Source: Spirochaetia bacterium (GTDB lineage Bacteria; Spirochaetota; Spirochaetia; DSM-2461). From it: a stretch of 64,000 nt of DNA. The position numbers and the translations under genes were made by a program. How positions within the stretch are numbered: position 1 is the first letter of the stretch; each line of letters opens with the position of its first letter. The stretch covers positions 288,001 through 352,000 of the forward strand of contig OY764216.1 in NCBI GenBank assembly GCA_963668315.1, read 5' to 3'. Shown here piece after piece: positions 1 to 64,000 of this stretch. The notes below the pieces were generated by a model. That model made no database searches and had not been told where the DNA came from. It was given only the letters and a program-made list of their open reading frames with translations.

Positions 1-670
1 AGGCGAACACGCCCTCCGTATTCAGCCTGGCCCTTTCCACCTGGAACATGGTGCCGATTCCCCTGTCCGGCTGGCTCAGGACTTCGGCTGAGATCATGAC
101 TTTCATGGAGAGTCCCAGGGCAGAGACCACCCCGGTCAGCAGGGACGGCCTCAGGGAGGGCAGATAAAAGTGGAACAGACGCCTGAGGGGAGGGATACGA
201 AACAGATGGTTCATCTCCATAAACTGCCGGTCCAGGGACTCCACCCCGCCCAGCACGGCCTGGTAGAGAATGGGAAAAACAATAAGGGAACTGACAAAGA
301 CCGCCGCCGCTTCCGAAGAGAACCAGATCAGCGACAGAAGGATAACCCCCATGGTGGGTACGGACCGCAGAACGGTGACCAGGGGAGACAGAAAGAGCTT
401 GAAAGGCTCGAAAAAACCGGCCCCCATTCCCAGTACCCCGGCGGCCAGCAGATTAATGCAGAAGGCAGTCAGGGTACGCTGAAGAGTTCTGAGAATCGCC
501 AGCCAGACTTCCCTGTCCTGAAGCAGTACGAATACATACTTGACCGTGGCATCGGGAGAAGGAAGGATAATAGGTTTGGCGATGACAGCGGAAGCGATCT
601 TCCAGATAATGAGGATCAGCAGGGCCGATCCCCACAGGAACCACCTCCTATTCGAGGTAGAAATCGTCAC
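1..670 (-). CDS. NitT/TauT-family ABC transporter permease (partial, runs off window start)
   Basis: Not in the ORF track. Read manually from GTG at 670: [15 protein letters not shown]...IILPSP...YLPSLRPSLLTG...MISAEVLS...GIG, which are typical SsuC/TauC motifs. Overlaps the end of the SBP gene. Confidence 0.85.
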   Translation of the reverse strand, partial: MTISTSNRRWFLWGSALLILIIWKIASAVIAKPIILPSPDATVKYVFVLLQDREVWLAILRTLQRTLTAFCINLLAAGVLGMGAGFFEPFKLFLSPLVTVLRSVPTMGVILLSLIWFSSEAAAVFVSSLIVFPILYQAVLGGVESLDRQFMEMNHLFRIPPLRRLFHFYLPSLRPSLLTGVVSALGLSMKVMISAEVLSQPDRGIGTMFQVERARLNTEGVFA

Positions 671-1649
671 CGGGCAGAGCCCCTCCGATCGTATTGGGAT
701 TAAAATCCAGAAGAACGTTATAGTAATCTTCCAGATCTTTCCGTGCTTCGGCGGCAGGGGTGAAGATCATATTGCAGCCGGGTATGGACTTTGCCAGGAT
801 GGGCGCGGGCAGTTCGGCCATGAGAGTGGCTCCCAGGGCGCCCGCCTCGACGGGATTCTCCCCCATCCAGGCGACGGAACGGGCGAACTCGTCAATAAAG
901 GCCTGAACGTATTCGCCGTGATCCCGGGCCAGAGCACCGGAGACGACCAGAGTCACCTGGGGATAGCCCGTTTCCGTTCCGTATAGCTCGGACCAGGCGG
1001 CCTGAAGGTCGATCATGACATGGGTATCGGGCTTTTTGGTTTTTACCACGGACAGCATGGGTTCGGGCATGATGGAGAACCGGCTTTTGCCGGTCAGAAA
1101 AGCGGGGGCCAGTTCGGAAGAGGCTCCGACGTAGTGAAGGGACATATCCTTGTCGGGATCAAGGCCGTTTTGGGCCATCAGATGGCGCAGAACGATATCG
1201 GGAGTAAGACCGCGGCCCAGCATGTAGACCTCCTGGCCTTTCATATCCTCCCAGCCGGCTTCGGGATCGGTCGATACCAGGAAAAGATTTCCCCAGACGA
1301 CCACTCCGGCCACTTTGAGATCGATGCCCTTACTGTAAAGGACAGAGGCAAGATTGGAGGGAATAACGGCGATATCCGCCTCCCCTTTGATCATTTTGGA
1401 AGCCACCAGATCGGCGGCGTTGACAACTTCTATTTCATGGGTGTAGCCGGGCAGCAGCTCCTTCTCGGAAGCGGCGAAGCCGGACATAGCCAGGGCGGGT
1501 GTGCCGGAAGGGGCCATCACGCGGATAGTCACGGGCTCCGCGGCGGGTTCGGGCTGAACGGCGGGGACGGTTTTGTCGTCGGTCTTGCCCGAAGCGAACA
1601 ATCCCCCAACGGACATCAGAACAATCAGAATCAGAAAATACCTTTTCAT
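648..1649 (-). CDS. NitT/TauT-family ABC substrate-binding protein
   Basis: Signal peptide ending LFASG, GxTPD and PEP motifs, SD AAGGAG, directly upstream of the permease. Confidence 0.85.
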
Positions 1650-1862
1650 CGAACGATACTCCTTAGTATGGATTATAGGTGTTCCTTGAATCTAACAGCG
1701 GCAGGGGGAAAAGTAAAGGCGGGAAATGGGATTATAGGATATTTTTTTATTCATATATTTCCCGGAGCCCCGGTATTATTATGTAAAAATATAAAACTAA
1801 TTCCCTTTACCTTTCCTAAGTTAATGATTATTTTGAATTCATATTCATTGAAGGAGATGTAT

Positions 1863-2750
1863 ATGAACCATAAACAGCTTGAACGAATGGAAAGGGGAAA
1901 AGGTTTTATCGCGGCTCTGGATCAGAGCGGCGGAAGCACTCCCAAAGCCCTGTCGTCTTACGGCATTACTCCTGAATCATACGCTTCTGAAGAGGAGATG
2001 TTCAGTCTGGTACACCAGATGCGCACCCGAATCATCAAAAGCCCGGCCTTCGGCAAAGAGAGGATTCTCGGCGCTATTTTATTTGAAAGAACCATGGATA
2101 ACGATATAGAGAACAAATACACCGCCGATTTCCTCTGGGAGGAAAAGGGAGTGGTTCCCTTCCTCAAAATAGACAAGGGACTGGCCGGAGAAAAGGACGG
2201 GGTACAGCTGATGAAGCCAATCCCGGGCCTGGACGATCTGCTCTCCAGAGCCCTGGAGCGGAACATATTCGGAACAAAGATGCGTTCGGTGATCAAGGAA
2301 TACAACGAGGAGGGCATAGGAAAAATAGTGGATCAGCAATTCGAATTAGCCGGGCGGATAGCCTCCCGGGGCCTGGTACCGATTATTGAACCGGAAGTCG
2401 ACATCCACTGCCCCGACAAGGAAAAGGCAGAAACCTTTCTTCTGGGAAAACTGCTCGAAGGGCTTGGGAAAATGGACAGCGGCGCCAAGGTTATCTTCAA
2501 ACTGACGATTCCCTCCGAGGCCGATCTCTACCTGCCCCTGATGGACGCCAAAAAGGTCGTCCGCGTTGTCGCTCTCTCCGGCGGATACTCCCGGGAAGAG
2601 GCCAATGAGAAACTGGCCGGAAACCACAAACTCATAGCCAGTTTTTCCCGGGCCTTGTCGGAAGGGCTGAGCGCCGGGCAGACCGAGGATGAATTCGATT
2701 CGATGCTCGACGGCACCATTGAATCGATCTACCAGGCTTCTATCACCTGA
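1863..2750 (+). CDS. fda: Fructose-bisphosphate aldolase class I
   Basis: [62 protein letters not shown] at 1851; the longer ORF from 1020 is spurious upstream. Confidence 0.95.
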
Positions 2751-2761
2751 GTTTTGAATCC

Positions 2762-2791
2762 ATATCCCCGGCGCTGTCGAACCGGGGGTAT
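2762..2791. terminator. Hairpin between convergent fda and mntH
   Basis: ATATCCCCGG-N10-CCGGGGGTAT; no long U tract. Confidence 0.5.
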
Positions 2792-4053
2792 TATTTGAGA
2801 AAGCTGATGAACAGCATGATGTTCAATACGGTAATGACAAGGGCGATAGCCCACAGAAGGATGTTATCAAGAAGTGAGTTTTTAAACCTTCCCATCACCT
2901 TTTCTGAAGAGGTCAGATAAAGCTGGACAAAAACAGTGACGGGAAGCTGAATGCTCAAAAACATCTGGGAATATATCAGACCGTCGAAGGGGTCGCCGAT
3001 AAAAAAGATAAGCACCGTGGCCAGCCCCAGAATCCCGGCGACTCCCGCCTTGGTATGAAAATCCCTTATGTCGTAGGGTTCTTTGAAAATCCCGGCGAAG
3101 ATACTGCCCCCGGCCATGCCCGCCGTTGTTGTCGATGAGATCCCCGAAAAAAGCAGGGCAATGCCGAAAACGACGGCCGATCCGCCTCCGAGCAAAGGGG
3201 TAAGAAGATGCTGGGCCTGCTCCAGCTCGGTCACCTGTATGCTGTTTTTGAAGAACGCGGAGGCGGCGAGAATGATCATGGCGCTGTTGATGGCCCAGCC
3301 GATGAGCATGGAGACCAGGGTATCGGTGAATTCGAACTTCAACTGTTTTTTGATGATTCTGTCGTCTTCCTTGTTCCATTCCCGGCTCTGAATGATCTCA
3401 GAGTGGAGAAACAGGTTATGGGGCATGACCACCGCCCCCAGAACAGACATGACGATGGGAAGAGATCCCTCGGGAAGGCTTACGGTGAACCATCCGCGGA
3501 CGGCCTGATGCCAGTCCACCTCGACGATGGTAAGTTCATAGAGGAAAGCGAAACCGATAATCGAGACGAAGCCTATGATCAGTTTTTCCAGTTTTCCGTA
3601 GGAGTTGGAAAAGAGCATCCAAAGCACCAGCGCCAGCACGAGTACGGCGCCTAGCTTCATGGGTATCCGGAAAAGCATATTAAGCGCTATGGCCCCTCCC
3701 AGGATCTCGGCCAGAGCGGTCGAGACGGCGGCGAGGACGGCGGTTCCCAGTATGACTTTTCCGACCCGGGGGCCGAGATGCCTGCTGGCCGCTTCGGAGA
3801 GGCAGTCCCCCGTGACGATACCCAGATGGGCGACGTTATGCTGGAGGATGATAAGCATGATCGTCGAAAGAGTGACCATCCACAACAGGGTATAGCCGTA
3901 ATCCGACCCGGCCGCCATATTGGAAGCCCAGTTTCCCGGATCGATGAATCCCACGGTGACGAGAAGCCCCGGCCCGATATATTTGAGGATATCCCTGGCC
4001 CCTTTTATCGGGTTATGGAATTTCGTGCTGAACTTTTCCTGTATGAGTCCCAT
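2791..4053 (-). CDS. mntH: Nramp-family Mn2+/Fe2+ transporter
   Basis: GFIDPGNW and GAVVMPHNLFLHS Nramp signatures; about 11 TM helices. Confidence 0.93.
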   Translation of the reverse strand: MGLIQEKFSTKFHNPIKGARDILKYIGPGLLVTVGFIDPGNWASNMAAGSDYGYTLLWMVTLSTIMLIILQHNVAHLGIVTGDCLSEAASRHLGPRVGKVILGTAVLAAVSTALAEILGGAIALNMLFRIPMKLGAVLVLALVLWMLFSNSYGKLEKLIIGFVSIIGFAFLYELTIVEVDWHQAVRGWFTVSLPEGSLPIVMSVLGAVVMPHNLFLHSEIIQSREWNKEDDRIIKKQLKFEFTDTLVSMLIGWAINSAMIILAASAFFKNSIQVTELEQAQHLLTPLLGGGSAVVFGIALLFSGISSTTTAGMAGGSIFAGIFKEPYDIRDFHTKAGVAGILGLATVLIFFIGDPFDGLIYSQMFLSIQLPVTVFVQLYLTSSEKVMGRFKNSLLDNILLWAIALVITVLNIMLFISFLK

Positions 4054-4173
4054 AGTATGCCACTCCCCCTATCGGTAAGAAAACAATTGTAAATTAGACA
4101 AGAGCTATAGTTCCTTAAATCTCCCTTTTCGTCAAGTTCTCTGAAGAGAGGAGAACCGGTGCCTTCCCTATTT

Positions 4174-4794
4174 CTATCCTCCCAGCTTCTCTGCGGAAAC
4201 GGCCCGGACCACCCGGATGCCCCCTCCGATAGCCGTTGATTCCGCAACGGGAAGCAGGCCCGCCTCAAGCATCAGACCGTCCAGTCCCCCCCGCTTCTGG
4301 TAACTCAGAAATCCCCGGTAGTGATCTCCCCCGGCCAAAAATTCCGCAAAATGGAGGATATGACCTTTCAGATTGGGGGGAAGGGGCGAGGCGTAGTCCA
4401 CGAGAAGAAGCTCCCCGGCGCACCGCTTCATCTCCGCCAGTACGGGCAACCGGCTTTCGGGAGGCATTTCATGCAGGGCGAGGCTTATCATGGCCATATC
4501 AAAGGAGTTATCTTCCAGATGGGGCAGCCGGGAACCGTCGCCGTTTTGAAAGTCCATATGACGGCGGGCCTTCATTCGGGACAGGCGTCCCTTGCTGCCC
4601 CGAATCATTTCATCGCTTTTATCCACGCCCAGATAGGATGATACCCTGGGCGCCAGCCGGAATCCCATATCGCCCGTACCGGAAGCGATTTCCAGAAGGG
4701 AAAATCCTTCGGGAACCGCATGAAAGACCCGTGAGCGCAGGGAGACCAGCAGAGGATCCAGAATATGCCGGTAAAAAGAATAACCTATGCCCAT
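4174..4794 (-). CDS. Class I SAM-dependent methyltransferase
   Basis: LLEIASGTG motif I, DG..LP, FDMAMISLALHE; SD AGGAG before ATG 4794. Confidence 0.85.
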   Translation of the reverse strand: MGIGYSFYRHILDPLLVSLRSRVFHAVPEGFSLLEIASGTGDMGFRLAPRVSSYLGVDKSDEMIRGSKGRLSRMKARRHMDFQNGDGSRLPHLEDNSFDMAMISLALHEMPPESRLPVLAEMKRCAGELLLVDYASPLPPNLKGHILHFAEFLAGGDHYRGFLSYQKRGGLDGLMLEAGLLPVAESTAIGGGIRVVRAVSAEKLGG

Positions 4795-4871
4795 ATGCGA
4801 CACTCCTATATATCAATAAACATATTAAAAAGGTAAGCAAGATTCGGGAAATTGTCAAAAGAATATAAAGA

Positions 4872-4913
4872 TTAATCTATGTTAATGATTTTACTCTCCC
4901 CATGTATTAAGTT
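4872..4913 (+). promoter_or_regulatory. Crp/Fnr-type site TTAAT-N4-GTTAA with -10 TAAGTT (class II geometry)
   Basis: Palindrome at 4872-4885 centred about 41.5 nt upstream of a predicted TSS near 4920; a Crp/Fnr gene is in the same operon. Confidence 0.6.
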
Positions 4914-4931
4914 CCCCTCCAGGAGTTTACA

Positions 4932-6089
4932 ATGTCAAAGAAAACCATAACCCATGCCGAAAATCTCCCCCGAAGGGAGTTCTACCTTGATTGGATAAGA
5001 AACGGAGTGGTCCTTATTCTCATTCCCTTTCATACGGCCGTCAGCTTTTCCCATATAGGGAAAGGATATGTCTATACCCCCCGGCCGGCGGATTCCTGGT
5101 TCTACATCTTCATTTCCGATTTTTTCAATCTGTGGATAATGAGGCTTCTGTTCTTCGTTTCGGGGATCTCGGCCTCCTTCTCCCTGAAGAAGCGGACAAA
5201 CAGGGACTTTATCCTCGACAGATTTAAAAGACTGATCCTACCGGTACTCTTTCTGATCTTCACGCTGGGCCCTGTCTCCGGGTATATTCTGGCCGTTAGC
5301 CGGGATGCTTTTTCCCGCTCCTTCCTGAGTTTCTACCCCCTTTTCTTTACTCAGCCGAAGAAATATCTGTTCTGGGGGCATATGTGGTACTGCGTCTATC
5401 TCTTCATTTTTTCCCTGATATACCTTCCCCTGCTCTCTTTTCTGAAAAAAAGACCGGCTGTCACAGACGGGATAGGCCGCTTCCTGACAAAGGGAAACCG
5501 TATATTCCTGCCCATGGCCATTATCATTCTTCTCGAAGTAATCCTGCGCCCGTTCTACCCGGGATACCAGTCCTTTGCGGGAGACTGGGCCAATGTGGCC
5601 GTGTACTCCGCCTTCTTTCTCCTGGGTTTTATCATGGCGCTCAATCCGGGGGTCTTAGAGCGGATCCCGGATAAAAGAGTGCCCTTCCTGACGGCGGCGG
5701 TAAGCGCCTCCCTTCTCTATCTCTATTGTAAAAGATTCCTTTTCACCGATGAATCATACGGGCACCTGGCAGTACTGAGCGCCCTCTGGGGAACGGCGGC
5801 CTATGGCTGGGTATTCTCCCTCGCGGGCATACTTAAAGAGCGGGCGAACCGAAACAGCGTCCTTCTGGCTTATCTCTCAAAGACGTCATTCTCTCTGTAT
5901 CTCTTTCATTACCTGATTCTTTCTCTGCTCAATTATTTTCTTCTTAAGACGTTCCTGCCCTATTTTGCCGTCTGGTTTCTCACGACTGTGGGAACCTATC
6001 TTATCTTTGCCATTCTTTTTGAGTTTCTCCTTAAAAAGAGCCGAATCATTGCCTATATATGTGGGATACCCTATAAAACCCGTGTATAA
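4932..6089 (+). CDS. Acyltransferase family 3 (OpgC/MdoC-like) membrane protein
   Basis: RREFYLDWIR...H, MRLLFFVSG, DRFKRLILP, HMWY, SFSLYLFH. Confidence 0.88.
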   Translation: MSKKTITHAENLPRREFYLDWIRNGVVLILIPFHTAVSFSHIGKGYVYTPRPADSWFYIFISDFFNLWIMRLLFFVSGISASFSLKKRTNRDFILDRFKRLILPVLFLIFTLGPVSGYILAVSRDAFSRSFLSFYPLFFTQPKKYLFWGHMWYCVYLFIFSLIYLPLLSFLKKRPAVTDGIGRFLTKGNRIFLPMAIIILLEVILRPFYPGYQSFAGDWANVAVYSAFFLLGFIMALNPGVLERIPDKRVPFLTAAVSASLLYLYCKRFLFTDESYGHLAVLSALWGTAAYGWVFSLAGILKERANRNSVLLAYLSKTSFSLYLFHYLILSLLNYFLLKTFLPYFAVWFLTTVGTYLIFAILFEFLLKKSRIIAYICGIPYKTRV

Positions 6090-6095
6090 TACCCC

Positions 6096-6701
6096 ATGCG
6101 TCTGATCGGGTATGAGGATTTAGAAACAAACTGGCTAAATGAGCTCGGGGAAAATTTCCCCCATATGAATATTCCCGCCGGGGAGCAGCTTAAGTTTAAA
6201 AAACTGCTTTCGGGCCTCTCTCTGGAAAGGGGGGAGCATCTGATAAACGAGGGCGATATTCCCCGGAGAATAGCCTTCGTCGTTTCCGGAATATTCCGGG
6301 CCTACTACCTGACCGAGTCGGGGGTCGAGAAAACCATTGTCTTCAGGGAGAAAGGCAGAGCCCTATCGGCCTATTCGTCCTATCTGACAGGCGATTCCGC
6401 CAAGTTTTCCATACAGGCACTGGAAAAAAGCCTGGTCCTTTTTATTACCATAAAGGATTTCGAAATGCTCCGCTCGGGCGATTCCTCCTGGGAACGCATC
6501 AGGGGAGAATATTTTACCAATCTCTTCATCGAAAAAGAGAGCCGGGAGCGGGAACTCATGAGCGATGATGCGGAAACCCGGTATAATCAATTCCTCCGGG
6601 ATTATCCGGGGCTGATTGACAGGATCAACCACTACCATATCGCTTCCTATCTGGGAATCAGCAATGTAACCCTGAGCAGGATTCGCCACGGGAAAGGATA
6701 A
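6096..6701 (+). CDS. Crp/Fnr family transcriptional regulator
   Basis: cNMP-binding domain plus HTH IASYLGISNVTLSRIR. Confidence 0.9.
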   Translation: MRLIGYEDLETNWLNELGENFPHMNIPAGEQLKFKKLLSGLSLERGEHLINEGDIPRRIAFVVSGIFRAYYLTESGVEKTIVFREKGRALSAYSSYLTGDSAKFSIQALEKSLVLFITIKDFEMLRSGDSSWERIRGEYFTNLFIEKESRERELMSDDAETRYNQFLRDYPGLIDRINHYHIASYLGISNVTLSRIRHGKG

Positions 6702-6705
6702 AATC

Positions 6706-7821
6706 ATGGCAGATCAGATAATGACATCGAAAAAGGGATCCTTCGCCCGTTTCACCATCACCGACAGGGTTCCCGCCATTTTGGATGACCTCATAGCCCA
6801 TAACCGCTTTTCCCCCGAAACGGAAAAGAGGCTCATGGAACTGAGAGCGTCCCTCCCTTCGGGCGAACTGGCCCCTTTGTCTTCCGCCTATCCTTTCTCA
6901 CGGGATATCAATCAAGTCCTGGCGGAAAATTCCTCCTACGGCTGGCTTAACGGCCCGTTCCTCTTTCTGGAAAACTATCTCTACCATAGAATCTCCGATA
7001 TCTGCGGTTTCTACTCCAACGGTTTTGATTATTTCCTTTACAGGAAGGAAAGCGAATCCCGGAAGGGGCTGAATAAGTTTGCAGACTCTCTGAAAAGGCT
7101 GGAGAAGATCGGGACCTTTTCCGAAATATGCCTCATGAACCTGGCGGGAAACAAGGCCGATCTGAGCCAGAACTCCTCCTATTACTCTTCCGACGCCGAT
7201 TTCGATCTGCTGATTGATCATAGGAGCAGAGCCGCCGCGAAGCTGGAAAACTGTTCCTCCGTGGATATCCTTTTGGATAACGGGGGAGAAGAGCTGTTCT
7301 TTGATCTGCTTCTTACGCACTGGCTTCTTAAGCACAAAAAAGCAGGCCGAGTGAAACTCCATTTTAAACGGATGCCCTATTTCGTATCCGATGCCCTGAT
7401 TTCCGACTACCGCTTTCTTCTTCGGATTTTATCGGAGAAAAAGGAGACGGCCCGGTTCGCAGAGGACCTGAACCGCTATGAGAGCGGGGGGATGCTCGCG
7501 CTGGGGGACGATCCTTTCCTCGTCAGCGGAAAACCCTTCTCCCGGCTGGAAGGAGAACTGGCGGCGGAACTCTCCCGGTCGGATCTCATCATTTTCAAGG
7601 GAGATTTGAATTACAGAAGACTGGTCGGAGATAATGATTGGCCCCACGAGACGCGAACCTCTTCCCTGGTAAACTACTTCAATACGGACATTCTGATAAG
7701 CCGCATATTGAAATCGGAAGTAATGACGGGCCTCGATCCCGGGATGATTCCCTTAGGGAATAATACCGACTGGATGTTCAACGGGAAATACGGACAGATT
7801 GAATTTGTCGAGAGCATATAG
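6706..7821 (+). CDS. Damage-control phosphatase, ARMT1/DUF89 family
   Basis: FLENYLY, GNKADLS, DNGGEELFFD, PYFVSD, FKGDLNYRRL motifs. Confidence 0.88.
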   Translation: MADQIMTSKKGSFARFTITDRVPAILDDLIAHNRFSPETEKRLMELRASLPSGELAPLSSAYPFSRDINQVLAENSSYGWLNGPFLFLENYLYHRISDICGFYSNGFDYFLYRKESESRKGLNKFADSLKRLEKIGTFSEICLMNLAGNKADLSQNSSYYSSDADFDLLIDHRSRAAAKLENCSSVDILLDNGGEELFFDLLLTHWLLKHKKAGRVKLHFKRMPYFVSDALISDYRFLLRILSEKKETARFAEDLNRYESGGMLALGDDPFLVSGKPFSRLEGELAAELSRSDLIIFKGDLNYRRLVGDNDWPHETRTSSLVNYFNTDILISRILKSEVMTGLDPGMIPLGNNTDWMFNGKYGQIEFVESI

Positions 7822-7854
7822 CCTAAAACTTTCAAACCGGGGTATAATCCCTCC

Positions 7855-8550
7855 ATGGATTGGAAAATGTTTTTTAGTACTTTTGCCCTTATCTTCCTGG
7901 CCGAACTGGGAGATAAAACCCAGCTCACCGCTCTGGCCCGCAGTGCCGCAGGGGGAAAATGGGTCGTTTTCTTCGCCGCCTCCCTGGCTTTGGTCTGTTC
8001 CACCCTGGTAGCGGTGCTTTTCGGCTCGGTGATAAGAAAATATATTCCGGAGAATTATATCAAGATTACCGCGGGCAGTCTCTTTCTTATCTTCGGAGCC
8101 ATAACACTTGTCTCCGCTTTCCGCGGCGGGGAAGAAGCCCCCGCTCCCGTAGTGGAAGGTCATCCCGCTCCCTGGGTATTCCGCCTTGCCGCCGGTTTTG
8201 AAGAGGCCGCTGTGAAGGATTATGAAGAACTGGCGAAAAAAACGGACGGGAGGTTAAGGGAACTCTTCCTGACTCTCGCCGAAGAAGAAAAGGAACATCT
8301 GGCGAGACTCCGCTCCGGCTTAACCGGCAATGACGCTCCCGCCGAAACATCCCGTTTCAGTAAACTGTTCCACGATGCGGCGGAAGAGGACCGGCCCCTT
8401 GTGCAGCATGCCATAGAACACGAAAAGGCCACGGCCGATTTCTATGACGAACTGGCCAGGCAGATCAATCTGCCCCGCATGAAAACCTTTTTTTCCCAGC
8501 TAGCCCGGGAAGAACACTCCCATGCGGACAGACTGGAAAAACTGACGTAA
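7855..8550 (+). CDS. UPF0016/TMEM165/GDT1 half-transporter fused to a ferritin-like (rubrerythrin) domain
   Basis: AELGDKTQ motif with 3 TM helices, then an E...EEKEH...E...EEHSH di-metal ligand pattern. Confidence 0.85.
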   Translation: MDWKMFFSTFALIFLAELGDKTQLTALARSAAGGKWVVFFAASLALVCSTLVAVLFGSVIRKYIPENYIKITAGSLFLIFGAITLVSAFRGGEEAPAPVVEGHPAPWVFRLAAGFEEAAVKDYEELAKKTDGRLRELFLTLAEEEKEHLARLRSGLTGNDAPAETSRFSKLFHDAAEEDRPLVQHAIEHEKATADFYDELARQINLPRMKTFFSQLAREEHSHADRLEKLT

Positions 8551-8555
8551 CCGCC

Positions 8556-8786
8556 TCAGCGGACTTTCCGTTCAAGATCCAGAACAATGGTTTCCAGGTT
8601 TTCGATGCGGCGGCGCAGTTCATCGATCTCGCTTCGGTGGGCCGCCTCCCGTTCCTTCTCTCTCCCGTTATCGGCATAACGTATCTTGGCGATGGATTTT
8701 ATCGTTGAAGAGATGACGGGAAGGCCCACGACTATGGCAACGACGACGATAGGCACGCTGTAAGGACTGGCAAAAAAACCGGACAT
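8556..8786 (-). CDS. Small single-TM protein with C-terminal coiled coil (PspB-like)
   Basis: 76 aa; SD AAGGAG; TM segment then ELRRRIENLETIV. Confidence 0.7.
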   Translation of the reverse strand: MSGFFASPYSVPIVVVAIVVGLPVISSTIKSIAKIRYADNGREKEREAAHRSEIDELRRRIENLETIVLDLERKVR

Positions 8787-8843
8787 CAATAACTCTCCTT
8801 TGGTTGCACAGGCGGGCAGGCAGCCCATGCTGCCGACCGACCC

Positions 8844-8874
8844 TTACTGTTATCACCAGCTATGATAACAGTAA
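8844..8874. promoter_or_regulatory. Perfect 12-bp inverted repeat, probable operator
   Basis: TTACTGTTATCA-N7-TGATAACAGTAA; the minus strand contains an extended -10-like TGTTATCAT. Confidence 0.6.
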
Positions 8875-8897
8875 ACAAATCAAAAGAGAATCACCTT

Positions 8898-10514
8898 TCA
8901 GGAGGAAATCTCCATCTCCCGGTTCAAGTCGCGGCTGCTCTGCACCAGCTCATCGGCCAGGGCATGGATTTCCTTCATGGAAGTGCTTATTTTCACCGTT
9001 CCCAGGGTGATTTCCCTGGTCTCCTCGGAGATTTCCGCAGCCAGGGTCGAAATAGAACCTATGGACTCGTTAATGGAGATCTGGGCGTTATTGACCTCGA
9101 GGGACTGCTCGTCCACCCGGGAGGCGATCTGCCTCAGTTCTCCGGTGGATTTCAGGATGTCCCGGCTGCCCGTCTCCAGCTCGGAAGCGTTCCTGCCTAC
9201 CTCCCCTATGGCTTTGGCAAATTGTTCAATCTCTCTGAATATGTCTCCGAAGGCTTCCTGGGTCAGATCCATGGAACCGCTGGCCTGGGAAAAAGCCGCC
9301 AGGAGATCATTCAAATTCCCCGAAATCGTCGCCGCGCTCTGTGAAGTCGATTCAGACAGAGTTCTCACCTCTCCCGCCACGACGGAGAACCCCCGGCCCG
9401 CTTCGCCGGCATGGGCTGCCTGAATGGAAGCGTTCATAGCCAGCAGATTCGTCCGGTCGGCGATATCGGAAATGACCCGTGCCAGATCACGGATTCCCTC
9501 CAGCAGGTGGAGGACCTTGCCGAAGGCTTCCTTCGTCTCGAGCACCCGGGCTTCTCCCGACCGGGCTTTATCGGTCAGTAGATTCACTCCTGCGGCCCGG
9601 GTGGAAATAACGGTGGAGACATTGTTGATCGAAGCGACCATCTGCTCAATGGCGGCACCGGATTCGTCAACCCTGGAAGACTGTTCCCGGGACAGCTCGG
9701 TCATGATGGAAGCGGATTTCTCCACCCTTTCCAGGGCGGTCATGGCACTGCCCACTCTCTCGTTGAGCAGGCCGAAGCGGTCGTCTATTTTATGAATGTT
9801 ATCTTCAATGACATGGGTGGCGGCGGAAGTTTCCCCCGCGTCGGACAGGAGGTCCTCGGCCTTGGCCATCTGGGCGGCGGAACTCTGGTTCAGCTTCAGG
9901 GCCCATTTCTCCTTTTGCCGGGACTCTTCCATCGCCTTTACCGTGTTTCCCACGACCTTGTCGAAGATCAGGCGGAAGGCGACTAATCCGGTGGAAACGG
10001 AAATCACGGCGATCAGGGAATAGGCCAGATTCTCGATAGGCAGCGGTTCACCGAGCGCTCTGGAGCCGGGTACGGCCTTCAATAGGATGTACCCCCCGTA
10101 ACTGAGGAAATAGGCGGCGCAGAGCCCGATGAGAAGGGAGCGGTTCGTAATGAAAACGGCGCTGAACACCAGAAAGGAGCCGAGAATAAAACTGAACTGG
10201 ATAAACGATTCGGCACCGCTGTAGCTCCGGCTGATCTGCATCAAAAACATGGCCAGTTCCATAAGAGGGAAAAAGATATTGCTGACCAGTATATACTTTC
10301 CCCTCTGGATGCCTGAGAGAGCGGCAAGCATCAGGATAAAAAAAAGTGAATGGAGGACCATTCTTGCCAGGGGAGTATGGTTTTTAATATCGGCGGCGAT
10401 AAGAAAAACCGTCAGGGTAAGGAGGATATACAGGACCACCTTTAAGAGGGGCACCTTCATCTGTATATCCAGGGGTGAATCGTCATACTTTTTGTTATTT
10501 TTAAATTCGGACAT
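8898..10514 (-). CDS. Methyl-accepting chemotaxis protein with multi-TM N-terminus
   Basis: [34 protein letters not shown] hairpin; SD AGGAG before ATG 10514. Confidence 0.92.
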   Translation of the reverse strand: MSEFKNNKKYDDSPLDIQMKVPLLKVVLYILLTLTVFLIAADIKNHTPLARMVLHSLFFILMLAALSGIQRGKYILVSNIFFPLMELAMFLMQISRSYSGAESFIQFSFILGSFLVFSAVFITNRSLLIGLCAAYFLSYGGYILLKAVPGSRALGEPLPIENLAYSLIAVISVSTGLVAFRLIFDKVVGNTVKAMEESRQKEKWALKLNQSSAAQMAKAEDLLSDAGETSAATHVIEDNIHKIDDRFGLLNERVGSAMTALERVEKSASIMTELSREQSSRVDESGAAIEQMVASINNVSTVISTRAAGVNLLTDKARSGEARVLETKEAFGKVLHLLEGIRDLARVISDIADRTNLLAMNASIQAAHAGEAGRGFSVVAGEVRTLSESTSQSAATISGNLNDLLAAFSQASGSMDLTQEAFGDIFREIEQFAKAIGEVGRNASELETGSRDILKSTGELRQIASRVDEQSLEVNNAQISINESIGSISTLAAEISEETREITLGTVKISTSMKEIHALADELVQSSRDLNREMEISS

Positions 10515-10669
10515 TTCTTTCTCCTGGGAAGGAATGAATCTATAATATGTTCCCCCGCCCGGGCCTGTCAAGCCGATAAAAGTGAAGTTAAACTTTTGTT
10601 TTTACCGGCGAATAGGATTATAATTATAAGTGAGCTTGAATGTGATGCGACATTGCAAGGAGTGAAGCT

Positions 10670-11155
10670 ATGAGACTATGTAAAAAATGGGTCCTGGTTC
10701 TCCTGCTGATTTTCTGTGCATCCTGGGGACTTACGGCAATCGGATTGGATTATCACGTCGGGGCGGGAGTTTCCGTCCCCTTTGTAGAATCGCAGGCGAC
10801 CTTCGCCTTTCCCTCCCTCTATGGAGGCCTGGGAGCCAATCTGACTCCCAAACTGGCTCTGGGAGGGGAATACGAGGTATTCGGGTTCTACCTCCTCGGA
10901 TACGGAGCCTTTGTCCATATGCCCAAGGCTTACGTTAAGCTTGATATGGCTCCGCGGTTCACCCTTACCGGTGTAGGCGGCGTAGCCTTCCCCACGGTGT
11001 TCTCACCGGATTCTTCGGAAACCTTTACCGAGGCCAACGTAGGATTCGTCGGGGCAAGGGTGACCCTGTTCTTCATGAGCCTGGAGTACCAGATCCTGAT
11101 AGACAGGGATGTTCCCCTCTCCCTGCTCTCCCTCGGAATAGCGATAAAACGCTAG
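10670..11155 (+). CDS. Hypothetical exported protein, possible small beta-barrel outer-membrane protein
   Basis: Signal peptide, alternating hydrophobic beta-strand pattern, SD AAGGAG. Confidence 0.65.
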   Translation: MRLCKKWVLVLLLIFCASWGLTAIGLDYHVGAGVSVPFVESQATFAFPSLYGGLGANLTPKLALGGEYEVFGFYLLGYGAFVHMPKAYVKLDMAPRFTLTGVGGVAFPTVFSPDSSETFTEANVGFVGARVTLFFMSLEYQILIDRDVPLSLLSLGIAIKR

Positions 11156-11164
11156 GAAAGAGAA

Positions 11165-12847
11165 CTAATCCCGCGTGAGAGACCGGTATTTGATTCGATG
11201 GGGCTGATCCGCATCGACACCCAGGCGCCGCTTCTTATCCTCTTCGTACTCTGAGTAGTTTCCTTCGAACCAGAATGCGGCGCTGTCCCCTTCAAAGGCC
11301 AGGATATGGGTGGCGACCCTGTCCAGGAACCACCGGTCGTGGCTGATGACCACGGCGCATCCGGCGAAATTCTCAAGTCCCTCTTCCAGAGCACGGATCG
11401 TATTCACATCCAGATCATTGGTCGGCTCGTCCAGAAGCAGCACGTTGGCCCCCTCTTTGAGCATCATGGCCAGGTTGATTCTGTTCCGCTCTCCCCCCGA
11501 AAGGACTCCCACCTTTTTCTGCTGATCGGAGCCGTTGAAGTTAAACTGGGATACGAAAGCCCGGGAGTTCATCTCCCTGTGGCCCAGCTTGATGATATCC
11601 AGACCGTCGGAAATCTGCTCCCATACGGATTTTTCCGGGTCCAGTTTCTCCCGGGTCTGATCCACATAGGCCAGTTTGACCGTCTCACCCAGGCGGAGGT
11701 TTCCCGCATCGGGGGTATCCTGGCCGGTTATCATTTTGAAAAGGGTTGTCTTACCCGCACCGTTGGCTCCGATTATACCGATGATGCCGCCGGGGGGCAG
11801 CTTGAAGGACAGATTCTCATAGAGAAGGCGCCCGTCGAAACCTTTTGAGACGCCGTCCGCCTCAATAACCACATCACCCAGCCTCGGCCCGGGGGGAATG
11901 AAGAGCTGAAGGTCCTTCATCCTCTCCTCGTTCTCCTGGCCCAGAAGGCTCTCGTAGGAGTTCAGCCTGGCCTTGCCCTTGGCGTGCCGTCCCTTGGGGG
12001 ACATGCGAATCCACTCCAGCTCCTGCTTGAGGGTCTTCTGCCGGTTCGATTCGGCTTTCTCCTCCTGGGCCAGGCGCTTCTGCTTCTGCTCCAGCCAGGA
12101 CGAGTAGTTCCCCTTCCAGGGAATGCCTTCGCCCCGGTCCAGCTCCAGAATCCATCCGGCCACGTTGTCCAGGAAATAGCGGTCGTGGGTTACGGCGATA
12201 ATCGTTCCCTCGTAACGCTGGAGATGGTGCTCCAGCCAGGCCACCGACTCGGCGTCCAGATGGTTGGTCGGCTCATCGAGGAGCAGGATATCGGGCTTTT
12301 TCAGAAGCAGGCGGCACAGGGCCACCCGCCGTCTCTCACCACCGGAAAGGACCTTTACCGACGCATCGCCGGGAGGACAGCGCAGGGCGTCCATGGCCAG
12401 TTCCAGGCGGGAATCCAGTTCCCAGGCATCCAGAGCTTCCAGACGGTCCTGAACCTCCCCCTGCCTCTCCAGCAGGGCGTTCATCTCGTCGTCGGTCATC
12501 TCTTCGCCGAACTTCATATTAATGTCATCGTATTCTTTGAGCAGATCCACCGTTTCCTGGACGCCCTCTTCCACGATCTCGCGGACAGTTTTGGTCTCGT
12601 CCAGTGCGGGCTCCTGTTCCAGGTAGCCGATGGTGTAGCCGTCGGAGAGCACCGTCTCGCCGGTAATATCCGTATCGACCCCGGCCAGAATGCGCAGCAG
12701 GGTACTCTTACCGGCGCCGTTCAGACCGAGCACGCCGATCTTGGCCCCGTAGAAATAGGACAGGTAGATGTCCTTGAGAACGGTTTTCTGATTATGGGTC
12801 TTGCTGACCCCCACCATGGAATAAATTACTTTTTTGTCGTCAGCCAT
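11165..12847 (-). CDS. ettA: Energy-dependent translational throttle ABC-F protein EttA
   Basis: GAKIGVLGLNGAGKST, LSGGERRRVALC, GEGIPWKGNYSSWL, IPPGPRLG; two ABC domains. Confidence 0.96.
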   Translation of the reverse strand: MADDKKVIYSMVGVSKTHNQKTVLKDIYLSYFYGAKIGVLGLNGAGKSTLLRILAGVDTDITGETVLSDGYTIGYLEQEPALDETKTVREIVEEGVQETVDLLKEYDDINMKFGEEMTDDEMNALLERQGEVQDRLEALDAWELDSRLELAMDALRCPPGDASVKVLSGGERRRVALCRLLLKKPDILLLDEPTNHLDAESVAWLEHHLQRYEGTIIAVTHDRYFLDNVAGWILELDRGEGIPWKGNYSSWLEQKQKRLAQEEKAESNRQKTLKQELEWIRMSPKGRHAKGKARLNSYESLLGQENEERMKDLQLFIPPGPRLGDVVIEADGVSKGFDGRLLYENLSFKLPPGGIIGIIGANGAGKTTLFKMITGQDTPDAGNLRLGETVKLAYVDQTREKLDPEKSVWEQISDGLDIIKLGHREMNSRAFVSQFNFNGSDQQKKVGVLSGGERNRINLAMMLKEGANVLLLDEPTNDLDVNTIRALEEGLENFAGCAVVISHDRWFLDRVATHILAFEGDSAAFWFEGNYSEYEEDKKRRLGVDADQPHRIKYRSLTRD

Positions 12848-12890
12848 GCTGTGATATTACAGGAGGGGGGCCGGGAAAGGCAAGAGGCCG

Positions 12891-14495
12891 CTACAGGGTG
12901 TTACCGGCGGTAGCGTTAAGTTTCTTCGTAAAAGCCGAAAGCTCGGTGGTCATCTGCCTGAGTTCTTCCAGGGACCGGCGGATATCCCCGGAACCGGATT
13001 TGATCTCGTCTATACCGGAAGAGACCTCGTCCACGACCCGGCTCACATCGTCGATATCGCCGGAAATGGCCTGCCTGTCGCTGGAAACCCGGCTCACCTG
13101 GTTCGCCACCTTACCGGTGAATTCGTTCAGCCGGGCCGTGGATCGTAAAATCTCGCTGCTTCCCACGGAGAGCTCTTCGGTGCTCGAGGAAATCTCCTGC
13201 ATCGCCCGGGAGACCGATTCAATCTCGCGGCTGATCTCGTTAAAGGACTCCCCGGAGAGCTCTATATTCCTCCCGGAATTCCTGATCGCCTCCACCAGCT
13301 CCTTGATGATGCTGCCTATCTCCTTGGCGTTGACCGAACTTGACTCGGCCAGTTTGCGCACCTCATCGGCGACCACGGCGAATCCCCGTCCCGTATCCCC
13401 CGCATGGGCCGCCTCGATGGCCGCGTTCATGGCCAGGAGATTCGTCTGGGCGGCGATGGAACTTATCACTCCGGTCATCTTGTTAATGCTCTCGATACGG
13501 TCCATGACTTCGGCGAAGGAGTCCTGGGTCTGGGTGATCACCGCCTCCCCTGACCGGGCCGTCTCGCTCAGATTATTCACCGTCTCTTTGCGGGAATCGA
13601 TGATGGAGGAAACATTTTTGATGGAAGCCACCATCTCCTCGATGGACGCTCCCGTCTGGGTTACCGTGGCCGACTGCTCCTCCGTCGCCCCGGACAGCTC
13701 ACCCACGCTGGAAGAAATGCCCGAAAGGGATTCCTGGGATGACCGGGATTTTTCCCTCAGGGAGCCGATCTCCTCGCCTATGGTCTGCACGGTCCGCTCA
13801 ATCTCATAGGCGGCCGAGGCGGTCCTGTCGCTGAACTCATCAAGATCCAGAATGCGGGAAAACTGTTCCGCCCCGGCCTTTATAAGCTGATTATTGCGTT
13901 CCGTCTGCTCTCTGATCTGTTCAAACTGGGCGGCCGATTCTTCCAGCATCTTCTTGTCCACCCTGTCTCTGAACATAGAAAACATCTGGGTGCCCAGAAA
14001 ATACAGGAAGGGAATACCCATGAGATAAGCTCCCTCGGCCAGACTCCAATCGATTCTCCCCGTCAGAAAAAGCACCCCGAACCGTCCCAGGAATGAGACC
14101 AGAGCCAGAGTGACGAGGACGAATATGACCCTCTCGTCAACCAGAAGGAAAGAGGCCAGATAAAGGCCCAGAGACGCTCCGAAAAGCTGAAAAGCCGCCG
14201 CATGATCTCCGGTAAACCCTTCCGTCAGGGACACCAGGTTGAGAACGATAAAAAGGGAATAGGACGTAATAGAAGCGGCGACCCGAAAGTTCCCCTTCCG
14301 CAGGAATATCTGCGAGACCAGAAAGGCTATCAGCAAAAGGGGCAGAACCCCCGCTTTAATCCATGCCTCATCCAGTATTTCCACGACTTCGACAAGAGTG
14401 ATAAGAATAAAAAAAACAATATTCACCGCTTTCAGAACGGGGGCTTTCAAACGAATGGAGTACTCTTCCCCGGTATACTTTTTCACTATCTGCAT
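12891..14495 (-). CDS. Methyl-accepting chemotaxis protein with multi-TM N-terminus
   Basis: [38 protein letters not shown]. Confidence 0.93.
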
Positions 14496-14617
14496 AAATC
14501 ACCTCTCCTGGAGACAATTGAATTGTTACTGGTTCATTTTAGAAGGCTATAAAGTAAATAACAAGAACATTTTATAAAAAGAGACAGGTGAGAACGTTCC
14601 GCCTATCCCGGCGGAAT

Positions 14618-14652
14618 TTGACATTCCCATTCTTCGGCCCTAAAATTTACCT
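14618..14652 (+). promoter_or_regulatory. Sigma70 promoter with ATG at predicted +1
   Basis: TTGACA-N17-TAAAAT-N6-ATG(14653); no SD. Confidence 0.8.
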
Positions 14653-17103
14653 ATGGCCCGGCATAGAAAGCCCCTCCTCCTTTTTCCTTTCATTCTCCTT
14701 CTCACCATCTCCTGCCCTTCGGCCAAAAGGAATTTTCTGAATAAAGAGGAGATCGCCTGGCTCAGGCAAAAGGGAGGAAAAGTCCAGGTCCTCTTCGGCT
14801 ATGAAGCCCCTCCCGACGCCTTTACCAACAGCCTGGGGACGTACGACGGTCTGCTGGTCGACTATTTCCGGGAGATAGAGGCCACCCTTCATATGTCCAT
14901 TCCCATGAAGATATTCCCCTCCTGGATAGATATCATGGAGTACTCCCGGGAGGGGGAGGACTATATCATCTTCGGTATAGTCGAAACGGAGCAGCGGAAC
15001 GAGTACCTGCTCTTCACCGACCCGTTCTACAAGCACCAGTTCAGCATCATCACCCTGCCGGACAGCGATATAGAAACACTGTCCGATCTGGAGGACAAAC
15101 GGTTTGCCGTGGTTAACGGATACGCCATCACGGAACTCCTGGCAGAGGACTATCCCGCTCTGGCCCCGATCCCGGTGGAAAACGACCTCATCGGGCTCAG
15201 GGCGGTGGCCGATGGGGAAATAGATGCCTTCGTGACCTTCAAACTGTACGGAATCTACGTGGCCGAAACCCAGGGGATTAAAGATCTGCGCATGATACCC
15301 CTGAGCGAATACAATGTGGAGTACCGCATCGCCGTCTCCCGATCGGACGCCACTCTTCGGAGTATCATGGAAAAAACCCTGAAGCAGATCAGCAACAGGC
15401 GAAAAAGGGAGCTGGATCTCAGGTGGAACAGCCTGAGCACCACAAGAATCAGCACGCGTCTCAAGGGGATCCTTTTCTCCTCCCTGGCGGCATTCATTCT
15501 TATTACGGCGGTGGTTTTTTTCTGGCTCTACCTCTTAAGGAAGGAAGTGAACCGGCAGACGAAGATCATCAGAGAAAGCGAGAAGAAATTCCGACGGCTG
15601 GCACAGAACCAGCACGCCCTCATCCTCTCCATTCCCGACGCCATGGCTATCGCCGACGAACAGTCGCGGATTATCGAGGCGAACGATATACTTTCACATA
15701 TGCTGGACCAGACGGAAGAGGAGATGAAGGGTAAAAGGGTCAGTGAAATTCTTCCCTTCAAATCGCCTTCCGATTATCTGAATCTGAAAAATATGGCGGA
15801 GCGGATGGTTTCCGGGGCCAGTCCCGTCCTCTCCTTCAACGCCGCCATACTCACGAAAAATGAGGAAGAGATCATACTGAGCATATCGGGAGCCCCCATC
15901 ATAAGCGAAGGGGATACACGACTGGGAGAGATATGGATACTCAAGGATATAACCGACCAGAGGACTATTGAAAATGAAGTCCTGGAATCCAGGAAGCTGG
16001 ATACTCTGGCGGTTCTCGCCGGCGGGATCGCCCACGACTTCAACAATCTTCTCACCGGTCTCTACGGATATATCGATTTAAGCCTTTTGACCGTGGACGA
16101 CAGGGAGGCTGTAAAAGAGAACCTCAACCGGGCGCTGAGCTCCCTGGACAACGCCAAGAAACTGACCGCCCAGATGCTCTCTTTCTCCCGGGGAGGCGAT
16201 GCGAAAAAGGAGATAATCAATCCCTCCAAATTCCTCCCCGAGACCGCGGAATTTTCTCTGCACGGCAGAAATATAACCCTTACGACGGATTTCGAAGAGA
16301 ATCTGCCTTCCCTTTACGCCGACAGGGGACAACTCAGTCAGGTCATAAGCAATCTGGTCATCAACGCGGGACAGGCCATGAAAAGCTATGGGGAGATCCG
16401 GATATCGGCTTATCGGGAACAGAGGGAGGACCGAACCTTCCTGCGCATAAGTGTGAAGGATTCCGGCCCGGGGATTCCTCCCGATATTCAGAAAGAGATA
16501 TTCAAGCCCTATTTTACCACGAAAAAGGAAGGGAACGGCCTGGGGCTGGCTTCTTGCCGGACGATTATTGAAAACCATAACGGAACCATCGGTCTTGTCT
16601 CTTCGCCGGGGGAGGGAGCGGAATTCATCATCACCCTGCCCGTATACGATACGGGGGAGAGGGAAGGGCCCGATGAAGTTCCCCTTCCTATGAAGGACAC
16701 GGCGATCCTGGAAGAGACGGCTCTCGTCCTGGAAAAGAATAAGGATATCCGATTGATCATGAACCATTTCCTAGGAGAGATGGGCTTTACCGTTCAGAAT
16801 GTCTCAACCACGGGAGAGGCTCTGAATCTGTATAGCCAATCGATGGACAGGCAGCGTCCCTTCGGACTCGTGCTCGTCGACATAGCCTTTGACCACGAAC
16901 CCTGCCTGAATTCCCTGGCCCAGAAGATCAGAAGAATCAACAGGAACGCCGTGGTCATGGCCACTAGCGGTTCCCTTGACCGGGAAGAGTTGATTACCCC
17001 GGAGAAGTGCGCCTATTCGGGCATACTGCTGAAACCCTTTTCCTTTGCGGATTTTTCATCCGCAGTGAAACAGGCCGTCAGCAAAGAATCGGACAAGACC
17101 TAA
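14653..17103 (+). CDS. Hybrid sensor histidine kinase (periplasmic binding-protein domain, TM, PAS, HisKA, HATPase, REC)
   Basis: GGIAHDFNNLL H-box, NLVINA, DSGPGI, FTTK, GNGLGLA, C-terminal receiver with VD and KPF. Confidence 0.92.
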   Translation: MARHRKPLLLFPFILLLTISCPSAKRNFLNKEEIAWLRQKGGKVQVLFGYEAPPDAFTNSLGTYDGLLVDYFREIEATLHMSIPMKIFPSWIDIMEYSREGEDYIIFGIVETEQRNEYLLFTDPFYKHQFSIITLPDSDIETLSDLEDKRFAVVNGYAITELLAEDYPALAPIPVENDLIGLRAVADGEIDAFVTFKLYGIYVAETQGIKDLRMIPLSEYNVEYRIAVSRSDATLRSIMEKTLKQISNRRKRELDLRWNSLSTTRISTRLKGILFSSLAAFILITAVVFFWLYLLRKEVNRQTKIIRESEKKFRRLAQNQHALILSIPDAMAIADEQSRIIEANDILSHMLDQTEEEMKGKRVSEILPFKSPSDYLNLKNMAERMVSGASPVLSFNAAILTKNEEEIILSISGAPIISEGDTRLGEIWILKDITDQRTIENEVLESRKLDTLAVLAGGIAHDFNNLLTGLYGYIDLSLLTVDDREAVKENLNRALSSLDNAKKLTAQMLSFSRGGDAKKEIINPSKFLPETAEFSLHGRNITLTTDFEENLPSLYADRGQLSQVISNLVINAGQAMKSYGEIRISAYREQREDRTFLRISVKDSGPGIPPDIQKEIFKPYFTTKKEGNGLGLASCRTIIENHNGTIGLVSSPGEGAEFIITLPVYDTGEREGPDEVPLPMKDTAILEETALVLEKNKDIRLIMNHFLGEMGFTVQNVSTTGEALNLYSQSMDRQRPFGLVLVDIAFDHEPCLNSLAQKIRRINRNAVVMATSGSLDREELITPEKCAYSGILLKPFSFADFSSAVKQAVSKESDKT

Positions 17104-18089
17104 AACCCGTCCACTTCCACCCCTTCCTTTCGGGCTTTTTCGAGAGCAGTCCATCCCCGCTGACCGGGATACCGCACGCCCCGGCCTCCCGGAACCGGCT
17201 CGCTTTCCAGGACCCAGTCCATCAGCTCCTCCATGAGCGCCCCGTATCCCTCCAGATCGCCCAGTGCGGCAATATTAAGGGCCATGACGTGCACGTTCTG
17301 TCCGCCCTCCCCCTCCTTATTGATCGGAAGAGCCCCGGCCGCCGCAGTCAGGGCCTCTATGAGCATGGCCAGGGCCGTTCCCCTGAATCCGTAATGCTCC
17401 CCGCCGAAGGGCATAATCGTTCCTCCCCTCTCGGTCACCCGCGGATCGTCCGTCGCCTCACCTTCCCCGGTCCGGTAGAGCTTCTCTTCAGTGCGCTCCC
17501 CCGCCTTCCGCATCCTTACCGTTTTACCCATGGAAATGGCGGCGGTGGAAAAGTCGGCCACCACCGGCCTGTCCCGGTACGCGCCCTCCCCCAGGGGAAA
17601 GGAAAAAGCCATGGGGCTGGTATTGAACCGGGCCTCCCTGCCGCCGTGGGGAGCGGTAAAAGCCAGCCGGGACGTCTGGTTCCAGCTCATCATCAGAAAG
17701 CCTTTGCGGGCGTAGGCGGCCAGATGGTAGCCCATGGTGCCCACCCAGCCCCCGTTGGTCAGGGAAACAAAGCCTACACCGTGCTCCTCCGCCAGGGAGG
17801 CGGCTTTTTCCGATCCCCAGAGTATGGGCTCCACCGCAGGTGTCAAGGAGCAGTCCGCCGCCGCCAGGGCCCCGAAACTCCGGGTCACGCGGGGGGGGAT
17901 GATCCTGTCCGGATGCTTCCGGATATTCTCTATCATGCTGATCAGGGGAGGAAGCCCGTGGGTATCCGTGCCGAAGCCGTGAACTTCTATCTGAGCCCGG
18001 GACATGGCGCGGGCCCGCTCCTCGCTCACCCCCAGACCGGTCAGCTCTTTCGTATAGTGATCAATCAATCTGTCCATGGTGACAATCAT
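17100..18089 (-). CDS. Ldh_2 (malate/L-lactate/ureidoglycolate dehydrogenase) family oxidoreductase
   Basis: GTDTHGL, APHGG, DFSTA, PFGG..GFRG..L, VRYPG. Confidence 0.85.
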   Translation of the reverse strand: MIVTMDRLIDHYTKELTGLGVSEERARAMSRAQIEVHGFGTDTHGLPPLISMIENIRKHPDRIIPPRVTRSFGALAAADCSLTPAVEPILWGSEKAASLAEEHGVGFVSLTNGGWVGTMGYHLAAYARKGFLMMSWNQTSRLAFTAPHGGREARFNTSPMAFSFPLGEGAYRDRPVVADFSTAAISMGKTVRMRKAGERTEEKLYRTGEGEATDDPRVTERGGTIMPFGGEHYGFRGTALAMLIEALTAAAGALPINKEGEGGQNVHVMALNIAALGDLEGYGALMEELMDWVLESEPVPGGRGVRYPGQRGWTALEKARKEGVEVDGF

Positions 18090-18200
18090 TTCCTCTATCC
18101 TCCCTCAGATGAGTCGTCCTTTGCCCCACTATATCAGGCCGCCCCTCCTCCGTCCATAGATCTGTTCCTTCTCCGGATTTATGGTATACTACCCTGCGAT

Positions 18201-19112
18201 ATGGACGGAAAGAGCTCACTGGCGCAGAAGATTGCCGAATATGACTACCTGGACCTGCACATCCACCTTGAGAATGTGCCCGGAGAATTTCTGTGCTCCG
18301 ACGTTCTCTACTTCGCCTCGTCGGTTAACGGCGCTTCCTATGACAGGATTAAGACCCTCTCCGACAGGTTCCCCCAGGTCATTCCCCAGTTCGGCATCCA
18401 TCCCATGAAGGCCGCGGAGGAGAGCCTCTGCGGGGATAATACCTTGCGTCTTGTGAAAGAGTGCGGCCTTATCGGGGAGATCGGCCTGGATTTCCACTGG
18501 GTGGAGGACCGCCGCACCGACACGGCGCAGAGGGCGGCTTTCAGAATGTTTCTCCAGGCCGCGGCGTCCACGGGCGCCCCTCCGGTGATCCACACCAAGG
18601 GGGCCGAGGAGGAAATCCTTACGCTCCTGGACGAATATTCCATTGGCAACGCCCTGATCCACTGGTATTCAGGGCCGCCCTCCCTCCTGCCGGCCTATGC
18701 AGAACGGGGATGCTTCTTCACCGTCGGGCCCGATGTTCTCGCCGGAACGGAGACGGCCCTCCTTATTCCCCGGGATCGTCTTCTCTGCGAAACGGACAAC
18801 CCCACGGGCGTTCCCTGGATTACCGGGGGGAAACCGGGAGGGGACGACATCAAAAGGGTTTACCGGGGGACGGCGGATCTTCTGGGAGTGAGCGAGGAGT
18901 ATCTGGTCAGGCTCTGCCGGGAGAACGCCCTCAGTTGGCTTGATTGCCAGGGCAGAGAAAAACCAGGGGACAGTGATCGCAGTCGGGCTTGCGGGCGAAG
19001 CAGTATTTGCGTCCGTGAAGGTTCACCCCCATGGAGAAATCGGACTGGATCTCCCGGGGAATCGCCCGTACCAGCTGCTTCTCTATCTTCTCCGGTTCGG
19101 TGTCGTTCGTAA
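18201..19112 (+). CDS. TatD family hydrolase/nuclease
   Basis: DLHIH, GIHP, IGEIGLDF, IHT, IHWYSG, LLCETD. Start trimmed from the 701-aa ORF; the C-terminus overlaps nth. Confidence 0.88.
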   Translation: MDGKSSLAQKIAEYDYLDLHIHLENVPGEFLCSDVLYFASSVNGASYDRIKTLSDRFPQVIPQFGIHPMKAAEESLCGDNTLRLVKECGLIGEIGLDFHWVEDRRTDTAQRAAFRMFLQAAASTGAPPVIHTKGAEEEILTLLDEYSIGNALIHWYSGPPSLLPAYAERGCFFTVGPDVLAGTETALLIPRDRLLCETDNPTGVPWITGGKPGGDDIKRVYRGTADLLGVSEEYLVRLCRENALSWLDCQGREKPGDSDRSRACGRSSICVREGSPPWRNRTGSPGESPVPAASLSSPVRCRS

Positions 19113-19563
19113 ACCCCAGTCTTCGGCTGACCCTCTTGAAATGGGTGTCCACAATAATGGCCGGTTTGTCAAAGATGTGATAAAGGATGACGTTGGCCGT
19201 TTTCCGCCCGACTCCGGGAAGAGCCGTCAGAGCTTCCATGGTATCGGGGAGGGAGTTATCGCCCCTCTCCTTCAGAGCTTCGGCGGTCTTGATGATGTTG
19301 GCGGCTTTCATGCGGAAAAACCCGGTCGGCCGGATAAGGGACTCCACCTCGGCCGGATCGGCGGCGGCCAGCTCGGCGGGGCCGGGAAAGCGCCGGAAGA
19401 GTTCGGGAGTCACCCTGTTCACTCCCGCATCGGTTGTCTGGGTCGAAAGAATGACCGCAATTAGAAGTTCAAAGGGATTCCGGTAGTGTAGAAGGGGGCG
19501 GCGATCGGGATACTCCTCATTAAGGATTTCCGTAACCTTCCGGGCTTTCTCGGCCTTCGTCAT
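18931..19563 (-). CDS. nth: Endonuclease III
   Basis: FELLIAVILSTQTTD, HhH LPGVGRKTAN, VDTH, C-X6-C-X2-C-X5-C Fe-S loop. Confidence 0.95.
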   Translation of the reverse strand: MTKAEKARKVTEILNEEYPDRRPLLHYRNPFELLIAVILSTQTTDAGVNRVTPELFRRFPGPAELAAADPAEVESLIRPTGFFRMKAANIIKTAEALKERGDNSLPDTMEALTALPGVGRKTANVILYHIFDKPAIIVDTHFKRVSRRLGFTNDTEPEKIEKQLVRAIPREIQSDFSMGVNLHGRKYCFARKPDCDHCPLVFLCPGNQAN

Positions 19564-19739
19564 CTCTCCACTCTCCCTTTTCATCCGTCTTGCCGAAAGA
19601 ATACCCCCATAAGACATTCCAGGTAAAGTCCCGCTCCTTTCTGCTCAGGGGAATCTCCTGTAAAAATCAACAAGCCATTAGCCATAATCGCGGGAATGCT
19701 ATATAATTGAATGAAATATATTATTCAAGGAGAGATATT

Positions 19740-20234
19740 ATGAAAAAGATTCTAGGTACCGGACTCATCCTGGCCGTACTTGTCTTTACCCTGTCCTGCG
19801 CCACCGACTCGCAGAAAATGGCGGCCGAAGTGGAAGAGCAGATCCAGTCCGCCGACCTGCCCAATGTAGAGGTGACCGCCGACCAGGAAGGGGTCCACAT
19901 CATCACCACCGGCCTGCTGTTTGAGCCGGAATCCTCGACACTGACCGACGAGATAACCGCCCAGCTGGATGAGCTCGGTATTATCCTCCAGGGATACGAT
20001 GGACACGATGTCCTGGTGGAAGGCCATTCCGCCCTCGTTGGCGCCGCCAGCGCCATCCAGAAGCTTTCCGATGCCCGAGCCAGGGCCATCGCCGATTATC
20101 TTCTTGAAAAAGGCTATGTGACGTCCTCCCAGATTACCTCCATCGGCCGGGGCGCCTCCGAACCGGTCGCCACAAACGACACAAAAGAGGGCCGTGCCCT
20201 GAACAGAAGAGTGGAAATAACCATCCTGAACTAA
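19740..20234 (+). CDS. OmpA-family lipoprotein
   Basis: Lipobox LSC; VEGHS, LSDARARAI, GRALNRRVEI; SD AAGGAG. Confidence 0.9.
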   Translation: MKKILGTGLILAVLVFTLSCATDSQKMAAEVEEQIQSADLPNVEVTADQEGVHIITTGLLFEPESSTLTDEITAQLDELGIILQGYDGHDVLVEGHSALVGAASAIQKLSDARARAIADYLLEKGYVTSSQITSIGRGASEPVATNDTKEGRALNRRVEITILN

Positions 20235-20367
20235 ACGCCGTTTTTTACGTTCCCGAAAAATGACAGAAACGATATATGTCAATGATCGGGAACGGTAAAA
20301 AATGATGGCTAGCCCCGCCATTTTCCGATATACTTCGTAACAGACAACAGCAAGGAGAACTCATTTC

Positions 20368-21921
20368 ATGAAGGAAGGACGTGACGAAGATATACTGGGT
20401 ATTATTCCCCCGGTCAAAATGATCATTAAGGAGGGGGGAACCTTCTCCCTGAAAAACCTCCCCCCCGTGTATTACGGACAGGATGAACTGAAGGACAGCG
20501 CCCTGCTGCTGGCGTCCTGCCTCTGCGGCCAGGGGGAAGGCAGGACAGCCCCGGCTCCTGAGAACATTTCCGGGGGTCGGACGGTGATCCTGACCCTGGA
20601 GGGGGCCCCCTCCGAACAGGCGATGGGCTTCCCCGACGAATCCTACACCGTCAAAATCACCCCGGAGGGCATAAGGGTGAGCGCGCCGGACAAGGCGGGC
20701 ATAGCCCGGGCGGTCCAGACGATACGGCAGGCGGCCTTCCCATCGGACGATCTCCCCTGCCTGACCATAAATGACCGGCCGCGCTTTCCCTGGCGGGGGA
20801 TGCATCTGGATGTGTCCCGCCACTTTTTTCCCAAGGATTACATTCTCCGCTTCATCGATACGATAGCCCTGTTCCGCTTCAACAAGCTTCACCTCCACCT
20901 TACCGACGACCAGGGCTGGCGGGCGGAAATAAGGAAGTATCCCCTTCTGACGGAGATCGGTTCCCTGAGGGAGTCGACGGTGATCGGCCATAACAGGGAA
21001 CGGCCCCTGAAATACCGGGACGTACCGTACGGCGGATACTACACCCGGGAAGAGATGGAGGAGATGGTGGAGTACGCCCGCATCAGGGAGATTGATATCG
21101 TTCCGGAGATTGATATGCCGGGCCACATGCAGGCGGCCATAGCGGCCTATCCCGAACTGGGCTGCACCGATATGAAGCTGAAGCCCCGGTGCCAGTGGGG
21201 AATCAGCCAGCATATCCTCAACGCGGAAGAATCGACCATAGAGTTCATGAAAGACATCCTCGACGAGATCATGGAGATATTCCCCTGCCCCTATATCCAC
21301 ATAGGGGGAGACGAGGCCCTGAAGTATGAGTGGCAGGAGCAGAGACATATCCAGGAGAGGATGGCCGAGGTGGGAGTGAAATCGGAAGACGGGCTGCAGA
21401 GCTGGTTCATCTCCCGCATGGGAGAGCACCTCCACAGCCGGGGCAGGCATATGATCGGCTGGGACGAGATTCTGGAGGGCGGACTGCCCGAAGGGGCCAT
21501 CGTGATGAGCTGGCGGAGCGAAGCGGGGGGCATAGAGGCGGCCGGACAGGGGGCGCCCGTGATCAACTGCACCAGCACCCACACCTATTTCGACCACTAC
21601 CAGGGCCCGGCCGAATCGGAACCCCTGGCCATAGGGGGGGACTGTCCCCTGGAGAAGGTGTATGCCTTCGAACCGGTTCCCCGGGAGATTCCCGAAGAGA
21701 AAAAGCATCTGGTCATGGGTTCCCAGGGGCAGCTGTGGACCGAATATATCGCCGACCGGGAGTACCTGGAGTATATGGCCTTCCCCCGTGCCCTGGCCCT
21801 GGCCGAATGCCTCTGGTGCCGGCCGGAGGAGAAGGACTGGAACGTTTTCGAACAGAGGCTGGATCGGGCGGAACGCCTCCTGGACGCCCTGGGAGTCAAT
21901 TACCGCCGCCGAAACGCCTGA
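20368..21921 (+). CDS. Beta-N-acetylhexosaminidase (GH20)
   Basis: WRGMHLDVSRH, HLHLTDDQGWR, PEIDMPGH, catalytic HIGGDE, YFDHY, LWTE; no signal peptide. Confidence 0.95.
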   Translation: MKEGRDEDILGIIPPVKMIIKEGGTFSLKNLPPVYYGQDELKDSALLLASCLCGQGEGRTAPAPENISGGRTVILTLEGAPSEQAMGFPDESYTVKITPEGIRVSAPDKAGIARAVQTIRQAAFPSDDLPCLTINDRPRFPWRGMHLDVSRHFFPKDYILRFIDTIALFRFNKLHLHLTDDQGWRAEIRKYPLLTEIGSLRESTVIGHNRERPLKYRDVPYGGYYTREEMEEMVEYARIREIDIVPEIDMPGHMQAAIAAYPELGCTDMKLKPRCQWGISQHILNAEESTIEFMKDILDEIMEIFPCPYIHIGGDEALKYEWQEQRHIQERMAEVGVKSEDGLQSWFISRMGEHLHSRGRHMIGWDEILEGGLPEGAIVMSWRSEAGGIEAAGQGAPVINCTSTHTYFDHYQGPAESEPLAIGGDCPLEKVYAFEPVPREIPEEKKHLVMGSQGQLWTEYIADREYLEYMAFPRALALAECLWCRPEEKDWNVFEQRLDRAERLLDALGVNYRRRNA

Positions 21922-22020
21922 GGGATGGGAAGGGCCGCTCGGAGAGCGGGACCGCAGGGCCGGAGCGAACAGCGGAGCCCTGGACAGCCCGGCCCGGGGC
22001 GAGAGCCCCGGGACAGGTCC
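21921..22020 (+). repeat. Structured GC-rich intergenic element, copy 1 (REP-like or ncRNA)
   Basis: Shares ordered motifs with 61023-61130; hairpin CCCGGGGC-GAGA-GCCCCGGG at 21993-22012. Confidence 0.6.
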
Positions 22021-22161
22021 ATAAACGTGCCAGCCGTGAGAATTCAGTGTTTTGTCGATGAAATTTCCGTGAAGTCCCGGATTTTCTCTTTCCTTGCTCT
22101 ATTTTAAAGGCTATGTTGCCGTTAATCATTACGATAACACCAATAAAAAGAGGAATTAACC

Positions 22162-22356
22162 ATGCTTGATTACGACGCGTCATACAAAACATGCGACATT
22201 TGCCGTAAGGAGTACAAGACGGAAGTCCGTCGGTACTATTGCGAGCATTGCGACAAATACTTCTATGTCTGCCCGACCTGTGAGAAAAGGGATAAGATTC
22301 CCTGCATCTTCTGCGGCGTGGGTCTGAAGAAGAAAAGGGAACCGGCTAAAAATTAG
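22162..22356 (+). CDS. Small protein with four CxxC motifs (putative double zinc/iron ribbon)
   Basis: CDIC, CEHC, CPTC, CIFC in 64 aa; SD AGAGGA. Confidence 0.75.
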   Translation: MLDYDASYKTCDICRKEYKTEVRRYYCEHCDKYFYVCPTCEKRDKIPCIFCGVGLKKKREPAKN

Positions 22357-22386
22357 GATTTCCTACCGGAAATCTAGAGATTTAAT

Positions 22387-22415
22387 TTGACCAAGGCCGT
22401 TAAAATCCTTATATT
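22387..22415 (+). promoter_or_regulatory. Sigma70 promoter of nifS
   Basis: TTGACC-N17-TATATT, 9 nt before ATG 22425; no SD. Confidence 0.65.
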
Positions 22416-22424
22416 AAACCTGAT

Positions 22425-23588
22425 ATGAAACAGGTATATTTGGATAACAATGCGACGACCATCGTGGATCCCCTGGTAAAACAGGCTATGGATCCCTTTT
22501 TCTGTCAGATGTTCGGGAATCCCAATTCCCTGCACCGCTTCGGCACGGAAACCCATCCGGAAATGAGCAAGGCTCTGGACCGGCTCTACGCGGGAATCGG
22601 TGCGGGGGATGACGACGATATCCTTATCAACGGATGCGCCACCGAAGGGAACAACAACGTTCTCAAGGGCGTTTTCTGGGATATCGTCTCCCAAAGCGAC
22701 AAAAAGCGCATCATCACTTCCCAGATCGAACATCCCGCGGTTCTCCATACCTGTCAGTTCCTCGAAAGCAAAGGGGCCGAAGTGGTTTACCTTCCCGTCA
22801 GCAAAGAGGGAATCGTCACGCCGGAGATCCTGAAAAAGGAACTGGACGCCGACAGGACCGCCCTGGTCTCCATCATGTGGGCCAATAACGAGACAGGCCT
22901 GATCAATCCCATTAAGGAACTGGCCGAGATGACCAAGGAAGCGGGCGCCCTGTTCCATACGGATGCCGTGCAGGCCGTGGGAAAGGTTCCCGTGAATGTT
23001 CAGGATGTCCCGGTGGATTTCCTGACCTTTTCGGCCCATAAATTCCACGGCCCCAAGGGTGTGGGCGGCCTCTACATACGCAAGGGCCTCTCCCTCACCC
23101 CCCTCCTTCACGGAGGCGAGCAGATGGGCGGTATGAGGGCCGGTACGGTGAACGTGGCCTTCATGGTAGCCATGGGGCTCGCCATGGAGCTGGCCGCCGA
23201 ATCCCTGGAGTACGAAGACAAAGAGGTGCGCCGCCTGCGGGATAAGCTGGAAGACGCCCTGCTGGCCCTGCCCGATGTGGATATCATCGGCAGGCGGGAG
23301 ATGCGAACTCCCAATACCATCCTCGCCAGCTTCAAGGGCATAGAGGGGGAAGCCTTCCTGTGGGACCTGAACAACAAGGGGGTGGCGGCCAGTACGGGCA
23401 GCGCCTGTTCCTCCGAAGACCTTCAGGCCGATGCGACCTTCCAGGCGATGGACGTGGACGCGGACCTGGCCCATACAGGCGTGCGGTTCAGCCTGAGCCG
23501 TTTTACTACAGAGGACGAGATTGATTACGCCATTCAGGTGGTGCAGGAGACGGTGAGCCGGCTGCGGAATATTTCCAGTACCTACTAA
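22425..23588 (+). CDS. nifS: Cysteine desulfurase, NifS/IscS family
   Basis: YLDNNATT, GNPNSLH, HTDAVQ, SAHKFHGPKG (PLP Lys), STGSAC (catalytic Cys). Confidence 0.95.
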   Translation: MKQVYLDNNATTIVDPLVKQAMDPFFCQMFGNPNSLHRFGTETHPEMSKALDRLYAGIGAGDDDDILINGCATEGNNNVLKGVFWDIVSQSDKKRIITSQIEHPAVLHTCQFLESKGAEVVYLPVSKEGIVTPEILKKELDADRTALVSIMWANNETGLINPIKELAEMTKEAGALFHTDAVQAVGKVPVNVQDVPVDFLTFSAHKFHGPKGVGGLYIRKGLSLTPLLHGGEQMGGMRAGTVNVAFMVAMGLAMELAAESLEYEDKEVRRLRDKLEDALLALPDVDIIGRREMRTPNTILASFKGIEGEAFLWDLNNKGVAASTGSACSSEDLQADATFQAMDVDADLAHTGVRFSLSRFTTEDEIDYAIQVVQETVSRLRNISSTY

Positions 23589-23606
23589 GCGCAAACAAGG
23601 ACCCCC

Positions 23607-24458
23607 ATGACTACCGAGACCATCTACGAAATAAACCCGGAAAAATGCATACTCTGCGGGCTCTGCCGGAAGGACTGTCCCTCGCGCTGTATAGAAGAGC
23701 AGGACGGCGGGCTGGCGATTAATCAGGATTCGTGCATCCAGTGCGGCCACTGCGGGGCCATCTGTCCAGAAGGGGCGGTCACCTGCGACGGGGAGGAGCT
23801 TGTTCCCGTGGGCGAGATTCCCTCTTCCGCCGATGAGGTGTTTGCCCTTGTTGCGGGAAAGCGCTCCGTGCGTAACTACAAAGACAAAGAGATACCCCGG
23901 GAAGTTCTGGACAGGATCGTGGAAAGCGGTTCCTTGACGGGCACCGCCTCCAACGGCCGGGATGTCCAGGTGAAGGTTCTTACCGGGGAGGATGCCGTCC
24001 TTCTGCGGAGAGGCCTCTGTTTCAAACTGCTGGGGCTGATTAAGATCCTCGATAACCCGGCAGGACGGCAGATCGCCCGCTGGGCCGGTATGTCGAAGTA
24101 CGCCCGTAAGGATGTTCTCAAGTCTTTCAGGAGGCGTCTGACCGACGGCGCAGAAGGGAACGGGGATCCCCTGTTCTTCCATGCCCCCGCCGTGGTGGTT
24201 CTGTCCTACCCGAGGCATAATAAGCGCTTCGGCCGTACCAATGCGGTCATGGCCGGACAGAGCATGATGCTTTACGCCCACTCTCTGGGCATAGAATCCT
24301 GCGTCATTGGTTTCGCCGAAGTGGCGGCGGCCGGAAAAAAGGGTAAAGAAATCCTGGGCATAGGCAAAGACCGGGAAGCGGGGATGATCTTTACCCTGGG
24401 CTACGGCGTCCCCAGGTATTACAGGCTGCCAAAGAGACGGAGTATCGAGGTTTCCTGA
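23607..24458 (+). CDS. Nitroreductase family protein with N-terminal 2x[4Fe-4S] ferredoxin domain
   Basis: CILCGLCRKDCP and CIQCGHCGAICP, then KRSVRNY and SLGIESC. Confidence 0.9.
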   Translation: MTTETIYEINPEKCILCGLCRKDCPSRCIEEQDGGLAINQDSCIQCGHCGAICPEGAVTCDGEELVPVGEIPSSADEVFALVAGKRSVRNYKDKEIPREVLDRIVESGSLTGTASNGRDVQVKVLTGEDAVLLRRGLCFKLLGLIKILDNPAGRQIARWAGMSKYARKDVLKSFRRRLTDGAEGNGDPLFFHAPAVVVLSYPRHNKRFGRTNAVMAGQSMMLYAHSLGIESCVIGFAEVAAAGKKGKEILGIGKDREAGMIFTLGYGVPRYYRLPKRRSIEVS

Positions 24459-24818
24459 TCAATCAAAAAAATGCAAAAGTGGATCATCTTCTTCCCCCTC
24501 ATCCGGCAGGGGTTGAGAAGTGATCATGATGACATCGCCCTCTATTTTCAGTCCGTATTTTTTTAATCTGGAAGCATTCTGATTCAGGCATTCTCCCGTT
24601 ACCAGATTGAATTTCCATCCATGACGGGGGCAGGTCGCTATATCACCGGAAATATGGCCTCTGGTAATATCCGCCCCCTGATGCTTACAGCCGACTTCAA
24701 TCGCGTAAAACTCTGAATTCGGCCCTTTGATAATCCCGACTTTTCTGCCTAATATGGTAACGCTTTTAATTCTATTATTCGTAAAATCATTAACATTCGC
24801 TGCTTTTATATAATCCAA
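24459..24818 (-). CDS. Rieske [2Fe-2S] ferredoxin
   Basis: CKHQG and CPRHGWKF motifs; TTG start with AGGA upstream; AT-richer than neighbours. Confidence 0.88.
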   Translation of the reverse strand: MDYIKAANVNDFTNNRIKSVTILGRKVGIIKGPNSEFYAIEVGCKHQGADITRGHISGDIATCPRHGWKFNLVTGECLNQNASRLKKYGLKIEGDVIMITSQPLPDEGEEDDPLLHFFD

Positions 24819-24947
24819 TTTTCCTATCCTGCTTTGTATTTTACTACGTTCAGTAAGCCGAATGACCGGCCATTTTACCTAAAGTTTAGTTTATATGAAG
24901 TGTAAAACAGTTTTTGCCCGAATTCTATGCGACTTTGCTTTTTTATC

Positions 24948-25115
24948 GGATTTATGCGGCCGGGCGCGCCTGAAGGTCTAGCCGATTAGACGAAATTCAC
25001 CTAATCAGTCAAGCCCACTAAGGGCCCTCTCTCTGCTCTCGTCACCCCATAAGCGTCTCTTCCCATTAGGCGAATTTCGTATTAACTCCCGGGAATTAAC
25101 TCCGCCGCAAAACCC
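24948..25115 (-). ncRNA. Candidate structured RNA or MITE-like element
   Basis: 16-bp inverted repeat 24990-25005/25065-25080 plus an outer stem; the mismatches are G-U pairs on the minus strand. Confidence 0.4.
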
Positions 25116-26246
25116 TCACCCTTCCGCCCTCCGGCGAAACCGCAGAATGGCGGCCGTGATAAAAAGAATTCCCATTCCCCCCATGGCCGCCGCTTCCGGC
25201 AGAAGATAGCGGAAGGGGGTCCCTTTCAGAAAGATCTCCCGAAGGACTGCCATGAAATAACGAAGGGGATTCAGATAGGTCATAAGCTGTATGATCCGGG
25301 GCATATTGTTAATGGGGACAAAGAATCCGGACAGGAGCAGCGCAAAAATAAGGGAGAACCAGGCGACAAACATGGCCTGCTGCTGGGTAGCCGCCACGGT
25401 AGAGATAAAGATGCCCAGTCCCAGGGTTGAGAGAAGAAAGAGAAAGGCCAGGAGGTACAGCAGAATGAGGCTTCCGGCCACGGGTATGCCGAAGATGAGG
25501 CGGGCGGCCAGTATTCCCACGGAGAACTGGACCAGCCCCAGAATCGTGAAAGGGATCAGCTTGCCGATGATCAGCTGAAACCCGCTCAGAGGAGTGACCA
25601 TGAGCTGCTCCAGGGTTCCCGCCTCCTTCTCCCTGACGATATTGACCGCCGTAAGCATGGAGGTCATCATGAAAAGGAGGAGGCCGATCAGCCCGGGAAC
25701 GAAATTCAGCTTGCTGTCCAGTCCGGGATTGTAGTAGAAGCGGGGAATCACTTCCGGACGGCCCGGCCCGTTCACCCCCGCGGCGGAGGCAGCCAGCCTC
25801 TCACGGAGCCAGGTTTTCTGCAGTTTCCCACTCAGCGCGGTGATATATCCCAGGCTGACTCCGGCGGAGTTCCCGTCCACTCCGTCGATAAGCACCTGTA
25901 CGGACGGAGTCAGCCCCTTTTCCCAATCCTTTTCAAATCCCCGGGGAATGATAAGAACGGCCTTTGTCACTCCCCCGTCCAGGGAGGCTGTCGCCTGAAC
26001 GTCGGAGTCAAGTTCCCCCAGGTACTCAAAAAGCGGTACGGCCCGGATTTTCCGGAGAATCTCCCGGCTGGAAAAACTACGGTCCCGGTCCACGACGGCC
26101 AGGGGGATATTTTTCACCTCATTGGTTATGGCCGACCCCATGATGAGAAGCTGGATGAAGGGTGCGACGAAGATAAGCCCCAGATAGGCCTTTGTCCGGC
26201 GGATCTGGCGGAACTCTTTTTTTACCAGCGCGGCGACTCGTGCCAT
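25116..26246 (-). CDS. ABC-2 type exporter permease (YbhR-like)
   Basis: KEFRQIRR, IVREKEAGTLEQLMVTP, LLSGFFVPINNMP. Confidence 0.92.
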   Translation of the reverse strand: MARVAALVKKEFRQIRRTKAYLGLIFVAPFIQLLIMGSAITNEVKNIPLAVVDRDRSFSSREILRKIRAVPLFEYLGELDSDVQATASLDGGVTKAVLIIPRGFEKDWEKGLTPSVQVLIDGVDGNSAGVSLGYITALSGKLQKTWLRERLAASAAGVNGPGRPEVIPRFYYNPGLDSKLNFVPGLIGLLLFMMTSMLTAVNIVREKEAGTLEQLMVTPLSGFQLIIGKLIPFTILGLVQFSVGILAARLIFGIPVAGSLILLYLLAFLFLLSTLGLGIFISTVAATQQQAMFVAWFSLIFALLLSGFFVPINNMPRIIQLMTYLNPLRYFMAVLREIFLKGTPFRYLLPEAAAMGGMGILFITAAILRFRRRAEG

Positions 26247-26257
26247 GATGCCCTCCC

Positions 26258-27349
26258 TTAATCCAGCCGGATTTTAAACGAGCGGATGCTCAGAAGAATC
26301 AGGATTCCATCCAGCCCCAGCAGAATTCCCGCCGGACGGTAAAGCTGGGCCAGACTGTTGCCTTTCAGGATGATCCCGCGGATGATCTCAAGAAAATAGG
26401 TGGCCGGAATGATTTTGCTGACGAGCTGGAATACCCGGGGCATACTGGAGAGGGGAAAGATAAATCCGCTCAGAAGCATGGAGGGCAGAACGGTCAGGGA
26501 AACGGTGGCCAGCATGGCGACGGACTGACTGGGGGCGATCGTGGAGATGAGCATGCCCAGGCTCAGCCCGGTCACCACATAAATCAGCATCATGGCCATA
26601 ACAAGGAGAAGGGAGCCCTTAACGGCCACGCCGAAGATGAGCTGCCCGGCCCCCAGAATGATCAGACCGTCCAGAAACCCCAGCATCGTATAGGGCAGAA
26701 CCTTTCCCAGTATTATCTGCCGCGGCTTTACCGGACTGACCAGAAGCTGTTCCATAGTACCCGTTTCCTTCTCCCGCACGATGGCGATGCTTGTCAGGAG
26801 GGCGCAGATGAGGATGAGGATCAGGGCGATCAGACCGGGAACAAAAAACGGGGCGGACCGCATTTCTGAGTTGTAGAGGATGCGCGGTTCCAGAGTAAAA
26901 AGCCCGCTCCCTTCTCCCGATGCCAGAGTGACGGCGGCGGTGAGGTAGGTATACATGAAATTGGCGCTGTTCGGATCGCCCGCATCGATCGCCAGAAACA
27001 GGGGAGCCGCCTCTCCCCCCGCCAGCCGGGTGGAGTAATCGGCGGGGATTTCCAGATAGCACTGGGCCCCGCGGCTCTGGAACAGTCCATTGATATCGGC
27101 AACCCCGTTTTCGGTACTGGATACCCGGAAGAATTCAGAAGCATCGAGACGGCGTATCAGCTCCCGGCTCTGGGGAGATTTTGACCGGTCGGCCACGGTC
27201 AGGCGGATATCCTTCATATCCATATTGATGGCGTAGCCGTAGAGGAGAAGCATAATAAGGGGCATGGAGAAAACCATAAACAGGCTCTGTTTATCCCGGA
27301 AGATGTGTATCATCTCCTTACGGAAGACAGCGAACAGGGATCGTTTCAT
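26258..27349 (-). CDS. ABC-2 type exporter permease (YbhS-like)
   Basis: KEMIHIFRD, IVREKETGTMEQLLVSP, LLSGFIFP. Confidence 0.92.
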   Translation of the reverse strand: MKRSLFAVFRKEMIHIFRDKQSLFMVFSMPLIMLLLYGYAINMDMKDIRLTVADRSKSPQSRELIRRLDASEFFRVSSTENGVADINGLFQSRGAQCYLEIPADYSTRLAGGEAAPLFLAIDAGDPNSANFMYTYLTAAVTLASGEGSGLFTLEPRILYNSEMRSAPFFVPGLIALILILICALLTSIAIVREKETGTMEQLLVSPVKPRQIILGKVLPYTMLGFLDGLIILGAGQLIFGVAVKGSLLLVMAMMLIYVVTGLSLGMLISTIAPSQSVAMLATVSLTVLPSMLLSGFIFPLSSMPRVFQLVSKIIPATYFLEIIRGIILKGNSLAQLYRPAGILLGLDGILILLSIRSFKIRLD

Positions 27350-28086
27350 TTCTCCTCCCTCAGAGCGGCCAGAAACACTTCCTGCATGGTATCGGCGCCG
27401 TATGCCTCTTTCAGCCTGTGGGGATTATCCATCTCCAGTATCCGTCCCTGCCTCATGATGGATAAGCGGTGGCAGTACTCTGCTTCGTCCATGAAGTGGG
27501 TCGTCACGAAGACGGATTTTCCCTGATCGGACAGGCGGTAGATGAGCTTCCAGAAATTGCGGCGGGTCAGGGGATCGACGCCGCTGGTCGGTTCATCCAG
27601 AAAGACGATGGGGGGGTCGTGGATCAGGCTGGCGCAGAGGGAGAGCCTTTGCTTCCAGCCCAGGGGTATGTCGGAGGTCAGCTTGCCGGCCAGATCCTCC
27701 AGCCCGATAAGGGCGAAGAGCTCTTCGCTCCGCCTGCCTATCCTCTCCCGACTCATTCCGTAAATTCCCCCGTAAAACTCGATGTTTTCCCTTACCGTGA
27801 GATCATTGTACAGACTGAATTTCTGGCTCATATAGCCGATATGATGCTTAATTTTTCCGTATTGTTTCATGATATCGAAACCGGCGACCGAACCGTCTCC
27901 GGCCGTGGGGGCCAGCAGACCGCAGAGCATGCGGATCGTAGTGGTCTTTCCCGCTCCGTTCGCCCCGAGAAACCCGAAGATCTCTCCCCGGGCCACGGTA
28001 AAGTCGACCCGGTCAACGGCGGTGAAATCTCCGAATTGCCTGGTAAGTCCCCGGACCTGTACAGCCGCCTCCCCCGAATCACTCAT
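27346..28086 (-). CDS. ABC transporter ATP-binding protein (YbhF C-half-like)
   Basis: GANGAGKTT, PLGWKQRL, FLDEPTSGVDP. Confidence 0.93.
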   Translation of the reverse strand: MSDSGEAAVQVRGLTRQFGDFTAVDRVDFTVARGEIFGFLGANGAGKTTTIRMLCGLLAPTAGDGSVAGFDIMKQYGKIKHHIGYMSQKFSLYNDLTVRENIEFYGGIYGMSRERIGRRSEELFALIGLEDLAGKLTSDIPLGWKQRLSLCASLIHDPPIVFLDEPTSGVDPLTRRNFWKLIYRLSDQGKSVFVTTHFMDEAEYCHRLSIMRQGRILEMDNPHRLKEAYGADTMQEVFLAALREEK

Positions 28087-29020
28087 CTCCCGTCTCCTTC
28101 ATCAGCTTAAGAAAAAGATCTTCCATCCCCGCCTCAATGGCATCAAAGGAGTCCCAGGAGAGGCCGGCCTTTTCCAGAACCTCTTTCCCGTCCGCCGTCG
28201 TGCGGCCCGGAATAAAAGTCACGTGGACCCCCTCCCCGAAAAGGTGACACTCATCGCAGATTCCCGAAGCCTCCAGTGAATCCTGTACCAGATGGGGCCG
28301 GGATGTGCCGATGCGGTACAGGGTCTGGGGGTAGCTTTTTTTCAGCCGCTCCGGTTCGTCCGAAGCCAGCAGACGCCCTTTGAACATCAGCCCCACCCGG
28401 TCGCAAAGGCCGGCTTCATCCATATAGGCCGTGCTGACCAGTATGGTGGTGCCCTCCTCCCTCAGTCGGGCGAGGATCTGCCAGAAATCGTTCCGCGAGA
28501 GGGGATCCACCCCGAAGGTAGGCTCGTCCAGGATGATAATGTCGGGAGAGTGGATAAGCATGCAGGACAGGGCCAGCTTCTGCTTCATCCCCCCCGAGAG
28601 GGCTCCCGCTTTACGGCGGACGAAGGGTTTGAGCCCGGAAAAGAGGAAAAGCTCTTCCATCCTCCGTAATGCATCCTTCCTTCCCACGTCAAAGAGATCG
28701 GCAAAGAAGAGAAGATTCTCCTTCACCGTCAGATCCTGATAAAGGCTGAAGTGCTGGGGCATGTAGCCGATGCGGCTGCGGACATATTCGGGATAGGCCC
28801 CCACGGAACGGCCCCGGAAAAAGAGCTCCCCCGTTTCAACGGGGAGAAGCCCGACAAAGGAGCGGAGCAATGAGGTTTTCCCCCCTCCGTCAGGTCCGAT
28901 CAGGCCGAATATTTCTCCCCTGCCGACGCAAAAGGAAATATTCCTAACGGCCCTGACCTGCCCGTAGTGTTTAGAGAACTGCCGGGCTTCCAGTACGGTT
29001 TCACCTTCAGAAGCGTACAT
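28079..29020 (-). CDS. ABC transporter ATP-binding protein (YbhF N-half-like)
   Basis: GPDGGGKT, LSGGMKQKL, LDEPTFGVDP, STAYMDEA. Confidence 0.93.
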   Translation of the reverse strand: MYASEGETVLEARQFSKHYGQVRAVRNISFCVGRGEIFGLIGPDGGGKTSLLRSFVGLLPVETGELFFRGRSVGAYPEYVRSRIGYMPQHFSLYQDLTVKENLLFFADLFDVGRKDALRRMEELFLFSGLKPFVRRKAGALSGGMKQKLALSCMLIHSPDIIILDEPTFGVDPLSRNDFWQILARLREEGTTILVSTAYMDEAGLCDRVGLMFKGRLLASDEPERLKKSYPQTLYRIGTSRPHLVQDSLEASGICDECHLFGEGVHVTFIPGRTTADGKEVLEKAGLSWDSFDAIEAGMEDLFLKLMKETGDE

Positions 29021-29882
29021 CCGCCGGCATCCCTATTTTCAGTTCCCCCGAGGGATTCTCCACCCGGATTTTTACTTCATATACAAGAGTATCCCTGGTT
29101 TCACCGGTAAGTATGGTCTTGGGGGTGAACTCGCCCTCCGAAGCGATCCAGCCGACCGTCCCCTCCAGCGGAGCATCTCTGCCCGTGAGAAAGACCGATA
29201 CGGACTGTCCTATTTTCGCCCGGGGCAGATCGGCCAGAGGCAGATAGATATACAGATCCAATACGGACAGGTCGGCGATTTCCAGAAGGGGCGTCCCCAC
29301 GCTGACCAGTTCTCCCCGGCGGTGATATTTATTCAGGATAATTCCGTCCGAAGGAGACAGGACAGAGGTGTTCTCTATGGATAAGTCGATCAGCTCCAGT
29401 CCGGCCCGGATCTCCTCCTCCTGTATCTGGAGCAGTTCCCACTGACTGTTGAGTATTTTCAGGTTCGCCTCTCCTACATCCACCTGGGCGGACTGCTCGT
29501 CACGGGTCTGTTCCGTGGCCCCTCCGCTCTTCAGAAGGTTTTCGGTTTTTCTCAGAAGATCACGGTTCAGATTCAGCTGGGTCTCGGCCTGCTCTATCCT
29601 GTATCGGGCCGTCTGCCGCTGGTTTTCCAGCTCATTCAGGCGGAGGGCCTGCTGTTTTCTCTGAATAAGAAGATTCTCCCTGTCTATGCGTCCCAGCACC
29701 TGCCCTTCCCTCACGGAATCGCCTTCGCTTATGTCAAACGCCACCAGCTCCCCGGCGGCCCGGGCGGAAATAACCGTTTTTTCTCCATCCAGCCTTCCCA
29801 TGTATACCGGATCATTCCCGTCTGAGCCGCAGGAGACCAGTGCCAATCCTGCCAGCAGGACACCCCATCGGATGTTTCTCAT
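29007..29882 (-). CDS. HlyD-family periplasmic adaptor (YbhG-like lipoprotein)
   Basis: Lipobox LVSC, EGDSVREGQ, EFTPKTI, LKIGMPADV. Confidence 0.92.
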   Translation of the reverse strand: MRNIRWGVLLAGLALVSCGSDGNDPVYMGRLDGEKTVISARAAGELVAFDISEGDSVREGQVLGRIDRENLLIQRKQQALRLNELENQRQTARYRIEQAETQLNLNRDLLRKTENLLKSGGATEQTRDEQSAQVDVGEANLKILNSQWELLQIQEEEIRAGLELIDLSIENTSVLSPSDGIILNKYHRRGELVSVGTPLLEIADLSVLDLYIYLPLADLPRAKIGQSVSVFLTGRDAPLEGTVGWIASEGEFTPKTILTGETRDTLVYEVKIRVENPSGELKIGMPADVRF

Positions 29883-30545
29883 CTATTCGCTCCTTTTCCC
29901 GCCGATACCGTAATAGAACTGATTAAAAACGGCCTCTTTTCTCTGTTCCAGGAAGGCCTGCCTGTCAAACTGATCAAGGAATCCTTCTCTCTTCCCTATC
30001 TCCCGGATAATCGGTTCGGCCATGGCGAAATAGAGACAGGCTCCCAGCAGACTCAGGATGAACTGGATGGGATCAACGGGACGGATTTCCCCCTTCTCTA
30101 TCGCCCGGGCGATATGGATTCTCATCACTGTCGTGACGGGAATCTCCTGCAGGGAGAGGATATCATGAAGGATGGAGCAGACGACCTCCCCCCCCCGGGA
30201 CAGCTCCTGCATCAGAAAAAGGGGAATCCGGGGATTGAGCCCCGTGGCATCCACGACGGAATTGATGAAGGACCTCAGAAAATCCTCGAAATTCTCCTTG
30301 CCCTCAGTCTGCCCCAGAACGGTAGTAAAGAAATACTCCATTACCCGCCATACCGTCTCACGGTAGAGTTTTTCCTTGGAGCGGAAATAGTAGTGTACCA
30401 GAGATTTCTTCAATCCGGCCCGGTCCGCAATGGACTGCATACGGGCTCCGTTCCATCCTTCGGCGATAAATTCATCCATCGCCGCTTCAAGAATCTTCGT
30501 TTCCTTCTCGCCCAGGCGGGAATCTTTCCAATCGAATAACGCCAT
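29883..30545 (-). CDS. TetR/AcrR family regulator
   Basis: ILEAAMDEF...IADRAGLKKSLVHYYFRSKEKL; SD AGGAG before ATG 30545. Confidence 0.93.
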   Translation of the reverse strand: MALFDWKDSRLGEKETKILEAAMDEFIAEGWNGARMQSIADRAGLKKSLVHYYFRSKEKLYRETVWRVMEYFFTTVLGQTEGKENFEDFLRSFINSVVDATGLNPRIPLFLMQELSRGGEVVCSILHDILSLQEIPVTTVMRIHIARAIEKGEIRPVDPIQFILSLLGACLYFAMAEPIIREIGKREGFLDQFDRQAFLEQRKEAVFNQFYYGIGGKRSE

Positions 30546-30555
30546 GAAACTCTCC

Positions 30556-30612
30556 TGACCATTTAGTCTGACCATCTGGTCAAACTTTAATAAAAAAAAA
30601 GCCCCCTGTCAA
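30556..30612 (-). promoter_or_regulatory. Promoter and tandem TetR operators of the efflux operon
   Basis: TTGACA(30607-12)-N17-TAAAGT(30584-89); palindrome TGACCATCTGGTCA 30569-30582 and degenerate copy TGACCATTTAGTCT 30556-30569. Confidence 0.75.
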
Positions 30613-30642
30613 GAGAAGAGGCGAATTTGACCCGAATGTGTT

Positions 30643-31728
30643 CTACCGATCGGGAGAAAAGGGCAGGATAACGGTAAAAACAGCGCCCTTTCCCGGTCCC
30701 TCCGATTCCGCACAGATCTCTCCTCCGTGGGCGGAGACGATTTTACCGGCAATGGATAGTCCCAGGCCGGAACCGGTCTCCCGGTCAGAGCGGCTGCGCG
30801 CTTTATCCGCCTTATGGAACCGGTCGAATATGAAGGGAAGCTCTTCCCGGGGCACGCCGGCCCCCTCATTGCTCAGGGTGACGGTCAGGAAACGATCCCC
30901 GGGGCGGAGGGAAAAGCTTATCTCCCCGCCGGGGGGAGTAAATTTCACCGCATTATGAAAAAGATTATTCCAGACGCGCACCAGAAGATCCCGGTCGGCC
31001 CGGATTGTCTCTTCGGAAAGATCAACAAGGACATTCTGATTTTTCTCTCTCCACTGGGGTTCATAATGAAGCACCACTTCCCTGATCTGTCTGTCCAGCC
31101 TGTAGTCCCTCAGACTCAGCATCAGATCGGGAGATTCCAGCCTTGTCATAGAGAGCAGATCCTCGCTCAACCGTGAGAGGCGGAGACTCTCGTCCTCTAT
31201 GATTTCCAGATAGTCCCTCCGTTTATCCGGCTCCAGCTCTTCCTCCTTGAGTATCCGCGCAAACCCCCGTATGGATGTGAGAGGAGACTGGATTTCATGG
31301 GACATGTCGGAAATAAAGTTCTGCCGCATCTCCTCGGCCTGCCTGAGGGAATCGGTCATCTCATTCAGACCGCCCACCAGCCGGTCGAAGTGGCCGTGGC
31401 CGTCATGAATATTAAGATCGATGTCATAATCACCCCGGGCTATCTTGCCGAAGGCTTCGGCAAGCTGAACGAAAGGATCGTCGCGGCGGGGCCGGTGGAA
31501 ATGAAGGAGGATTTTTCCTTCCCCGAGAATCACAACGACGGACAGAAGAAAAAGGAACGTGAACCCGAGAAGTTCCGGTGCGGTCCAGCCGATTCTCCTG
31601 TATAGAACGTGCAGCATCAGAGAGGCCAGTACCCCATGTCCCCATAAATACAGCAGCCCCAATACAGTTCTGCCGAGAATGGCCCACATATCTCCGGAGC
31701 GGAGGCGGGACGGCGTTTTCCTCTTCAC
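30643..31728 (-). CDS. HAMP sensor histidine kinase (HssS/HitS-like, intramembrane-sensing)
   Basis: Two TMs with a short loop, HAMP, SHEIQSPLTSIRGF, NLFHNAVKF, GSGLGLSI. Confidence 0.92.
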   Translation of the reverse strand: MKRKTPSRLRSGDMWAILGRTVLGLLYLWGHGVLASLMLHVLYRRIGWTAPELLGFTFLFLLSVVVILGEGKILLHFHRPRRDDPFVQLAEAFGKIARGDYDIDLNIHDGHGHFDRLVGGLNEMTDSLRQAEEMRQNFISDMSHEIQSPLTSIRGFARILKEEELEPDKRRDYLEIIEDESLRLSRLSEDLLSMTRLESPDLMLSLRDYRLDRQIREVVLHYEPQWREKNQNVLVDLSEETIRADRDLLVRVWNNLFHNAVKFTPPGGEISFSLRPGDRFLTVTLSNEGAGVPREELPFIFDRFHKADKARSRSDRETGSGLGLSIAGKIVSAHGGEICAESEGPGKGAVFTVILPFSPDR

Positions 31729-32399
31729 GGTTTCACCGCCAGCCTATAGCCCAGCCCCCTCACCGTCTGGAGAGTGAAAGGATACCTGTCAGGGGGAAAG
31801 CGGTCCCGTAATCTGTTAATATGAACGTCCACGGTTCTTTCCGTCCCGTCGAAATCGTAACCCCAGATATCCTCAAGGATCTGTTCCCGGGTGAATGTCC
31901 TCCCCGGTGATCCGGCCAGTTTGAAAAGCAGCTCAAATTCCTTTCGGGGAATATCTCTGGCAACGCCGGCCTCTATGACTTCGTAGCGGCCCCCCTCAAG
32001 GACGAGATGGCCCAGCGTCCTCCTCTGGGAGGCCTCCACGCCGGATCTTCTCAGAAGAGCTCTGACCCGGGCCAGCAGCTCGGGGGCCTCAAAAGGCTTG
32101 ACCAGATAATCGTCGCCCCCCAGTTCCAGCCCCTTGACCTTGTCTACCGTCTGACCTTTGGCGGAAAGCATGAGGAGGGGAAAATCCCACATCGCCCTTA
32201 TCCGCCGGCAGAGTTCCCAGCCGTCCATACGGGGCATCATGATATCCAGAACAGCCAGAGAGACACTCACTTCGTCCAGCAGGGCCAGAGCCTCTTCCCC
32301 GTCGCAGGCGGTAAGCACCTCGAATCCGGCGGTGCTCAGGACATGGGAGACAAGCTGCCGGATATGTTCGTCATCGTCGACAATCAGTATGCGCGTCAT
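31725..32399 (-). CDS. OmpR-family response regulator (HssR/HitR-like)
   Basis: IVDDD, LDIMMP, KPF, ERTVDVHINRLR, TVRGLGY. Confidence 0.94.
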   Translation of the reverse strand: MTRILIVDDDEHIRQLVSHVLSTAGFEVLTACDGEEALALLDEVSVSLAVLDIMMPRMDGWELCRRIRAMWDFPLLMLSAKGQTVDKVKGLELGGDDYLVKPFEAPELLARVRALLRRSGVEASQRRTLGHLVLEGGRYEVIEAGVARDIPRKEFELLFKLAGSPGRTFTREQILEDIWGYDFDGTERTVDVHINRLRDRFPPDRYPFTLQTVRGLGYRLAVKP

Positions 32400-32409
32400 A
32401 ATTTTCAGT

Positions 32410-34191
32410 TTACATGACCGGAAGGGCGGAACGCAACTGATGCTCTGCGTATCGGCGGTATGTTCTGTGATAATCCATCAGCTCCTCATGACTGCCGGTT
32501 CCGGAGAGACGGCCGTCCTCGACAAAGAGAATCTGATCCGCATCGACTACGGTGGAGAGTCTGTGGGCGATTATGAGAACGGTTCTCCCCTTCATAAGGT
32601 TCTTTAAAGCCTCTTGTACCCAGATTTCCGAATCACTGTCCAGGCTGGCCGTCGCCTCATCAAGCATCAGAATCTCCGGCTGTCTGAGAAACGCCCGGGC
32701 TATGGCGATACGCTGCCTCTGGCCGCCGGAAAGTTTTATCCCCCGCTCTCCCACCCGGGTCTCATACCCCTCGGGGAAGGCGGAGATAAAATCATGGGCA
32801 TAGGCCATCTTAGCCGCCTCCCGGAGCGGCTCTTCTCCGACAGGCCCGGACAGGCCGTAGATAATATTCTCCCTCACGGTTCCGTCGATCATGGAAGTGT
32901 CCTGGCTCACATAGCCGATTTTCGATCGCCAGGAATCCAGGGCTATATCGCCGATATTGCGGCACCCCAGAAGAATCTCCCCTTTATCGGGATTGTAGAA
33001 TCGCTCGATGAGGGAGAACAAGGTGGTTTTTCCTCCTCCCGATGGGCCGACGATCGCCGTGACCTCCCCCGGCTCCAGGGAAAAATCCATATCCCTGATC
33101 AGGGGAGCATCGGGGGAATAGGAGAAGTCCACTCCGTTGAAACTCAACCGATATGACGCCGAATCAACGGCCTCTCCCGACCGCCCTTCCTCTTCGGTAC
33201 CGAGAATGGCGATAATACTTTCCGTAGCTCCTCTGGCCTTACTGAACTGGGTAGAGAACATGGTCACCTGTGTCATGGGCATGATAATCTGTATAAGATA
33301 GAGAATGAAGGCAACCAGATCCCCCGCCGTCAGCGTTCCCGTTGAGACCCGGTATCCGCCGTAGCCTATGATGGCGACAAGCAGAGCCATCATAACAAAG
33401 GACATAAGAGGACTGATCAGCGCCTGGACCTTTCCTTCCTTCAGTCCGAAGCGGAAAAGGTTGCCTATTTTTTCCTCTCCCCTTTTATATTCGTAATCCT
33501 CCGCACCGGATGCTTTGACCAGCCGGATCTCTCCCAGCACCTGGGTGAGGACGGCGGTGAAACGGGCGTTCTCGTTCATCGTATCCCGGGCGATATGATG
33601 CATCCGCCTGCCCATGGGCATCAGAATCGCCAGGGCCAGGGGAACGGAAGCTGTCATAAGCAGGGACATTTTCCAGTCCAGGCAGATAAGGAGAACAGCC
33701 GCTCCGGCGATAGATATGATTCCCGTAACAAAACCGGTCAGATTCGTAGTGATCAGTTCCCTGATTACGGCCGTATCGTTTATCATACGGGATATCATAT
33801 CTCCCGAGCTGTGGGCATCGAAATAGGATACGGGAAGGGATATCTGCTTTCTCCAGAGGAGCTGCCTCATCGAGGCGACGATTTTCTGTCCCGTGTAGTT
33901 GAGGATGTAAGCAGCCAGGGCGGAAAGAATCATCTGCAGAAGAAAAGCACCCGCCAGAAGAAAAATCCGGGACATATCGAGGGACGACAGGGCGAACCCA
34001 TCGACCAGATCCTTGGTAAACAGGGGAACGACCAGCTGGGCCGCCGTATTCATCAGGCTGAAAAACAGGGCGATACCGATAAGGACGACAGGCGGTTCCG
34101 TCCTGGCGATAAGTCCCGTGAAATGGGACAGGGTGAAGTTTTTTCCGTCATCGGCCGGTTTGTAATCGGCCGTTTCATAACCGTGCGGCAT
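32410..34191 (-). CDS. Multidrug ABC exporter, BmrA(YvcC)-like
   Basis: TMD+NBD; strong resemblance to B. subtilis BmrA (LVDGF, NYTGQKI, LPVSYFD, EIRLVKAS); SD AAGGAGG before ATG 34191, alternative start 34233. Confidence 0.92.
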   Translation of the reverse strand: MPHGYETADYKPADDGKNFTLSHFTGLIARTEPPVVLIGIALFFSLMNTAAQLVVPLFTKDLVDGFALSSLDMSRIFLLAGAFLLQMILSALAAYILNYTGQKIVASMRQLLWRKQISLPVSYFDAHSSGDMISRMINDTAVIRELITTNLTGFVTGIISIAGAAVLLICLDWKMSLLMTASVPLALAILMPMGRRMHHIARDTMNENARFTAVLTQVLGEIRLVKASGAEDYEYKRGEEKIGNLFRFGLKEGKVQALISPLMSFVMMALLVAIIGYGGYRVSTGTLTAGDLVAFILYLIQIIMPMTQVTMFSTQFSKARGATESIIAILGTEEEGRSGEAVDSASYRLSFNGVDFSYSPDAPLIRDMDFSLEPGEVTAIVGPSGGGKTTLFSLIERFYNPDKGEILLGCRNIGDIALDSWRSKIGYVSQDTSMIDGTVRENIIYGLSGPVGEEPLREAAKMAYAHDFISAFPEGYETRVGERGIKLSGGQRQRIAIARAFLRQPEILMLDEATASLDSDSEIWVQEALKNLMKGRTVLIIAHRLSTVVDADQILFVEDGRLSGTGSHEELMDYHRTYRRYAEHQLRSALPVM

Positions 34192-34264
34192 ATTTTCCTC
34201 CTTTACTGGGGTAAGCGCAGGACGCTTCGCCATTTCGCTTTACCCGGGGACAGAATAAAAGAGG

Positions 34265-34284
34265 AATGTAAACTCAGTGTAAAC
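34265..34284 (-). promoter_or_regulatory. OmpR-type direct repeat GTTTACACT-GA-GTTTACATT
   Basis: 9-bp repeat with 11-bp period upstream of the exporter-RR-HK operon. Confidence 0.7.
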
Positions 34285-34285
34285 G

Positions 34286-34317
34286 AAAAAAAAGCGCTGC
34301 CGGGGCAGCGCTTTTTC
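34286..34317 (-). terminator. Intrinsic terminator (bidirectional architecture)
   Basis: A8-GCGCTGCC-GG-GGCAGCGC-T6 just after the lipoprotein stop. Confidence 0.85.
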
Positions 34318-34321
34318 TGGA

Positions 34322-34900
34322 CTATTCCTGAACCGGGGGAGCGGCCGCCGGTCCTGCGGGAACCGTGGTCTGCAGCTGGGGAGCCTCCGCCGCGGCTGCC
34401 TGTTCCGCTGCCGCCTGCTCCTTCATCCGTTCCTCCGCCATTTTCTGCAGAGCTTCATTAACATCGTAAGCCGTTCCGTCCGCCACAAGGTCGGACACTT
34501 CCTGGGTGTTGTTATCAAAAGAAAAAGCCAGTTCGGTTACCGACGATCCCGCCAGAGTCAGATCAAAGATCATGGCCCCTTCCTGGGTTACGTTAACCGT
34601 ACCGCTCATACCGGACAGGGGAAGCCCCTCCAGATCCTCGGGAGAAGCCCCCATGGCGCTCAGGGCATCGGCCACCACGTAATCCGTATAGGTAACGACG
34701 GCCTGTGTCTGGTCTTCACTTACTTCGATGGCGGCATTCTCAACGGGCATACCGTAAAGAAGCATCATAAAAGACATGGACTGGATACCAAATACATTGC
34801 CCACCAGTTCCGCCATTTCCTCTTCCTTGCCGCCCTTCTCACAGGATACGGCAAAAAGCAGAATAAGCCCCAGAAACAGGGCAGAGATTTTCTTAAACAT
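34322..34900 (-). CDS. Hypothetical lipoprotein with Ala/Pro/Gln-rich tail
   Basis: MFKK...FAVSC lipobox; SD GGAGG; promoter TTGACA(34973-78)-N17-TAGAAT(34950-55). Confidence 0.8.
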   Translation of the reverse strand: MFKKISALFLGLILLFAVSCEKGGKEEEMAELVGNVFGIQSMSFMMLLYGMPVENAAIEVSEDQTQAVVTYTDYVVADALSAMGASPEDLEGLPLSGMSGTVNVTQEGAMIFDLTLAGSSVTELAFSFDNNTQEVSDLVADGTAYDVNEALQKMAEERMKEQAAAEQAAAAEAPQLQTTVPAGPAAAPPVQE

Positions 34901-35002
34901 TATACTACCTCCCGAAAACACACTCTCGGGAGAGTACGCATTCCGAACCATTCTAGTGGGATATGATTCTTCTGTCAACGAAAGATTCGGGCCGGAGCCG
35001 TT

Positions 35003-36676
35003 CTACAGAGAGAAAATGGCCGCCTCCCAGGGACGCAGCCGCCGGCAGCCCGGTTTCTCCCAGCCGGGATAGTTCCCCAGAAGGCGCGTTCCCGCAGCGG
35101 CTTTGAGCTTTCGGGGCAGCCGGAAATATTTTCTCCTCGATGTAAAATTCAAGACAACAAGGAGAGTTTCTCCCTCCTGGGAGCGGGTATAGGCGACGAC
35201 AGGCTTATCCGGGGAGGTGAGCAATTCATATTCGCCGTAGACCATGGCGGGATGCTTCTTTCTCAGGGAGATCAGTTCCCGGTAGAAGTACCATATGGAA
35301 TTCCCGTCCTTCCGGGCCCTTTCCACATTGATCTCTGCATAATTGGGGTTCACCCTGATCCAGGGAGTTCCCGTGGTAAAACCCGCATGGGCGGAATCGT
35401 CCCACTGCATGGGAGTCCGGGCATTCTCCCGTGTCCATTTCCGCCAGCGGGACAGAAAGCTCTCTTCCGACTCCCCCTGGGCGGCACATTTCGCCCAGTC
35501 ATTCCTGAGGGCGACATCATTGATATCATCCATCCGCTCGAAGGGAACATTCGTCATTCCGATCTCCTCCCCCTGGTAGATATAGGGGGAACCGGGCATG
35601 GTATGAAGATAGGCACCCAGCAGCTTGGCCGATTCGATCCGGTACTCGGCGTCATCTCCCCAGACGGAAACCTGCCGGGGAAGATCGTGATTATTGAAGA
35701 ACTGACTGTTCCAGCCCCTGCCCCAGGTCGCATCATACCATCTCTGCTGAATACGGTTGAGCTGCCCGATTCTCTTCTTTGAGGGGAATTGCCGGGGCAG
35801 GCCGCAAATCTCAAAGTGAAAGATCATATTGAGTTCCTCCCTTTCGGGAGCGACGTAATCGCAGGCCATGGCCGGGGTGGTCATATTCATCTCGGCCACA
35901 GTCATCACATCGTATCGGGATAGAGCCTTTTGATACATCTCGTGGAAAATACCGTGCAGACCGGGGTTATGGGAGTATAGCTCCTCGTCCAGCACATAGC
36001 CGTCCTGATGGGTCGGAGCCTTTTTCGAATCGGGGAAGCCCTCGGGTTTCTGCATCAGATGCACCGCGTCCATGCGGAATCCATCGATTCCCTTGTCGAG
36101 CCACCACGTCATCATATTCAGGATTTCGCTTCTCAGCCCGGGGCAGTCCCAGTTCAGATCGGGCTGCTTCCGGCTGAAGAAATGCAGGTAATACTCGCCT
36201 GTGGCCTCATCATACTCCCAGGCGGAACCGTGGAAGAGAGATTCCCAGTTATTGGGGGGCCGTCTCTTACCATCTTCCATCCGGCCCGGCCGCCATACAT
36301 AATAGTCCCGGAAGGGGTTATCCAGGCTCTTCCGGGATTCAACGAACCAGGGATGCTCATCGGATGAGTGGTTTACTACCAGGTCCATAATCAGCTTGAT
36401 ACCCCGGCGATGGCACTGTTCAAGGAGTGTTTCCCAGTCCTCCATCGTGCCGAACTCATCCATTATATCCCGGTAATCGGAGATATCGTAGCCATTATCG
36501 TCGTTGGGCGATTTGTAGACCGGATTCAGCCAGATCACATCAATGCCCAGATCTTTAAGATAATCAAGCCGGGAAATCACACCGGGAATATCACCGATCC
36601 CGTCTCCGTCGGAATCCATAAAACTCCGTACATAAACCTGATATATAACCGCTTCTTTCCACCATGCTTTTTCCAA
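35003..36676 (-). CDS. GH13 oligo-1,6-glucosidase / alpha-glucosidase
   Basis: DLVVNH, QPDLNW, DGFRMDAV, VAE, FNNHD, YQGEEIGM, RTPMQW; TTG start with SD GAGGAG. Confidence 0.94.
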   Translation of the reverse strand: MEKAWWKEAVIYQVYVRSFMDSDGDGIGDIPGVISRLDYLKDLGIDVIWLNPVYKSPNDDNGYDISDYRDIMDEFGTMEDWETLLEQCHRRGIKLIMDLVVNHSSDEHPWFVESRKSLDNPFRDYYVWRPGRMEDGKRRPPNNWESLFHGSAWEYDEATGEYYLHFFSRKQPDLNWDCPGLRSEILNMMTWWLDKGIDGFRMDAVHLMQKPEGFPDSKKAPTHQDGYVLDEELYSHNPGLHGIFHEMYQKALSRYDVMTVAEMNMTTPAMACDYVAPEREELNMIFHFEICGLPRQFPSKKRIGQLNRIQQRWYDATWGRGWNSQFFNNHDLPRQVSVWGDDAEYRIESAKLLGAYLHTMPGSPYIYQGEEIGMTNVPFERMDDINDVALRNDWAKCAAQGESEESFLSRWRKWTRENARTPMQWDDSAHAGFTTGTPWIRVNPNYAEINVERARKDGNSIWYFYRELISLRKKHPAMVYGEYELLTSPDKPVVAYTRSQEGETLLVVLNFTSRRKYFRLPRKLKAAAGTRLLGNYPGWEKPGCRRLRPWEAAIFSL

Positions 36677-36723
36677 GGAAGACTCCTCTCTCTTATGAAA
36701 TGCCGAATTATGGCAATACCTTC

Positions 36724-36764
36724 AGTATAAAAGAGGATTTCAGATTACGCAATCGTTTGCATAA
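36724..36764 (-). promoter_or_regulatory. Glucosidase promoter with LacI-family operator over the -35
   Basis: TTGCGT-N17-TATACT; palindrome TTATGCAAACGATTGCGTAA (36745-36764) with central AAACG. Confidence 0.72.
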
Positions 36765-36789
36765 GAAATGGAAAGAGTACCGGGAAGAT

Positions 36790-36819
36790 AAAGAAAAGGG
36801 CCTGCAACGCAGGCCCTTT
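36790..36819 (-). terminator. Intrinsic terminator with no upstream CDS on this strand
   Basis: AAAGGGCCTGC-GTT-GCAGGCCCTTTTCTTT. Confidence 0.8.
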
Positions 36820-36899
36820 AAGGAGGGAGTTCTTATGAAAAAAAAGTTCACATTCTAGTTAAATGTTGTTCTTTTCCGGGACATTGTCCCTGTGCTGTT
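36790..36899 (-). ncRNA. Candidate trans-acting sRNA with anti-SD/anti-AUG seed
   Basis: -10 TATATT at 36906-11, 5' hairpin 36878-90, unpaired UUUUUUUUCAUAAGAACUCCCUCCUU, terminator 36790-36819. Confidence 0.6.
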
Positions 36900-36983
36900 G
36901 AGATAAATATAATCTATGAGCCTTTCCCCAACATTACCGTACCGTTACATTGATGTAATATTCTTTTGATAATGTCACAAAGG

Positions 36984-38185
36984 TTTGACATAATTTTCTG
37001 AAATATCGGGTTTTCCCCTCAAAAAATCCTCCCTTCTATTAGTGACTTGAAAGAAGGAGGTTCACATTGTCCAATCAGATTTACTGCCCTAATCCGAAGT
37101 GCGTTAATCATCCTCATACATCTGAAAGCAATTCCTGGATACGTAAGAAGGGCTTTGTAAAAACAAAGAGGGATGGCATGGTTCAACGTTATCAATGCAA
37201 GGACTGTTTATCCACATTCTCTCTATCTTATTTCACAATAGACCATTATGTTCAAAAGAAGCTTTCTTATCCCACCCTTCTGAACCATCTTGTCAGCGGT
37301 TCAGGCATCAGAGATATGGCGCGGGCCATGCATTCCTCACCCAGTATCATCACGAACCGCATTCAACGTCTGTCGAAGAGAATAACTTCTGTATGTCCTA
37401 AGGAAATCCATGATTTGGAGCTCAGTGAATCGGTGGCCGCCGACGGGTTGGAAAACTTCATTCTCTCCCAGTATTTCCCGACCAATGTAAATATCCTGGC
37501 CGGTCAACGATCCCAATTTATCTACACCTTCAATGCCTACCACTTTAAACGTAAGGGAGCCTGCACAGAAGAACAGAAAAAAAGAAAATCAGAGCTCTAT
37601 GAATCAGCCTTGTTTGAGAAGGGAGCTGCCTCCCGGAGTTTCAGGGAGATACTGCGCTTTCTTTCGGAAAAATCAGAAAAATCTTCCTTGCCCTCAGTTA
37701 TTCTTGATACGGATGAACACCCCATCTATCGCCATCAGTTTGAACAATACGAATTTCTTTCACACAAAATACGCCACAGAAGGACGAACTCCCGAATAGA
37801 ACGGAATTATCAAAACAAATTATTTCCCTGCAACTATATAGACAGACAGATAAGAAAGGATTTAGCCGAATATATACGGGAGACGGTTCAGTTTGGAAGA
37901 AATATGAATAACAGTATGGACAGATTTTCCTGCTACTGCTTCTGGCATAATTTCCTTAAACCTTTTCGAATAAATAAAAGGAACAGAAAATACCTTACAC
38001 ATAGTCACGCTGCGGGTTTTACACCGGAAAAAAACAGGGAGATAATTAACGAGGTTTTCCATGGATGCAGAAAAAGAGAAGAGGATTTTATGGAGTATCT
38101 TACGGATTTTCAGAAAGCTCACTGGAAGAGAACTCTTCTGAATCCGTTAAATAAAAAAGCGGTCTAGGAACGAATTGATGTCAAA
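36984..38185 (+). mobile_element. Putative insertion sequence, about 1.2 kb, IS1-like
   Basis: Low-GC segment; imperfect terminal IRs TTTGACAT-AATT / AATTG-ATGTCAAA; no clear target duplication. Confidence 0.6.
37067..38167 (+). CDS. IS1-like DDE transposase with N-terminal zinc ribbon and HTH
   Basis: CPNPKC...QRYQCKDC, GSGIRDMAR HTH, ADGLE, DTDEHPIY, NYIDRQIRK; TTG start with SD AAGGAGG. Confidence 0.8.
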   Translation: MSNQIYCPNPKCVNHPHTSESNSWIRKKGFVKTKRDGMVQRYQCKDCLSTFSLSYFTIDHYVQKKLSYPTLLNHLVSGSGIRDMARAMHSSPSIITNRIQRLSKRITSVCPKEIHDLELSESVAADGLENFILSQYFPTNVNILAGQRSQFIYTFNAYHFKRKGACTEEQKKRKSELYESALFEKGAASRSFREILRFLSEKSEKSSLPSVILDTDEHPIYRHQFEQYEFLSHKIRHRRTNSRIERNYQNKLFPCNYIDRQIRKDLAEYIRETVQFGRNMNNSMDRFSCYCFWHNFLKPFRINKRNRKYLTHSHAAGFTPEKNREIINEVFHGCRKREEDFMEYLTDFQKAHWKRTLLNPLNKKAV

Positions 38186-38328
38186 GAATAAGAACATTAA
38201 GAAAGATGCTCTCCAATTGTTCTTTCCCTTGACCATAAGGCAATTTCAGGTTTACCATTTTTCCATCACCTGCGGATCTCCCGATCTATCCTTGCACGCC
38301 GTATGCGGCATCATACCCGGAGGGGTAC

Positions 38329-40122
38329 ATGAAACAAACGACAGAAAAAAACGCCCCCGTTATTATAAGACTCTTCAGAATGATTGGGCCCAGCCGTTTT
38401 ATCTTCCTGGGCGCCATGGCGGCCCTGGCATTCTCCATTGCCTTCGAAGCGAGCGGAACCCTTATCATCCGCCATGTGGTGGATAATGTGCTGGGTTCCG
38501 GCGGTGGAGTGAAAAGCATTGCCTTCTGGGCCGCGGTCTATATGGGCACGGCCCTGATGAGGGGTATTCTGAATTTCCTCCAGGGACTGGGCAAATCGAA
38601 AACCTCGGAGAAAATCGCCCGGACGATCAGAAACAGGGTGTACGACCATCTGCAGAGGCTCTCTTTCCGCTATCACGACGAGAACAAGACCGGAGAGCTG
38701 ATTCAGCGTTCTACCAGTGACGTGGATACGGTGCGCCGCTTTTATGCCGATCAGATCCCCGGACTCTGCAACACCACGTTTCTCTTTCTCATCAACTTCA
38801 CCCTCCTCCTCACGCTGGAGTGGCGTCTGGCCCTTTTTTCCGTCATAGCCATCCCGGTCATCATACTGCTCTCCTGGCTCTTCTTCGGCAAGATATTCTC
38901 TGCCTATGACAAGTTCCAGGATCACGAAGGGGACATGACGGCCCGAATCCAGGAGAACCTCAACGGAATCCGCGTGGTAAGGGCCTTTGCCCGGCAGGAC
39001 TGGGAAAAGGAGAATTTCAGGAGAATCAACAGCAAACAGCTGGAACTGGGGTATAAGCTGAATTTCTGGGACAGCTTCTACTGGCCCTTCGGCCATGCGG
39101 TCTGCGGTTTCCAGTTCGCCGCCACTCTGTTCGTGGGGGGAATTATGGCCATCAACGGCAGAATCACCGCCGGTACGTTCATCGCCTTTTCCTCCATGAT
39201 AAACGCCCTCATCTGGCCTATGCAGGAACTGGGACGGGCCCTTAAGGAAGTCTCGAAAAGCTATGTTTCCTTTGCGAGAATATCGGAGATTCTCGATGAG
39301 GATCAGGAAGATCTGGTGGAGGCGGAACTGCCCATTGATATGTCTATTAAAGGAAAGGTGGAATTCCGGGACGTCTCTTTTCATTACGTGAAGGGCGTGC
39401 CCGTACTGGACAACATCAGCTTCACCTGCGAACCGGGCATGAAGATCGCCCTTCTGGGGGCAACCGGCTCGGGAAAGACATCCCTGGTCAATCTGCTGCC
39501 CCGCTTCTATGAATACACGGGGGGTGAGATTCTGCTGGACGACAGTCCCCTGACCCACTACAGCCGCCACACCCTGAGAAAGAATATCGGAATCGTGGAG
39601 CAGGAGCCCTTCCTCTTCTCCATGACCGTCAGGGAGAACATCACCTACAGCCTGGAGCGGGACGTCACCCAGGAAGAGGTGGAGCAGGTGGCCAGAGCCG
39701 CGGCGATTCACGACTCCATCATGTCCTTTCCCAAGGGGTATGATACCATGGTGGGGGAAAAGGGTGTCAGCCTGTCGGGAGGGCAGAAACAGCGCCTTAC
39801 CATCGCGCGGACACTGCTCAAGAACCCCCGGATACTTATTCTGGACGATTCAACTTCGGCGGTGGACGCCGATACGGAAGACAAGATAAAGAGCGCCCTG
39901 GAATCGCTGATGGAAAAACGGACCACCTTCATCATCGCCCACCGCATACAGACGCTTCAGAGGGCGGATATGATCTTCGTCCTCAAGGAGGGGCGGATTG
40001 TACAGAGCGGCTCCCACAGAGAGCTGATTGGAAAAGAGGGCTTCTATAAGGATGTCTTCGATCTGCAGACCCGCATGGAGCAGGAACTGCAGGATGAACT
40101 AACCGCCGCCGGAGCGGTATAG
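38329..40122 (+). CDS. Heterodimeric ABC exporter subunit A
   Basis: TMD+NBD, GATGSGKT, LSGGQKQR, degenerate Walker B ILDDSTS. Confidence 0.93.
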   Translation: MKQTTEKNAPVIIRLFRMIGPSRFIFLGAMAALAFSIAFEASGTLIIRHVVDNVLGSGGGVKSIAFWAAVYMGTALMRGILNFLQGLGKSKTSEKIARTIRNRVYDHLQRLSFRYHDENKTGELIQRSTSDVDTVRRFYADQIPGLCNTTFLFLINFTLLLTLEWRLALFSVIAIPVIILLSWLFFGKIFSAYDKFQDHEGDMTARIQENLNGIRVVRAFARQDWEKENFRRINSKQLELGYKLNFWDSFYWPFGHAVCGFQFAATLFVGGIMAINGRITAGTFIAFSSMINALIWPMQELGRALKEVSKSYVSFARISEILDEDQEDLVEAELPIDMSIKGKVEFRDVSFHYVKGVPVLDNISFTCEPGMKIALLGATGSGKTSLVNLLPRFYEYTGGEILLDDSPLTHYSRHTLRKNIGIVEQEPFLFSMTVRENITYSLERDVTQEEVEQVARAAAIHDSIMSFPKGYDTMVGEKGVSLSGGQKQRLTIARTLLKNPRILILDDSTSAVDADTEDKIKSALESLMEKRTTFIIAHRIQTLQRADMIFVLKEGRIVQSGSHRELIGKEGFYKDVFDLQTRMEQELQDELTAAGAV

Positions 40123-40131
40123 GATAGGAAA

Positions 40132-41928
40132 ATGAGCGATTCATCAAAACTGGAAAACATGAACTTCACCGGAGACTTCTCCGGCAAGACCATAGGGCGG
40201 ATATTCAAGCTGACCCTGCCCCACTGGCGCCTCCTGGCCGGATTCTCCCTCTGCATTGCCCTGACGGCTCTGACCGACGCAACGGGAACATACCTCTCCA
40301 AGCTGATCATAGACGACGGCATTCTGGCCCGGGATTATCCGCAGCTCCTCAGGCTGACCTTACTCCATGTGGGGCTTTTCGCCGCCGCCGGCCTTTTCGT
40401 CTTCGGGTTCATCTACTCCGCCGGAAGGCTGGGCCAGCAGCTCCAGTTCGACCTGAGGGAGAAGCTGTTCAACCACCTGCAGGAACTCTCCTTCTCCTTT
40501 TTCGACAGGAACTCCTCCGGCTGGCTTCTGGCCCGTGTGACAAGCGACACCAGAAGGATTGCCGAACTGGCGAGCTGGATGCTTCTTGATATCATCTGGG
40601 CGATATTCAATATCTCCTTTTCCCTGATTTTCATGAGCACCATCAACTACAAGCTGGCCCTGATGATGCTAATCATCGTCCCCCTGCTGGCCGTCGCCGC
40701 GGTGAAGTTCAAATCCTACATCATCAAGGAATTCAGAAAAGTGCGGTCCATTAACTCCCGCATCACATCGGCCTACAGCGAGAATATCAACGGAGTCCGC
40801 ATCGTCAAAGCCCTGACAAGGGAGAAAAAGAACGCCCGTATATTCGGGGACCTGACGGGAGAGATGTATCAGGCATCCTTCAGGGCGGCCTGGCTGTCCG
40901 GGCTCTTCATGCCCGTCGTCCAGTTAATCACCTCTCTGGCCCTGGGAGTCATCATCCTCTACGGTGGCTGGGAGATAACCCTGGGAGGAATGACCATCGG
41001 CGGTTTCAGGGCTTTCATCGGCTTCGTAACCTTCATGGTTTATCCCATCCAGGACCTCGCCCGGGTATTCAGCGAAATGCAGCAGGCCATCGCCAGCGCC
41101 GAGAGGGTCTTCGCCCTTCTGGATATGAAACCGGACATTGAAGACTCCCCCGATGCTCTGGAAGAAGCCTCTTTCAAAGGGAAGATCGAGTTCCGCGACG
41201 TGGACTTTCACTATGTTTCCGAAGCCCCCATCCTCTCGGGATTCAACCTGACGATCAAAGAGGGAGAGACCCTCGCCATTGTCGGCCCCACCGGCGGCGG
41301 AAAAACAACCCTGGCGAGCCTCATTTCCCGTTACTACGACCCACAGAAAGGCACGATTTATCTGGACGGCAAGGATTTCCGCCGGTATACACAGAAAGCC
41401 CTTCAGGGAAGGATTGGCGTCGTTCTGCAGACGCCCCACCTCTTCTCGGGAACCATATGGGAGAATATCAAATACGGGGCCCCCGACGCCTCCGAAGAGG
41501 ATATCATTGCCGCGTCCAAAAAGGCCCATGCCCACGGGATGATTCTGAATCTTCCCGGCGGATACGAAGAGCAGGTGGGAGAAGAGGGGACCCTCCTCTC
41601 TCTGGGGCAGAAGCAGCTGATCAGTCTGGCCAGGACGATACTGGCGAATCCGGATATTATCATCATGGACGAAGCCACCAGTTCCATCGACACTCTGACG
41701 GAACAGAATATTCAGCAGGGCATGGAGGAACTCCTGAAAAACAGAACCAGCGTGATCATCGCCCACAGACTGTCCACGATCAGAGAAGCGGATCGAATAG
41801 TTGTGATTGAAGGCGGCAAAATCCGTGAAGAGGGGAACCACAGGGAACTTCTGCGTCAGAAAGGACACTATTATCACTTGTACACGAGCCAGTTCCGAAA
41901 GGAGAACGCCTCTTCCATGTTGGCATAA
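40132..41928 (+). CDS. Heterodimeric ABC exporter subunit B
   Basis: TMD+NBD, GPTGGGKT, degenerate signature LSLGQ, MDEATS. Confidence 0.93.
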   Translation: MSDSSKLENMNFTGDFSGKTIGRIFKLTLPHWRLLAGFSLCIALTALTDATGTYLSKLIIDDGILARDYPQLLRLTLLHVGLFAAAGLFVFGFIYSAGRLGQQLQFDLREKLFNHLQELSFSFFDRNSSGWLLARVTSDTRRIAELASWMLLDIIWAIFNISFSLIFMSTINYKLALMMLIIVPLLAVAAVKFKSYIIKEFRKVRSINSRITSAYSENINGVRIVKALTREKKNARIFGDLTGEMYQASFRAAWLSGLFMPVVQLITSLALGVIILYGGWEITLGGMTIGGFRAFIGFVTFMVYPIQDLARVFSEMQQAIASAERVFALLDMKPDIEDSPDALEEASFKGKIEFRDVDFHYVSEAPILSGFNLTIKEGETLAIVGPTGGGKTTLASLISRYYDPQKGTIYLDGKDFRRYTQKALQGRIGVVLQTPHLFSGTIWENIKYGAPDASEEDIIAASKKAHAHGMILNLPGGYEEQVGEEGTLLSLGQKQLISLARTILANPDIIIMDEATSSIDTLTEQNIQQGMEELLKNRTSVIIAHRLSTIREADRIVVIEGGKIREEGNHRELLRQKGHYYHLYTSQFRKENASSMLA

Positions 41929-41954
41929 AACTCATAAAAATTATAATTTTCACC

Positions 41955-42012
41955 TTGACCATAGCGGTGATTCCTATTACATTAGGTAGGACTAAGTAAT
42001 ACATTGTATTAC
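41955..42012 (+). promoter_or_regulatory. znuACB promoter with downstream perfect palindromic operator
   Basis: TTGACC-N17-TACATT (41955-41983); GTAATACA-T-TGTATTAC (41996-42012) just before SD AAGGAG. Confidence 0.78.
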
Positions 42013-42025
42013 CAAGGAGTTTTTT

Positions 42026-42991
42026 ATGTCACACAAAAAAAAAGGAATCATAACACTGCTTATTATGGCCCTCTCCCTTGCTATTCTGCCGGCAAACGGA
42101 AAAGCTGAGGAGAGCTCCAGTAAGAAAACCTACTTCGTATCCATTGTCCCGCAGGCATATATGCTGGAAAGAATAGTCGGCGAAGATATAGATGTGGCGG
42201 TAATGGTTCCCCCGGGAAAGAATCCCGCCACCTACGAACCCACACCCCGGCAAATGATGGAACTGGGCGAAGCTGAAGCTTTCTTCACCATCGGCGTTCC
42301 CTTTGAGAAAGCCTTCATTCCCACCGTGGAAAGCTCTCTCCCCAACCTGCCCCTTGTTGATGCGGCGAAAGGCATTGAGAGGCGTACGCTCGAAGCTCAC
42401 GATCACCATGAAGAAGGAGAAGATCATGCGAATGAAAAACACGACGAAGCTGATCATGAGGAGAACGGAGAAGCGGACAACGACGAAGAACACGATCACG
42501 AAGCAGGAACCCCTGACCCCCATGTATGGCTCTCTCCCATCCTGGCAAAGACCCTGTCTGAAAACATGGCAGCCTACCTGATCCAGTCAGATCCGGAAGG
42601 AAAGGAAACCTATGAAGCCAACCTGGCATCCCTTCTCTCCGACCTGGACGATCTGGACAATGAATTAGCCGGTGTTCTCGCTCCCCTCAAGGGAGAAACT
42701 CTCTTCGTCTATCATCCCGCCTTCGGATATTTTGCCGACCGCTACGGGATGCATCAGGAAGCCATTGAAACGGGAGGAAAAGAGCCCTCAGCCGCCGATC
42801 TGGAAAGGATTATCGACGAAGCGAAGGAAGACGGCGTTAAGGTGATTCTCGTCCAGCCCGAATTCTCCCAGTCCAGCGCCAAGGCGGTAGCTCAGGCGAT
42901 CGGAGGAGCCGTAATTTCCGTGGCGCCCCTTGAGAAGGATTATATAAACAATCTGAGAAACCTTGCCACACAGTTGAAGGAAAGCTTATAA
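42026..42991 (+). CDS. znuA: Zinc ABC transporter substrate-binding protein
   Basis: TYEPTP, His/Glu/Asp-rich loop, DPHVWLSP, HPAFGYFA. Confidence 0.92.
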   Translation: MSHKKKGIITLLIMALSLAILPANGKAEESSSKKTYFVSIVPQAYMLERIVGEDIDVAVMVPPGKNPATYEPTPRQMMELGEAEAFFTIGVPFEKAFIPTVESSLPNLPLVDAAKGIERRTLEAHDHHEEGEDHANEKHDEADHEENGEADNDEEHDHEAGTPDPHVWLSPILAKTLSENMAAYLIQSDPEGKETYEANLASLLSDLDDLDNELAGVLAPLKGETLFVYHPAFGYFADRYGMHQEAIETGGKEPSAADLERIIDEAKEDGVKVILVQPEFSQSSAKAVAQAIGGAVISVAPLEKDYINNLRNLATQLKESL

Positions 42992-42998
42992 TAGGGAA

Positions 42999-43784
42999 AT
43001 GGATTTAAAACCAGTAATAGAAATGGAAGATATCTCCTTCTCATATGGAGATACTTCCATATTCACCGGCATTAATGCCTGTTTTCACCGTGGTGATTAC
43101 GCAGCTATAGTTGGACCGAACGGCGGAGGAAAGTCGACTTTCATCAAGTTGATTACCGGTCTGCTGCCCCCCTCTTCGGGAAAGCTATATGTCTGCGGAG
43201 AGCTCCAGAAGCCTGAATCCCGAACCAACCTCTTCAAGATAGGCTATGTACCCCAATACGTCAATTTTGATACCCTTTTCCCCTCCACAGTCCTGGAAGC
43301 GGTTATTACCGGAACTCTGAGTAGAGGCTGGGGGTTTTACAAAAAACAGGACAGGGAAAGGGCCATGGAAGCCCTGAGGCTTGTGAATCTGGAGGATTTT
43401 GCCCATCGATCCTTCTCGGCCATATCCGGAGGGCAGAGGCAGCGAACCCTCATTGCCCGGGCCCTGGCATCCCGCCCGGAAATACTGATTCTCGACGAAC
43501 CCACAGCCAACGTCGACAAAGAAGTTGAAAGGCAATTCCGGGAACTCCTTTCCCGTTTAAATGAAAAATTAACGATCATACTCGTGACCCATGATTTCGG
43601 CTTTGTGGATCAGGATGTAAACCGGGTCTTCTGCATCAATAAGGATGTGGTAGAGCATCCCGTAGAACATGCGGGAGATCACTTGATTAATCACAGCTAC
43701 GGTCGCACGGTCAAAGCCATACGCCATGGCGATGCCGTAGAGCCCCATCACCACAAGCACAACAACGGAGGAACCGGAGAATGA
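42999..43784 (+). CDS. znuC: Zinc ABC transporter ATP-binding protein
   Basis: GPNGGGKST, IGYVPQ, SGGQRQR, LDEPTANVD, His-rich tail. Confidence 0.92.
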   Translation: MDLKPVIEMEDISFSYGDTSIFTGINACFHRGDYAAIVGPNGGGKSTFIKLITGLLPPSSGKLYVCGELQKPESRTNLFKIGYVPQYVNFDTLFPSTVLEAVITGTLSRGWGFYKKQDRERAMEALRLVNLEDFAHRSFSAISGGQRQRTLIARALASRPEILILDEPTANVDKEVERQFRELLSRLNEKLTIILVTHDFGFVDQDVNRVFCINKDVVEHPVEHAGDHLINHSYGRTVKAIRHGDAVEPHHHKHNNGGTGE

Positions 43785-44614
43785 GCTCTTTTATTTCCGC
43801 CCTTTTAAATCCGGCGGTTCCCTTTATCCGATACGCCCTCATTGCCGGCATCCTGGCCAGCGCCTCCTTCGGCACGGTAGGCTCCCTGGTTGTTGTCAAG
43901 CGGATTTCCTACATAGCCGGAGCCATAAGCCACGCCTCCCTGGCAGGACTGGGCGTTGTCATGTACTTGAACGAGACGGCTGGCACGGCCCTGTCGCCTA
44001 TTGTAGGCGCCGTGGCTGCCGCCCTGTTAGCAGCGCTCATCATCGCCCGCATCACCCGGTCGGGACGGGAACGCTCAGATACGGTGATCGGAACGGTGTG
44101 GGCCGTGGGAATGGGTATCGGACTCCTGTTCGTCGCGAAAACGCCGGGCTATACCGACCCTATGAGTTATATCTTCGGAAATATTCTATTGCTGCAAAAA
44201 TCAGATCTGGTATTAATCACCGTTATGGATGTCCTGGTACTGGCTTCCATCGTTTTTTTCTACAGAGCCTTCCATGCGGTGGCTTTCGACGAAGAGTTCG
44301 CCCGGACCAGGGGATTGAATACGAATTTCTACGAAACTTTCCTTATTATCCTCACCGCCCTGACCGTAGTGCTCATGGTATCCACGGTGGGAATCGTCAT
44401 GGTAATAGCTCTTCTGACCATACCCGCTGCTATAAGCGGGATTTTCACGGGCAAACTCTGGCAAATGATGATAGGGGCTGTCATAGTCGGCATCATCCTG
44501 AACTCGACGGGCCTCTTCATCAGCTACAGCCTTAACCTGCCCACAGGCTCTACGACGATTGTGCTGGCAGGGGCGGTCTATCTGGTTCTCAAGGGTATGA
44601 AACGCAGATCATGA
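43781..44614 (+). CDS. znuB: Zinc ABC transporter permease
   Basis: AISHASLAG, SYIFGNIL, FDEEFA, ALLTIPAA. Confidence 0.92.
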   Translation: MSSFISALLNPAVPFIRYALIAGILASASFGTVGSLVVVKRISYIAGAISHASLAGLGVVMYLNETAGTALSPIVGAVAAALLAALIIARITRSGRERSDTVIGTVWAVGMGIGLLFVAKTPGYTDPMSYIFGNILLLQKSDLVLITVMDVLVLASIVFFYRAFHAVAFDEEFARTRGLNTNFYETFLIILTALTVVLMVSTVGIVMVIALLTIPAAISGIFTGKLWQMMIGAVIVGIILNSTGLFISYSLNLPTGSTTIVLAGAVYLVLKGMKRRS

Positions 44615-44624
44615 GAACAGACGG

Positions 44625-44891
44625 TTACTCCTCATCCTTTACATGGCAGACGATATGAACCGCATGGCAGTCCTCGCAAACCTCCACTTCGTGGGTCCGG
44701 GTAAATTCATCCCAGTGATGTTTCTGCTGGGGTGTGATAATCCCCGTTCCCAGGCAGAGGGGGCAGGTATTGTCCAGAGCGTTCAGAAGCGCTTTGCGGA
44801 TAAACTCGGACCGGTTGGGGATTTCCCGGATGATCTTCCCCAGCTGCCCGTCAACCTTAAAGGAGATAACCTCCTGTTTCGTCTCTTTCAT
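44625..44891 (-). CDS. CopG/ribbon-helix-helix regulator with Cys/His-rich C-terminal domain
   Basis: VISFKVD strand, NRSEFIRKAL helix, then CPLC, HH, H, CEDCH, H, CH; promoter TTGACA-N16-TAGAAT-N6-ATG. Confidence 0.82.
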   Translation of the reverse strand: MKETKQEVISFKVDGQLGKIIREIPNRSEFIRKALLNALDNTCPLCLGTGIITPQQKHHWDEFTRTHEVEVCEDCHAVHIVCHVKDEE

Positions 44892-44967
44892 CCCTCCATT
44901 CTAGAGACCCTGTATATTTTGTCAAGAACGATTGATGTTATCCCTTACCCGTGGCATACTGGAAGAT

Positions 44968-45825
44968 ATGTCATATACCATTGTCATTCATAGCGGAAAA
45001 GCCCATATGGACGAGCTGCTCGCCTCATCCCTTCTCCGTCTCCATAAGGGAGAACCGCCGGAAAAGGTGGAAAGGATTTTTTCCGACGAAGCGGCACAGC
45101 GGGTCCGGGAGGGAAAAACCGGAAAGGATATCTATTACCTTGACTGCGGCCTGGTCCACGATCCGGAACGCAATCTTTTCGACCATCATCAGGACCGGAA
45201 TCTGGACAGTGCCGCAGCGCTTGTCTTCAGGGAATTCTTTCCCGACAAGAGAGAGACCGAACTATACGATTATATAAAGCTGATTTCCCGCGTGGATAAC
45301 GGAGGGGCCAAAAGCCTTAATGACTTCGATCTTCTGGACGAGAGCCGGTTCTACTTTCTCACGGGGCAGAAGCTCATGCTCAAGGGGTTCGAATCGGATC
45401 CGGCCGGCATGATCGAGCTCCTTGCCTCGGCCCTGGAGGACAATCTGGCCTTCGAAGAACAGAAGGCCCTGGGCCGGGAATGGATAGAGAACAAGGACAA
45501 CGTAACCATAAAAATGATCCACGGCTGCCTGGCCCTGCAGTTCAACAAACGCCCCCCCACCGAACTGATCGTTCCCGTCAGGGCCGTCGATGACGAGATT
45601 GTCGACAAGCACAAGGTGGAGGTCATCTACTCCTTCGACGACCGGGACGAGACGGCCCGCACCCTTTTCCGGACCTTCCACGGTCACGAGAAGCTGGACT
45701 TCACCCGGTCCCGCCCCCGGAATCTGCAATTCTGCCACCAGAGCGGTTTTCTCATGAAGTTCGTCCCCGCCTCTGAGGAGGAGTGGATAGAACTGGTAAA
45801 ACAGTCCCTGGAGGAAGGGGAATGA
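44968..45825 (+). CDS. MYG1 (UPF0160)-like metal-dependent hydrolase/exonuclease
   Basis: HSGKAHMDE, LDCG, FDHHQ, VDNG, FCHQSGF motifs. Confidence 0.75.
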   Translation: MSYTIVIHSGKAHMDELLASSLLRLHKGEPPEKVERIFSDEAAQRVREGKTGKDIYYLDCGLVHDPERNLFDHHQDRNLDSAAALVFREFFPDKRETELYDYIKLISRVDNGGAKSLNDFDLLDESRFYFLTGQKLMLKGFESDPAGMIELLASALEDNLAFEEQKALGREWIENKDNVTIKMIHGCLALQFNKRPPTELIVPVRAVDDEIVDKHKVEVIYSFDDRDETARTLFRTFHGHEKLDFTRSRPRNLQFCHQSGFLMKFVPASEEEWIELVKQSLEEGE

Positions 45826-46631
45826 AACGGGATCCCCAGGTAGGCTACCCCCTCGTGGAAGGGCTTTTTTATCCCGCCGACAAGGACGCTCTCTCAGAAA
45901 AGATCGATTCCCTTCTCAAAGGGGAAAAGGGCGATTCTCCCGCTGTCATTCTGCCCCATGCCGCTTACGAGATTACGGGAGAGGCCTGCGGCCGGGCGTT
46001 CTGTGGCTGCTCGGAAAGAAAGGTATCCCGTATTCTGATTCTGGCCCCCGCACACAGGGAGCCTGAGCCCCGGGCGGCTCTTCCCGGTTACAAAAGCTTT
46101 TCCACACCCCTGGGAGAGATTTTCACCGATGAAGAAATGCTGGAAAAACTCAAAGCGGCCACGCCCCTTTTCAGGGAAGATCCCATGCCCTTTGAAGAGG
46201 AGCACAGCCTGGAACTCATCTATCCCTTTCTCATTAAAATGTTTCCCGGAGTTCCGGTCGTTCCCGTTCTGCTGGGTAGCGTGAAAAAGGAAGGGATGAA
46301 GGAGCTGGCAAAGAGCCTGCGCGAAACTTTCCTGCCTGAAAAATCCGGACTCCTCACTGTTATTTCCTCGAACATGAGCCGCTTCATCACCCCCTCTGCC
46401 GCCGAAAGGGAAGCGGACAGTTTTACAAAGTTTGTGACGGACGCCCCTCTTTCAGAAAAGGAGCGGCAGGAAATATCGGCCTGCGGCATGAACTGTGTTG
46501 ATCTCTTCAGCAAAGCCGGTCTTTACGAAGGCCGATTCCGTGAAGGAGAACGGTTCTTCAAGACGGCAAGGGAAAACAGAAAAGAAGCGGCCGTGCATTA
46601 CGGTACGTTTCTCTATAGCGAAAATACCTAG
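45822..46631 (+). CDS. MEMO1 family / AmmeMemoRadiSam protein B-like
   Basis: GLFYP, LPHAAY, APAH, TPLG, EEHSLE, SACG; ATGA overlap with the MYG1-like gene. Confidence 0.85.
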   Translation: MKRDPQVGYPLVEGLFYPADKDALSEKIDSLLKGEKGDSPAVILPHAAYEITGEACGRAFCGCSERKVSRILILAPAHREPEPRAALPGYKSFSTPLGEIFTDEEMLEKLKAATPLFREDPMPFEEEHSLELIYPFLIKMFPGVPVVPVLLGSVKKEGMKELAKSLRETFLPEKSGLLTVISSNMSRFITPSAAEREADSFTKFVTDAPLSEKERQEISACGMNCVDLFSKAGLYEGRFREGERFFKTARENRKEAAVHYGTFLYSENT

Positions 46632-49309
46632 AGCAGCCTCTGGTTGCCCGGTCCGAATAGACCGTTGCGCCCGTTGTGCTTCGCCATGTAAGCCCGCCCG
46701 TCCGCCGCATTGAAGATGGATGAAACCGAACGGAGCCTGTCTTCACAGGAGTGGGCGGCTCCGGCGCTTATTCTGAGCTTGATGGGCCTGACAAATACTT
46801 TTTTCCCTATCCGGGCCATGATTTCCGTACGGATACGGTCAGTGGTCAGATTATCCATCTGAAGGGAAAGGAAAAGATCGACAATAAGGGAAAACTCCTT
46901 GTCTACGGTGGTAAATATCTTATTTTTCTGAATCTTTTTCGTCACGGTATCCAGAAAATAGGAAACAACAGCTCCGTCTCCCCTATCCAGGTCTTCTGCG
47001 GTCACACCGTCTATTTCACGGCGATAATACTCGTACAGCCGGATCAGCCTCTCCCTGGGCGGGGCGCCCTTCTTTTCCGTATATTCCAGGCCGCCGCCCC
47101 GGACTCCCCCCACGTCTGGCCTGAGAAGCCGGTGGAGAAAGGAGATGCAATTGATTTCGAAGCCATCCCCGACGGACCGGTCGTCAAGAAAAAAACTTGT
47201 CTTCAGCTCCTGATCCCGGATGGCGGAGAACAGATCACAGACCTGCTCCTGGAACACGTCCATACTCTTTTCCCTTACGGCGAAGCAGAATTCATCACCG
47301 CCGAAACGGCCCGCCAGAGTTTCCGCTTCCATGGGGCTGCTTTTCTCAAGCATGATGGAGGCTAGCTCCATAAGCAGCTTATCTCCGAAGGAGTGACTGA
47401 CGGCATCGTTATAGATCTTGAATGTATCCATATCGATAAACATCAGCCCGAAAGCCTCTCCCCTATCAAAAAGAAAGTCGAGACGCTTGCTGAATGTCTG
47501 CCTGTTGTAGAGACCGGTCAGCCTATCCCGGGAGCCTCTCATTGCCGTTATGCCCGACTCAAGATTCTGGTCCAGAGAAAATATCAGATCAAAAAAGAGG
47601 GAGAAATACTTAACCATCCTCCCTACTATCTTGGGAACGGAACCGGTGGCGATCCATTCATCATCGTGGGAGAGACGGGTGACCAGATCATTGGTAATCA
47701 TACCTGTGTTGCCCGATAAACTCCACAGGGCGATTCTGTCCAGACCCCTGTGGGGCCAGCGGAGCCCGTATTGAAGAAAAACGGTCCGGACAATCCGTTC
47801 TACCGCCGTTCCTCCCAGATACCCTTCCTCTTCCCTTTCCATGGGAATCTTGAAATAGAAGCGGATATCTTCCCCTATCTGCTCAAGGATTCTGAACTCG
47901 ATATAATTCCCTTCCATCTTGGACTCCTTCGTCAGGGGGGTGTCCACGAGGGTATAGAGATCGGATTCATCCTGATCAAGGTCCTTGAAGATTCTGAGCA
48001 TTTTGGTAAAATCCGAATCTCCCGCATAAACGACCGCATCCCGGATAGAGTAGATCCACTTGATCACCGACAGAGACTGATTGATGATCCGGTTGATATT
48101 CTCTCCGGAGTTTCTATTCCTGATGCGGAGAGCTTCCAGGAAAAGATGGCGCTTAAGCGCCCGGTTGGCCTCTTCCATCTGCAGAATGGGTATGACGGTC
48201 TCGATAACACGGGCCAGAGACTCTTTGAGCATTTTAATAAAACTGTGGAGGAGCACACTGGTGCGCGGGTCGATATTGTTAACGCTCCTGCTTCTCATAT
48301 AGATGTCCATGGTAATGGGCTCACCGGAAAACTGGCTGTATACGAGCTGAACGTTCCGGGCCAGGAATTCCCGGGAAAGATCGAAAACCGGGGGCAGCTC
48401 TTCGGTATAATCCCTGTAGGACCAGGAGGGCTCGCCCGTATCGCCGAGATGGCAGCTGAAGGAGCCCTGGGCAAAGCGGTACTCTCCCTCCTGGGAGTGG
48501 ATCTGAAGGGAAAAATAGTCAAGGTCGAAGAGGGACCATGTATCGCTGAAAAGATTCTCCAGTATCTCCGTGAAATTCTTGCGCCTGTCCTGCCCTTTCT
48601 GCCAGACCTCCCGCTCTATGGAAAAGGAGGAAATAATCTGAAAGAAATTCTCCATCTGCTCCTGATATATCAGCGTCAGCCTGAGCTGGATGAGCTCCAG
48701 AAGTTCCTGGGAGGGAATATAGAAAAAATCGACATAGAGGAAGCGGTTGCCTATACGGAAGATATAATCCCGGGATGACCGGGTTACCTGGGGAACCGGC
48801 TGGGCCCGCTTATCGTAGAGCAGGTAGGCCTCCCGGGAGGTCCAGTTACCCTCGCCGTCCTTCCCTACTTCCAGTTCCCGTTTAAGCAGCCTGTCCAGAC
48901 CGTTGAAAACAATCCTTTCAAAATCACGGCTGCGTCCCAGAATGAAATCGTCGAATGAGGTGACAAGAGTCTTGGTCTTGAAACGGATATGACCTTTTTT
49001 GGACTCGGCGTAACCATACTCCCTGAGCAGTTCGAATACTTCCTGCGCCCGGGAGCCGAAAAGACGTGATAAATCGGCCGTGCTGAAGAGATTATCCCTC
49101 TTTCTCTTATTGAAATCCAGTGAATACCGTTTGATCTCTTTCAGCTCAATGTAACTGCCGTAGTGAATAACATTATATTCCCTGATAACATCGATCTGAG
49201 GGATGGTGCGAAGAAGCTGTTCAATGGTATAGCTCCTTTCTCCGCTTAATGAAAGAACTTCCTCAGGCTTTTCCTGGTCGTCTAATATGATGTTTTCCTG
49301 ATCACCCAC
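46628..49309 (-). CDS. Large cytoplasmic diguanylate cyclase (GGDEF) with interrupted catalytic domain
   Basis: DRLTGLYNR, DMDTFKIYND, RFGGDEF, then ISAGAA and ADGRAYMAKHNGRN after a long insert. Confidence 0.88.
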   Translation of the reverse strand: MGDQENIILDDQEKPEEVLSLSGERSYTIEQLLRTIPQIDVIREYNVIHYGSYIELKEIKRYSLDFNKRKRDNLFSTADLSRLFGSRAQEVFELLREYGYAESKKGHIRFKTKTLVTSFDDFILGRSRDFERIVFNGLDRLLKRELEVGKDGEGNWTSREAYLLYDKRAQPVPQVTRSSRDYIFRIGNRFLYVDFFYIPSQELLELIQLRLTLIYQEQMENFFQIISSFSIEREVWQKGQDRRKNFTEILENLFSDTWSLFDLDYFSLQIHSQEGEYRFAQGSFSCHLGDTGEPSWSYRDYTEELPPVFDLSREFLARNVQLVYSQFSGEPITMDIYMRSRSVNNIDPRTSVLLHSFIKMLKESLARVIETVIPILQMEEANRALKRHLFLEALRIRNRNSGENINRIINQSLSVIKWIYSIRDAVVYAGDSDFTKMLRIFKDLDQDESDLYTLVDTPLTKESKMEGNYIEFRILEQIGEDIRFYFKIPMEREEEGYLGGTAVERIVRTVFLQYGLRWPHRGLDRIALWSLSGNTGMITNDLVTRLSHDDEWIATGSVPKIVGRMVKYFSLFFDLIFSLDQNLESGITAMRGSRDRLTGLYNRQTFSKRLDFLFDRGEAFGLMFIDMDTFKIYNDAVSHSFGDKLLMELASIMLEKSSPMEAETLAGRFGGDEFCFAVREKSMDVFQEQVCDLFSAIRDQELKTSFFLDDRSVGDGFEINCISFLHRLLRPDVGGVRGGGLEYTEKKGAPPRERLIRLYEYYRREIDGVTAEDLDRGDGAVVSYFLDTVTKKIQKNKIFTTVDKEFSLIVDLFLSLQMDNLTTDRIRTEIMARIGKKVFVRPIKLRISAGAAHSCEDRLRSVSSIFNAADGRAYMAKHNGRNGLFGPGNQRLL

Positions 49310-49408
49310 TGAAACAGTATAGAGTATTGTCTTTTTTTTTTCGACATATTTTATTTTTTTCTTACGTATACTTTAAAAAAACAGTATTATATACCCAGAG
49401 GTTTTTTA

Positions 49409-50794
49409 ATGGCGAAAATTGAGATACTGGCGAAAGAGAACTCTCTGTGGGATATCAGGGTGGATGGAATAGAGAAAACCGCACTGGCGACCGGAGTCCC
49501 GAACCGGGTATTCCAGGGAACAGATATGAGCCGCCTGAGAAGCCTGCCCGGCTATCTGTGGCATTCAGACAGGGGTATAGAGCCCTGGCCCATAGAAGGA
49601 ATGGCGGAGGAGGAGAACCAGATTATTTTCTGGGGCGGCAAACTGTCACTCAAACCGGTTGATACTTCGTCCCCCTTTTCGGCGGAGGAGCTGTCCGGCC
49701 TCACCGGTCTCTTCCTTCTTTTCAAAGAGAAAAACGCCGATCCCGCTTTCAGTACCGACGGCTTTTTCCGGACCGACGGCGGGGGGATTTTCTGCTTTCC
49801 CCTGAATCTGATGGAGTTCATACACAGCCGTCAATCAAAAGAACTTCTCATGAGCCGGGAAATATACAACCATCCCGGTCTCAAGGGAGAGGAACGTCTC
49901 TCCCACACGCTGGCGGTGCTCTCCTTTCAGAGCCTGACGGGGGAACTCCCCTTTACCCGGACCGGCGGCTACGAATGGATACATGAGGAGATGAGAAATA
50001 AAAAACTCCCTTCCCTTGTACAGAACGGGATACCCGAAAGCGATCTCACCCGCTATATAGACAGAGCTCTGGCAGGAAAATCATACGCCTCTCTTGAAGA
50101 GTGGGCCAGCCTCTGGGAAACCGCGCCCTCCCTTCCGGGAGCCATGACCGATGCGTTCAGGGAACAGATGACAAAATATGAGGACAGCTTCGTAAAGAGT
50201 TTCCACAGAAGGAAAAACCAGCTGAAAATCATTCTGGTTATCATTCTCGCCGCCGTGGTCATAGGTGCGGGAATCAGCGGAGTCCGCAGCTATCTGGCAC
50301 CTCCCTACACCTTTGAGATGACGCCCCGGGAGGTGGTTGACTCATACTACGATGCCATCAATGACCTGGACTCCATGGGAATAGACGGTACAACGGAGAA
50401 AAAAGCGGGCAAGGCCATATCCAACCAGGTGGCGACGATGTTCGTACTGTCCAAGAACAGAGAAGCCTACTCACAGGGAGACACGATCTCTCCGGAAGAG
50501 TGGAAGGAACAGGGATACCCAGACCTTCCTTCGGGCTACAGCGTATACGGGGTGGGCGATCTGGCTATCCAGGATCTCGGGGAGAACCGTTTCCGGGCGG
50601 ATTACCTGGCCTGGTATCCACCGACGGGCGATCCGGAGAATCCCGGCTACTACAAAGATCCCTTTGAGATTTACAGGAAAACGGAGATTCTTACTCTGAT
50701 CAGGGACAAAAGGGACCGCTCCTGGATTATCGGTGCCATTGAGGAAATCAGTAACGAGCCGGTTCCCTCTTCAGAAGTCCTGCCTAAAAAGTAA
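49409..50794 (+). CDS. Hypothetical single-pass membrane protein
   Basis: 461 aa, SD GAGG, central TM IILVIILAAVVIG. Confidence 0.8.
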   Translation: MAKIEILAKENSLWDIRVDGIEKTALATGVPNRVFQGTDMSRLRSLPGYLWHSDRGIEPWPIEGMAEEENQIIFWGGKLSLKPVDTSSPFSAEELSGLTGLFLLFKEKNADPAFSTDGFFRTDGGGIFCFPLNLMEFIHSRQSKELLMSREIYNHPGLKGEERLSHTLAVLSFQSLTGELPFTRTGGYEWIHEEMRNKKLPSLVQNGIPESDLTRYIDRALAGKSYASLEEWASLWETAPSLPGAMTDAFREQMTKYEDSFVKSFHRRKNQLKIILVIILAAVVIGAGISGVRSYLAPPYTFEMTPREVVDSYYDAINDLDSMGIDGTTEKKAGKAISNQVATMFVLSKNREAYSQGDTISPEEWKEQGYPDLPSGYSVYGVGDLAIQDLGENRFRADYLAWYPPTGDPENPGYYKDPFEIYRKTEILTLIRDKRDRSWIIGAIEEISNEPVPSSEVLPKK

Positions 50795-50806
50795 CGTTAT
50801 GTCGTC

Positions 50807-51787
50807 TCAGGGTTCGGCAAAGGGATCCTGAGACCAGGTGTAGGCATAGATCCCGCCGCCGATGGTCAGATTAAAAAGGCTGAATCCGGCCAGAGCATTA
50901 CCCAGATCGCCCGCACCGGCCATATAAGCTACGGCACTTGCCGTCATGGAGAGTCCTCCCAGCACAAAGGCGGCCTTGCCGGTGTCCAGCAAGCGGTTCC
51001 AGTCCCTGTCGGACGGCATATCCATCTCAACTTTCACGGAACCTTCCTCGTCGGCGACCGCTTCTTCCTGGCCGAGATCGGCTATAACCGCTTTCTCATC
51101 GCCATAGGCTTCCCCCGTAAAGGGATGGGCTTTCCAGTATCCGGCATAATCGGCATCAAAAAGAGAGGGGATAAGGGGAAGATCCCTTTCCCAGCTGGAG
51201 GCCACGACCATCTCTCCCGTATCGATGAGAACCGGCTCCCTGTACTCCACCCTCTTATCTTCGATGAGAGGAGAGATATTCCTCTTCTGCATTACCTCAA
51301 CGGGGCCATCAAGGGAGTAGATCCGCGTTAAAACCTCCGGCTGGTCCAGAGTCATATCGTAATCCAGGTTAATCCCCATTTCGCCGCCTCTAAGCCGGCC
51401 GACGGTGTCTTCACTGCCAATCCAGAAATCACCCTCCGCCCGGTCATCCATTCGTCCGTGTACATGGCCGTAGGAAAGGGTCAGAAGACTTCCCTGCCTG
51501 AGATCCAGAGATTCCACGGCCAGGGCGCTGTTCTCGGCCACCATCAGACGGACGCCCCCCGAACCCAGTTCCAGAAAGGTCCCCTCCCCGGTGATCAGGA
51601 AGTCGCCTTCCCCGATGAGAAGGGATGGCAGATCCAGAGTGTTGACATCCATCTCCTGCCTGACATCTCCCCGCACGAGGGAAAAGGACGCGCCTTCCCC
51701 AGAGACTATATGGAAATAATCCTCCCCGAAAAGGGAAAGAGAAATACTCAGAATCATTATGGTCAGGGGTAAAAAGTATCTGTTCAT
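50807..51787 (-). CDS. Hypothetical exported protein with FecR-like N-domain and C-terminal TM pair
   Basis: Signal peptide; EGDFLITGEGTFLEL and VAENS resemble FecR strands. Confidence 0.65.
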   Translation of the reverse strand: MNRYFLPLTIMILSISLSLFGEDYFHIVSGEGASFSLVRGDVRQEMDVNTLDLPSLLIGEGDFLITGEGTFLELGSGGVRLMVAENSALAVESLDLRQGSLLTLSYGHVHGRMDDRAEGDFWIGSEDTVGRLRGGEMGINLDYDMTLDQPEVLTRIYSLDGPVEVMQKRNISPLIEDKRVEYREPVLIDTGEMVVASSWERDLPLIPSLFDADYAGYWKAHPFTGEAYGDEKAVIADLGQEEAVADEEGSVKVEMDMPSDRDWNRLLDTGKAAFVLGGLSMTASAVAYMAGAGDLGNALAGFSLFNLTIGGGIYAYTWSQDPFAEP

Positions 51788-51798
51788 GGGAACCTCAC

Positions 51799-52641
51799 TT
51801 ATTTAACAGGCATATCCTTCCATACACCGTCGAGGAGGAGACGGACGTCTTCATAACCCGCCTCTTCAATAATCCTGCCGGCCTCTTCATAGTAGAAATC
51901 CAGATTCTCGGGAGAGTGGGCATCGGCATTCAGCTGAACGGGAATATCCCTTTTGCGCGCCTCTTCCAGAATCCAGGGAGAGGGGTAAACGGTATCGGTA
52001 TAACCACGGCAGATACCGCCGGTATTGACTTCAAGAATAATCCCGCTGTCCTTCAGGGTATCCAGGGTGGCAAGGACCTCTTCCCTGTACCAGGAAGCCT
52101 CCTCGGAAAAATAGGCGTCGTCCCGGTTATGTTTCTTTATCAGATCCATATGCCCCAGAATATCAATATGCCCTATCCCTATCATTTCCCGAATATGTCC
52201 GTAATACCGGCGGACCAGGTTTTCCGTAATGCCTCCGCACATATCATTAACAATATGCTTGAACTCTTCAACAGGTCCGTCGATGGCATACCACTTATTT
52301 TCCACCTCATCCCAGAGAGAGTGAAGGGAACCGATTCTATACTCCAGGGGAAGGGTGTCGTAATATTCGTCGGCCGCGGAAGACATCCCGGGGAAATACT
52401 CAATCTCCAGCCCCAGGTAAATATCCAGCTTCCCCGCATACTGTTCTTTAAGGGACTGAATTTCCTTTATATATTTGGGAACGGCCCTCTCTTTGATACC
52501 GCAGCTCGAATCGGGCCAGGGTGAATGGGATGAAAAGCCCAGGGCGTCAAAGCCTTTCTCCAGGGCGGCTTCGGCGTAAGCCCTGGGCTTACCCTTTCCG
52601 TCACAATAATGGTTATGCGTATGGTAACAGGTCTTAATCAT
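51799..52641 (-). CDS. hisJ: Histidinol-phosphatase, PHP/HisJ family
   Basis: YHTHNHYCDG, GFSSHSP, GLEIEY, IGSLH, GHMD, EVNTG, NADAH. Confidence 0.88.
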   Translation of the reverse strand: MIKTCYHTHNHYCDGKGKPRAYAEAALEKGFDALGFSSHSPWPDSSCGIKERAVPKYIKEIQSLKEQYAGKLDIYLGLEIEYFPGMSSAADEYYDTLPLEYRIGSLHSLWDEVENKWYAIDGPVEEFKHIVNDMCGGITENLVRRYYGHIREMIGIGHIDILGHMDLIKKHNRDDAYFSEEASWYREEVLATLDTLKDSGIILEVNTGGICRGYTDTVYPSPWILEEARKRDIPVQLNADAHSPENLDFYYEEAGRIIEEAGYEDVRLLLDGVWKDMPVK

Positions 52642-53102
52642 GCTCTCACTAAAAGGCCGTGCTTAAGGGCCAGATCATTCTCCGGGATCCGGGTGTGCTT
52701 CCTGGTTCCGTCGGGATACTCTAATCTAAGCTTCTCTACCAGCGTGTTAAGCAGTTCCACGTTGTCCTTGAAAATATGGGACATCATCTTCCGGTACAAA
52801 AGCTCCTCCTCCGCCATGGCGTGTCTGCTTCTGTGAAAAGGGGAGATCATCAAAGCCTCGTCTATGCGATGCAGCACTTTTTTTCTGACCTGCTCCTTAA
52901 AACTCACCAGCTCCGCCACGCCGTCCTCCATAAATGGCTTATCATCCACATAGGTCTGGGCGTCCTGTAAAAAATAACGGATTTCCCGGCAATTGTCCAC
53001 TAAACATCTTTCCATGGCCGTAGAGATGACAGGCTTAAAGAAAAAATCTTCCAAAAGGCGGTTAACTTCAATGATGGTTTCAAGAACCTGTTTTTTGTCC
53101 AT
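52638..53102 (-). CDS. Hypothetical helical protein
   Basis: ATGA-coupled to hisJ; SD GGGAG (alternative start 53123). Confidence 0.7.
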   Translation of the reverse strand: MDKKQVLETIIEVNRLLEDFFFKPVISTAMERCLVDNCREIRYFLQDAQTYVDDKPFMEDGVAELVSFKEQVRKKVLHRIDEALMISPFHRSRHAMAEEELLYRKMMSHIFKDNVELLNTLVEKLRLEYPDGTRKHTRIPENDLALKHGLLVRA

Positions 53103-53297
53103 GACATTCTCCCTTCCTCCCATAATCGGCAGAAAGGGGAAGTCCGTTTAATTTTCCCTGTTCTTTTCCCCTTTTTCCTCCGAATCGAGAGGCTCCGGAA
53201 TCTTTCGGTTGCCAAATTCCTGTAAAAGAGTTATAAAAACTATAAGCCCCTCTACCGTAAGGCCGGGAGCAGAGATATCCAGAGAAAGAGGTTCACA

Positions 53298-53729
53298 GTG
53301 AGCGAAACAGTTATGATTTGTACCGATTTTGGTAAGGTTAGCGACAGAGTAATACAGAAGGGAGTCGAATTAGCAGTCAAGCTGCAGGCCCCGGTCAGGC
53401 TCGTTCATGTCATATCAGCCGACAAAGCCGCACCCCACGCCGCTCCCAACGCCACAGATTCCATTGCGAAAGAGAGAATTCAGAAACAGAACAAACTGGA
53501 GCGGGCGAAGGAAAAACTGCGCGATTCGGGATGCCCCTTTTCCACGGCCACTCCCGCCGGGGACGTTATCGAAGAACTGAAAAAAGAGATCCATGAGCAC
53601 AATCCCTATGTCCTGGTCATGGGCGCCTTAAACAATACGGCTATCCATCACGTCGTATCGGGCAGCGTGGCGGGAACCATCCTTAACAGTACAAACTGCC
53701 AGGTTCTCCTGGTACCGGAGGAAAAATAA
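53298..53729 (+). CDS. Universal stress protein
   Basis: ICTDFG, LVHV, LVMGA, GSVAGTIL, CQVLLVP. Confidence 0.9.
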   Translation: MSETVMICTDFGKVSDRVIQKGVELAVKLQAPVRLVHVISADKAAPHAAPNATDSIAKERIQKQNKLERAKEKLRDSGCPFSTATPAGDVIEELKKEIHEHNPYVLVMGALNNTAIHHVVSGSVAGTILNSTNCQVLLVPEEK

Positions 53730-53737
53730 CCCGATAC

Positions 53738-55138
53738 ATGGAAAAGCGTATTGTCTGTAAATTCGGCGGCTCAAACTTCAAATCCCGGGAAAGCGTCAGG
53801 GCTATCATCGATGCGGTTTCTCTCTATGACAAACCCCTCATTCTGGTCGTATCCGCTTTCTACGGTATAACCAATTACCTGACAGAGGGAATTGAAACGG
53901 TCCAGCATAATGAAAACTATGTCCAGAAGCTCATCTCCACCATCAAGGAAAAGAAGATGGAAAGCATCGACTTCTCCATTTCCGACGAAAAGATCCGCCG
54001 GGAAACATATAAAATGGTGGATGCCAGACTAGATGAGCTTCAGAGATACCTTCTGGGTGTTCACTACATAGGGGAACTCCCCCATTCCGTCAAGGACCGC
54101 ATTCTCAGTTACGGGGAAAGACTCAGCTCCCTTATTCTGACGCAGACCCTCATTTCCTGCGGGTTTGATGCCGAAGAAGCCCTGCCCGAGGATCTCGGGC
54201 TCATCACAGACGGAGAGTTCAGTTCCGCCTCGGTGGATTTCCGCGAATCGGAGAAAAATATCTCCCGGAACCTGGGAAACAGACAGATCTATGTGGTTCC
54301 CGGTTTTTACGGCATCTCTCCCGATGGACAGATAAACCTGCTCGGACGGGGAGGCAGCGACTACTCGGCTGCGGCGATCGCCAGGGCGGCAGGAGCCGAA
54401 TCGCTGGATATATGGAAGGACGTGGACGGTTTTATGACCGCCAACCCCAAGATTATTCCCGCAGCCCGTCCCTTGCCCTCCCTCTCCTACCGGGAGGCGG
54501 CGGAGCTCTCCTATTTCGGAGCGAGCATACTCCATCCCCGGACGGTCGAACCTCTGCAGGACAGGAATATTCCCATTAGAATATTGAATATCGAGGCCGA
54601 TCTCTCCAGCCTGAATCCCCTGACGATTATAGACGACAGCAAGCAGGATGGCTCCCATCCCGCCCGCAGTGTCACCTACAGCGATGATTTTGCCATTCTG
54701 CGCGTTACAGGACCGGGCGTGGGGATCAAAGGGGGCATCCTGGGAAAAATAACCACGACCCTCGACAGCCGCGGCATCAACATAAAATCGGTAGTCACGT
54801 CCCAGACATCCATAAATCTCTACCTGGGCGCCGACGACCTCAACCGCTCCGTCCGTGTCATGGAGGAGCTGAAATTATCCACCGTCACCAGGCTGACTCC
54901 CATGAGCGGGATTTCCATTATCGCCCTGGTGGGGGAAGGACTTCTGGATCATCCGGATCTGGCAGGACGGATCGTAGCGCCGCTGGTAAAGGAGGGCATC
55001 AAAATGCCCATCGTATCCCTGGGTGCTTCCGAGGGAACGGCTTACTTCGTCGTATCCCAGGCAGAAAGGGACAGAGCACTCAGAATCATACATAAAAACT
55101 TTTTCGAAAAAGACGATTTCGAATCTACCGGAAAATAG
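53738..55138 (+). CDS. lysC: Aspartate kinase
   Basis: KFGGS, VVSA, GERLSS, LGRGGSDYSA, KDVDG, EAAELSYFGA, ACT domains. Confidence 0.92.
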   Translation: MEKRIVCKFGGSNFKSRESVRAIIDAVSLYDKPLILVVSAFYGITNYLTEGIETVQHNENYVQKLISTIKEKKMESIDFSISDEKIRRETYKMVDARLDELQRYLLGVHYIGELPHSVKDRILSYGERLSSLILTQTLISCGFDAEEALPEDLGLITDGEFSSASVDFRESEKNISRNLGNRQIYVVPGFYGISPDGQINLLGRGGSDYSAAAIARAAGAESLDIWKDVDGFMTANPKIIPAARPLPSLSYREAAELSYFGASILHPRTVEPLQDRNIPIRILNIEADLSSLNPLTIIDDSKQDGSHPARSVTYSDDFAILRVTGPGVGIKGGILGKITTTLDSRGINIKSVVTSQTSINLYLGADDLNRSVRVMEELKLSTVTRLTPMSGISIIALVGEGLLDHPDLAGRIVAPLVKEGIKMPIVSLGASEGTAYFVVSQAERDRALRIIHKNFFEKDDFESTGK

Positions 55139-55148
55139 GATATCACCC

Positions 55149-55904
55149 GTGAAATATGAACTGGAAACAATCCCCGTCTGGGACGCCATGAAGGAGGGCG
55201 GGGAGTGCCTTTTCTGCGAGCTCCAGGAGAAGTCCCGAAACTATTACCTGGACTTTTACCTGGGAAGCTCGGTCATGAACCCCGAAACCCGGCTGCGGGT
55301 TAACCAGAGCGGCTTCTGCCCCGCCCATTATGCCGAACTGACGGCGCGCCGCAAGGCCCACGGCCTGGGCCTGATGACCCATACCTATCTTATGGAGCGG
55401 CAGAAGGAGTGGATTCCCCAGATGGAAAAGCTTCAGAAAAAATGCCGGGCCCTGGGAGAGAAAAAACTTCTCCCCCTTATTCCGAAGGATATCAGGAAGG
55501 AACAGGAGTCACTGATCCGGATGATACAGGAAAAGGAGTGTTCCTGCCTTATCTGCGATGACCTGGCGCGAAGCATGAACCGCTACTACTACACCCTTGC
55601 CTACCTCTGGCGCAAGGATGAGGAGTTCCGCCAGGCCTTCAGGGAGTCGAAAGGCCTCTGCCTTCATCATATGTACGGACTCCTTCCCCTGGCGGAGGAA
55701 GCTCTCAAGCCGTCGGAGTACCTTATTTTCCTCGACGAGCTGATGGAACTGCAGAAGGGGAATCTTTCACGCCTGGAGGGGGAGCTTCATTGGTTTACCC
55801 AGAAATTCGACTCCCAGAATAACGCCAAACCCTGGGGAGATTCAAAGAACGCCCATAAACGGACGATTCAGAAGCTCACGGGAAAAGTCTTCGAACTGGA
55901 TTAA
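55149..55904 (+). CDS. DUF6062-like Cys/His-rich protein
   Basis: GTG start MKYELETIPVWDA; repeated CxxC...GFCxxH / CxxC...GLCxxH; FTQKFD. Confidence 0.75.
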   Translation: MKYELETIPVWDAMKEGGECLFCELQEKSRNYYLDFYLGSSVMNPETRLRVNQSGFCPAHYAELTARRKAHGLGLMTHTYLMERQKEWIPQMEKLQKKCRALGEKKLLPLIPKDIRKEQESLIRMIQEKECSCLICDDLARSMNRYYYTLAYLWRKDEEFRQAFRESKGLCLHHMYGLLPLAEEALKPSEYLIFLDELMELQKGNLSRLEGELHWFTQKFDSQNNAKPWGDSKNAHKRTIQKLTGKVFELD

Positions 55905-57734
55905 TCAGGCCAGTCCCAGATCGGTCTCTCCCTCAAGAAGGCGGGAGTTGACCGTTTCCACCCTGTTGCGTCCCCTGCTTTTCGCCAGATAGAGCGCCAT
56001 GTCGGCGCGGCGGATCAATTCATCGGCATTCATAACCGGTTCTTTTCCGGGAATCATAAACTCCACTCCCACACTGATCGTGACATAGGGAGAACAGGGT
56101 GAGTCGGGATGGGGAATCTGCAGATGTTCAACAGCCTCTCTCAGATGCTCTCCGATCGTGACCATATTGGCCAGGGAATCCACTCCCTGTACAACGACAA
56201 TAAACTCCTCTCCCCCGTAACGGGCGATGAAATCCTGATTCCTTTTAAGGCTTCCCGAAAGAGCTTTGGCCACTTCGACCAGGCAGGTATCGCCTTCCTT
56301 ATGCCCGAGAGCATCATTATAGTTTTTAAACTTATCGATATCCACCATAATAATCCCGATCCCCTGTTCAAGGGTGGAGACCATTTCCCAGCTCTTCTTC
56401 AGGTAACTGTCCAGGGACCGGCGATTCTTGACCCGGGTCAGATGGTCCATGAGGGCCTGATTTTCATACTGGTCCTTCTGGCTGCGGAGCGTTCTGTTCC
56501 GTTCGGACAGAACCTTGACCATAAGATAGTTCTTGCTGGCAAATCGAGCCTGCAGTACGGTCTGAAACAGACAGAAGCAGAAAAAGTAAACCGCCAGGCC
56601 GGTATCATTCATGGGGACAGAGTTATCTACCATACTGAAGACCACGGCGAGGAAAAGCAGAATATCCCCCGTCAGAGCCAAGAACGCATCGAGAGTTCTG
56701 TTTTCGGCAACATCCCGTATCAAAACAAAGATAATGTACAGGGACAGGATCAGCGCATGGATAACGAATACCAGTTCAAACCGGGTATAGAGCGATTTGG
56801 GAGCGATCAGCAGAAAGAGAGAGAAAAGAGCGACTATCACGCTGTCGACCTTCCCGATGAATCTGTTGATTCTGATTTCTTGCTTGCTGCTGTACTGCTT
56901 GTACGTGAAATAGGGGTAACACAGCAGAACAAGATAGATGATTTTGGAACGGATTTCCCCTCCCGTACTGGGATAAAGGTCCATCAGCACCAGCGGCCCT
57001 TTGACCGCGGTGTAAAGAACGGCGGACTGAATCACCATTCCCAGCCAGAAAGTGCTTTGCTCCTCCCGGTTGTAAAGAAAGGAGAAGAAGAGAAAAAAGC
57101 TCAGAAGAACCATGGCTCCGATAAATAGCGATTCCCTTATCTTTTCCCTCATAAGGTCCTGAAGCACCATCTCATACCGTCCCAGAACGGGAAGGCGGAA
57201 AATTCCCGGCTTGTTGGTGTGCCAGTTGCTCATGGTGACAATGATATCAATACGGCCCTCAATAACACTCAGGGGGACGACGACGGAGACATTTCCCGGA
57301 CGGGAAAGGGAACGGGATTCATTGGGCGAGCCGCTTTGGTAAGCCCGCTTCCCATTCACATATAAAATATAATTGGGATTGAGATTGGTCAGCTTGATTC
57401 CTAATAACTCGCTCTCCTCGTCAGCCAGTATCGTCAGGGAGTAGACGGCCGTTCCGAAAGAAGGATAGGACTCCTCAACGGAATTCCAGTGCTGGGGGAC
57501 TTTTATATAGCTGGCAGCCCGTTCTGTAACAAAATTCCCTGTGGTATCGGAATAGGCAAAGCGATCCCAGAAGAAGGCCCAATCCCCCCGGAGAGGGACA
57601 ACCCAGTTTTCCTGGAGATTCTGTCCCCGTAAATCGAGCACACCCTTTTCAACAGAAAAATTGTCATGAATAATTACATGGGAACAGGAAGAAAGCAGTA
57701 TGATAAGAATTAACAGGGAAGCTGCTCTTTTCAT
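55905..57734 (-). CDS. Membrane sensor diguanylate cyclase (7TM-DISM-like + GGDEF)
   Basis: GVLDL/LRGDWAFFW extracellular domain, 7 TM, DIDKFKNYND, RNQD I-site, GGEEF. Confidence 0.92.
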   Translation of the reverse strand: MKRAASLLILIILLSSCSHVIIHDNFSVEKGVLDLRGQNLQENWVVPLRGDWAFFWDRFAYSDTTGNFVTERAASYIKVPQHWNSVEESYPSFGTAVYSLTILADEESELLGIKLTNLNPNYILYVNGKRAYQSGSPNESRSLSRPGNVSVVVPLSVIEGRIDIIVTMSNWHTNKPGIFRLPVLGRYEMVLQDLMREKIRESLFIGAMVLLSFFLFFSFLYNREEQSTFWLGMVIQSAVLYTAVKGPLVLMDLYPSTGGEIRSKIIYLVLLCYPYFTYKQYSSKQEIRINRFIGKVDSVIVALFSLFLLIAPKSLYTRFELVFVIHALILSLYIIFVLIRDVAENRTLDAFLALTGDILLFLAVVFSMVDNSVPMNDTGLAVYFFCFCLFQTVLQARFASKNYLMVKVLSERNRTLRSQKDQYENQALMDHLTRVKNRRSLDSYLKKSWEMVSTLEQGIGIIMVDIDKFKNYNDALGHKEGDTCLVEVAKALSGSLKRNQDFIARYGGEEFIVVVQGVDSLANMVTIGEHLREAVEHLQIPHPDSPCSPYVTISVGVEFMIPGKEPVMNADELIRRADMALYLAKSRGRNRVETVNSRLLEGETDLGLA

Positions 57735-57740
57735 AGAGCT

Positions 57741-58016
57741 TTAACGCTTGCCGGTAACTTTAATAACATGCCACCCGAACTGGGTGTTCACAGGATCGGA
57801 AACGGAACCGACCCCCAGCCTTTTGACGGCGTTCTCGAAGGCGGGAACCATTTTACCCGGGCCGAACCAGCCCAGATCCCCGCCGGAAGACTTGCTCGGA
57901 CAAGTGGAATAGCGGCGGGCTAACTCCTCAAAGCGGGCGCCCTGTTTAATATCGCGGCTCAGCTTCTGAGCCAGCGCCCGATCATTTACAAGAATATGAC
58001 TTGCCTTCCATTCCAT
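57741..58016 (-). CDS. ppiC: Parvulin-type peptidyl-prolyl isomerase
   Basis: ASHILV, STCPS, GGDLGWF, MVPAFE, TQFGWHVIKV. Confidence 0.95.
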   Translation of the reverse strand: MEWKASHILVNDRALAQKLSRDIKQGARFEELARRYSTCPSKSSGGDLGWFGPGKMVPAFENAVKRLGVGSVSDPVNTQFGWHVIKVTGKR

Positions 58017-58106
58017 AAGATCCCTCCCCGATTCAGAATAATATAGGCCAATATGCCTTATTTTTCAAGATTCGGAAAGGGATTAGAACAATGTTCTTTT
58101 ATGGCT

Positions 58107-59102
58107 TTAGATCTGGATACGGGCGTTAAGCGCCGCCCCCAGACTGCCGCTGGACACATTGTACATGGCTGTAAGATCAAGCTTCAACACAACGATATTG
58201 AAACTGCATCCGCCCCAGACTCTCAGAGAGCCGCCGTTGGCTTCGGAAATGATGCTGAATCCGGAATTGGAAATATCCATATCCAGGGCATCCTCTATGG
58301 CTGAAATCTGAGAATCAGTCAAAGGAGTCGTTCCATCGGAGGTGACACTGGCATCGATACCGCCGCCGGCGGAAGAGAAACCGTAGGAGTAGCCCACACC
58401 CACGCTGGGAGTGAGGATCAGGAAGCTCTTGCTGGCCTGGGCCTTCACATCGATAATGTTGGCGCTCCAGTTATAGTACATATCTCCTTCACTCAAGGTA
58501 ATATCAGTTACTCCATTATAGTTGGCTCCTCCAAAATCAATAGTCCTGCTCGGAGTAATCCCATCCATATAGATACCGCCCGTCAGGTAGTTATACCCCA
58601 CACCAACAGAAACGGAAGGAAGAATCAGACCGCCCTTCACGACACCCCAGCGGACATCTCCCCCGAGCATCATATAGTCGATTCCCACGCCGCCGGTCAT
58701 ATCTTCCAGCATGCCGGGACTAAGAAATCCGCCTTTCACTCCCACGTCGATGGGCAGAATGGGAATTCCCACCCGGGCATCGACGGTATAGGCGGGAAGG
58801 GGTACCCCCAGGCTTCCCGTCACAAAAGAGGGCAGATCCACCCCGAGCTGTGTTGCCACCGCTTCGAAAGAGTCGGAAGGAAGGGAGACGAAACCCGTCG
58901 TCAGCCCGACGCCGAAATGGGGAAAACCTCCCAGATAGGCATCGCTCCAATTCAATCCCAGCGTGCTGGCGTAGGGAAGAGCCCCTGCCATATCGTCGGA
59001 AAAATCCTTGAAATCAGATTCCAGACTGCTGTACGTAATTTGAGCTGTAGCAAAACCTGCAGCCATCATCATAATCATTAATGTTAGTAGTAATTTTTTC
59101 AT
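58107..59102 (-). CDS. Exported, probable beta-barrel outer-membrane protein
   Basis: Signal peptide MKK...ATA, amphipathic strands, C-terminal NARIQI, SD GGAGG. Confidence 0.75.
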   Translation of the reverse strand: MKKLLLTLMIMMMAAGFATAQITYSSLESDFKDFSDDMAGALPYASTLGLNWSDAYLGGFPHFGVGLTTGFVSLPSDSFEAVATQLGVDLPSFVTGSLGVPLPAYTVDARVGIPILPIDVGVKGGFLSPGMLEDMTGGVGIDYMMLGGDVRWGVVKGGLILPSVSVGVGYNYLTGGIYMDGITPSRTIDFGGANYNGVTDITLSEGDMYYNWSANIIDVKAQASKSFLILTPSVGVGYSYGFSSAGGGIDASVTSDGTTPLTDSQISAIEDALDMDISNSGFSIISEANGGSLRVWGGCSFNIVVLKLDLTAMYNVSSGSLGAALNARIQI

Positions 59103-59177
59103 GATTATTACCTCCGGTCTTATAAATTATATAGCCGGAACAGGAAATTTCCAGCCTTTTTTCTGTAGTTCTTGTGA

Positions 59178-59597
59178 TCAGCCGAAGGATGCGATGGCTT
59201 CCACGCCGTTTTCCTTGAGGATTTTCAACCCCAGATCGATGTCCTCCACGCGAAAAATCACCACGGCCTGCCCCTGATCGCACATCAGCGTGGAGTAGCA
59301 GTACTCGATGTTCACGCCGTTTTTCTCGAACAATTCCATGATATCGGCCAGCCCGCCGGGCTCGTCGGTCAGCTTGACGCCGATGACTTCCGTCACCCTC
59401 GCGGTAAAGCCCGCCTCCTTCAGAGCGAGCAGAGCTTCCTTGGGCTGCTCGCAGATAATGCGGAGTATGCCGAAGTCGGCCGTGTCGGCGATGGTGGCCG
59501 CCCGCATGTTGATTCCGGCGTTTCCCATGGCCCGGGTCACCTGGGCCAGCCTTCCGTTGGTATTCTCTATAAAAACTGATAACTGCTTTACTTTCAT
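59178..59597 (-). CDS. ACT-domain protein (PaaK-associated)
   Basis: QLSVFIEN..GRL, ADTADFGILR, DEPGGL, NIEY. Confidence 0.9.
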   Translation of the reverse strand: MKVKQLSVFIENTNGRLAQVTRAMGNAGINMRAATIADTADFGILRIICEQPKEALLALKEAGFTARVTEVIGVKLTDEPGGLADIMELFEKNGVNIEYCYSTLMCDQGQAVVIFRVEDIDLGLKILKENGVEAIASFG

Positions 59598-59614
59598 GTT
59601 AGGTCTCCTTGATC

Positions 59615-60916
59615 CTACAGGTTTCTCTTGTCGATAACGCGTTTGGCCTTGCCCATGCTGCGCTCTATCGATTTGGGCTCAACCAGCTTGATGTTCACAT
59701 TAATCTGCAGCTCCTGCTTCATGGCCTGGGCGATCTTGGCCCTGATCCTTTCCAGCTCCTTCGTCTCGTCGGAGAAGAAAGCCTCTTCCACTTCCACCTG
59801 GAGCTCCACGTCATCCAGCTGGGACCGGTCCCTGTCGATGATGATCTGATAGTGGGGCTGGGTCTCCTCGATCTGCATGAGCACGTTCTCAATCTGACTG
59901 GGGAAGACATTGACTCCCCGCAGGATAAGCATATCGTCGGTCCGTCCCAGCAGGCGGTGCATTTTCACCAGAGTCCGTCCGCAGGAACAGGTTTCCCGCC
60001 AGAGATAGGTGATGTCCCTGGTCCGGTAGCGGATGATCGGCGTCCCCTGCCTCGTCAGGGAAGTGAAAACCAGCTCCCCCTTCTCGCCGTCGGGCAGGAC
60101 TTCTCCCGTCTCGGGATTGATGATCTCGGGATAGAAATGGTCTTCGTTCACATGGAGTCCGTTGTGGGCTTCGCATTCGTTGGAAACGCCGGGGCCGATG
60201 ATCTCGGTCAGGCCGTACACGTCAAAGGCCTTGAGGTTCAGCTTCTCTTCTATCTCCTTGCGCATATTGTCGCTCCAGGGCTCGGCCCCGAAGACGCCCG
60301 CCTTCAGATGGAGTTCCTTGAAGTCGATGCCTATCTCTTTGGCCACTTCGGCCATGTAGAGAGCGTAGGAGGGAGTACAGGTCAGAATGGTGCTCTTGAA
60401 ATCGCGCATGAGCATAAGCTGACGCTTGGTATTTCCCGAGGCGGCGGGGATGGTGTTGCATCCCATTTTCTGGGCCCCGTGATGGACACCCAGACCGCCG
60501 GTGAACATGCCGTAGCCGTAGGCGTTCTGCACGACATCGGAGGGAGAGCCTCCGGACATGCCGAGACAGCGGGCCATCACTTCGCCCCACATATCCAGGT
60601 CTTTCCTCGTGTAACCTCCCAGCACGGGAGTTCCCGTCGTTCCCGATGAGGTATGGATCTCCACCAGATCCTCCTCGGGACAGGCCAGCAGGCCGTAGGG
60701 ATAGGTTTCTCTCAACTCATCCTTCGTGGTAAAGGGAAGCTTGGAAATATCCTCGATGGAGTTGATGTCCGCAGGGGACACGCCCAGATCATCCATCTTT
60801 TTCCTGTAGAAAGCCACATTCTCATAGAGATGGGTCACCTGCTTTTTCAGGTTGTATCCCTGAAGCAGTCTGCGCTGATCGGCCGATTCGCACTCGGCTT
60901 CCCTATTCCATATCAT
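59615..60916 (-). CDS. paaK: Phenylacetate--CoA ligase family
   Basis: LPFTTK, SSGTTG, YGYGMFTGG, GAEPWS, YGLTE, RYRTRD, GRTDDM; promoter TTGCCA-N17-TACAAT (60946-60974). Confidence 0.93.
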   Translation of the reverse strand: MIWNREAECESADQRRLLQGYNLKKQVTHLYENVAFYRKKMDDLGVSPADINSIEDISKLPFTTKDELRETYPYGLLACPEEDLVEIHTSSGTTGTPVLGGYTRKDLDMWGEVMARCLGMSGGSPSDVVQNAYGYGMFTGGLGVHHGAQKMGCNTIPAASGNTKRQLMLMRDFKSTILTCTPSYALYMAEVAKEIGIDFKELHLKAGVFGAEPWSDNMRKEIEEKLNLKAFDVYGLTEIIGPGVSNECEAHNGLHVNEDHFYPEIINPETGEVLPDGEKGELVFTSLTRQGTPIIRYRTRDITYLWRETCSCGRTLVKMHRLLGRTDDMLILRGVNVFPSQIENVLMQIEETQPHYQIIIDRDRSQLDDVELQVEVEEAFFSDETKELERIRAKIAQAMKQELQINVNIKLVEPKSIERSMGKAKRVIDKRNL

Positions 60917-61022
60917 TACATTCCCCCGTTGAGTTTTGTAAAAATATTGTAAACCGGGATCTCCCGTTTGGCAAGACGAAAGGAACCGGTCTCCGCGGCG
61001 CTGTTCCGAAAGCCGGCAAGGC

Positions 61023-61130
61023 AGGGATTGTACCGGAAATGAGCCCGGCGGGCCCGGTGAGAACCGGGAGGAGCCCGCAGGTAGAGCGAATTGGAGGGGA
61101 AAGCCCGGCCCGCGAAGCGGGAGCCTCCCG
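61023..61130 (+). repeat. Structured GC-rich intergenic element, copy 2
   Basis: Same ordered motifs as 21921-22020; hairpins CCCGGT-GAGA-ACCGGG and CCCGC-GAA-GCGGG. Confidence 0.6.
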
Positions 61131-61194
61131 AAAAAAGAGAAAAAAGTGTTTTACTTTATAGGCCTATATGACCATAATGATAGTAGGTAGAAAG

Positions 61195-61851
61195 ATGGAA
61201 AATACAAAAAGACTTCAAATGACCCTGATCACGGTCCTCATATTTCTCATGATAGCGGGCGTGACCTTTCTTTTTATAAGAAGAGAGCTCAATACCATGC
61301 CCCGTTACCATCGCTACTCCTCGCCCCTCGCGTCTTCTCTGGCGGAGAAACCGGCGGAAACGGCCCAGCCGGCCGAAGCCGTTCCTGCGGAAAAAGAGAG
61401 CGAAGCTTATGAGAATATTTCCACCCTGCCCGCCTCCCTTTCCCGTTATGTGGTGGACAAGCACACGGTGGAATGGGGCGAGTGCTTTTCCCTTATTACC
61501 GGGGATTACTGGGGAGATATGTTCCTGTGGCCCGATCTGTACATGCTTAACGATATGAAGAGCGGCGACCCCGATCTGATCTACCCGAATGAAGTGGTGG
61601 AGATCTTCAATCGCCTGGGAGAGGGAAACAATTTCAGCAGCCTCGAAAAGGACACCATTCTCGAGGCTTACATTGACGTATACGATATCTATAAAAAGCT
61701 GGGCGACGAGAAGAACAACTCGGCCTGGAGCCTTCTGTGGTGCGCCGCCAAGTACGATCCGGACTTCCTGAATAAATACGCCAGCCGCATCGATCCGGCG
61801 GACCGGGCCATGGCTCAGAAGTATATCGACGAGAAGGGCATCATCGAGTAG
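61195..61851 (+). CDS. Membrane-anchored LysM-like peptidoglycan-binding protein
   Basis: N-terminal TM; HTVEWGECF...WPDLY..N...DPDLIYP; alternative start 61168. Confidence 0.78.
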   Translation: MENTKRLQMTLITVLIFLMIAGVTFLFIRRELNTMPRYHRYSSPLASSLAEKPAETAQPAEAVPAEKESEAYENISTLPASLSRYVVDKHTVEWGECFSLITGDYWGDMFLWPDLYMLNDMKSGDPDLIYPNEVVEIFNRLGEGNNFSSLEKDTILEAYIDVYDIYKKLGDEKNNSAWSLLWCAAKYDPDFLNKYASRIDPADRAMAQKYIDEKGIIE

Positions 61852-61867
61852 AAGCCTGTCCGCGGGG

Positions 61868-62701
61868 TCAGGCTGTGATCAGTTCCCGGGGACAGTAATT
61901 ATCCTTCTGGGGGCAGATGACTTCCTGAGCCTGAATATGGAACATTTCAATGTTGTCGTGGGTGAAAAAGATCTTTTCCCAGGGATTCTTGTCCACAAAG
62001 GCCGTCTGAAGAAAGGAGAAGACGGGATTATTCCCTGAAATCCGGTATATCAGCCCTTTCAGGACGGTAAAATTCCAGAAGACGGCCGTTTCGAAGGAAA
62101 ACTCTCCCCGGTGATCTATGGTAAAGGTACAATCCCTGTTCTTCTCGATGTTATCGGATTTGAAAGAACCTTTGTGGGAGATAATAAAAACATCATCCCC
62201 TTTTGTGGCAAGATAGGCCATGATGGAGGAATGGGGAACTTCCGGAGCGGTTGTTACAAAAACCCCGACTTTATTGTTATCGATGATAAGCTTATCCCTG
62301 ATATCCGTCATGACAAGGGGGGTTTCCGGCAGGGTGATGGCCTCCCGGTGATCATTCGGATGGGAATATCCCTCCTTCGAGAACCGTTCCACAATTGTCG
62401 TTCCATAGAACAATTCATAGAAACAGATATCGGCGACGATATAATCGCTCTGCCTTTGGATGACGGTTCCCTTGACGGCGACTCTGTAAATGTTCAGGTT
62501 GGAGTCAAATTCATCCACCCCTGTCCTGTTATCGATGTATACGGATATTTTCTGCCCCGGGGAGAAGAATGTTCCCTTGGGAAAATGGATTATCACGGTC
62601 CGGTCAATTTTCGAAGTCACTCCCATCTCTGTCACAACGGTATTATCAATATAACCGGAAACAATCGCATAGGATTTATGGGAGATATATTCGTTAATCA
62701 T
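61868..62701 (-). CDS. Hypothetical protein with pyridoxamine-5'-phosphate-oxidase-like split barrel
   Basis: PHSSIMAY, SFKSDNIEKNRDCTF resemble the FMN split barrel; SD GAGG. Confidence 0.65.
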   Translation of the reverse strand: MINEYISHKSYAIVSGYIDNTVVTEMGVTSKIDRTVIIHFPKGTFFSPGQKISVYIDNRTGVDEFDSNLNIYRVAVKGTVIQRQSDYIVADICFYELFYGTTIVERFSKEGYSHPNDHREAITLPETPLVMTDIRDKLIIDNNKVGVFVTTAPEVPHSSIMAYLATKGDDVFIISHKGSFKSDNIEKNRDCTFTIDHRGEFSFETAVFWNFTVLKGLIYRISGNNPVFSFLQTAFVDKNPWEKIFFTHDNIEMFHIQAQEVICPQKDNYCPRELITA

Positions 62702-62724
62702 TTTTACATTACCTCGCTTGTTAC

Positions 62725-63207
62725 TTATGATAAATTCTCGTTAATATAATCGCTGCAGCAGAAATACATTCTCTTGAGCACCCGGATAAACTCGTTGACC
62801 TCATCCTCATCCATTTCCGTAGAGAGAAGATTTGTCCAGAGATCGAGTTTCTCATAGATAAAGGGCAGAAGCCGCCTCCCCTCCCCGGTCAGACGGACAA
62901 TTACGGCCCGCCCGTCCTTTTCGCAGGGCTTCCGCCGGACAAGGCCCTTTTCTTCCAGCCGTTTCATGACCCGGGTTGTTTCGGCCTGATTTATCATCAG
63001 CTCCCGGCTCAGGGCCTTGAGGTTGACCCCGTCCTTCTCTCCCAGGGTCACCAGATAGATGTACTCGGAAGAGCTTATCCCGTATTCCCTGAACTCATTG
63101 TTTATATACATCTGGAACTCTCTGTAAAGAGCCGATATCCATCTTCCTATGTTTACTCTTTCTTCATTTCCCAAAGGCGTACTCGCAGACCGCAATATAT
63201 TTGACAA
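62725..63207 (-). CDS. MarR family regulator (start uncertain)
   Basis: IGRWISALYR, TTRVMKRLEEKGLVRR, DGRAVIVRLTGEG. Confidence 0.9.
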   Translation of the reverse strand: MSNILRSASTPLGNEERVNIGRWISALYREFQMYINNEFREYGISSSEYIYLVTLGEKDGVNLKALSRELMINQAETTRVMKRLEEKGLVRRKPCEKDGRAVIVRLTGEGRRLLPFIYEKLDLWTNLLSTEMDEDEVNEFIRVLKRMYFCCSDYINENLS

Positions 63208-63242
63208 CTCAAGTAAATACTATATTTTAATTGAGTTGTCAA
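63201..63242. promoter_or_regulatory. Perfect 12-bp inverted repeat, probable MarR operator pair
   Basis: TTGACAACTCAA-N18-TTGAGTTGTCAA; each arm is TTGA-N4-TCAA and contains TTGACA. Confidence 0.7.
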
Positions 63243-63280
63243 TTACTTTCAGAGAGGAGAGGCGGGTACTGCCCCTGGAA

Positions 63281-63766
63281 TCACAGATCCTCAGAGCGGA
63301 TAATCCCGCACCCTTTACTCTCATAGTACCGCAGCATTTCGTCAATTTTCCTTTTATCATAGCTGGTAACACAATCGGAGAGCACATGAACGGAGTAACC
63401 TGCCTTGCGTAAGTTGTAGCAGGTGGATTTGACGCATAGGGCCGCATCGGCTCCTGCTATGAAAAAATCATCGATTCCCTTCCTGCCGATGAAGTCCGTA
63501 AACTCTACGCTGCTCAGGGCGTTTCCTTTATTTTTAGTAAAAATGTTCTCCGACGCGATTCTCAGATCCGAAGCCAGCTCAGCCCCCTTTGTTCCGGGTT
63601 TGAAATTCCTTGTCCCGGCCGATAGATTTTCATGCCTTATATAGATGACATGAAAACGGCTGCTCACAGCCCGATCTACCGCATTATTGATATTGCCAAT
63701 AACGTCCTTGTAATTCTTCGTGATGTCATTCTGAATATCGATTATGACTAAGGCCTTGTTCTGCAT
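63281..63766 (-). CDS. Isochorismatase-family cysteine hydrolase
   Basis: ALVIIDIQND, FTK, AGADAALCV; SD AGGAGG before ATG 63766. Confidence 0.9.
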   Translation of the reverse strand: MQNKALVIIDIQNDITKNYKDVIGNINNAVDRAVSSRFHVIYIRHENLSAGTRNFKPGTKGAELASDLRIASENIFTKNKGNALSSVEFTDFIGRKGIDDFFIAGADAALCVKSTCYNLRKAGYSVHVLSDCVTSYDKRKIDEMLRYYESKGCGIIRSEDL

Positions 63767-63817
63767 AGTGTTTCCTCCTGACCGGCAGATTGCTTTATTC
63801 TCTATTATACCCGCCGA

Positions 63818-63841
63818 TTGTTGACAACAGTATGGCAACAA
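63818..63841. promoter_or_regulatory. Palindromic operator between the divergent hydrolase and WYL regulator
   Basis: TTGTTGACA-ACAGTA-TGGCAACAA. Confidence 0.65.
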
Positions 63842-63879
63842 TATATAAAAAAAGTAGAAATTCCCCAGGCGGTCATCCG

Positions 63880-64000
63880 ATGAAAGTGGACAGACTTGTA
63901 AGCATTATCATGGTGCTTCTTGATAAAAAGCGCATAGGAGCCCAGGAGCTGGCAGATATGTTTGAAGTCTCCCCCCGTACCATCTACCGCGATATAGACG
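63880..64000 (+). CDS. YafY-family (HTH_11/WYL) transcriptional regulator, partial
   Basis: Read manually: MKVDRLVSIIMVLLDKKRIGAQELADMFEVSPRTIYRDID. Confidence 0.88.
   Translation, partial: MKVDRLVSIIMVLLDKKRIGAQELADMFEVSPRTIYRDID

Follow-up and report, generated by a model that had tools for sequence, protein, structure and literature searches.

The closest known system to the locus described here is that of the CiaR-dependent csRNAs (Ccn sRNAs) of Streptococcus (Rfam RF02379). According to the available excerpts of PMC3091779, this family consists of five siblings, shares the CiaR regulon with htrA and has no Hfq; a direct repeat with the box NTTAAG-N5-TTTAAG ends 10 nt before the -10 hexamer, and a stretch complementary to the Shine-Dalgarno (SD) site as well as to the start codon is located between two stem-loops. 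The csRNAs act additively on comC, and the excerpted PMC4507080 names transporters among their further targets. A second point of reference is LhrC of Listeria (RF00616), a multicopy, LisRK-dependent and envelope-stress-induced sRNA whose CU-rich sites block the translation of a surface-protein mRNA (PMC4132741, in excerpt). The envelope-stress sRNAs FoxI of Fusobacterium and MicA/RybB/MicL represent repressing arms of their regulons and lower the translation of envelope proteins (excerpt of PMC9546586).

The spirochaete unit reported here lies in a window of 64,000 nt, the whole stretch of DNA that was analysed (G000:C1:288001-352000, G000 being this genome). From sequence comparison it is very probably a regulator-dependent sRNA, and we consider it likely that it acts in trans and forms the repressing side of a response to envelope (secretion) stress; we infer that it is transcribed, that it represses and that stress induces it. 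The elements of the unit are as follows:

36955..36958, minus: inverted half-site (TTAC) of the regulator element; TTAC in 7 of 10 siblings
36922..36949, minus: three direct repeats with an 11-bp period, predicted OmpR-family activator site in place of a -35; boxes TGTAAC (36949-44), GGTAAT (36938-33) and GGAAAG (36927-22)
36906..36911, minus: -10 hexamer TATATT; shared by 8 of 10 siblings, the remaining two having TATACT and TAAACT
36790..36899, minus: predicted sRNA of 110 nt, start placed by prediction 7 nt 3' of the -10
36878..36890, minus: 5' hairpin; predicted at the corresponding position for 5 of 6 genus orthologues
36820..36848, minus: seed, composed of a U-run (anti-lysine codons), CAU (anti-AUG) and a CU-rich anti-SD part
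36790..36819, minus: intrinsic terminator with an 11-bp stem (36819-36795), a 3-nt loop and a U tail
36835..36858, plus: 7-codon ORF MKKKFTF, a by-product of the seed and no conserved gene

The initial annotation had proposed the -10 hexamer, the 5' hairpin (36890-36878), the strong terminator and the location of the MKKKFTF frame, all of which were recovered; a recognisable -35 was sought in the promoter of the unit at 36790-36958 and is absent, as had been stated. Its palindrome at 36945-36958 is correctly positioned and consists of the TTAC half-site and the first box, but it is only one end of a four-part repeat element. The predicted RNA, with a folding energy of -35.2 kcal/mol (z -4.06; equalled by 2 of 200 shuffles), adopts the 5' hairpin, a weak middle stem and the terminator. 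The seed had been described as unstructured, which holds for its anti-SD part (mean unpaired probability 0.91) but not for the U-run and CAU, which are partly bound in the weak stem (0.23; opening cost 4.45 kcal/mol); the U-run values range from 0.23 to 0.73 across siblings. The orthologue G002:C232 has a different predicted 5' fold. DNA contigs of run X1, possibly the source sample, cover the unit without differences, and those of run X4 provide no cover at this position.

The unit is flanked on one side by an alpha-glucosidase gene (35003-36676, minus), which begins on the same strand 114 nt beyond the terminator, and on the other by an insertion sequence of 1234 bp (36968-38201). This element encodes an IS1-like transposase (NF033558, below cut-off), counts five near-identical copies in the genome, together with about six distantly related elements, and landed 10 nt upstream of the regulator element, which was left intact. 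A further palindrome at 36745-36764, which we take to be of the LacI type, precedes the glucosidase gene and has look-alikes in G002 and G003.

A homologue search detected five copies in all three other genomes of the genus (BLAST, 60 relatives; E 1e-8 to 1e-14), and no genuine homologue outside the genus was found among these relatives. Four paralogues in the own genome bring the number to ten copies in four genomes; each of the four has a 5' hairpin, a seed and a terminator:

G000:C1 ~4460590, minus: sibling sRNA
G000:C1 ~3861315, minus: sibling sRNA
G000:C1 ~4077620, plus: sibling sRNA
G000:C1 ~4551620, plus: sibling sRNA

Promoter, UUUUUCA(U/A)AA plus CU-rich seed and terminator are retained in all ten copies. 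Conservation of the seed in relatives had been set beforehand as one of the tests on which the proposal could fail; the seed is present in 10/10 copies, one of which has CAA for CAU, and it is the most conserved block in alignments A1 and A3. The seed and the 5' end hardly vary across copies, whereas the middle is variable, resulting in RNA lengths from 92 to 146 nt. The adjacent glucosidases are 71-79% identical, and the DNA flanking the sRNA copies differs. The exact seed pattern occurs at two loci among the genome contigs, namely the G003 copy and a clostridial gene start, and has no match in the metagenome contigs. A scan for seed plus hairpin retained six sites among 224 seed matches and missed two known siblings; the fifth of its control triplets, which overlapped the seed, is not independent. 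Outside the genus the RNA model yields only weak matches, in seven non-genus genomes out of 151 at E up to 0.02, none of them preceded by the promoter motif and at least two of them true gene starts, so that documentation of the sibling family proper is confined to the genus.

An alignment of the six promoters needs no gaps, and its conserved columns are the mostly invariant inverted half-site, the three repeats with their 11-bp period and the -10 hexamer; the third repeat ends 10 nt before the -10 in all ten copies. A matrix based on these promoters, only one of which stems from G000, picks out eight sites of this genome that score 26-50 bits; the best of the remainder scores 17.6 bits. They correspond to the five siblings, a sixth, CU-rich RNA and two degP/htrA genes, whose products exceed the cut-off of TIGR02037, and four of the new sites coincide with independent covariance-model matches. 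Neither the siblings nor the htrA regulon had been noticed in the initial annotation. The sixth RNA (L094:5352-5457, minus; G000:C1 ~2125457) has 106 nt, is terminated (z -6.3) and is also present in G001 (L127). It is of another design, nearer to LhrC, with two CUCUCC tracts, one of them inside a large terminator loop. In all four genus genomes the second htrA gene carries a long leader in which a short, conserved hydrophobic stretch resembling an ORF immediately precedes the start (L154, L156, L160, L157). PhoB control, which the box spacing suggested, was rejected: the eight sites stand in front of RNAs and htrA, and phosphate genes were not observed among them.

A derived pattern of 53 nt is present in 11 of 38 family genomes (at most two mismatches) and in 28 of 401 class genomes (at most one mismatch), G000 included in both counts and the reversed control at 0; since the pattern was tuned on the G000 sites, only matches in other genomes count as tests. 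We examined 55 distinct sites outside G000, a subset of all matches, 11 from the genus and 44 from beyond. The former lead five seed RNAs, five htrA genes and the CU-rich RNA. Among the latter, 26 lead htrA, 15 of these directly behind a kinase gene, and 18 lead other things; an RNA with this exact seed was found behind none of the 44. Candidate short terminated RNAs whose anti-SD tracts differ in sequence follow the motif in two other families. Two motif-led RNAs of about 65 nt carry a CCUCCU tract (L187, L188), and two longer ones with CAUCUACC(U/C)CCCC lie beside the htrA operon (L193, L194). Other motif-led genes across the class (L143, L151, L153, L166, L167, L181-L184, L196) encode, as judged by eye from the translations, ATPases (MoxR-like, ABC and P-type) and an FtsH-like protease, and they possibly belong to a wider regulon.

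The frequent localization of the motif in regulator-kinase-htrA operons points to a regulator of the OmpR family. For seven regulators taken from operons of this kind, the best match in G000 is one and the same (52-55% identity, next at most 41%), namely the OmpR-family protein at C1:4370900-4371583, which is directly followed by its kinase and which, judged from this operon context, is the putative ligand of the repeat motif. A pair within the window (30643-32399), presumably HssR-like, was rejected with only 35-41% identity to the htrA-linked regulators. Of 151 class genomes, 49 contain the candidate at E below 1e-60; genus g5 has neither the regulator (0/3 genomes) nor the motif (0/11). In NCBIfam the regulator comes closest to the heavy-metal family TIGR01387 without reaching its cut-off (259.7 vs 279.2), and for this reason the signal could be a metal.

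The resemblance to the csRNAs is one of wiring and seed. Five siblings, htrA in the regulon and the absence of Hfq are common to both families as far as the excerpts of PMC3091779 describe them. The ten copies share the distance of 10 nt between repeat and -10; a stretch against SD and start codon lies between two stem-loops, with the U-run partly paired in some copies. Co-regulation of htrA is suggested by the two TIGR02037 genes and by the 26 of 44 non-genus sites. The Rfam csRNA consensus AcUUUUUUCAUAA...CUCCu corresponds almost letter for letter to this seed. The hosts belong to different phyla. The excerpted csRNA box TTTAAG-N5-TTTAAG contrasts with a TGTAAT-type box in triplicate (TGTAAY / DGWAAK / NGMAAN) plus an inverted half-site, and the csRNA nonamer (A/C)UCCUAAA(A/C) forms no conserved block in alignments A1 and A3, as inspected by eye. 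The recognition helix of the candidate regulator, VVDVLVSRLRSRI, differs from VVEVYVSKVRKKL of CiaR in the available text and does not identify it as a CiaR orthologue, in a comparison that covered the C1:4370900 regulator, beside which the genome has 19 other OmpR-type regulators. The RF02379 model scores 22.5 bits at this locus and 24.3 bits at best in the genome, with a cut-off of 57 bits. In terms of sequence the unit is no member of the csRNA family.

Likeness to LhrC would consist in the multicopy state, the dependence on a two-component system, the link to envelope stress and the CU-rich translation block, as the latter are described in the excerpt of PMC4132741. LhrC possesses three redundant CU-rich sites, whereas the present RNA has one extended seed reaching into the coding region, and its RF00616 score of 18.1 against 110 bits places it outside this family. 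The best Rfam alignment is that to MmgR/SuhB (RF00519; 26.9 bits, cut-off 41), which is achieved via anti-SD stretch and terminator, with the anti-AUG module absent from the displayed alignment. At gathering threshold, Rfam has no match over the window, and weak ones appear only at E up to 10. CpxQ of enterobacteria is reportedly the repressing arm of an envelope-stress regulon. Together with FoxI and MicA/RybB/MicL it follows, as far as the available accounts go, the logic proposed here, and differs by its control through sigma-E or CpxR; Rfam matches to any of these RNAs were absent.

The choice of targets was investigated with gene starts, signal peptides and solute-binding proteins assigned by a heuristic caller, which kept 4082 of 4472 genes after score and length filters. 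The enrichment of exported proteins proposed by the initial annotation was confirmed: starts with SD plus ATGAAAAA are of the exported type in 105 of 162 cases (65%) compared with 381 of 2242 others (17%; charge-blind, p 6e-38), and they include 23 of the 49 solute-binding-like genes. A ranking of all starts by duplex energy has 61 signal-peptide genes in its top 200 (base 14.5%, p 2e-9), and the anti-SD part alone retrieves 24. Twelve controls with a randomised U-run side reach 7-19 of the top 100 compared with 26 for the real seed. These weaker enrichments indicate that the seed segment facing the coding region confers the export selectivity. The very best duplexes are only weakly enriched (6 of the top 25, p 0.14), and the top match is a cytoplasmic-type protein. 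The two look-alike starts named in the initial annotation are located where it placed them (19727-48 and 59102) but are poor targets, ranking 289 and 969 of 4082; the 19740 protein indeed has an OmpA domain, whereas the supposed OMP at 59102 has only a weak Pfam match to DUF6588. With G:U pairing the predicted reach would extend to about 207 of the 486 exported-type genes in G000. No Hfq was found in the genome, and a KhpA-type KH protein is present. The earlier idea of an activator-dependent, free-standing sRNA aimed at exported starts of the MKK type is consistent with all comparative tests.

A real regulator-dependent sRNA could also have a few specific targets or answer to another signal, such as a metal or a nutrient, without being a class-wide brake under envelope stress. 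The predicted best targets differ between siblings, and for regulator and kinase alike the nearest families are heavy-metal two-component ones, albeit below cut-off. For the streptococcal counterparts, the excerpts of PMC11478796 and PMC4507080 report few targets and effects of Ccn deletions on zinc resistance, and it is this tie to zinc in the former that keeps a metal under consideration. Conversely, htrA is the most constant partner of the motif across the class (26/44 sites), and within the seed it is the generic part that varies least. We therefore regard the explanation by few targets or another signal as rather unlikely.

That the unit is merely a 5' leader or attenuator of the alpha-glucosidase gene is very improbable. 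One copy is indeed located upstream of a glucosidase in 4/4 genus genomes. In G001, however, a convergent gene intervenes between the two, and the second copies in G002 and G003 as well as three of the four paralogues face convergent genes, which argues against a leader; the glucosidase also has its own LacI-type palindrome. Hardly more credible is the plus-strand micro-ORF offered as an alternative by the initial annotation, a leader peptide or type I toxin to which the minus-strand RNA would be the cis-antisense. This copy has a perfect SD and an ATG, but the ten frames comprise 7, 15, 15, 58 (open-ended), 33, 49, 24, 35, 9 and 27 codons, begin in one case with TTG, and share no peptide past MKK. 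The reading is rejected on this lack of a common peptide in frames of 7 to 58 codons; moreover, a hairpin directly precedes the SD and the conserved promoter points the opposite way.

A decayed start of an exported-protein gene beside a two-way terminator, with no RNA function, would explain why the RNA model also matches true MKK gene starts in relatives (L050, L051, L055, L060, L062), but it is scarcely plausible given that ten copies retain the spaced four-part promoter on the opposite strand and that the stems vary with compensation across copies. In the terminator, 8 of 11 pairs have changed on both sides among six orthologues; covariation amounts to 0.558 compared with 0.263 after shuffling (0/500 shuffles reach the score; slid controls at most 0.25 vs 0.56), a value that rests on six related sequences and is to be read as supportive, not as a probability. 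The 9 of 11 compensatory pairs in alignment A4 weigh less, because this alignment contains one spurious row and was fitted to the model.

The combination of seed and terminator is not confined to the motif-led siblings. L074 (G000:C1:4740799-4740883, plus) is a further sRNA candidate, in which U-run, CAU, CUUCC and terminator follow a promoter of ordinary sigma-70-like type; the unit is kept without the motif in all four genus genomes (L083, L084, L085). L078 (G000:C1:228085-228141, minus) likewise has seed and terminator without the motif and is near-identical in G002 (L088). Seed-like tracts are also found directly after stop codons and before terminators (L076, L047, L213, L202, L048, L049, L053), namely behind an ABC permease gene in G000, htrA in G017, G019 and G066, and other genes in g5. 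The htrA 3' UTRs of three other genera have the seed-plus-terminator design, and these tracts possibly represent sRNAs derived from 3' UTRs.

For the preferred reading, a regulator-dependent sRNA acting in trans within an envelope-stress response, we propose the following mechanism. On an envelope signal, the regulator at C1:4370900 would, to judge from its operon context, bind the direct repeats and activate sigma-70 promoters that have no -35. It would thereby turn on both DegP/HtrA proteases along with five or more sibling sRNAs; these share the motif, which suggests their co-induction. Each sRNA would then cover the SD, the AUG and the A-rich basic codons that come first in its mRNAs, as complementarity and enrichment indicate. 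Because signal peptides begin with such codons, the seed would select exported proteins as a class, ABC solute-binding proteins probably prominent among them. Ribosomes would be kept from loading onto many of the corresponding mRNAs, translation would drop and the export load would be eased while HtrA clears misfolded protein, and the siblings are probably additive in effect.

A search of the open literature, with subscription journals outside its scope, retrieved no description of this spirochaete regulon. It is conceivable, and we suggest it tentatively as somewhat short of an even chance, that the streptococcal circuit and nearly the same seed evolved independently in spirochaetes, and that SD, AUG and A-rich basic codons constitute a signal-peptide barcode by which the class of exported proteins is throttled. 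The reuse of the seed-plus-terminator module under other promoters and in 3' UTRs, including that of htrA, is part of this proposal; if it is true, the streptococcal U-run would have the same purpose. The locus thus provides a candidate envelope-stress regulon for free-living spirochaetes, comprising a regulator, a DNA motif, htrA targets and a family of sibling sRNAs, with an apparent cross-phylum convergence with the streptococcal csRNAs in seed and wiring. It leads to the testable idea that an sRNA may choose a whole protein class by the basic-start codons of signal peptides, with no need of gene-specific sites.
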